From Promethearchaeota archaeon (GTDB taxonomy: Archaea > Asgardarchaeota > Lokiarchaeia > Sigyniarchaeales > SOKP01), in contig SDNY01000070.1 in assembly GCA_004524535.1 (NCBI GenBank), positions 1-19,179 on the forward strand: a stretch of 19,179 nt of DNA, in the 5' to 3' direction. This document shows positions 1-19,179 of the stretch, piece after piece. Numbering within the stretch: position 1 is the stretch's first letter; each line of letters starts with the position of its first letter. The notes under the pieces are model-generated. The model saw nothing but the letters and a program-made list of their open reading frames with translations, had not been told where the DNA came from and made no database searches. Made by a program: the position numbers and the translations under genes.

Positions 1-648
1 CAAGCTATTGGCGGAATAGGAAATTTCATTGAAGATGCCTTTGAAAAATTAATATATGAATTTATTGCTAAAATCGATCCATGGTTTTATTCCAGAGCCA
101 CTTATGATGGTGCCCTTTTAGTTGCAATAATATGGAATATAATCTTATATATTACTGATGTTTTGGATGCATTAAATAAATTCTGGGATTGGGGTTATTT
201 TGATGAGATATTTAGCTTAATATCTGGGATTGCAATTGGATATTGTGGATATTGTGCAAAGAAAGAAGTCGATGATAACTATAAGAAAAAAAATGCAGAA
301 TATATAATGGCTTTTGGTTCTTTTGAAGCTATTCAAGCATTTTGCGAGCTAATGATCCACATAGTATCTAATGATGATGAAATAGCTGATAAAGGGGGAG
401 GTGTTGTTAAAATGATACTTGGTGTAATTAGTGTATGTAGTACTTATTGGCACTTCTATGAGAAAGGAGATGTTGATTGGGATGCTATTTTATGGGCTGT
501 AATAGATGGAAGCCTTACTTTTCCTAATGCTGCTTTCCCATTTATAAAAGACTATATAAAAGCTTTAGTTGCATGTATTGTTGTATGCGCTATAGGAGGC
601 ACACTTTTAATTATAAGATTAACTAATCCAGGAAGATGGATTGGTTAA
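1..648 (+). CDS. C-terminal part of a large hydrophobic/membrane protein (5'-partial)
   Basis: Frame 1 is open from base 1 (QAIGGIGNFIEDAFEKLIYEF...) into the 163..648 ORF, so the gene starts outside the window. It has several Gly/Ala-rich hydrophobic helices. Confidence 0.75.
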   Translation, partial: QAIGGIGNFIEDAFEKLIYEFIAKIDPWFYSRATYDGALLVAIIWNIILYITDVLDALNKFWDWGYFDEIFSLISGIAIGYCGYCAKKEVDDNYKKKNAEYIMAFGSFEAIQAFCELMIHIVSNDDEIADKGGGVVKMILGVISVCSTYWHFYEKGDVDWDAILWAVIDGSLTFPNAAFPFIKDYIKALVACIVVCAIGGTLLIIRLTNPGRWIG

Positions 649-755
649 AATTTTTTTTTATTTTATAATAATATAATAATGATATTATTAATTTTATAAG
701 ATAATAAGGAATAAATATAAATTTATAATTCTTGAATAAATAAATTTTAGCAAAA

Positions 756-1406
756 ATGAAAAAAGATATGAAATTTAATAACTCCAAAAAATTAGTATGG
801 AAATACAAATGCATACCATTTTATTGGAGTGCTTCAATTTTTGCATATTCATCTCCATGTATAATATTTTTAATTCCTATTTTAATTGGAATATTGATAG
901 ATTACAGGGGTTTTAGTGATATTATAAATATCATCATCCTTATCCCCATTATTTTAATATTTCCGTTTTATTTACTCCTTCGATGGGGGAGATATTTCTT
1001 TTTTCTAAAAGCTAAAACATCAAGATTTTCAATAAAACCAAAATTACTCGCATTCAAAAAGAGATTTGATTTATCAGAAATAAAGTCTATTGAGTTTTTA
1101 TTAAAAAGAGCTAGACATCTTTATAGTAATAGTAGTCATGTCAATCTATTGTCAATATACACAACTATTACTATAAAAGAGGTATCTGAAAAAACCCATA
1201 CTTTCAATATAATTAGATTTTATAATTATAAAACGAATGCAGACATCCCATTCGTAGAAAAAAGAAAAGCTATGAAGTCCCTATTTATTAATGCTCTTGA
1301 GGATTTAAGATGTCTTTTTCCAGACTTGATATTAATTAAAGACGAAATACAAGAAGAATTTGAGATTGTTAAAAAAAAAAGACTATTTAAAGATACAATT
1401 GTTTAA
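756..1406 (+). CDS. Hypothetical membrane protein (two N-terminal TM helices plus soluble, possibly PH-like beta domain)
   Basis: 216-aa ORF with two hydrophobic stretches (PCIIFLIPILIGILI; IINIIILIPIILIFPFYLLL), followed by 'FDLSEIKSIEF', which resembles bPH-like membrane proteins. Confidence 0.7.
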   Translation: MKKDMKFNNSKKLVWKYKCIPFYWSASIFAYSSPCIIFLIPILIGILIDYRGFSDIINIIILIPIILIFPFYLLLRWGRYFFFLKAKTSRFSIKPKLLAFKKRFDLSEIKSIEFLLKRARHLYSNSSHVNLLSIYTTITIKEVSEKTHTFNIIRFYNYKTNADIPFVEKRKAMKSLFINALEDLRCLFPDLILIKDEIQEEFEIVKKKRLFKDTIV

Positions 1407-1716
1407 AATTTGAAAAAATGTTTATTGAATGAGAAATTAAAATTGGTTCGCCATAAGGATCTGGTTCAGAATCAAATAAAAAAATCTCTGCTTTCGCAGA
1501 ATCTTTTTGTTCTAATTCAAAAAAATAATGTCCAGGTTCAAGTTTAATTGGTTGACAAAATACATTATAATAATAGTCAAAAGAGATCTCTATTTCTGTA
1601 TCTTGCTTTATTTTTATTGGTTCTTTTAACGCATCTATAGCAGCATATCCTTGAACAACACCCCATCCTTGATTATTATCTTTAATCACTTGAGGATCAA
1701 ATTTGATTAATGCCAA
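1387..1716 (-). pseudogene. Internal fragment of a probable subtilisin-like (S8) peptidase gene
   Basis: 'DNNQGWGVVQGYAAI' resembles the post-catalytic C-terminal motif of S8 domains (D..QG.G.....A). A beta-rich segment follows (GHYFFELEQ...EIFLFDSEPDPYGEPIL). No catalytic triad is present, and both ends overlap opposite-strand genes. Confidence 0.5.
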
Positions 1717-1990
1717 ATTAGAAAAAAAGAACAGAATTGAAGATTTATTGGGCTCTAAGGCAAGAGTTAAAATCCTTGCCCTTTTAGCAAAAGAAAATGA
1801 ATTGAATATCTCTTCTATAATACGTAAAACTCATCTTAATCATTCGATTGTGGTAAAACATTTAAAAAAACTGATAGCGGCAAACCTAGCTCAAGAGAAG
1901 AAATTTGGTCGAATCAGAATTTATCGGTTTAAAACCGAAAATCTTAAAGCAAGAAGCTTGAAAAATTTTATTGAAATTTGGGAAAAATAA
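1703..1990 (+). CDS. ArsR-like winged helix-turn-helix protein
   Basis: 95 aa; 'LLGSKARVKILALLA...ELNISSIIRKTHLNHSIVVKHLKKL...EKKFGRIRIYRF' is a typical archaeal wHTH. Confidence 0.85.
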   Translation: MINAKLEKKNRIEDLLGSKARVKILALLAKENELNISSIIRKTHLNHSIVVKHLKKLIAANLAQEKKFGRIRIYRFKTENLKARSLKNFIEIWEK

Positions 1991-2019
1991 ATAATTCAAA
2001 AAAGGAGGAGGGGAAAAAA

Positions 2020-2493
2020 ATGGTATCTAAAATCATTCAAGACGTTGGAATTCTTTCTGACACGTGTTTGTTAGTTTCTACACATTTCAATGGATTTGAA
2101 TATAAGGATTATATTGAACATGTAAAAGATGCACTTGCTGGAGGTATCCTTATTCTAAGTAAGCAATGGTTATCTGAAGCACCAATATTTTTTACTACTC
2201 CTAATTATTCTATTGTTTTTCTTTTTGAAAATTTTGGATTTTTTGAATCATCAAAAACAGTCTTCGATAAAAATAAATGTACCGAAAAGCAGAAAGAAAG
2301 GAATTTCATTGGATATGTGCTTCTGAAGAACAAAAAAAAATCCATGCATAAGTTTTGCAACAAAAAAGTAATTCCTGTTTTGAGATTTGTCCTTCAAACG
2401 TTTACTTTGAGGTATTTCTCTTATGATTTTACCTGTACTTCCTTTTTTGAAGAATTTAAAGAAATAATTATTAAAAATTTTAAAAAATTGTGA
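2020..2493 (+). CDS. Hypothetical protein, possibly longin-like domain
   Basis: ATG at 2020 follows GGAGGAGGGG (2004-2013). The pattern beta-beta-helix(LAGGILILSKQW)-beta-beta-beta(FIGYVLL)-helix(VLRFVLQTFTLRY)-helix(FFEEFKEII) matches longin topology by eye. Confidence 0.5.
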   Translation: MVSKIIQDVGILSDTCLLVSTHFNGFEYKDYIEHVKDALAGGILILSKQWLSEAPIFFTTPNYSIVFLFENFGFFESSKTVFDKNKCTEKQKERNFIGYVLLKNKKKSMHKFCNKKVIPVLRFVLQTFTLRYFSYDFTCTSFFEEFKEIIIKNFKKL

Positions 2494-2502
2494 GGAAAGA
2501 AT

Positions 2503-3321
2503 ATGATATTAAAAGAAATTGTAGAGTTATTAGAAAACAAGTTATCTCCAAAACAATTTAGATTAGAACTTGAACCTTATGGTTTACAATATGGCAACCA
2601 TAATACAGAAAAAGTAATCAAAAAAGTCATAATTACCTCTGATTTAAGTTTGGAAGCAATACAGTATACCATCAAGAAAAAAATTGGTTTAATAATCGCA
2701 CTACGAGGTTTAATCAATAGTCCAATTAATAGGTTCAATCAAACTCTCATAAATAAATTAACAATATTAACAGAATATCCTGTGTCGCTATTTATTTTAA
2801 GCTTTCCCTATGTTGCAACAGAAGAAGGGGTTTCGGAGACACTCGCCAACGCACTCTACTTGCAAATGAACACTATTTTCAATATTAAGAATCAATTCGG
2901 TGAAGATATTCCAATTGGTCGGATTTGTACACCAAAACTTTATCCTACTCAAAGTAATCCTTTCAAACTTAGCGATTTAATAACCCGTGTAAAATCAATT
3001 CTCAATTTACCTTATATCCCATATATTGGAACACTTGGTCAAAAAATAGATAAAATTTGTGTTATTGGAAAAGAATCGCTCAATACCCAAATTATAGAAA
3101 ACGTATTACAACAAGAGTGTGATTGCCTTGTCATTGGAAAATTACCTTATATCGAAGCTGTCAATGCACGAGATGCAAGATTGCATGTAATTGAAATCCC
3201 TATGTTTTTCATTGAAGTAATTGCGTTAAAAAAAATGCGCAACTTTCTAAGTTTGGAATTTCCCTCCGTCGAATTCGTCTGGTTTGATTCCAAAAATCCA
3301 TTTTCTTATGATATTCAATAA
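2503..3321 (+). CDS. NIF3/YbgI (DUF34)-like protein with degenerate metal-binding motifs
   Basis: N-terminus 'LKEIVELLE...YGLQYG...IKKVIITSDLSLEAI' and 'PIGRI', 'IDKICVIG', 'DCLVIG' follow the NIF3 layout. The usual His ligands are missing. Confidence 0.8.
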   Translation: MILKEIVELLENKLSPKQFRLELEPYGLQYGNHNTEKVIKKVIITSDLSLEAIQYTIKKKIGLIIALRGLINSPINRFNQTLINKLTILTEYPVSLFILSFPYVATEEGVSETLANALYLQMNTIFNIKNQFGEDIPIGRICTPKLYPTQSNPFKLSDLITRVKSILNLPYIPYIGTLGQKIDKICVIGKESLNTQIIENVLQQECDCLVIGKLPYIEAVNARDARLHVIEIPMFFIEVIALKKMRNFLSLEFPSVEFVWFDSKNPFSYDIQ

Positions 3322-3341
3322 AAAATTCAAGAATAGTTGAA

Positions 3342-3650
3342 ATGAGCATAAAGCTTAAGAACTTGTTAAAGCCAGAAGTTGTTGAGATACTTAATGACAT
3401 AAAAAATTACATTAGCAGAAAAGATTACGATCCGACAGAAATCCTGCGTTGTAAATTATGTGAGATAAAAATAGAAAAGCCATCCCTTCCGTTTATTATC
3501 TGGAGTAAGAATCAAGAATATTTCTGCCCATTTCATTTACAGTGCGCAATAAAACCAGAGTGTGTCGATATTTTTATTATTAATGAAATAGGAGGAAATA
3601 TCGGTTATACATATAATATTGATAACAGCAACAAAGGTGAACGCAATTGA
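3342..3650 (+). CDS. Hypothetical Zn-finger protein (CxxC...HxxC, PARP-type zinc-finger-like)
   Basis: 'RCKLCEIKIEK...FCPFHLQC' has the C-x2-C-x3-I-x-K...H-x2-C spacing of zf-PARP-like fingers. Confidence 0.55.
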   Translation: MSIKLKNLLKPEVVEILNDIKNYISRKDYDPTEILRCKLCEIKIEKPSLPFIIWSKNQEYFCPFHLQCAIKPECVDIFIINEIGGNIGYTYNIDNSNKGERN

Positions 3651-4015
3651 TAGGCGAGGCAAGTGATCAATGCTTAAGTGTTCCTGATCTGAAAAAGATT
3701 TATAGAATATTGGGTGAAGAAGCGATAAAGAAGGCATACAAGGAACCTGAAGTGTCCTTGAAGAGAATAAAGACAAAAATTAAAGACATTATATGCATTG
3801 AAAAAGCCGAAAAAAGATTAAAAGACTTACGTTTTAAGCCTTATTTAAATCTCGGAGATTATATTGAACTTGAATTAGTGCTACGGGGGACTTTAGATAG
3901 AGATAAATGGAGATTTCTAAAGTATTATAGATTAAAATCTATGGTGAGAAAAATTGAATCGTTTTTGAACTCAATTTTCAAAAAATTTGATTATGTTATT
4001 ATTGCAGATGAATAA
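3647..4015 (+). CDS. Hypothetical protein
   Basis: 122-aa ORF with TTG start in a TTGA overlap with the upstream stop, and AGGTGA at 3635-3640. Confidence 0.7.
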   Translation: MIGEASDQCLSVPDLKKIYRILGEEAIKKAYKEPEVSLKRIKTKIKDIICIEKAEKRLKDLRFKPYLNLGDYIELELVLRGTLDRDKWRFLKYYRLKSMVRKIESFLNSIFKKFDYVIIADE

Positions 4016-4205
4016 ATTGGAACCAGATGATTTTGATAAAAAGATAAAGATGATGAGTAAAATGTTTAAAAAATTAGCAAGAAAAGTAAAGAGGTTTAAT
4101 TTAATGGAGGGTAGCTCATCGCATAACCTTAAAACCTTTTCAATTTATTCCTTTTTACCCTTAGAGCTAAATTCCAGTTATATAAGAGGTGTTTATCTTG
4201 AATAG
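4008..4205 (+). CDS. Small hypothetical protein containing BHB element A (65 aa unspliced, 37 aa if spliced)
   Basis: ATG at 4008 overlaps the upstream stop and the ORF fills the gap between two genes. Its 3' half coincides with a structured RNA motif. Confidence 0.45.
   Translation: MNKLEPDDFDKKIKMMSKMFKKLARKVKRFNLMEGSSSHNLKTFSIYSFLPLELNSSYIRGVYLE
4074..4170 (+). other. BHB-like hairpin A; candidate 80-nt intron 4085..4164
   Basis: UUAGC|AAGA|AAA|GUAAAGAGG ... CCUUUUUAC|CCUU|AGA|GCUAA gives a 5-bp outer helix, 3 of 4 bp in the central helix, two 3-nt bulges and a 9-bp inner helix with one G-U pair. Confidence 0.55.
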
Positions 4206-4962
4206 GAAGAGGAATATTTTTAGAAATTTTTATGAAAACTGGAAGAAAATTATTGAAACTTGGTTAGAACTCAATTGGGTGTACCCTCATTGTTTTTCAA
4301 GAAAAATCTTAGTGTTTGATATTTGTGAAATAGGCTCGGATAAGAAAAAAGTGATCCAAGAAAGACTATATACAGGACGGTTTTATGAATGCAAAAAATG
4401 TAAAGAAAAATTTAAAGAATTTTCCCTACCGAGGAGACCTTGGTACGAGGTTCCAGTAGCATTTGTAGAAGAGTATAAGAACATACTTCTTACTCTAAGA
4501 AAGCGTACGGAGAAGGGATTTGATAAGAGTGATTATAAAATATTAGATCTTGTTAGGTATGAAGGGTTTGAGATAACGGCAGAAAGAGAATATCAATTGG
4601 ACGATAAATATATCTGGTTGTATGCAATCGTATATCCTAATATCGATAATTTTGATGACATGAAAGATCATATTGAGAAATTAAAAACATCATATTCAAT
4701 TGCCGAATATGTTTCAATAATTAATAGGGATGGTAAAAAATGTATTAAATATCCGGAAAAGATTCGAAACAGTAAAGTAGAGGATTCTATTATCAATAAA
4801 TTAGTTGAGGAGTATGGAAATAAGAGAACTCGAGATACGGATATCAATGATGTAGGGGAGATTATAGAATCAGAAGAATGGATACAAGCAAAGACTGAAA
4901 GAGCAAGGGAAATGATTGCCTCTTTTAAAATCCTTAATATAATTTGCCTTGAAGTATATTAA
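4198..4962 (+). CDS. IKYPE-domain paralogue 1 with N-terminal degenerate zinc ribbon
   Basis: Likely TTG start at 4198 after GAGGTG (4186-4191). Contains YPHC...ECKKC, and its C-terminal ~130 aa align with the next two ORFs. Confidence 0.8.
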   Translation: MNRKRNIFRNFYENWKKIIETWLELNWVYPHCFSRKILVFDICEIGSDKKKVIQERLYTGRFYECKKCKEKFKEFSLPRRPWYEVPVAFVEEYKNILLTLRKRTEKGFDKSDYKILDLVRYEGFEITAEREYQLDDKYIWLYAIVYPNIDNFDDMKDHIEKLKTSYSIAEYVSIINRDGKKCIKYPEKIRNSKVEDSIINKLVEEYGNKRTRDTDINDVGEIIESEEWIQAKTERAREMIASFKILNIICLEVY

Positions 4963-4978
4963 AAGGAGGAATATAAAC

Positions 4979-5497
4979 ATGAGTGGAAATAAAAAAAATA
5001 AAGTAAGCTACGCTCTTGAGAAAGAGGCAAGAATGTCAGGACAGGACGAGTATGAATCAATTGTACGGTTAAAAAGAGAAGCGGACATAAAGATAACTAG
5101 AAAAGAGATCTCAAAATTGAAAGGGCTTTATATGTATATAAAAGTAATTAGACCGTTTGATGAGAACTTTTTCAACATAATAAAAAAAAGATTCAAATCC
5201 TACTTTCCATTAATCGATTGTAGTAACTATGTGAAGAAGATTGAGAAAAAGGATAAATCATATATTAAATATCCAGAAGAGGTTCTAGTGTCGGAAGTAG
5301 ACAATGAGATTAATGTTGATCTGTCAGAAAAGCATGATATTTGCGATGATTATCTTTCAGAAGAAGAATGGGAAGAGATTCAAGAATCTAAGAGGTGGAA
5401 AGAGACTCAGAAACAGATTGCAAGTGAAATAATTGCAGATAGACTACTTGACGAAATTAATAGGCAAAAATTTGGAATTGATAAAACACAGAGGTAA
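4979..5497 (+). CDS. IKYPE-domain paralogue 2 (stand-alone domain)
   Basis: ATG at 4979 after AGGAGGA (4964-4970). Shares the Y-x-[WY]...P, YV..I....K..IKYPE, EWEEI..S..W and A.EIIA motifs. Confidence 0.8.
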   Translation: MSGNKKNKVSYALEKEARMSGQDEYESIVRLKREADIKITRKEISKLKGLYMYIKVIRPFDENFFNIIKKRFKSYFPLIDCSNYVKKIEKKDKSYIKYPEEVLVSEVDNEINVDLSEKHDICDDYLSEEEWEEIQESKRWKETQKQIASEIIADRLLDEINRQKFGIDKTQR

Positions 5498-5557
5498 TGG
5501 AAAATGTTGATCGAAAAAAGGAGTAATCAAGAAATTAAGGGATGAGGATAATAAATA

Positions 5558-6400
5558 TTGACTGAATTAGAATTAAATGAAAGAACAGAAATAAAAAATC
5601 AAGATAGGCTTGATGCCCTTTTATCTAGGCTTAATAAATGTGCAAATTTATTAGATCCGGATAAAGCTCAATTGATAATTTTTCTTGAGAAGGAATTTAA
5701 TATTAGAATAACAAAGGAGAAACTTCCCATACAATATCAATATATATGGATAATGGTATTAAGGCCTTTTACCATTAAAGTTTATAACTTGGTAAAAAAA
5801 CAGCTTGATCTTCGCAACTTTCCACATTTAATCAATAGTTATGTTATTAAATGTCAATTAGATGGAAAGGATTTTATTAAATATCCTGAGAAAATCGAGA
5901 TAAGCATAATTCAACATAAAATTTTGGATGATTTAACGAGGACCAGAATAGGCGGGAAATTAACAGAGACAGAATGGGAGGTAATAATGAGTACAGCCTC
6001 ATGGAAAATGGCTGAATCGCAAGTCGCTCGAGAACTAATTGCTTTAAATATTTATAATGAAATGAACAATAACCCTATGGAAGAGATTAAGATCAAACAC
6101 ATCAAATACTGGTTAGGTTTAGCAGAAATAATCAAATGGTATAAAACAACAGATCCATGTCATTATCTAAAGAATAGAACTGTCGATTCCCTGTATAACC
6201 TGTTAGAAAAGGCGAAGAATTCTTCTGATAAAATGATTCCCTTATTTACAATAATCAGTAGAATAAAGAAAAATATTGAAAAGGAATGGAAGAGAAATAA
6301 GGACCCCAATCCAAGTGTCAATTTCAGCTTAATCAGCAAACTAATTGATAATTTAGAGAATTTAAAAGAAAAGTTAGAAAGGAATAATATAAATGCATGA
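5558..6400 (+). CDS. IKYPE-domain paralogue 3 with C-terminal helical extension
   Basis: TTG start after GAGG. Same conserved domain (YIWIMVLRPF...YVIKCQLDGKDFIKYPE...EWEVIMSTASW...ARELIA) plus ~105 extra aa. Confidence 0.8.
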   Translation: MTELELNERTEIKNQDRLDALLSRLNKCANLLDPDKAQLIIFLEKEFNIRITKEKLPIQYQYIWIMVLRPFTIKVYNLVKKQLDLRNFPHLINSYVIKCQLDGKDFIKYPEKIEISIIQHKILDDLTRTRIGGKLTETEWEVIMSTASWKMAESQVARELIALNIYNEMNNNPMEEIKIKHIKYWLGLAEIIKWYKTTDPCHYLKNRTVDSLYNLLEKAKNSSDKMIPLFTIISRIKKNIEKEWKRNKDPNPSVNFSLISKLIDNLENLKEKLERNNINA

Positions 6401-6403
6401 AAA

Positions 6404-6501
6404 TTTAGCAAGGAATGTAAAGAGGATAAATATGAATTTGACATGGTGGGGAGTCAGAATAAATCTTTCTTATTCTATACCTCTTTACCCTTAGAACTAA
6501 A
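6404..6501 (+). other. BHB hairpin B; candidate 79-nt intron 6416..6494
   Basis: UUUAG-C|AAGG|AAU|GUAAAGAGG ... CCUCUUUAC|CCUU|AGA|A-CUAAA gives a perfect 4-bp central helix, two 3-nt bulges and a perfect 9-bp inner helix. There is further internal pairing (UUUGAC/GUCAGA). Confidence 0.65.
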
Positions 6502-6541
6502 AAACTCAAGAATTTAAAGACCATGGAAGTGTATATTCAAA

Positions 6542-6724
6542 ATGGAATATAATAATGAACATAAAGATAAGTACGAGTGCGAGCTTAAAATGGACGGAAT
6601 AAGCAAGGATCTTTCGATAACTGAGGATTTTGAATTATGGTTAGAAGAAATTCCAAAATTAATTTATCAATATTCTGATGGTAGTGAAGAAATCATCTTA
6701 AAAATTAAAAAAATAAGAAAATAA
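6542..6724 (+). CDS. Small hypothetical protein
   Basis: 60-aa ATG ORF co-oriented with the island, with GGAAGTG upstream. Confidence 0.6.
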   Translation: MEYNNEHKDKYECELKMDGISKDLSITEDFELWLEEIPKLIYQYSDGSEEIILKIKKIRK

Positions 6725-6746
6725 AAAATTAGAGGTCGTTAAAATA

Positions 6747-6866
6747 TTGCAAGAAAAAGAAAAATCAGATCATACATTTGAGCAAAAGACACTAATGGAA
6801 ATTCTAAAATGCTCGGAATCTGACTTAAAAGATGTTCAAAAATTCATTGAAAAAATTGAGATATAG
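6747..6866 (+). CDS. Small hypothetical protein, 39 aa (MQEKEKSDHTFEQKTLMEILKCSESDLKDVQKFIEKIEI), below the ORF-track cutoff
   Basis: GAGGT at 6732-6736 then TTG at 6747, the same start context as the 5558 gene. Amphipathic sequence, followed by a T-tract. Confidence 0.5.
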   Translation: MQEKEKSDHTFEQKTLMEILKCSESDLKDVQKFIEKIEI

Positions 6867-6869
6867 TAC

Positions 6870-7856
6870 TCATATACTTAATTTTTTTTGTTTTTTATAC
6901 ATAAATATATCTTCTAAAAAATCATAAATTTCATAAACAATCGCAAATCTATTTCTCGAAATTAGGAAATCTATAAATTTCCTTATGTAATTTAAAGCAA
7001 CTTGAAAGTTTTCAAATTCATTTAATTTAGCAAAAATATATCTAATAATTATAATAATCCATGAAAATTCTCCAATATCATTTAAATAATATATTAATTC
7101 CTCCAAATCACTTAAAGTATATTTAAAATTCAGTTTGTTTACCGTTATTTTTCTCATATCGGCGAAGTCTTCCTTTAAAAAAGCTGGTATACGATTGGCT
7201 AAAATTTTATTAACAATTTGAACGAATTTTGGGGAATCTTCAATAATCTGATTTTTAATATTAATATTTTCCAAGAAAACGAATAATAATAAAGCTTTTT
7301 TGCTTGGTTCTAGTTTATAGACGATTTCCCCTAGAAATTTTAGACTAAAATTAAATAATTCTGAAGGAAATACTGTTTTTCTTAAATAAGTTAATAAGAT
7401 TTGTAATTCGATGAGTGTGAGATAATTTTCTTGATCTTTAACTTTTATACAAAATGAATTAATAAATTTAGTGATTCCTTCTACATTTACATTATCTGCT
7501 TTTATGAAAGTTTTTAAAAGTTCTGTCCAAAAATTATTGAATAAATCAAACTCGTCTAATTGCGATAGAAAGGAAAAAAATCGTTTATACGCATCAATTA
7601 ATCTAATGATATCAATCCTCTCTTTTTGTTTAGTTAGAGAATTTAAATATATCCACCATGAATTTGTAATTACCATTATTAATTGCCGTTTTTTCTGGGG
7701 TAGTATCCAATCTGTCTTTTCAATTTCAAAATATAGATTATTAAATAATCTACTTGCCCATTGATGATTAGCATTTTGTAGTAATTGCCTTCCTTGAAGG
7801 ATTTTATCTTGGAAGTCCTTTAAAAATTGGTTTTTATCATCAATACTAAATGTCAT
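6870..7856 (-). CDS. Hypothetical all-alpha (solenoid-like) protein downstream of the actin-related gene; possibly 3'-truncated
   Basis: 328-aa ORF of amphipathic helices starting 18 nt after the actin stop. The last codons (KKQKKLSI) are read from the opposite-strand T-tract. Confidence 0.8.
   Translation of the reverse strand: MTFSIDDKNQFLKDFQDKILQGRQLLQNANHQWASRLFNNLYFEIEKTDWILPQKKRQLIMVITNSWWIYLNSLTKQKERIDIIRLIDAYKRFFSFLSQLDEFDLFNNFWTELLKTFIKADNVNVEGITKFINSFCIKVKDQENYLTLIELQILLTYLRKTVFPSELFNFSLKFLGEIVYKLEPSKKALLLFVFLENINIKNQIIEDSPKFVQIVNKILANRIPAFLKEDFADMRKITVNKLNFKYTLSDLEELIYYLNDIGEFSWIIIIIRYIFAKLNEFENFQVALNYIRKFIDFLISRNRFAIVYEIYDFLEDIFMYKKQKKLSI
6882..6896 (+). terminator. Oligo-T archaeal-type terminator ending the island transcript
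   Basis: T8-G-T6 just after the last + strand stop codon. Confidence 0.4.
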
Positions 7857-7874
7857 TCGGGATTATCACCATAA

Positions 7875-9020
7875 TTAACCTTTATATTCAGGATTCGGTT
7901 TCCACTCTGGCAATTTATTTTTTGAGTATAAAATCGATGCACCAATCCAAGAGATATTTTCCCGACCAGAAGGAGCAATAATATTTAAATTACCTCTAAT
8001 TTTCTCAGAAAAATGTTTAGTCAATTCAAATTTTAATCTTTCTTTTAATCCGGGGATTAAGCTTCCTCCCCCTGCTAAGATAATATGTGGTATAATTTCT
8101 TCCCAATCCTCTCTATTCCATGACTTAATTACTTTTACTATTGCTTCTGGAATTCCAAAATAATCTATGTGAATCAATCTTGGATTAAATAGAGGTTCTG
8201 ATAACATAAATCGCTCTGCATCTATTTTTAGATTTGAACCATCTGGAAAATTAATTTCTTGGTCATAATTTGTAAGCCCTTCTTTTATATTCTTCTTTTC
8301 CTCTTCAGGATTTAAAACAATTAGAGCAGTTTTCTCTTTAATTTCTTTTGCAAGCCATTTATCAAGATAATATTTTTTACTCGAACTTTTATTGGTCAAA
8401 ACCATATTTAAAAAATGGTTAGTTAAATCTTTGCCTGAAATGGGAAAGAGGTCTCTTGCCATTATGTTAGTAAATCCATGAAAAATTGTGGAGATATAAG
8501 TATGGAAATCCCCTATATTAATGATAACTCCAGTTTCTTTTTGTAACGCTTGCATAATTGCTTGACTTTCAGATAGAAACAATAAATAAGGAAAGTTAAA
8601 ATCTTGAAAAAAAATTTGTTCTAATTTAGTTTTCTCCAATTCCGTGGTAAAAAAAGGAGTTATTATTATAATTGGTTGTTTAAATTGATTTTCAGGTAAG
8701 ATGTCTAATTTTTGATAATAATGATGGAAAAACTTTGATAAAATATAATAATTATTTTCTTTCTTGAACTCATGAATTTTTAAAATATTTTGATATTTTA
8801 ATGCATCTATTCCATATAAATGTCTTTCAGTATTTTTTCCAAAAAAAAGATCCTCAAGGCCATCAATTACATCTGATTCAAATATATTATCTGTAGCATC
8901 CACATAAACGCTAGGTGCAATAATTTCTGGCAAATCACTGCCAGCCCATCCTAAACGAAAATTACAATTCCCAATATCTAAAATCAATGGTCTTAATTGT
9001 TTGTTATCAACTGTTAACAT
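7875..9020 (-). CDS. Divergent actin-family (actin-related) protein
   Basis: Phosphate-1 'LILDIGNCNFRLGWAGSDLPEIIAPS', phosphate-2 'TGVIINIGD', 'SGKDLT', 'EIKEK', 'FPDG...ERFMLSEPLFNP', adenosine 'IILAGGGSLIPGLKERL' and 'SWIGASIL'. 381 aa, collinear with eukaryotic actin. Confidence 0.95.
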   Translation of the reverse strand: MLTVDNKQLRPLILDIGNCNFRLGWAGSDLPEIIAPSVYVDATDNIFESDVIDGLEDLFFGKNTERHLYGIDALKYQNILKIHEFKKENNYYILSKFFHHYYQKLDILPENQFKQPIIIITPFFTTELEKTKLEQIFFQDFNFPYLLFLSESQAIMQALQKETGVIINIGDFHTYISTIFHGFTNIMARDLFPISGKDLTNHFLNMVLTNKSSSKKYYLDKWLAKEIKEKTALIVLNPEEEKKNIKEGLTNYDQEINFPDGSNLKIDAERFMLSEPLFNPRLIHIDYFGIPEAIVKVIKSWNREDWEEIIPHIILAGGGSLIPGLKERLKFELTKHFSEKIRGNLNIIAPSGRENISWIGASILYSKNKLPEWKPNPEYKG

Positions 9021-9052
9021 ATTAAATGAGATTTTTTATTGAATTAATTAAT

Positions 9053-9757
9053 TTATACCAAAGAAATATATTCATCTGTGAATTTTTTCAATTGATATTC
9101 CTTAACTTGTAATTCGAGCAATCCTAAAACTTTTTTAAATTCTCCCGACAAAGTTTCTATATTTACTCCAGAAATCTTCTCAATTTCGTCTCTCTTTATT
9201 TTAAATTGATCTAAATTCAATTGTATTTTTTCAAACTGATTATTTATTGAAGTTATTAAATCCTCTGTATTTTTCTTCGTGAATTTTCGCATCTTTCTTA
9301 AAATGGCTAAAATATTACCTGTGCTTTCTTCCCATCGATTATATCTCTCTAAATTACCTTCCATATATTCTTCTAAAAATTCCTCTAATTTCTTATAAAT
9401 AGTTTCCTTGACTGTGGCAGCAACCACGGTTTCTTGAACAGCAGGAGCTTTAGTTTCTTTTCCTTTAGATTTAGGGATATCTTCCTCAAGATAATCTTCA
9501 GAACTTTCGTTTTTTCTCTCATAAATTAATTGCGGTTCAATTATTTCTTTTTCTTTTGGTTCAGGATCATACCAGCTTACCTCAGAAACTTTATGTAATA
9601 ATCCTTGTAAATCTGTTTGAGTTTCCTTAGTAGAGCTTAAAGCAGAGCTCAATGCAGAATCTAAAGATAACTCCATTTCGGGCATTTCCTCAATCTTAGT
9701 AGTAGCTTCTTTAGGACTTTTTTCTGTTTTCTTTTTCTTTTTTTTACCTTTAGCCAT
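9053..9757 (-). CDS. Hypothetical protein with Lys-rich disordered N-terminus and C-terminal coiled coil
   Basis: 234 aa; heptad-like C-terminal half (LITSINNQFEKIQLNLDQFKIKRDEIEKI); ends 32 nt before the actin-related gene. Confidence 0.8.
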   Translation of the reverse strand: MAKGKKKKKKTEKSPKEATTKIEEMPEMELSLDSALSSALSSTKETQTDLQGLLHKVSEVSWYDPEPKEKEIIEPQLIYERKNESSEDYLEEDIPKSKGKETKAPAVQETVVAATVKETIYKKLEEFLEEYMEGNLERYNRWEESTGNILAILRKMRKFTKKNTEDLITSINNQFEKIQLNLDQFKIKRDEIEKISGVNIETLSGEFKKVLGLLELQVKEYQLKKFTDEYISLV

Positions 9758-9917
9758 TACAAAACAAGCTCTTTTTACTATTTAATCTATTAATAGTACA
9801 ATTATATTATAAATCTATTTTATTTTATGATATTATAAATCTTGATTAGGAATCTTTTTCCTAATAATTCTATATTTTTTAACAAATTCAGTTATTTTAT
9901 TTTATTAATTAATTCTT

Positions 9918-10322
9918 TCATTCTAATGGAATTATCTCTACTTTAATCGCGTCTCCTTCATGTTTTAGAATTTCTTTAAGCTCATCTAAGTCCAATTCTT
10001 TAGGTCTCGGACCTATTACTGTCCATATTGCAGTCTTATCTCTCTCTATTGTTACAGATTCACCATAAACTAAGGAGATCCCGTGATTTCCAAAAGTTGT
10101 AGCTATTTTGGCTAACGATCCCGCCTCATCCTTCATTAAAATTCTAAATTTAAGAGAATCCCCTTTAATTCCAACCGGGGATATTTTAATCTCTTGAGTC
10201 TCTGAATCCGCAATCAACATTAACTGGGAGTTCTCTCTGAGTCCTAATAGTTTTCTGACACTCATGGGTATTACTATTCTTCCTCGATTATCGATCGTTA
10301 TCGGAAATTTTACTTCTTTCAT
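9918..10322 (-). CDS. AbrB/MazE/SpoVT-type DNA-binding domain fused to an ACT domain
   Basis: 'ITIDNRGRIVIPMSVRKLLGL' (AbrB) and 'MKDEAGSLAKIATTFGNHGISL' (ACT). Confidence 0.9.
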   Translation of the reverse strand: MKEVKFPITIDNRGRIVIPMSVRKLLGLRENSQLMLIADSETQEIKISPVGIKGDSLKFRILMKDEAGSLAKIATTFGNHGISLVYGESVTIERDKTAIWTVIGPRPKELDLDELKEILKHEGDAIKVEIIPLE

Positions 10323-10491
10323 TTTTTAATGCTTAAAATTTTTTCTAATAATTATTAAAACTATAAAATATATAAACTAATTCTATAAACGAGAAAATAA
10401 TTTAAATGACTCAAAATGCTTTTTCAATAAAGTAAACTTATTATTGAAACTCTAAAAATAATACTATTTGAGATATTAAATAATCAAATAG

Positions 10492-12792
10492 TTATTCTTT
10501 ATGAGACTTTAATTTTACTGTAAGATCTCTTGCTCGCTTAGAATACCACACCAATAAATCCCCTGCATCTTCTGGCTTAAAATACTCGCCACCGCATAGA
10601 GCAGCAGCACGAGCCATAAGTTCATCATTTGGGTTCCCCAAACCGACTATATAAATGACAACATTCATATTCTCAGAGAATTTTTTAACAGATTCGAAGA
10701 AGGCATCTCCATCTGTAGGCTCCCCATCGGTAAGGAGGACAATCATGGTTGGCTGGTTCGGGCTTATGCGCTCAAATTCAGTAAGCACATAATGAGCCTG
10801 TTCCATAGATTTCCCCATCGCGGTTGCTTGGCCATAGCTATTTCCTATACGATCAACAATCATTCTCGCAGCCTCCTCTAAAATTCCTTTTTTACCACTT
10901 GCGGAATCCATGTAAAAACCACCTCCAAAAGGCAGTATTTGAGCTTCATCAGCAAATCGAATAACAGAAACTTTTTCTCCAAAACCACGACCCACTTTTT
11001 CACTTAGAAATAGAACTGCTGCGAACGCTGCTGAGATCCTTCGTGGAATATTAATCCCATCCTTGAAGTTTTTCAAAAATTCTTGAATTTCTCTGGATTC
11101 CATTGCTGCTTTAATACCTTCTATAGCAGGGGCTATGTTCGTGACAAGCACATCTCTTGCCATCATGCTTCGGCTTATATCAATTATCAAAATAGCGTTA
11201 AATGGTATCAAACCAGTTGGTGAAAGGGATAATGTGGTATTTGGCGTAATTTGAGCTAAAATATCACCTGTTAAGTCTGGAACACAACTAATAATGGAAC
11301 AAGCAATATTTACAGCAGTCCATCTTAATTTAATTCCCTTGAAAATTATATAGTTTGAAAGCCAATCTTTTAAAGCTACTACGCTATCTCTTGCACTACT
11401 TATAATTTCCCACATGTTTTCACCAGAAATCGGTGAAACACCTAAAGAAACACTTTGTAAAGGAATTATTTGCCTTTGATTTTTTGATAATTTTATTTCA
11501 TAGCTTCCAATTCCAGAAGCTTCTAAAATTTCGCTATCTATTATAACTACATTGTCAGGGACAGTCTCTACAATAGTCACCTTACCCGCTCCAATCGCTC
11601 CAGTTAGCTCATCTTCAAATGCTACAACATCATTATTTTGAATTGAAATAGTATGTTGAGTTCTTGGACTTACTTGGCAATAACCATTTAAGTTTGGTTG
11701 TGACTGAACTTCTAATACTATTTCGGAAGCTTTTTGTATTGGTGGTTCCGTAGAATAGACTACGATTTGTTCGGCATGAATATTTGTATCTTCTTTCGTA
11801 TCTTTACTCATTTTTATCTCTGTATAGCCAATTTGTGCTTGAGTTATTCTCGCTGAACCCATTGCTCTCGTTAAAGGATCTTCCCATGCTATTAACATTC
11901 CGTGTCCAAGGCCTAATTGTTGTAAAACATCATAACTTAGTTGTACTCGCCCTCCTTCTAAGTTTTCATCTACAACTGGGGTTAGAATTATACCATTTTT
12001 CTGACTGCTCAGCATATTTATATCAATTCTATTAGGATAGGGATCTACCGTTTCCATTGGAGCAATAGTTCCTTGCGCCGGTGTTGGTTGAGATATTGAG
12101 GATTGTTGGGTATAAGAAGAAGGAGGAGCACTCATTTGAGGTGCTGGTGTTGGCTGTGGTGCTGGTGTTAATTGTGGTGCTGGTGTTAATTGTGGTGCTG
12201 GTGTTGGTTGTGGTGCTGGTGTTAATTGTGGTGCTGGTGTTAATTGTGGTGCTGGTGTTGGTTGTGGTGCTGGTTTTAATTGTGGAGTTGTTGCAGGCTG
12301 AGGAGCTGGAGTAGGTTGAGGCATTGTTGCAGGCTGAGGAGCTGGAGTTGGTTGAGGTATTGTTGCAGGCTGAGGAGCTGGAGTAAGTTGAGGAGTTGGG
12401 GTAAGTTGAGGAGTTGGAGTAGGCTGAGGAGTAGGGGTAGTCTGAGATCCAACGCCAGGTAAATGGGCTTGTGGTGCCTGAAGTGTCTGCTGAGCTGGTG
12501 TAGCTGGTTGTGGTGCTTGCGAAGCGAATGGAGTAGTTATACTTGGTTTCACAATTATTTCTATTCCGTTAAATTCTATTTTATCAATAATATTTTTAGA
12601 AATTTGCCCCGCGAAATCTAGGGCATTATCGGAAACCTCAGCAATAGCAATAGCACTTTTTCCATTATCCGGATTTAATATTTCCAATGAATCACCATTC
12701 GAAATACCTAATTTGGTAGCATTAGTTTGATTTATAATGGCACGATCTGCTGTGTCCTCTTTAATATCAACAAAAATTTTTATTTCTGGCAT
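10492..12792 (-). CDS. vWA-domain protein with repeated Cdc48-N-like beta-barrel modules and a Pro/Gln/Thr-rich linker
   Basis: C-terminal MIDAS: DISRS, T in GQATAMG, D in LLTDG. Three similar modules (A.KLGISNGDSLEILNP; LQQLGLGHGMLIAWEDP; HTISIQNNDVVAFEDE) resemble double-psi beta-barrels. Confidence 0.85.
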   Translation of the reverse strand: MPEIKIFVDIKEDTADRAIINQTNATKLGISNGDSLEILNPDNGKSAIAIAEVSDNALDFAGQISKNIIDKIEFNGIEIIVKPSITTPFASQAPQPATPAQQTLQAPQAHLPGVGSQTTPTPQPTPTPQLTPTPQLTPAPQPATIPQPTPAPQPATMPQPTPAPQPATTPQLKPAPQPTPAPQLTPAPQLTPAPQPTPAPQLTPAPQLTPAPQPTPAPQMSAPPSSYTQQSSISQPTPAQGTIAPMETVDPYPNRIDINMLSSQKNGIILTPVVDENLEGGRVQLSYDVLQQLGLGHGMLIAWEDPLTRAMGSARITQAQIGYTEIKMSKDTKEDTNIHAEQIVVYSTEPPIQKASEIVLEVQSQPNLNGYCQVSPRTQHTISIQNNDVVAFEDELTGAIGAGKVTIVETVPDNVVIIDSEILEASGIGSYEIKLSKNQRQIIPLQSVSLGVSPISGENMWEIISSARDSVVALKDWLSNYIIFKGIKLRWTAVNIACSIISCVPDLTGDILAQITPNTTLSLSPTGLIPFNAILIIDISRSMMARDVLVTNIAPAIEGIKAAMESREIQEFLKNFKDGINIPRRISAAFAAVLFLSEKVGRGFGEKVSVIRFADEAQILPFGGGFYMDSASGKKGILEEAARMIVDRIGNSYGQATAMGKSMEQAHYVLTEFERISPNQPTMIVLLTDGEPTDGDAFFESVKKFSENMNVVIYIVGLGNPNDELMARAAALCGGEYFKPEDAGDLLVWYSKRARDLTVKLKSHKE
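12142..12429 (-). repeat. In-frame 18-bp tandem repeat, 16 units encoding PQ[PL][TA][PT]x
   Basis: Directly visible, e.g. (tgtggtgctggtgttaat)n on the + strand, with higher-order 36-bp and 54-bp periodicities. Confidence 0.95.
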
Positions 12793-13023
12793 TATTATTC
12801 AACTAGTTTCTTTTTTTCTGTAAAAGTTAAGTTACTAATAATTTTTAAAAGAAACATCTATAATTAAATTTTGATATTGTTTTTAAAAATTAATATATTG
12901 TAAATAGGATTTAAATTTTTAAATAATTTTAGTTGGTTTAAATTTATCTTGAATTTTAAAAAATTGCTAATTCTTCTTAGCCATCTCAGATAATCGATTT
13001 TGACGAGGAGGCTATAGTTATTG

Positions 13024-13442
13024 CTATAAAGGGGGATAGCGTTTACCTATCTCAGACGAATAGTAACGGAAAACGGTGACAACTTTCCCAAGATCCTGAA
13101 TTTTTCGGGATGCTCCCATAAGAAAAAAGCGACCGGCAGCGCTGAGTATAATGAATGCGTCTTCTCCTCTTAATACGACTTCTAGCATATTGTGAAAACC
13201 CAGTGTATCAATAGCATCTGAACCACTCTTCATGACAACGGCGCTTAAACTTGAAAATAAATCTGGGTCAACCTCATAGCTTGGAATGCAGCTAAAGGCC
13301 AATTGTAGCCCCTCCGTAGTCACTAGTGCGAGTGCTTCTAGTTCTGTATGTTCCGGTATATTGGCATATGTCAATATAATTCCGTTATGTTCCCCAAGAA
13401 GCTTGATAGACTTGTGGCCTCGTCGGGCGTTAAACTAACCAT
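13024..13442 (-). CDS. Roadblock/LC7 (MglB-like) protein, split by a 29-nt insert; join(13380..13442,13024..13350), 129 aa
   Basis: 'LEALALVTTEGL...DPDLFSSLSAVV...LG...LEVVLRGEDAFIILSAAGRFFLM...DLG' is a Roadblock pattern. The missing first helix (MVSLTPDEATSLSSFLGNITE) is encoded from ATG 13442 in another frame. Confidence 0.85.
13351..13379 (-). other. Candidate 29-nt BHB-like (relaxed) intron in the Roadblock gene
   Basis: mRNA ACGG|AA^U|UAUAUUG-ACAUAUGC-CAAUAUA|CCGG|AA^C. Cutting after the 2nd nt of each 3-nt bulge removes 29 nt, deletes an in-frame TGA and fuses the two frames. Confidence 0.6.
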
Positions 13443-13554
13443 ATCAATCTTTTTTTTTTGTTTTTCATAATTGGTTTATATTAATAATATTATGAGTTTT
13501 AAACTTAAAAATGTATAGTTCTAAATGGAGTATTAATCATTAAATAGGAAACCA

Positions 13555-14430
13555 CTACTTTTTATTTCCGAGTTGTATTTTTATTTGATCTTTGAGAATT
13601 TGCTTTTTATCTTTATATTCTACCGGCTTTTTTCCTCCTGCACTCTTAGAAGCTTTTAAAAATTCAATTGCAACAACTTTTCCATTTTCTGAGAGCACTC
13701 GTGGAGAATAACCTTCCGCAAAGAAAACTCCTTCTGGGATTGATCCTACTTCTTCAATTTTTTTCTCAATCTGTTTTTCTCCTAAGAAAGTTGTAACTTT
13801 CTCGACAACAGAGTAAGCGTGGTTTCCGATTATTATTAATTCTCTTTCATAACCATCGGGAATTTGTATTTCATCTAATTTTTGAATAATTTGATCAAAC
13901 TTAATTGTCGGTTCTTCTTGGGTATAACTTTGCATTGATTCTTTTCCGGTGTATAAAGGACCTGTATTTTGACCCATGCGTTGTGTACTTCCAGCAATAT
14001 TCATTCCTTGGGCGGGTTCTGGTGGGTCAAATATGGGTTTTTCCCTTAATGGATGACCTCCTCCAGCTGAACCTCCGGCTGGTGCTCCAGCCGCTGCTTT
14101 TTCTTCTTTAATTTCTTTTGCAATACCCGCTTCGGTTTTACCACCAATCAAATTTAGAAAATCATCAGTTTCCTCGCTTTCATCAAGTGGTACAACTGCA
14201 TAATGCATTCCAACCTGACCTCGAATTTCTTGACTTCTTTTCGCTCCTATAAATTTCGATCTTACAGAACTGGCAATTCCCTTCCATAGAAATACTTTTC
14301 GTATATCATCAGCTACAATAACATAACATTCATCTGTTTTAAGGATATCCTTAACGGCTCCATCTGATGTTAGTTCTGTTGTCGTACCATCTGGATTGAT
14401 TAAAAACACCTGTAAACCCAATTTCCTCAA
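13555..14430 (-). CDS. Single gelsolin-domain protein with linker and C-terminal domain of unknown function
   Basis: 'ILKTDECYVIV...KVFLWKGIASSVRSKFIGAKRSQEI...LDESEETDDFLNL' is a gelsolin-repeat signature. A Gly/Pro/Ala linker and a second globular domain follow. Confidence 0.85.
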   Translation of the reverse strand: MRKLGLQVFLINPDGTTTELTSDGAVKDILKTDECYVIVADDIRKVFLWKGIASSVRSKFIGAKRSQEIRGQVGMHYAVVPLDESEETDDFLNLIGGKTEAGIAKEIKEEKAAAGAPAGGSAGGGHPLREKPIFDPPEPAQGMNIAGSTQRMGQNTGPLYTGKESMQSYTQEEPTIKFDQIIQKLDEIQIPDGYERELIIIGNHAYSVVEKVTTFLGEKQIEKKIEEVGSIPEGVFFAEGYSPRVLSENGKVVAIEFLKASKSAGGKKPVEYKDKKQILKDQIKIQLGNKK

Positions 14431-14605
14431 CTCTTTATTTATGTCTGATATTATTTTAAATATTTTATTTTCTTATATCTAATATATATTTAAAAAAATT
14501 ATTTTGTTATCTATATAATATATTATATCCTTATAAAATTTTTAATAATGTTTGTAATTTTTCTTTTCTTGAACGAACAAGCAGATTGATTTTTATTTTT
14601 TATTT

Positions 14606-16177
14606 TTAGCATTCTTTATTTAATAAATTCAGAATAGTTTCATTGATGTTAGATATCATATCCACAGCAGTAAAGCGAGTTCCGATTTTATTTCTACAAT
14701 ATTCTCCTATATAACCATTAAGAAAAGCAGCAGAACAAGCTGACTGAAATGGCTTGTTTTCTATCGCAAGAAAACTAGCACATAACCCTGCTAAAACATC
14801 TCCAGTTCCTCCAATGGACATTTCAGGGCAACCTGTTCTATTTATCTTCATAACTTTTCCATTACTGATATAATCAAACGGCCCCTTTACCAATAGAATA
14901 ACATCAAGCTTTTTTGCTAAATTAGTTATAATATCGCCTCGTTCTTTAATTTTATTATATGGTGGTAATTCTACACCTGATATAATTTTAAATTCTCCAT
15001 CGTGAGGGGTTAAAATAACAGGTTGACCTTCTAGGATATTTAAATGGTTCTTAACTAATTTCAAAGCGTCGGCATCAAGTACAAACGATTTTTTACTATT
15101 TTTCAACTTTTCTAATATTTTTACTAAAAGTTCTTCAGTTTCTTTTTTTTCTCCTAAGCCTGGTCCAATTAATATTGAGTTTGACCAATCAATCAAATGC
15201 GAGATCTCATCAAACGCATTAATATTTAGCCAATCGCCAGGGTTAGTTCTTACAATCATATTTGGGGAATAATTTCTAATTGCATCCCCTACAACTTCTG
15301 GCGTATAGGTAATAACTAAGTCAATTCCAAAATTAATGCCCGTTAAAGAAGAGTAAGCGGGAGCACCTGAGTAATTTTTAGATCCTCCTACAACTAAAAT
15401 TCTCCCATACTGGCCTTTATGGGTGTCAACTTTTCTAACTTTTAAATTTGAAATTAGATCTCCCCTACCTATAAATAAGCTGGCCTCTAGAGGAATTCCT
15501 ATGGATTTCACTATTATTTCATTAATGAATTTACTATTTCTTTTCATTCCTCTCTTAATTCGATGGAATGTTATCACTAAATCCGATTTAACTGCTTTAT
15601 CTAAAACTTTACCACTGTTAGGATCTAATCCGGAAGGGACATCAATTGAAACAATTTTAATATTATCTTCTTCTCTTAGAGCGTTAATCATTTCTATTGC
15701 TGAGGAGATTGGTTCTCTAATTTTACCTATTATTCCAGTTCCTAACAAACCATCTATAATTAAATTCAATCCTTTTGCATCCTTAATTTGTGTATCAATT
15801 TCTGTTAATTCACTTGAGTCTCTTATAATTTTAATTTGTATTGAATGATTGAGATGTTTTGAAATTATCTCCCAATTTAGTTTTGCCTCCTGGGTTCTTA
15901 TCTTGTCTGGTAATCCAATGAGAATTACTAACACTTTTATTCCAAAAGAGGATAAATGACGAGCGACTACAAATCCGTCGCCTCCATTATTTCCTGTACC
16001 GCAAAAGATAGAAACTTTAGAATTATCATCCAGATTATATCTTTTGATGATTTCAATTGCGAAAGAATAACCAGCACACTCCATTAAATGACTTTTTGGG
16101 ATTCCTAACCACTCAGAGTTATTATCCAAAATCGCCATTTCTTCAGATGATATTTTTTCCGAACTTATATGCTCCAT
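14606..16177 (-). CDS. nnr: Bifunctional NAD(P)H-hydrate epimerase/dehydratase (YjeF_N + YjeF_C)
   Basis: Motifs LMECAG, CGTGNNGGDG, DGLLGTG, SIDVPSG, HKGQYG, GGSKNYSGAP, GPGLG, LDADAL, LTPHDGEF, GGTGDVLAG. Confidence 0.97.
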   Translation of the reverse strand: MEHISSEKISSEEMAILDNNSEWLGIPKSHLMECAGYSFAIEIIKRYNLDDNSKVSIFCGTGNNGGDGFVVARHLSSFGIKVLVILIGLPDKIRTQEAKLNWEIISKHLNHSIQIKIIRDSSELTEIDTQIKDAKGLNLIIDGLLGTGIIGKIREPISSAIEMINALREEDNIKIVSIDVPSGLDPNSGKVLDKAVKSDLVITFHRIKRGMKRNSKFINEIIVKSIGIPLEASLFIGRGDLISNLKVRKVDTHKGQYGRILVVGGSKNYSGAPAYSSLTGINFGIDLVITYTPEVVGDAIRNYSPNMIVRTNPGDWLNINAFDEISHLIDWSNSILIGPGLGEKKETEELLVKILEKLKNSKKSFVLDADALKLVKNHLNILEGQPVILTPHDGEFKIISGVELPPYNKIKERGDIITNLAKKLDVILLVKGPFDYISNGKVMKINRTGCPEMSIGGTGDVLAGLCASFLAIENKPFQSACSAAFLNGYIGEYCRNKIGTRFTAVDMISNINETILNLLNKEC

Positions 16178-16337
16178 AATAATTAATCTTAGAATGTTTT
16201 ATTAAAAAATATTTATGAATTCATTAAAAGAACAAACAAGTTTTTTAAAAAATGGACTTTTATAGAAATATTTAAATATATAAAATAGATATTTACTTAC
16301 CAAAAATTTTAAAAAAAAATCCAACGTGAAAAAAATT

Positions 16338-17276
16338 ATGAAATATTCTAAAATAATATTATTTGGACTATTGGTAATAACTCTTCTAATACCTTTTGCT
16401 TCTATCGCTCATGCTGCGAAAACACCAGGCTACGTAGGTATCAAAGAAGGTCAAACTTATACTTGGACTACTGAATTCGATGCGGGACCCTTGGAAGATT
16501 ATTATGAAGATATAGGGGAAACTAAAGAAGAAGCTGAAGAAGACGCATGGAATGTGATGGAATCGCGGGAATGGGAAGAAGAGGTTGTTGAATGGAAATT
16601 AACCATTCAGGAAATAAGAAAGGAAGATGACTTATATTTTGTGGATCCAGATGAATCTTTAGCAGATGAGTATGAATATGTGAAATACGTTTATTCTTTA
16701 AAAGAATTGGATGGTGATGTTTGGCATTGGAGAACAATAGATACGTACCAGACAGCAAAGATTTTTGAACCAGACGAAGAATTATGGGGAAAAGAATTCA
16801 TGAGTTTTATTTTTGGTGTTTCTACATTTAATCCTTATCGAGCAGACCTCAGTTATCCCTCTTTAGTTGTCGCTAAGAATCTTGATTGGGATGAGGTAGC
16901 ACGATGGATGGAAAAACCTCTTTACCCTCGTGAGAAAGATTATTATAAGGCGAAGGAAATAAAGATACAACATTTTCTAGATAAAAAACAAGTTGGTCTT
17001 TATACAGAACTGGATACCAGCTATGGAAATCCTCAATATGAAAAAGATATTGACACATTTGAATCAATTTCCAAATATAATGATGATGGAATTCTTTATT
17101 ACTATGAAGTTACTTATGATGGAGATATAATCGCTAAATTTGAGTTAAAAGGAATGATGGGAAATTATGTGTATATTTACGAAAACTGGTGGTGGATGGC
17201 TTTAGTAGCTGGAGCGGCGGTTGTAGGAGTTATAATTCTTATCGTAGTTATAATTAAATTAAAAAAACGGAAATAA
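16338..17276 (+). CDS. Acidic secreted, C-terminally membrane-anchored surface protein, copy 1
   Basis: Signal peptide MKYSKIILFGLLVITLLIPFASIAHA (ATG 16338; in-frame GTG at 16326), 'YVGIKEGQTYTW' at the mature N-terminus, and a C-terminal TM helix plus KLKKRK. Confidence 0.9.
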   Translation: MKYSKIILFGLLVITLLIPFASIAHAAKTPGYVGIKEGQTYTWTTEFDAGPLEDYYEDIGETKEEAEEDAWNVMESREWEEEVVEWKLTIQEIRKEDDLYFVDPDESLADEYEYVKYVYSLKELDGDVWHWRTIDTYQTAKIFEPDEELWGKEFMSFIFGVSTFNPYRADLSYPSLVVAKNLDWDEVARWMEKPLYPREKDYYKAKEIKIQHFLDKKQVGLYTELDTSYGNPQYEKDIDTFESISKYNDDGILYYYEVTYDGDIIAKFELKGMMGNYVYIYENWWWMALVAGAAVVGVIILIVVIIKLKKRK

Positions 17277-17603
17277 TCACAAAGACCTCTAATTTTTAAA
17301 ATCTTTTTTTTTTGATATTATTTATTTTCAAGAAATAAATCAATTAATTTGCCTTCTAAAAAGGCAATCTTAGACTGAGTTTATCATCAACAAATATAAA
17401 ATTATCCATCAATTCGATTCCAATATTTAGATATGATTCATAATAATTAATCTTAGAAATTTGTATTAAAAAATATTTATGAATTCGTCAAAAAAACAAC
17501 CAAGTTTTCTAAAAAAATGGACTTTTATGGAAATATTTAAATTTATGAGTATAAATCTTTAATTAACAAAGAATTTAAAAAAAAATCCAACGTGAAAAAA
17601 ATT

Positions 17604-18545
17604 ATGAAATATTCTAAAATAATATTATTTGGATTATTGGTAATAACACTTCTAATACCATTTGCTTCCATCGCTCATGCTGCGAAAACACCAGGTTATG
17701 TGGGTATTAAAGAAGGTCAAACTTATACTTGGACTACTGAATTTGACCAAGGTCCATTGGAAGATTATTATGAAGATAGAGGGAAAACTAAAGAAGAAGC
17801 TGAGGAGGATGCATGGGATGACATGGAGGATTTTGAATGGGAAGAAGAGGTTGTTGAATGGAAATTGAGCATCCATGAGATAAGAGATGAAGACGAAATT
17901 TTTATAGAGGGATATCCATTTATAACTTTATCTGACGATTACGATTTTGTAAAATATGTCTATTCTCTAAAGGAATTAGATGGTGATGTTTGGTATTGGA
18001 GACCAATAGATACGTACCAGACAGCAAAGATTTTTGAACCAGATGAAGAACTATGGGGAAAAACACAAACAAGTTTTAGATACGGAATTTCTATTGTTAA
18101 TACTCCACGATCAGATCTTTCATATCCTGCTATGATGGTAGCTAAGAATTTAGACTGGGATGAAGTCGCAAGATGGATGGAAAAACCTTATACTCCTGCC
18201 CAAAAGGAGTACAGGGAAGCCAATGAAATAAAAATTCAGTATTTTCTTGGTAAAAAACAAGTCGGGATTTATACAGAATGGGATCCTTCTTTGTATTATC
18301 CTCAATATGAAAAAGATCTTGGCACATTTGAATCTATTTCTAAATATAATGATGATGGAATCCTTTATTACTATGAATATACTTATGATGGAGATATAAT
18401 CGCTAAATTGGAATTAAAAGGATATCAGGGTAATTACGTTTATATCTTCGAAAACTGGTGGTGGATGGTTTTAGTAGCTGGAGCGGCGGTTGTAGGAGTT
18501 ATAATTCTTATCGTAGTTATAATTAAATTAAAAAAACGGAAATAA
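17604..18545 (+). CDS. Acidic secreted, C-terminally membrane-anchored surface protein, copy 2
   Basis: Paralogue of 16338..17276 with identical signal peptide and near-identical anchor (ATG 17604; in-frame GTG at 17592). Confidence 0.9.
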   Translation: MKYSKIILFGLLVITLLIPFASIAHAAKTPGYVGIKEGQTYTWTTEFDQGPLEDYYEDRGKTKEEAEEDAWDDMEDFEWEEEVVEWKLSIHEIRDEDEIFIEGYPFITLSDDYDFVKYVYSLKELDGDVWYWRPIDTYQTAKIFEPDEELWGKTQTSFRYGISIVNTPRSDLSYPAMMVAKNLDWDEVARWMEKPYTPAQKEYREANEIKIQYFLGKKQVGIYTEWDPSLYYPQYEKDLGTFESISKYNDDGILYYYEYTYDGDIIAKLELKGYQGNYVYIFENWWWMVLVAGAAVVGVIILIVVIIKLKKRK

Positions 18546-19065
18546 TCAAAAAGAGACATATTTAGTCCCTATAATTTTTAAAATCTTTTTTTTTTTATTT
18601 TATTTTCAAGGAATAAATCAATTAATTTGCCTTCTAAAAAAGCAATCTTAGAGTGAGTTTATCATCAACAAATATAAAATGATCTACCAATTCGATTCTA
18701 TTATTTAGATATGATTCATTATTCATGAATCATGAATTATGAAATAATTAGGACTTAGAAATAAAAAACTTTTTAGGTTGTTTCTCTAAAAGAAGTGTGA
18801 TATTTAAAATTAACAAAAATTCTTAAGCACACCAAATAATTCTTTAAAACCACCTATTTCAAATTCAGAACAGAAAGGGATTTTCGATTCTCTCCTTACT
18901 AATCGAATTTTGATTAGAACTAAGTATTTAAATTAATATTGATGTGAAAAATTTTATACTTTTTTTTTATCCAAGTATTTGACTAAAGAAAAGTAAAAAA
19001 AAATTATTTCTTCAATTTTTTATGATAATAAGAGTATGATCATTAATTGATAGTAAATTAAATAC

Positions 19066-19179
19066 TTATTCCAAGACGCTTGGTGCTACGATAATTGGGC
19101 AGTCAAGATAGTGTGATGTTCTCATCACCAAGTTATCGAGTGTTCGCATGCCCATCTGCGTCTGAAAAAGGCGGTTCAC
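19066..19179 (-). CDS. 3' end of a gene entering from the right edge (…VNRLFQTQMGMRTLDNLVMRTSHYLDCPIIVAPSVLE*)
   Basis: Open frame from the window edge to TAA at 19068-19066, coinciding with a visible rise in GC content. Confidence 0.45.
   Translation of the reverse strand: MNRLFQTQMGMRTLDNLVMRTSHYLDCPIIVAPSVLE

Follow-up and report, generated by a model that had tools for sequence, protein, structure and literature searches.

The splicing endonuclease recognizes the BHB motif by its shape, whatever the context in which the motif stands. The HAC1 and XBP1 messages are spliced in the cytoplasm by Ire1 together with a tRNA ligase or RtcB, without the spliceosome, and their unspliced form is translated. 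In archaea, a BHB intron was reportedly described in the cbf5 pre-mRNA of Crenarchaeota by Watanabe in 2002. The literature found on BHB introns in archaeal mRNA comprises two kinds: the intron of the cbf5 pre-mRNA of Crenarchaeota, as treated in the accessible text of Yokobori 2009 (PMC2738675), and an intron in the 5′ UTR of HVO_1309 of Haloferax volcanii, which the available part of PMC7714728 gives as confirmed both in vivo and in vitro. The unconventional splicing of HAC1/XBP1 is named in the accessible text of PMC8718801. As regards the Asgard archaea, EndA is reported as an (alpha-beta)2-type enzyme, with a loop giving broad specificity (PMC5829648, available part), and tRNA genes are reported to be heavily interrupted by BHB introns (bioRxiv 10.64898/2026.10.13.758758, available part). 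A literature search that included the Asgard archaea returned no description of a BHB mRNA intron in these organisms or in a mobile element.

The hairpin described here possibly represents an uncommon case, an intron within a message that codes for protein. The window, that is, the whole stretch of DNA analyzed, is a complete contig of 19179 nt from a genome of 3.66 Mb that is 99% complete; the GC content is 26-38%. The contig carries an actin homologue (PF00022, E 1.9e-46), a Roadblock/LC7 protein and further archaeal genes. Positions 3342-6724 on the + strand form a tight operon of orphan genes with overlapping stop and start codons, and none of these genes matches a family in Pfam, PHROG or NCBIfam. 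Three of them, at 4189-4962, 4949-5497 and 5558-6400, are paralogues of one another with 26-35% identity. The same operon holds two copies of one element of about 97 nt, at 4074-4170 (element A) and 6405-6500 (element B). The features referred to below are as follows.

4008..4205, + strand: small ORF with element A; 65 residues when unspliced, open, with an alternative ATG at 4062, 12 nt before the hairpin
4074..4170, + strand: element A, a complete BHB hairpin; covariance-model scores of 122.3, 108.7 and 80.6 bits
4074..4078, + strand: 5′ strand of the outer helix of A, TTAGC; 5/5 pairs with 4166-4170
4079..4082, + strand: 5′ strand of the central 4-bp helix of A, AAGA; faces 4159-4162 (CCTT) with three pairs and one A.C mismatch
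4083..4085, + strand: 5′ bulge of A, AAA; predicted cut after 4084, geometry taken from the tRNA-Pro control
4085..4164, + strand: predicted excised RNA of A, 80 nt, with a 9-bp inner helix (4086-4094/4150-4158) and a diverged interior
4163..4165, + strand: 3′ bulge of A, AGA; predicted cut after 4164
4166..4170, + strand: 3′ strand of the outer helix of A, GCTAA; pairs with 4074-4078
4198..4962, + strand: paralogue 1, downstream of element A; listed GTG start at 4189, the TTG at 4198 being preceded by a Shine-Dalgarno-like GAGGTG
4949..5497, + strand: paralogue 2, 182 residues; member of the rare family found alongside the element elsewhere, in other genomes
5558..6400, + strand: paralogue 3, 280 residues; element B lies directly 3′ of it
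6393..6494, + strand: small ORF with element B, 33 residues when unspliced; its ATG overlaps the stop of 5558-6400
6405..6500, + strand: element B, the paralogous BHB hairpin, with bulges AAT and AGA and a perfect inner helix of 9 bp
6542..6724, + strand: ORF after element B, 60 residues; its ATG would overlap the stop of the spliced B ORF

The small ORF at 4008-4205 has no family in Pfam, PHROG or NCBIfam, and its stop overlaps the start of the 4198-4962 gene in both the spliced and the unspliced version. In element B, the outer helix (TTAGC/ACTAA) has a C.A mismatch at the pair adjoining the bulge, the central helix (AAGG/CCTT) is perfect, and the predicted excised RNA comprises 6416-6494 (79 nt).

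An earlier sequence-only reading had taken A and B for homologous hairpins conserved solely in their pairing arms, and recounting bears this out. The arms agree at 21/24 positions (4071-4094 vs 6402-6425) and at 20/22 positions (4150-4171 vs 6480-6501), the maxima of 500 shuffles being 19 and 17; they are also reported by a repeat finder as the direct-repeat families D14 and D15. That conservation is restricted to the arms follows from the near-random agreement of the interior and the flanks: the interiors (4095-4149 vs 6426-6479) match at 36/55 positions, where shuffles average 29.9 and reach 38 at most, and the 40-nt flanks match at 25/40 and 19/40, with shuffled means of 24.8 and 21.2. The similar excised lengths (80 nt in A and 79 nt in B), the G-C to G-U change tolerated in the arms (one G-U in the inner helix of A, G-C in B) and the single A.C mismatch in the central helix of A were likewise found as described. 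The C.A mismatch of B is an addition to that reading. Translation returned the 37 residues predicted for the spliced product, with its junction and with a TTGA that overlaps the TTG at 4198, and the unspliced ORF 4008-4205 is indeed open over 65 residues. No third copy was detected in the same genome by BLAST, by fuzzy matching of both arms or by the covariance model.

On the + strand, A and B each present a 3-nt bulge, a 4-bp helix and a 3-nt bulge. As a control, the tRNA-Pro(tgg) gene of the same genome (C118:23717-23818) was used, which contains a 28-nt intron cut at the canonical position 37/38; there the motif scan recovers an outer helix of 7 bp, then the 4-bp helix, a bulge and the inner helix. 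The order along the 5′ strand (outer helix, central helix, bulge, inner helix) is identical in this control and in A and B on the + strand; the reverse complement of A and B would show the mirror arrangement. A single motif of this kind is not above chance: with thresholds that A just meets (an outer helix of 5 bp or more, an inner helix of 9 bp or more, no more than one central-helix mismatch, 40-200 nt excised), the window contains one match per strand, compared with a mean of 2.8 in 20 first-order Markov simulations. A looser scan gave 601 matches on the + strand of the window. Since the single motif lies within chance expectation, the case depends wholly on the comparison between copies; what is above chance, on the sequences compared, is the homology of the two copies (six with those of other genomes) together with the conserved pairing.

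The unconstrained folds of the two local copies are of low stability (z -0.97 for A and -1.17 for B), and the reverse strand of B folds more strongly (z -2.61). The mismatches, A.C in A and C.A in B, and the weak folds of both copies are points against reading these hairpins as introns. Rfam gave only two chance-level lncRNA matches, located elsewhere in the window (E 0.1-0.2), and no tRNA or rRNA context was found for the elements in the window. Two other structural readings were discarded. A K-turn would have tandem G.A pairs adjoining the bulges, and none were seen; for a C/D-box RNA, GTGATGA occurs in the homologues D and F only, with no D box found.

Homologues of the element were sought through the accompanying genes and through covariance models. 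The paralogue family is rare, being present in 19 of the 399 genomes sampled from the phylum (the present genome included), all 19 within one family of that phylum. Reading of the paralogue-family loci revealed element C (G018:C16) and element D (G223:C116), and a covariance model built from A-D brought in two more from 134 genomes of the family, namely E (G223:C82, 52 bits) and F (G223:C68, 39.7 bits). In total there are six copies in three of the 134 family genomes searched, four of them homologues in two other Promethearchaeota genomes, and a model built from all six recovered only its own training copies from the 134 genomes. In genome G223, D and F likewise lie downstream of a paralogue-family gene, with an intervening 47-aa ORF.

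Several candidates were rejected along the way. A model from A and B only, applied to 60 relatives and the loci, gave matches that were all mismatched in the motif and were read as AT-rich noise. The match in G219:C91 (32.6 bits), which resembled the arms without their interior, sits within a 421-aa ORF of the opposite strand and was discarded as chance; that in G210:C46, inside a 229-aa ORF on the other strand, was also dropped, as were the match in G009 and the weaker covariance-model matches, all with broken pairing. A two-arm DNA pattern hit six metagenome stretches and no viral ones, without arms in any, and the 20-mer common to C and E occurred in three viral stretches that lack the arms; both results were attributed to chance. 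Concerning the paralogue family itself, none was found in viral or in metagenome contigs, and one locus was found in genome contigs, belonging to a Promethearchaeota MAG.

In the two other genomes the gene cluster adjoins Orc1/Cdc6, RadA and an RPA-like protein, with a reverse transcriptase as a further neighbour in one case; G223 holds at least three versions of it. The cluster thus looks mobile or at least highly variable. Neither an integrase nor boundaries of the cluster were found. An integration into the split gene at 6870-7856 was considered and rejected: the break point was found to have no repeat in common with the beginning of contig C104, and the C-terminal part possesses a separate ATG. 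The gene was taken simply as split.

The geometry is retained across the homologues. All of A-E have the 3/4/3 arrangement with at most one mismatch over the outer and central helices, the central helix being fully paired in B-E; the flanking helices comprise 4-5 of five outer pairs and 8-13 bp of inner helix. Copy F fails the 3-4-3 geometry, with broken outer and central helices and a preserved inner stem. The outer helix reads TTGGC, TTAGT and TTGGA on the 5′ strand of C, D and E, each with a matching partner, the central helices are AAGG/CCTT, GAGG/CCTT and TAGG/CCTA, and the inner helices differ at most positions; compensatory changes occur in all three helices of C, D and E. In C, D, E and F, the inner stem reaches five or six pairs past the eight core ones (13-14 bp), its sequence being different each time.

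In a MAFFT alignment of the six copies, with the degenerate F included, 89.2% of 102 cells pair, and pairing drops to 40-62% when the 3′ partners are slid by 1-3 columns. Eight of the 17 pairs are changed on both sides, a count reached by 3/500 shuffles, and the covariation score of 0.463 was reached by none of 500. For A-D alone, 95.6% of the cells are paired and 5/17 pairs are changed on both sides. These values describe six sequences from three genomes, with the structure read from the same sequences, and E falls into register only after all sequences are cut to equal flanks. One of the two robust covariation measures, the number of further pair types, was not significant (17 vs 14.9, reached by 76/500 shuffles). 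An RNAalifold run on C-F placed E one column out of register, and its result was set aside.

Unaided folding points in the same direction for C, D and E. The unconstrained minimum-energy fold is exactly this BHB in D (z -4.17, 0/200 shuffles), E (z -3.14, 0/200) and C (z -1.95, 7/200). The arms of A and B are about 90% identical, compared with 26-35% for the neighbouring paralogous proteins, and C and E share an identical block of 20 nt that their ORFs read in different frames. With F excluded, G-U accounts for nine cells and A.C or C.A for three, an excess that favours the + strand; all six copies stand in the sense orientation of the surrounding genes. Collectively, these comparisons indicate a genuine structure that selection maintains as RNA on the sense strand. 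What stands of the interpretation first proposed for the locus is therefore a BHB-type conserved RNA structure on the + strand, upheld by the covarying homologues C, D and E, by the tRNA-Pro geometry and by the presence of EndA and RtcB genes, with splicing and the 37-residue product as predictions.

The element is also marked by its reading frame. In five of the six copies (A, B, C, D and F), the frame that reads the 5′ arm as L-x-R-K runs without a stop as far as the 3′ arm, and in E it has one stop; the other two frames contain three to nine stops, save for one stop-free frame in B. For A to F, shuffling the interior leaves the frame open with a probability of 0.25, 0.15, 0.07, 0.07, 0.08 and 0.08, respectively. 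The full frame is open in A, C, D and F; B and E have no full-length frame yet keep the motif, B being shifted by one base relative to A, and E requiring a frameshift relative to C in addition to its stop. An SD-like site and an ATG lie exactly 27 nt before the hairpin in D and F, and E has an ATG at the same distance. It is on account of the stop-free frame in five of six copies and of these SD-like sites and ATGs in D and F that the unspliced RNA is probably translated.

Residue-level constraint is much less evident. The D and F proteins are 38% identical, and F retains a 71-aa ORF despite its broken BHB; between the two, dN/dS is about 0.71, and the differences by codon position (27/22/26) show no third-position excess. 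Among 5.8 billion proteins, a profile built from the four intact small ORFs matched only F and A themselves. The sequence-only reading had named, as the pattern that would speak for protein rather than RNA constraint, homologues that conserve the peptide and break the pairing; only one of the four foreign homologues (F) shows it, and C, D and E do not conserve the peptide. As far as these copies allow a judgment, the frame is kept open with little care for the residues it encodes, and residue-level selection is weak. The element appears to be under a double constraint, one from the RNA structure and the other from the open frame, and in this respect it does not look like a simple gene-restoring intron.

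Removal of the predicted introns would not yield a recognizable protein. The excised lengths in A to F are 80, 79, 146, 152, 154 and 145 nt, none of them a multiple of three; the junction codon would be AAA in A-E, and the spliced tails of A-E would comprise 11, 18, 7, 20 and 2 residues, with nothing in common beyond the junction lysine codon. Because the excised length is not divisible by three and covers most of the small ORF, a product of 33-78 residues would give way to a short peptide whose tail is unrelated. Searches of the 134 family genomes, of the regions 3′ to the family gene in 18 loci and of the protein database yielded no intron-less homologue. Given the unrelated tails, splicing would restore nothing recognizable, and no conserved frame or protein reappears upon removal, as it does for introns of the cbf5 type.

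The genome does encode the enzymes that such processing would need, namely two EndA-type subunits (PF01974, 107.9 and 70.7 bits) and RtcB (PF01139, 561 bits), all above cut-offs; the EndA subunits are encoded in the C100:31106-31336 and C84:30615-30863 regions. Together with the structure, its covariation, the sense orientation and the open frame, these genes make up what the analysis shows. The explanation to which we give slightly better than even probability is that the hairpin is an intron excised by EndA and RtcB but nevertheless translatable, placed in a small gene of a rare, mobile-looking operon and acting as a post-transcriptional switch. The most economical mechanism would be the cutting and religation of part of the operon transcript at the hairpins. 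A and B would then serve the splicing endonuclease as substrates within the sense strand of a polycistronic mRNA. Approximately codons 5-11 of the small ORF would pair with a stretch near its 3′ end; from the outside inward, this would produce an outer helix, 3 nt bulged out on the 3′ strand, 4 bp of central helix, 3 nt bulged out on the 5′ strand and finally a long inner helix. EndA, encoded here by two subunit genes, would cleave each bulge behind its second base, with RtcB ligating the exons and circularizing the excised RNA (79-80 nt here, 146-154 nt in homologues).

Ribosomes on the unspliced RNA would run through the stop-free intron, as is to be expected in an operon with overlapping stop and start codons. 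If the unspliced RNA is thus also translated, in-frame stops inside the intron would be selected against, and the residues could drift. The fraction of transcripts that is folded and cut would change the product of this operon stretch, providing a switch or dosage control for the small protein, full-length vs truncated, and possibly for the gene behind it, with the circular RNA as a by-product. Cleavage, ligation, circularization and the regulatory role are all inferred.

Four other explanations were weighed. It is possible, though on the unlikely side, that the hairpin belongs to a structured message which encodes a genuine small protein and never undergoes splicing; the hairpin would serve stability, translation control or protein binding, and its likeness to a BHB would be a functionless inheritance from a single ancestor. 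Such a message would have just the frame observed, open in five of six copies beside other frames with three to nine stops, and would fit the SD-like site and ATG fixed 27 nt before the hairpin in D and F, the 38% identity of the D and F proteins, and the retention by F of the ORF and inner stem without the BHB. The frequency of BHB-like motifs by chance in this AT-rich DNA and the lack of conservation in the spliced tails also agree with it. The compensatory changes, however, extend to the outer and central helices, and exact bulge sizes and 4-bp spacing are found in all five intact copies despite about 40% substitution in the arms of E. The motif is moreover kept in B and E, where the full-length frame is lost, and the dN/dS of about 0.7 without an excess of third-position changes and the return of only F and A from 5.8 billion proteins likewise argue against this reading. 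A further point against it is that the endonuclease recognizes the motif irrespective of context.

If the excised RNA were itself the functional product, a small and probably circular non-coding RNA released by BHB processing, the ORFs would be incidental. This appears improbable. Structure conserved by covariation would be expected of it, as would the identical 20-nt interior block that C and E read in two different frames and the inner stem extended to 13-14 bp with different sequences in C, D, E and F, and BHB-released circular RNAs are given as well known in archaea in the available part of PMC12558985. Yet the interiors of A and B agree barely above random (36/55, against a shuffled maximum of 38), the interior length varies from 79 to 154 nt, neither an Rfam match nor a conserved C/D-box pair was seen, and the open frame is left unexplained. 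An inverted repeat acting at the DNA level, as the ends of a miniature transposable element or as a recombination or replication site of the mobile-looking cluster, would account for a related element between unrelated flanks in A and B, for its patchy cluster and its presence in 3/134 genomes, and for the proximity of the cluster elsewhere to Orc1/Cdc6, RadA and a reverse transcriptase. We consider it highly improbable: there are only two copies in the genome itself, the arms, staggered by two bulges, do not make a simple inverted repeat, one strand is favoured by its G-U pairs, the flanks show no target-site duplication, and the orientation is sense in 6/6 copies. A functionless chance similarity is scarcely credible. 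The position of A within chance expectation and its fold z of -0.97 would suit it, but six homologous copies in three genomes, arm conservation far above that of the flanks, the covariation and the significant z-scores of D and E do not.

Read as an EndA/RtcB-excised, translatable intron, the element has its nearest known counterparts in the cbf5 and HVO_1309 introns. Its motif geometry is identical to that of the BHB introns of tRNA and rRNA, as illustrated by the tRNA-Pro control; the same enzymes and a circular excised RNA would be expected here. Unlike in the tRNA and rRNA introns, the host RNA is an mRNA, and the interior forms an open frame continuous with the upstream exon. With the intron of HVO_1309 it would share the status of an EndA substrate in mRNA, outside tRNA and rRNA. 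According to the available part of the report on HVO_1309 (PMC7714728), that intron lies in an untranslated leader and its removal affects expression and not the protein sequence, whereas the present element lies within an ORF, would change the frame and is predicted from sequence.

The cbf5 intron resembles it as a BHB motif in an archaeal protein-coding transcript with a lineage-specific distribution. In the accessible text on cbf5 (PMC2738675), that intron is cut by the tRNA splicing endonuclease, its distribution involves gain and loss, and its splicing is experimentally shown and restores a conserved essential protein; the present element, a predicted intron, would truncate a small orphan ORF. 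It differs further in that the excised part is most of the ORF, itself kept open, and in its setting, an Asgard host and a rare mobile-looking cluster. As its removal would restore no conserved protein, the element is not classed with the cbf5 type.

Should the hairpins be cut, editing of mRNA would be added to the tasks of the tRNA-splicing machinery, itself very busy in Asgard archaea, and an intron could stay translatable while awaiting its removal. A protein-free splicing defined by structure could then switch a gene product, which would bear on the origin of regulated mRNA splicing by endonuclease and RtcB. For gene callers, the locus carries the warning that the 65-aa and 33-aa ORFs may not be the sole or main products.

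The comparison with HAC1/XBP1 reaches furthest. In both cases a short intron lies between paired structural motifs, processing would combine an endonuclease with RtcB-type ligation (inferred here), and the intron length is not a multiple of three, so that the spliced and unspliced mRNAs differ in their C-termini. For HAC1/XBP1, on the other hand, the nuclease is Ire1, the motif consists of two stem-loops and regulation by stress is established; the likeness is a functional analogy only. By this analogy, one could conceive of an Asgard class of translated, frame-switching BHB introns in mobile-element operons, with one small protein from the unspliced message and, after EndA/RtcB splicing, a truncated one together with a circular RNA, governed by competition between ribosomes and folding and forming a counterpart of HAC1/XBP1 with the same ligase, an extension that we regard as distinctly doubtful. 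If the frame-switching reading were true, splicing like that of HAC1/XBP1 would exist in the closest prokaryotic relatives of eukaryotes.

Within both predicted introns of the paralogous bulge-helix-bulge (BHB) hairpins, elements A (4074-4170) and B (6405-6500), the inner helix carries AAGAGG on its 5' strand, and an in-frame ATG follows this sequence 9 nt later in A and 6 nt later in B:

4089-4106, plus strand: AAGAGG and ATG inside the predicted intron of A (4085-4164)
6420-6434, plus strand: AAGAGG and ATG inside the predicted intron of B (6416-6494)

The excised RNA, possibly circular, would therefore bear its own Shine-Dalgarno-like site and start codon. In the predicted circle of A, a stop just past the junction would end the frame opened by AAGAGG-ATG.

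A very clean BHB-like hairpin was found in a further relative, at a locus that also holds, 2.7 kb away and on the opposite strand, a member of the rare protein family that accompanies the elements:

L089 (G194:C69:159500-173500), offsets ~9968-10070, minus strand: BHB-like hairpin

Its bulges, AAA and AGA, are identical to those of element A; the outer helix is TATCGA/TCGATA, the central helix GAGA/TCTT, and 11 of 12 inner positions are paired, with 75 nt predicted to be excised and an ATG located 16 nt upstream of the central helix. This hairpin is possibly a distant relative, a candidate homologue. Near element C, the homologous hairpin of relative genome G018, a reverse transcriptase gene lies ~2 kb downstream, with the cluster on one side of it and a RadA gene on the other. 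The 19,179 nt of the window contain no reverse transcriptase.

L099 (G018:C16), 7342-8490, minus strand: reverse transcriptase (PF00078, E 1.2e-21)

Directly adjoining the operon of element B is a split gene or rearrangement, the two parts of which correspond to different portions of ~860-aa proteins:

6870-7856, minus strand: 328-aa ORF, equivalent to the first 324 residues of the proteins in three relatives (41-57% identity)
Contig C104 of the same genome, 150-1655: residues 313-814 of the same protein, with its own ATG and AT-rich leader

A shared repeat was looked for at the break and none was found. The window further contains:

16167-17444 and 17431-18722: tandem duplication, ~1.27 kb, 75-92% identity
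12082-12517: at least 16 copies of an 18-nt repeat, within gene 10492-12792 (minus strand)
7875-9020, minus strand: actin-family gene (E 1.9e-46)
13024-13374, minus strand: Roadblock/LC7 gene

The duplication yields two paralogues of 316 and 317 aa; in both, a signal-like segment lies at the N-terminus and a hydrophobic anchor at the C-terminus, and neither has a Pfam family. The 18-nt repeats encode the proline/threonine/glutamine-rich linker of a 766-aa protein with a von Willebrand A domain at its end. The actin-family and Roadblock/LC7 genes are eukaryote-like signature proteins, in agreement with an Asgard host.

In the source genome, which is 99% complete, ARAGORN with intron search enabled detected only 12 tRNA genes, 8 of them intron-containing. 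A recent preprint describes the tRNA genes of Asgard archaea as heavily interrupted, so that standard tools miss them (bioRxiv 10.64898/2026.10.13.758758), and the low count obtained here fits that description.

Follow-up and report, generated by a model that had tools for sequence, protein, structure and literature searches.

A bulge-helix-bulge (BHB) hairpin occurs twice in a protein-coding operon of an Asgard archaeon, and, judged by comparison with related sequences, it is a real BHB-shaped structure that is maintained by selection through compensatory changes in two other genomes. The DNA analysed here, called the window throughout, is a stretch of 19,179 nt from a genome of 30% G+C, and it has an Asgard-type gene content, including an actin gene (7875-9020) and a Roadblock gene (13024-13374). 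Selection on the stem at the RNA level, acting on the strand of the genes, is well supported by the sequences compared; coding of a small protein by the same bases is likely in three of the elements (copy A, L051, and L047), and coding by itself does not explain the stem. Archaeal EndA reads shape rather than sequence and recognises its motif regardless of context, and, given that selection keeps exactly that shape, a cleavage site is the simplest reading of the stem. Our tentative reading, which we rate slightly short of an even chance, is that of a selected BHB element in the operon mRNA that is probably cut by EndA, among whose substrates it would be placed on shape and covariation alone. 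The main rival to this reading is a structural stem that is left uncut.

With a covariation-supported BHB in Asgard-type coding operons, the splicing or processing of mRNA by proteins would reach into the lineage closest to the eukaryotes. At about 100 nt, and with one bulge-less natural variant next to five others, the element would also be a handy system for testing the competition between translation and EndA cleavage, and, if the stem is uncut, it is still a clear case in which an RNA structure and small-protein coding constrain the same bases.

Two copies of the hairpin in one run of genes

The initial annotation had described the hairpin at 6404-6501 (copy B; Table 1) as a near-canonical BHB in an apparent intergenic gap of an island operon, present in two copies and with no tRNA or rRNA adjacent. 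Every one of the elements that it named (outer helix, mismatch, central helix, bulges, and inner helix) is present in the sequence, and its arithmetic is right both for the predicted excised piece, 6416-6494 (79 nt), and for the ORF that excision would leave from the ATG at 6393, with 26 residues and a stop ending at 6552, overlapping the ATG at 6542. The bulges lie 3' of each strand of the central helix, which we take, from tRNA-intron geometry, to be the orientation that EndA cuts, and the cuts are placed after the second nucleotide of each bulge, in keeping with the EndA cutting rules. Copy B has the two 3-nt bulges, the exactly 4 bp between them, and the flanking helices; because its outer helix starts only after the C.A mismatch that abuts the 3' bulge, it is a relaxed rather than a strict BHB motif. 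As for the neighbourhood, ARAGORN found 0 tRNAs and Rfam 0 gathering-level matches in the window, in agreement with what had been claimed.

The second copy does exist, at 4074-4170 (copy A), and the two are the sole copies in the 3.66-Mb genome, both of them within the window. Copy A has A.C in place of its fourth central pair, so that both window copies are mismatched beside one bulge (A.C in the central helix of A, C.A at the start of the outer helix of B), and the predicted excised part is 4085-4164 (80 nt), the sequence of which is unconserved between A and B. The supposed intergenic gap, in turn, has to be given up: the copy B region is a frameshifted paralogue of the small ORF of copy A. 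The 5' arm consists of the codons of a KLARKVKR-like basic motif and the 3' arm of LPLEL-like codons, which in copy B stand in another frame, and since the arms of B are 54 nt apart and not 55, its ORF stops at 6494. Copy B is a frameshifted copy that kept the RNA element and not the ORF reading through it.

The two copies are separated by three paralogous genes in tandem, members of an unannotated family, relatives of which adjoin all the related loci described below. This flanking family is present in 16 of the 160 genomes of the class, the source genome included, and in other genera it stands near the same actin and NIF3/ArsR genes; for this reason, the stretch is better described as a variable part of the chromosome than as an obvious island, contrary to the earlier wording. 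None of the ORFs in 3342-6724 could be assigned to a family by Pfam, PHROGs, or PADLOC, nor could the operon genes of genome G101.

Table 1. Positions of the two hairpin copies, the neighbouring genes, and the related elements; coordinates are those of the window, except for the last four rows.
Feature	Position	Strand	Description	Basis
Copy A small ORF	4050-4205	+	Intact, 51 codons, holds the whole stem	65-aa gene-caller form is the only database match
Copy A 5' arm	4074-4094	+	Outer 4074-4078, central 4079-4082, bulge AAA 4083-4085, inner 4086-4094	
Copy A 3' arm	4150-4170	+	Inner 4150-4158, central 4159-4162, bulge AGA 4163-4165, outer 4166-4170	
Tandem paralogues of the flanking family	4189-4962, 4949-5497, 5558-6400	+	Three genes between copies A and B	
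Copy B ORF	6393-6494	+	33 codons; ATG overlaps the stop of the upstream gene; basic N-terminal motif, then out of frame	
Copy B outer helix	6404-6408 / 6497-6501	+	UUUAG / CUAAA	Sequence, folding, register table
Copy B mismatch	6409 / 6496	+	C against A, next to the 3' bulge	
Copy B central helix	6410-6413 / 6489-6492	+	AAGG / CCUU, 4 bp	
Copy B 5' bulge	6414-6416	+	AAU; predicted cut 6415/6416	
Copy B inner helix	6417-6425 / 6480-6488	+	Nine Watson-Crick pairs	
Copy B interior	6426-6479	+	54 nt, one base fewer than copy A; sequence poorly conserved against A	
Copy B 3' bulge	6493-6495	+	AGA; predicted cut 6494/6495	
Copy B second frame	6461-6517	+	Peptide of the 3' arm region can be aligned to the copy A protein, in its C-terminal part	Translation, repeat search
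ORF 3' of copy B	6542-6724	+	60 codons; last ORF of the + strand gene run; no family match	
L051	G101:C116 5438-5615		Directly downstream of a family gene	Found by R1
L047	G101:C68		71-codon ORF, same operon position as L051	Found by protein profile
L058	G101:C82 25504-25683		0.8-1.4 kb upstream of a family gene	Found by R2
L045	G018:C16 28622-28792		0.8-1.4 kb upstream of a family gene	Found by R2

In its overall folding energy, the hairpin is not unusual. When copy B was folded against shuffled controls, as the initial annotation had suggested, it showed no marked stability (z -1.09; 26 of 200 shuffles equally stable). RNAfold recovers the helices, its centroid containing all three and its minimum free energy (MFE) structure the central and inner ones; the folding energy of copy A is likewise ordinary (z -1.50). 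The specific geometry, by contrast, is rare in the descriptor search that had also been suggested: a strict BHB descriptor, in which the 4 bp of the central helix and no fewer than 9 pairs of the inner helix had to be Watson-Crick, 5 or more of the 6 outer positions had to pair, and the whole had to span 24-220 nt, returned 7 sites in the 3.66-Mb genome, counting both strands, versus 1 in Markov-1 sequence of equal total length, that is, about 0.04 versus 0.005 per window. Most of the other 6 sites in the genome consist of A/U only. With G-U pairs permitted at the same thresholds, there are 514 matches genome-wide, and loose BHB look-alikes are, therefore, common; a single such site among many scanned windows is weak evidence alone, and the case consequently rests on the comparison with relatives.

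Relatives in two other genomes and the shape that most of them share

Two covariance models were used, R1 built from copies A and B, and R2 from copy B and L051. The two-copy model, an idea of the initial annotation, turned out to be productive, since R1 matched L051. This element lies within an ORF of 73 codons, to which a zinc-finger-like ORF of 47 codons is coupled. The family comprises six elements in three Asgard-type genomes, namely, A and B in the source genome, L051, L058, and L047 in genome G101, and L045 in genome G018. In whole-genome scans with R2, no plus-strand non-self match in G101 or G018 falls outside these relatives, and all such matches adjoin genes of the flanking family; scans of three further genomes (G117, G072, and G073) gave no plus-strand non-self matches. 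Across 134 genomes, R1 found nothing convincing and R2 found known members alone, with strict filters that missed A, L058, and L045.

Other kinds of search added no member. A DNA search with 6380-6560 against 60 related genomes returned short A/T-rich matches only (the best non-self match being of 41 nt, E 2e-4); nhmmer with copies A and B found nothing further in the genome or in loci L021-L040; and a two-arm pattern had 0 matches in viral contigs and 4 in genome contigs, all of these in unrelated bacteria with dissimilar flanks, where a rough estimate lets about a handful be expected. At the protein level, a word-indexed search with A and L051 returned the window's own protein alone, a profile search over the ORFs of 17 related loci returned A, L051, and L047 alone, and the L051/L047 protein alignment gave no loci in a viral scan and, in a metagenome scan, 2 unrelated G+C-rich loci with one short peptide pattern in common. 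An E-value-threshold Rfam scan of two further loci (L062 and L072) showed nothing relevant.

Several observations made along with these searches are given here in their own right. The 47-codon ORF that precedes the small ORF in G101 (5275-5418 on the plus strand at L051, and about 6135-5995 on the minus strand at L047) has a zinc-finger-like C-x2-C ... H-x4-HH pattern and a stop that overlaps or abuts the ATG of the small ORF, and downstream of the small ORF lies another conserved one, about 96 codons long. Genus g2 (L074, L075, L077, L078, and others) has a conserved 69-codon hydrophobic ORF, found in at least 7 genomes, with weak profile matches (E 0.001-0.02) to the small-protein alignment; it lacks the arm motifs and is probably not a relative. 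Finally, an intergenic hairpin between a gene for a 498-aa membrane protein and a small GTPase-like gene (L049 4426-4526, minus strand, G072:C69) is built as helix, AAA bulge, 4-bp helix, AGA bulge, and helix, the same layout with unrelated helix sequences, and has a score of 32.4 bits with R1 and a z of -4.15 (0 of 200 shuffles). By blastn, it is absent from all the others of the 54 genomes of its genus, and it may be another BHB-type site or a chance match of the model.

Within the family, the elements were compared in a register table that is ungapped and anchored on the codon alignment. Five of the six elements, namely, A, B, L051, L058, and L045, retain the 3-4-3 geometry, whose conservation in homologues had been raised in the initial annotation; this fraction is biased because L051, L058, and L045 were found with models rewarding this very structure. 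In these five elements, the outer helix has 5 positions with 4-5 pairs, the bulges are of 3 nt (in the 5' arm AAA or AAU, in the 3' arm AGA or UAA), the inner helix has at least 8 pairs, and the central helix has 4 positions with 3 pairs in A and 4 in each of the others, B, L051, L058, and L045, which, hence, have the exact 3-4-3 with a full 4-bp central helix. The predicted excised lengths are 80 nt in A, 79 in B, 152 in L051, 154 in L058, and 146 in L045. The MFE structures of the three relatives show the bulge-helix-bulge, with a z of -4.02 for L051 and -4.00 for L058 (0 of 200 shuffles in each case) and of -2.00 for L045 (3 of 200).

Compensatory changes preserve this geometry. Pairs have changed on both sides in the outer helix (o2, A-U/G-C; o4, C-G/U-A/A-U), in the central helix (c0, A-U/U-A/G.U), and in the inner helix (i2, i4, i6, i7, and i8). 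In the model-fitted alignment, 94.9% of 99 cells are paired, 9 of 18 pairs have both of their bases changed, and not one of 500 shuffles attains any of the five pair-count measures, counts which overstate the support because the alignment is itself fitted to the structure, three members came in via structure-aware models, and the six sequences are interrelated. The covariation score is 0.456, versus at most 0.185 with the partners slid by 1-3 columns.

The sixth element, L047, is the least biased member, given that its protein led to it. The outer and central helices are missing from it (1/4 and 3/5 positions paired), and its inner stem, in the same register, is longer than the others, with 16/17 pairs, ten of them perfect. 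What is common to all six is, therefore, the stem and not the bulge-helix-bulge.

Coding, RNA-level selection, and rival explanations

We suggest keeping in mind that the arms also encode the most conserved peptide motifs, and that part of their pairing is cheap, because purine-rich K/R codons face pyrimidine-rich F/L/P codons. In the arm test, the amino acids were kept fixed, the codons were resampled from the usage of the genome, and the energies of the arm-arm duplexes were compared: the real duplexes have -21.7 versus -11.7 +/- 3.0 kcal/mol resampled in copy A, -19.4 versus -8.9 +/- 2.9 in copy B, -26.4 versus -13.3 +/- 3.3 in L051, and -23.2 versus -11.1 +/- 2.7 in L047. The arms of all four thus pair 10-13 kcal/mol beyond expectation (z -3.3 to -4.5), with a fraction of 0.0005-0.0025 of the resamples as stable as the real duplex, while 110 random segment pairs from genes of the same genome gave a mean z of 0.14 and a minimum of -2.78, none of them at or below -3. 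Folding of the whole ORF against synonymous resampling was non-discriminating (z +0.09 for A, -3.56 for L051, and -1.84 for L047), two of the four control genes being at about -2 (-1.18, -1.89, +0.16, and -2.22).

The reading frame is intact in A, L051, and L047 and broken in B and L058, and in L045 it is open, with no ATG, GTG, or well-placed TTG start. Relative to A, the arm spacing differs by 72 nt in L051 and by 66 nt in L047 and L045, multiples of three in each case, and it is these open frames and spacings, together with starts coupled to the upstream gene, that make coding likely in A, L051, and L047. In-frame coding alone would also hold the bulges at 3 nt. L058 has its frame broken like that of B and yet shows three compensated outer and central pairs, and L045 and L058 share an identical 17-nt interior motif in different reading frames.

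One could, accordingly, propose that a selected long-range stem exists in the mRNA and that EndA leaves it uncut, the bulges being an inherited accident kept by the in-frame arms; such a stem might stabilise the transcript, bind a protein, or gate the translation of the small ORF. This is a serious possibility, even if we find it rather doubtful on the whole. It agrees well with the inner stem being the sole feature common to all six elements, with L047 having strengthened it without the remainder, with arms that are in-frame codons in A, L051, L047, and probably L045, and with the lack of a conserved exon product; moreover, an ATG that overlaps or abuts the stop of the upstream gene stands just a few codons ahead of each element, and ribosomes should for this reason melt the 5' arm. 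On the other hand, an uncut stem leaves it unexplained why compensatory changes (o2, o4, and c0) also hold the 4-bp central and 5-bp outer helices and why the geometry persists in B and L058 despite their broken frames, and, from general EndA biochemistry, a stably formed motif is hard to shield from the enzyme.

Two other rivals were weighed. According to one of them, A is an ordinary small protein gene and B a decaying pseudogene, the complementarity being a codon by-product of a K/R-rich N-terminus and a Phe/Leu/Pro-rich C-terminus. This is disfavoured, and we hold it to be improbable, given that fixed-amino-acid resamples pair equally well in 0.05-0.25% of cases with 0 of 110 controls at a z of -3, that L047, the member found through its protein, gives the strongest value (z about -4.5), that 9 of 18 pairs changed on both sides, and that the 17-nt motif of L045 and L058 stands in different frames, even though the occurrence of open frames 51-73 codons long at a G+C content of 30%, arm spacings differing by multiples of three (72 and 66 nt), a peptide similarity reaching beyond the helices, and the frequency of loose BHB look-alikes with G-U all speak in its favour. 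A role at the DNA level, in which the arms would be the terminal inverted repeats of a miniature mobile element or would serve in recombination or binding, seems to us very improbable indeed. The arms can certainly be read as 21-nt imperfect inverted repeats bracketing 54-127 nt, there are two copies in the source genome and three in G101, and the copies stand either upstream or downstream of the family gene; nevertheless, the source genome has two copies alone in 3.66 Mb instead of many dispersed ones, the whole-genome scans of G101 and G018 found no copy away from the gene family, viral contigs gave no match, the 7 G.U versus 3 A.C in the five BHB-bearing members favour an RNA of the + strand, the reverse strand of A receives 26 bits from the model, as against 119, and no target-site duplications were noticed in passing.

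Predicted processing and known systems

Coming back to the reading of an EndA-cut element, the genome encodes enzymes of the required kind, with two tRNA_int_endo (PF01974) matches above the cut-off (C100:31106-31336 and C84:30615-30863) and one RtcB (PF01139) match (C101:22508-23815). The Asgard EndA is an (alpha-beta)2 enzyme with a loop that is associated with relaxed substrates, according to PMC5829648. We propose a small family of RNA elements on Asgard-type operon mRNAs, in which a long-range stem would close off 79-154 nt and overlap a small ORF or its remnants. The stem would fold when the small ORF is untranslated; a broad-specificity (alpha-beta)2 EndA would then cut both bulges, in copy B at 6415/6416 and 6494/6495, and RtcB would ligate the flanks and probably circularise the excised piece. 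The effect would likely be regulatory, either through removal of the small-ORF body together with a reshaped junction before the next gene, or through the release of a small RNA. Speaking against a cut are the shape of L047, the ORFs predicted after excision, none of which is conserved, an interior that differs between A and B, the bulge-side mismatch of either window copy, and the small number of genomes, three, with the element.

The ORFs predicted after excision have 23 aa in A, 26 aa in B, and 33 aa in L051, with unrelated tails. The earlier suggestion that splicing could establish translational coupling stands for copy B alone, where excision would repair it, and fails as a general route, since the unspliced ORFs of A and L051 already end right at the following start. 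A post-excision hairpin as a ribosome-binding site was considered and dropped, being 24-47 nt from the next starts, programmed ribosome hopping across the interior was likewise dropped as an idea, and no C/D-box or K-turn features were seen by eye in the excised part.

Among known systems, the archaeal hBHBh' motifs of tRNA introns and rRNA processing stems resemble the element in their two 3-nt bulges, one per strand and each following its half of the 4-bp helix on the 3' side, and in the helices to both sides, and the host here likewise encodes EndA (two subunits) and RtcB; they differ in that the element lies in a protein-coding operon with no tRNA or rRNA nearby and is a candidate substrate. 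Long-range 5'-3' pairings gate translation in small-ORF mRNAs such as the hok mRNA and in the MS2 coat-replicase interaction. These resemble the present element in having a codon-made stem opened by ribosomes from a coupled upstream gene, and they differ in that they mask a ribosome-binding site, whereas the stem here masks no start region and has EndA geometry.

The BHB intron in the crenarchaeal cbf5 pre-mRNA (Watanabe 2002; Yokobori 2009; PMC2738675, PMC7714728) also lies inside the coding part of an mRNA; its removal restores a conserved long ORF, in contrast to the present case, in which excision would destroy or shorten a small ORF and leave dissimilar tails. Outside tRNA and rRNA, the EndA-processed BHB sites named in the available part of PMC7714728 are cbf5 of Crenarchaeota and the 5' UTR of HVO_1309. 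The intron in this Haloferax volcanii 5' UTR, as described there, is similarly a short piece from a non-tRNA transcript (46 nt versus 79-154 nt here), with a proposed regulatory role and a circular excised piece, which here is a prediction; unlike our element, which overlaps an ORF and is known by comparison alone, it lies in an untranslated leader and is documented by circRNA-seq and in vitro cleavage (PMC7714728). Our searches of the literature on BHB with Asgard and on BHB with mRNA turned up no such element in Asgard operons, and one may still be in print.

Depending on the copy, the element is upstream or downstream of the one patchy gene family, and certain copies are ORF-less, which is why it could also be conceived as a spreading intron. 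We mention, as an unlikely though coherent combination, a spreading, protein-independent, intron-like BHB module that, when unspliced, encodes a small basic protein and that, when the coupled upstream translation stops, would fold and be excised by EndA and RtcB as a circular RNA, thus acting as a translation-sensing switch; in two of the relatives, the circle would include the 17-nt motif, which also forms the core of a widespread free-standing small RNA.

That core, GGATTTTTGTCTTTTGG, is also found, apart from its presence inside L045 and L058, in a free-standing element of about 135 nt in which it is invariant, with a 10-bp terminal stem, a co-varying hairpin, and a T-run. There are five copies of this element in the source genome (C162:8919-9064, C70:6983-7092, C7:44237-44343, and C157:20716-20820 on the plus strand, and C123:47259-47364 on the minus strand) and further ones at L102-L120, and the core has blastn matches in 61 of the 134 genomes of the family, belonging to 9 of 13 genera. 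The element is not a tRNA (ARAGORN), has no Rfam match, and has varied neighbour genes; the AUUUUUG of its core, as we see it, resembles an Sm-protein site. Around this widespread 17-mer element, the descriptor found no BHB flanks in a consistent position, and R2 gave 0 hits.

Two further features of the window were noted in passing. A tandem duplication of about 1.27 kb (16167-17444 and 17431-18722; 75-92% nucleotide identity, upstream regions included) carries ORFs of 316/317 codons at 16326-17276 and 17592-18545, neither of which matches Pfam. At 12082-12459, about 16-20 tandem 18-nt repeats of the GTGCTGGTGTT type form a hexapeptide block within a 766-codon von Willebrand A-domain gene on the minus strand.

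Follow-up and report, generated by a model that had tools for sequence, protein, structure and literature searches.

How, or whether, an Asgard archaeon makes a Roadblock/LC7 protein whose start codon and domain lie in different reading frames is the question raised by the locus described here. Eukaryotes are distinguished by introns within their protein-coding genes, and among archaea their nearest relatives are the Asgard group. The archaeal tRNA splicing endonuclease EndA cleaves bulge-helix-bulge (BHB) motifs after the second nucleotide of each 3-nt bulge. The window, i.e. the whole stretch of DNA analysed, measures 19,179 nucleotides and comes from a metagenome assembly of 198 contigs that is 99% complete. 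Its relatives are Promethearchaeota, Promethearchaeia or Hermodarchaeota MAGs and it also carries an actin gene, both of which fit the Asgard assignment made at the outset. On the minus strand, the ORF beginning at ATG 13442 is out of frame with the ORF of the Roadblock body (13374..13024, 116 aa from a TTG). The initial annotation had noticed between them a 7-bp hairpin, with ACGG + AAU ahead of it and CCGG + AAC behind it, and had proposed that a BHB-type mRNA intron interrupts the gene; all these elements are present. Excision of 29 nt (13379..13351) joins a 21-codon and a 108-codon exon into a single open frame of 129 codons (Table 1).

Table 1. Features of the split Roadblock/LC7 gene and of its putative intron (positions in the window).
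Feature	Position	Strand	Details
Exon 1	13380..13442	-	ATG 13442 to GAA 13382-13380; 21 codons; MVSLTPDEATSLSSFLGNITE
29-nt insert, putative BHB (HBh'-type) mini-intron	13351..13379	-	Present at 0/29 orthologous loci
Exon 2, Roadblock/LC7 body	13024..13350	-	CAT 13350-13348 to stop TAG 13026-13024; 108 codons
Product of the unspliced message	13371..13442	-	23-aa ORF MVSLTPDEATSLSSFLGNITELY, ATG 13442, TGA 13373-13371
Central helix H, exon strand ACGG	13382..13385	-	Pairs with CCGG 13356-13353, 3/4; mismatch A13385.G13353
Central helix H', intron strand CCGG	13353..13356	-	Fold and geometry check
5' bulge AA|U	13379..13381	-	Predicted cut 3' of 13380
3' bulge AA|C	13350..13352	-	Predicted cut 3' of 13351
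Inner helix h' and loop	13357..13378	-	UAUAUUG 13378-13372; loop ACAUAUGC 13371-13364; CAAUAUA 13363-13357
Displaced exon-exon helix	13334..13402	-	GCUUCU 13402-13397 with AGAAGC 13339-13334; 6 bp; MFE and centroid folds

The exon-2 ORF matches the Roadblock/LC7 profile PF03259 marginally, above the cut-off (E = 3.7e-5, 23.8 bits for a cut-off of 23, profile positions 12–87), as does an intact orthologue (24.9 bits, residues 16–99), in which the domain begins ahead of the junction. An alignment-based AlphaFold model of the orthologue (pLDDT 69) places a helix at residues 6–22 with moderate confidence, and exon 1 is thereby modelled as the helix at the N terminus of the Roadblock fold; a single-sequence model (pLDDT 43.5) was discarded.

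The borders of the insert can be read from the relatives of the virtual 129-codon gene. The insert is absent from all 29 orthologous loci, whose proteins read ...NITE|HTELEA... or ...SITE|YTELEA... with no extra residues, as the initial annotation had anticipated for intron-less alleles, and whose start codon lies exactly 21 codons ahead of the junction. Exon 1 aligns with residues 1–21 of 25 orthologues, gap-free at the junction, and is identical to the closest one at 19 of 21 positions, with the ATG retained; exon 2 shares 72–89% identity with the orthologues. Two near strains (runs X2 and X4, about 93–94% identical in DNA) are missing exactly 29 nt at 13351, which indicates that the insert is young. 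The stretch that the cut rule had been calculated to remove is thus the very one delimited by the 29 orthologues and the two near strains. The Roadblock intron is known as one sequence, from one genome, and a blastn-short search of the whole genome returned no second copy, the best other matches being 14 nt exact. Only the final 15 nt of the insert are similar to the preceding exon (11 of 15, counted by eye), and an origin by tandem duplication was set aside on this ground.

In its layout the insert consists of 1 nt, a 7-bp arm, an 8-nt loop, the second 7-bp arm, 4 nt of H' and 2 bulge nucleotides. The inner helix h' is a perfect hairpin of seven Watson-Crick pairs that adjoins H/H' and is found in the MFE and centroid folds, and the MFE fold also shows the 5' bulge alongside H and h'. 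The central helix, with three pairs out of four (A-G mismatch), and the displaced GCUUCU/AGAAGC helix, both initially pointed out as departures from the classical motif, are seen in the MFE fold. The displaced helix encloses the motif 11–12 nt off the bulges and is therefore not the canonical h helix; at the predicted register the outer helix has length 0. A canonical hBHBh' motif has four central pairs and a directly adjoining helix h, neither of which occurs here. What is found is the relaxed HBh' form, with two opposite-strand 3-nt bulges around the central helix, one flanking helix (h'), and cuts behind the second nucleotide of both bulges, which excise exactly the orthologue-defined insert. 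The near intron-less strains have U in place of G13383, which would face C13355 in a non-standard pair. The region folds with an unremarkable energy (z = -0.97). With the borders fixed by the orthologues, a fraction of 9.5e-5 of 200,000 shuffled inserts yielded the motif, and 2.2% did so when the hairpin was retained and its placement and flanks were randomised. Genome-wide, 15,132 such motifs occur (H of at least 3/4, inner helix of at least 7 bp, Watson-Crick, lengths 12–120), so that the motif by itself is weak evidence.

Two genes matching PF01974 (107.9 and 70.7 bits) are found in the genome, on C100 and C84. One of the encoded proteins has Tyr, His and Lys, which we take to be the catalytic triad of EndA, and is best matched by 3p1z_B, 3ajv_B and 2zyz_B, the catalytic chains of heterotetrameric enzymes; the other is without the His. 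By these similarities the genome encodes a two-subunit splicing endonuclease, made of a catalytic and a structural EndA. It also holds a gene for the ligase RtcB (PF01139, E = 1.5e-168, C101:22508-23815). In a published account, Asgard archaea are described as having an (alpha-beta)2 EndA with an L1 loop, giving broad specificity (PMC5829648).

The tRNA genes of the same genome contain introns of the same kind. The canonical intron of tRNA-Pro obeys the cut rule, the cut after position 37 being that after the second bulge nucleotide. The intron of tRNA-Arg(tcg) measures 29 nt (1+7+8+7+4+2), is devoid of the outer helix and is identical in size and layout to the Roadblock insert. The introns of tRNA-Cys, tRNA-Glu and tRNA-Gln belong to the same type, with a 29–30-nt layout, and ARAGORN detects these four tRNAs only once their introns are excised. 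The first two positions of the 3' bulge are AA in 5/8 verified tRNA introns (6/8 with the alternative 30-nt register of tRNA-Gln) and in 7/9 protein-gene introns of this genome. The Roadblock case differs in that its host is an mRNA, so that excision must restore a reading frame, and in that its central helix has one mismatch, whereas the tRNA check took 4-of-4 central helices only and is silent on mismatch tolerance. Eight tRNA loci gave no intact tRNA after excision of up to three candidate introns.

The suggestion, made with the initial annotation, that other frameshifts repaired by BHB cuts be sought across the genome held at the level of individual genes and gave no signal as a genome-wide statistic. 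Comparison with orthologues confirmed 9 of 12 candidates, namely Roadblock and eight further genes (AMP-binding synthetase, CO dehydrogenase, MoxR ATPase, BcrAD ATPase, POR, AOR, aldolase and one unknown gene), and at each confirmed site excision gives back the codon of the orthologues (GAT, AGA, TTT and so on). Across tRNA and protein genes the confirmed introns are 29–36 nt long with the same layout, a geometry that is partly ascertained in the sister introns, which were pre-filtered for BHB, apart from the second CO-dehydrogenase intron of G007 and the aldolase introns of G010 and G011, found by homology. At its 3' end, each intron complements the four exon bases ahead of its site. Among the candidates, C112 27759..27731 was rejected as a coding and conserved stretch, C58 8374..8346 (Alba) as present in all orthologues and coding in another frame, and C115 28390..28421 (GTPase) because the gene is intact unexcised. 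As for the statistic, BHB excisions that restore an ORF showed no genome-wide excess over decoy cuts (L+/-1, +/-2) in any motif class or length, with 311 true cases against 302–323 decoys, and 5 and 6 at L = 29 and 30 against 3–8; it is swamped by gene boundaries and thus neither supports nor excludes the class. The length spectrum of strong motifs had no peak at 29–30 nt, a codon-usage score used as filter gave no separation (known introns scored only 0.01–0.42), and a screen for paralogue contiguity matched 24 of 2224 candidate rows, mostly noise (antisense frames, one-side similarity); it also gave candidates on C83, C15, C152, C147 and C151. Because the screens are insensitive, the true number of affected genes in the genome is probably several times above nine.

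Relatives of this archaeon carry such introns too, at twelve distinct sites across nine gene families, and none of seven comparable introns is present in the closest relative (G008). The synthetase intron occupies the same site in four genomes, with both exons open and a host-gene dN/dS of 0.03–0.07 at dS >= 0.68; its loop differs at 3–5 of 5 positions, its stems, H' and bulges at about 1 of 25, and it displays zero compensatory changes. In the aldolase intron, from three genomes of two genera, 3 of the 13 pairs have undergone compensatory double changes, one of which falls in the exon-intron helix H, and 97% of the cells are paired against 28–41% with the partners slid; this covariation comes from three sequences and was reached by 16 of 500 shuffles. 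A central helix of 3/4 with an A.G mismatch recurs in three other introns: that of the synthetase, that of AOR, whose exon tetramer is likewise ACGG, and an aldolase intron of G010.

These observations on borders, enzymes, tRNA introns, sister inserts, and selection and covariation in relatives support the proposal of a BHB-type mRNA intron in an Asgard Roadblock gene. The insert belongs to a population of 29–36-nt introns found in no fewer than nine protein-coding genes as well as in tRNA genes, and we consider it likely to be a spliced BHB intron, of the relaxed HBh' type, in the Roadblock/LC7 coding sequence. In the transcript, the exon ACGG would pair with the intron CCGG, the 7-bp intron hairpin would stack onto this helix, and a 3-nt bulge would flank it on either side, AA|U on one and AA|C on the other. 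The (alpha-beta)2 endonuclease would then cleave after the second base of both bulges and RtcB would join the exons. The spliced message would give the 129-aa protein, which is uninterrupted in all relatives, and the unspliced RNA would give the 23-aa peptide only. We infer the splicing itself, i.e. cleavage and ligation in the cell; the contigs of RNA run X24 fall at 12700-12803 and 13928-14100 only, outside the Roadblock gene. For the BHB mini-introns of protein genes as a whole, fast gain and loss, hot spots in conserved motifs, and excision by the tRNA-splicing endonuclease and RtcB form a likely picture. A regulatory role, implied when the gene was first termed 'splicing-controlled', might at most be conjectured.

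Another explanation, which we regard as unlikely, is that a BHB-like hairpin element, unremoved or rarely removed, has recently disabled the gene, making it a fresh pseudogene or strongly down-tuned. It would agree with the mismatched central helix and the missing outer helix, and with the restriction of the insert to one genome; strains 93–94% identical are without it, which leaves too little time for further decay in the insert-bearing gene, and a paralogous Roadblock gene on C22 might compensate the loss. Against this, the Roadblock gene is found in the genomes of 57/60 relatives and is uninterrupted in all 29 loci read, so that its loss seems to be selected against, and eight more genes with such inserts, including those for CO dehydrogenase, POR, AOR and aldolase, could hardly all be dead in a genome this complete. 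Introns with the same 3/4 helix are conserved in a host gene under the strong constraint given above, and the X1 contigs, at depth 54, carry the insert allele alone. The initial annotation had formulated this alternative as a hairpin insertion with a CGGAA duplication, which is not borne out by the other introns: 7/8 have no flanking repeat of three bases or more, the exception being an ATG repeat in the synthetase. The CGGAA repeat here would thus come from the self-complementary CCGG helix and the two AA bulges. Nor does the insert look like a transposon-like miniature element, which would show multiple copies and a duplication at every insertion: it has no second copy in the genome, and among its sisters only the synthetase insert is flanked by a repeat.

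The same 129-aa protein could also be made from unspliced RNA if ribosomes took off at GAA 13382-13380 and landed 29 nt on, at the identical GAA 13353-13351. Programmed translational bypassing of this sort occurs in T4 gene 60 and at the mitochondrial 'byp' inserts of 27–55 nt, which are likewise short, hairpin-bearing, non-coding inserts between identical codons of a coding sequence; the CGGAA direct repeat supplies matching take-off and landing codons, with a hairpin 3' of the take-off site and a stop two codons downstream. Bypassing acts on the ribosome rather than on the RNA, however, and most sister inserts have no matching codons (CCA|...|ATT in CO dehydrogenase, GAA|...|AAG in MoxR) and several fall inside a codon (G|AT, AG|A, T|TT), whereas the BHB geometry is common to all of them and to the tRNA introns. 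Bypassing has, to our knowledge, not been reported from archaea, and we hold this explanation to be very improbable for the Roadblock gene. It is scarcely credible that the gene is simply shorter, starting within the insert at the in-frame TTG 13374, from which the frame is open, with the first helix absent from its 116-aa product and the 23-aa ORF a relic, since exon 1 is kept as described above, ATG included, the Pfam domain of the orthologue begins at residue 16 and its modelled helix spans residues 6–22 (moderate confidence), and no obvious ribosome-binding motif was seen by eye ahead of the TTG. A spurious palindromic insertion, conceivable in a metagenome assembly of many contigs and with all sequencing runs compared as contigs rather than raw reads, can hardly account for the insert either, as an independently assembled Logan contig from the likely source run (X1; 4093 nt) includes it with 0 differences from the window, which at contig level indicates that it is real DNA, and as inserts of the same kind stand at matching sites in six independently assembled genomes (G002, G004, G005, G007, G010 and G011).

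A spliced BHB intron in an mRNA, the reading that we favour, has few known counterparts. A cbf5 pre-mRNA intron was reportedly found in Crenarchaeota by Watanabe in 2002. The intron of crenarchaeal cbf5 (pseudouridine synthase) is a BHB element of 16–44 bp in the coding sequence, often with a relaxed motif (Yokobori 2009, PMC2738675), and a later study gives cbf5 as the sole coding-region case known as of 2020 (PMC7714728). The Roadblock insert resembles the cbf5 intron in being a short BHB intron in coding sequence (29 nt here), in the often relaxed motif, in the hetero-oligomeric splicing endonuclease of the host, in a presence that varies among close relatives and in being taken by annotators for a frameshift. 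It differs by lineage and host gene (Asgard and Roadblock instead of Crenarchaeota and cbf5) and by the number of genes affected, at least nine, relatives having several sites in a gene, against one per genome; moreover, splicing was demonstrated experimentally for cbf5 and is inferred for the Asgard inserts. The 46-nt BHB intron of Haloferax volcanii HVO_1309, conserved in haloarchaea and verified via circRNA-seq and in vitro cleavage, is also an mRNA element processed by the tRNA splicing endonuclease, but it lies in the 5' UTR and not in coding sequence (PMC7714728). Archaeal tRNA introns share with the present ones recurrent lineage-specific gains and no identifiable source copy, and a 2026 preprint on tRNA introns deals, in its accessible text, with tRNA genes only. 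A full-text literature search returned no report of BHB introns in Asgard protein genes, and supplementary tables, such as those of this preprint, may hold relevant data.

At least nine protein-gene mini-introns in one genome would be very unusual for a prokaryote. If our reading is true, this archaeon would become the first known prokaryote in which protein genes are split on a wide scale, among the closest archaeal kin of eukaryotes, and the same unexplained process that fills tRNA genes with introns would also seed mRNAs. The complementarity of the intron 3' end to the preceding four exon bases constrains models of how BHB introns arrive. If the introns are spliced, such Asgard genes would currently be called frameshifted or split, the known substrate range of the (alpha-beta)2 endonuclease would be widened, and relaxed motifs would be tolerated, with intron turnover within species-level time. 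An Asgard archaeon would then routinely interrupt central metabolic genes and eukaryote-signature genes such as Roadblock, and the debate on how gene interruption is tolerated without a nucleus would become directly testable.

The features that the initial annotation had described at the Roadblock/LC7 gene are all present where it had placed them. A 23-codon ORF runs from ATG 13442 (-) to a stop at 13373-13371. The body of the Roadblock/LC7 gene, which scores 23.8 bits for Pfam PF03259 (cut-off 23), lies in another frame and ends at 13024 (-). Between them stands a fully paired 7-bp hairpin (loop of 8 nt), flanked by ACGG + AAU on the 5' side and CCGG + AAC on the 3' side. In the minimum-free-energy fold, CGG/CCG stacks on this hairpin and leaves a 3-nt bulge on the 5' side, a 6-bp exon-exon helix some distance away encloses the whole, and the fold energy of the region is ordinary (z = -0.97); the central helix of the putative intron has a mismatch. 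On (-), the 15 nt that end the insert (13351..13365) and those that end exon 1 (13380..13394) agree at 11 of 15 positions, so that the exon offers the 5' hairpin arm a second pairing partner in an alternative fold. Among the neighbours, an actin-family gene (7875..9020 (-), PF00022, E 1.9e-46) is found 4 kb away. A 291-aa gene immediately upstream (13555..14430 (-)) gave no match in a Pfam search, and its N-terminus may resemble gelsolin/cofilin-like Asgard proteins. Downstream, 10492..12792 (-) encodes a 766-aa protein that has a VWA domain at its C-terminus as well as an extended proline-rich repeat (PQPTPAPQ...).

The host genome (3.66 Mb, 198 contigs, 99% complete), of which the window is contig C169, was compared with 59 relatives, and the Roadblock gene was found in 57 of these 60 genomes, the three without a match being 61-79% complete. 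The initial annotation had predicted that intron-less orthologues would read straight through the junction, and this is what the 29 best loci do: all continue from ...ITE into H/YTELEALAL..., with no insert and with a start codon exactly 21 codons ahead of the junction (lengths 127-131 aa). Exon 1 is identical to its nearest orthologue at 19 of 21 residues, and in a 26-row alignment the two pieces meet at residue 21|22 with neither gap nor overlap. Contigs of four public runs were compared over 12700-14100, where the RNA run X24 leaves the Roadblock gene uncovered. The likely source run, X1, yields a 4093-nt contig (depth 54) that was assembled independently from the same reads and has zero differences from the window. 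The strain present in X2 (a different study) and X4 (the source study, different sample) shows ~6-7% differences and has exactly 29 nt fewer at 13351. These orthologues and contigs show the insert to be real, strain-specific and recent, and they leave its borders ambiguous only within the 5-nt repeat CGGAA. The near intron-less strains have U in place of G13383, so the exon base that pairs with the intron differs; this is suggestive, but falls short of evidence.

The genome was scanned for motifs similar to the bulge-helix-bulge (BHB) whose excision fuses two open frames. The scan returned thousands of chance hits and a handful joining conserved motifs; 12 candidates were compared with orthologues in 20 genomes each (the host and 19 relatives), and nine, Roadblock included, were confirmed.

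Protein-gene inserts of the host genome confirmed by orthologues (names from Pfam of exon 2, except AOR and aldolase, which come from reading paralogue alignments)
Gene	Position	Strand	Length
Roadblock	C169 13379..13351	(-)	29 nt
AMP-binding synthetase	C74 9899..9870	(-)	30 nt
Prismane/CO dehydrogenase	C100 12033..12004	(-)	30 nt
MoxR-type AAA_3 ATPase	C26 5968..5940	(-)	29 nt
BcrAD_BadFG ATPase	C65 33272..33300	(+)	29 nt
Unnamed protein	C101 21656..21685	(+)	30 nt
POR family protein	C189 15064..15035	(-)	30 nt
AOR-like protein	C144 21930..21959	(+)	30 nt
Aldolase-like protein	C16 3517..3548	(+)	32 nt

Candidates on C112, in an Alba gene (C58) and in a GTPase gene (C115) were rejected after orthologue comparison. 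In the window, a further BHB-like candidate of 34 nt (3950..3983 (+), central helix 3/4, inner helix 7 bp) sits close to where the ORF 3647..4015 ends; its excision would lengthen the frame by 73 codons, and it may be due to chance.

The sister introns were mostly detected via the BHB filter. At the five found only in this genome, the orthologues are uninterrupted (11/11, 6/6 alignable, 11/11, 10/10 and 11/11) and the predicted cuts regenerate the orthologue codon (GAT, GAT, AGA/CGA, TTT and GAT). The 30-nt inserts preserve the frame and contain stop codons. In all nine introns, the 4 intron bases ahead of the 3' bulge complement the 4 exon bases ahead of the 5' bulge, so each is tailored to its site, and stem sequences are not shared among them. 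The CGGAA repeat had been considered a possible duplication left by a hairpin insertion, an idea not borne out by the sister introns, only one of which (the synthetase, ATG) has a flanking repeat of at least three bases; at Roadblock it is thus a by-product of the self-complementary helix and two AA bulges.

The synthetase intron occupies the same site in the host and in relatives G002, G005 and G004, and is missing in G008, G009 and G010. Both exons are fully open in the four carriers, and between carriers dN/dS is 0.03-0.07 at dS values that range upward from 0.68 into saturation; of the 5 loop positions 3-5 vary, against ~1/25 in stems, bulges and the intron strand of the central helix. No covariation was detected between carriers of this intron, whose central helix also has 3/4 pairs with an A.G mismatch. 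The aldolase intron is common to the host, G005 and G011, of which G011 belongs to a different genus; in these three sequences, 3 of 13 pairs are altered on both sides with pairing kept, including an exon-intron pair of the central helix in which a synonymous exon change is met by an intron change, and 97% of cells pair, a value that 16 of 500 shuffles also attain, versus 28-41% with partners slid. In the CO dehydrogenase, the motif YMPICDMCCLCT(F/Y)GKCNL carries different introns at one site in the host and G007 (L061), a second intron 18 nt beyond the first in G007, and, in G010 (L060), an intron 8 nt away from the first site, giving three sites within ~30 nt at this N-terminal Cys motif. 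Each best-scoring BHB excision rebuilds the motif exactly, and for the second G007 intron the motif-restoring excision is the best of 888 frame-restoring ones. These cases offer evidence that such inserts do not kill the genes that carry them.

We regard it as probable that the Roadblock insert is a relaxed BHB intron, with splicing predicted from DNA. A fresh disabling insertion, a reading that concerns the Roadblock gene only, is unlikely though still of some weight; the Roadblock intron is unique, a single sequence, and thus offers neither conservation nor covariation. Ribosomal bypassing from one GAA codon to the other would account for Roadblock, but not for the sister introns, and we hold it very improbable. 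A truncated protein starting at TTG 13374 is hardly credible: in an AlphaFold model that drew on the alignment (pLDDT 69, pTM 0.64), residues 6-22 form a helix, and the intact orthologue has its Pfam domain from residue 16 onward, so that a product begun inside the insert would miss its first helix. An assembly artefact has a similarly negligible chance, given the contig of X1.

The geometry of the relaxed intron was weighed against chance. With 15,132 instances, the motif class (central helix at least 3/4, inner helix at least 7 bp) is frequent in this genome, whose G+C content is 30%, and a 2026 preprint cautions that 'relaxed' BHB calls are permissive. When inserts were shuffled at the orthologue-fixed borders, a fraction of 9.5e-5 of 200,000 recreated the motif; with the 22-nt hairpin retained and its placement and the other 7 nt randomised, 2.2% did. 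The cut rule (after the second base of each bulge) was checked on the canonical tRNA-Pro intron of the genome (cut after position 37). Genome-wide statistics comparing BHB excisions that restore an ORF with decoy cuts were negative.

The genome has two splicing-endonuclease genes. The first encodes the Tyr, His and Lys of the catalytic triad, and its best matches are catalytic chains of heterotetramers from Crenarchaeota; the second has Ser at the site of His in M. jannaschii EndA, a set whose sequences fit the (alpha-beta)2 type. An earlier study ascribes to Asgard archaea an endonuclease of this type, with an L1 loop for broad specificity (PMC5829648). The ligase RtcB is encoded at C101:22508-23815 (+), with ~260 nt between it and the end of the intron-bearing unnamed gene upstream. 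At 99% completeness, just 21 tRNA matches were obtained, 15 of them above cut-off, which is what interruption of most tRNA genes would lead one to expect. ARAGORN detects eight tRNAs only once a single BHB candidate is excised, and eight further loci were not resolved by candidate-intron removal. Four of the eight excised introns measure 28-30 nt and are of the HBh' type, with the outer helix absent; that of tRNA-Arg(tcg) has exactly the layout of the Roadblock insert (1 + 7 + 8 + 7 + 4 + 2).

A second aldolase site, IAGG|KK, carries introns in G010 (L151) and G011 (L150), detected via stop codons and not via the BHB motif. That relatives have different introns at one site, or at sites close together, in conserved motifs points to insertion hot spots. 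The closest relative, G008 (95-100% identity in the protein pieces compared), is without all seven comparable introns (loci L046, L054, L065, L078, L101, L133 and L145), and turnover is therefore fast. Two of those missing are common to the host and more distant genomes. Such absence implies either precise loss or lateral gain on a short time scale.

Among known systems, the crenarchaeal pre-mRNA intron of cbf5 comes closest; one study describes it as 16-44 bp long, often relaxed in motif and found where the host's endonuclease is heteromeric (PMC2738675), and as of 2020 it was still listed as the sole coding-region case, besides a Haloferax 5'-UTR intron (PMC7714728). The 2026 preprint documents recurrent BHB intron gains in Asgard tRNA genes and, as far as consulted, leaves protein genes aside, and a full-text literature search, covering its sources in part, found no report of BHB introns in Asgard protein genes. 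What would be new relative to known BHB introns is the host lineage, the gene and, above all, the number, and an intron strand tailored to each site, with stems unshared, limits any model of how these introns arrive.
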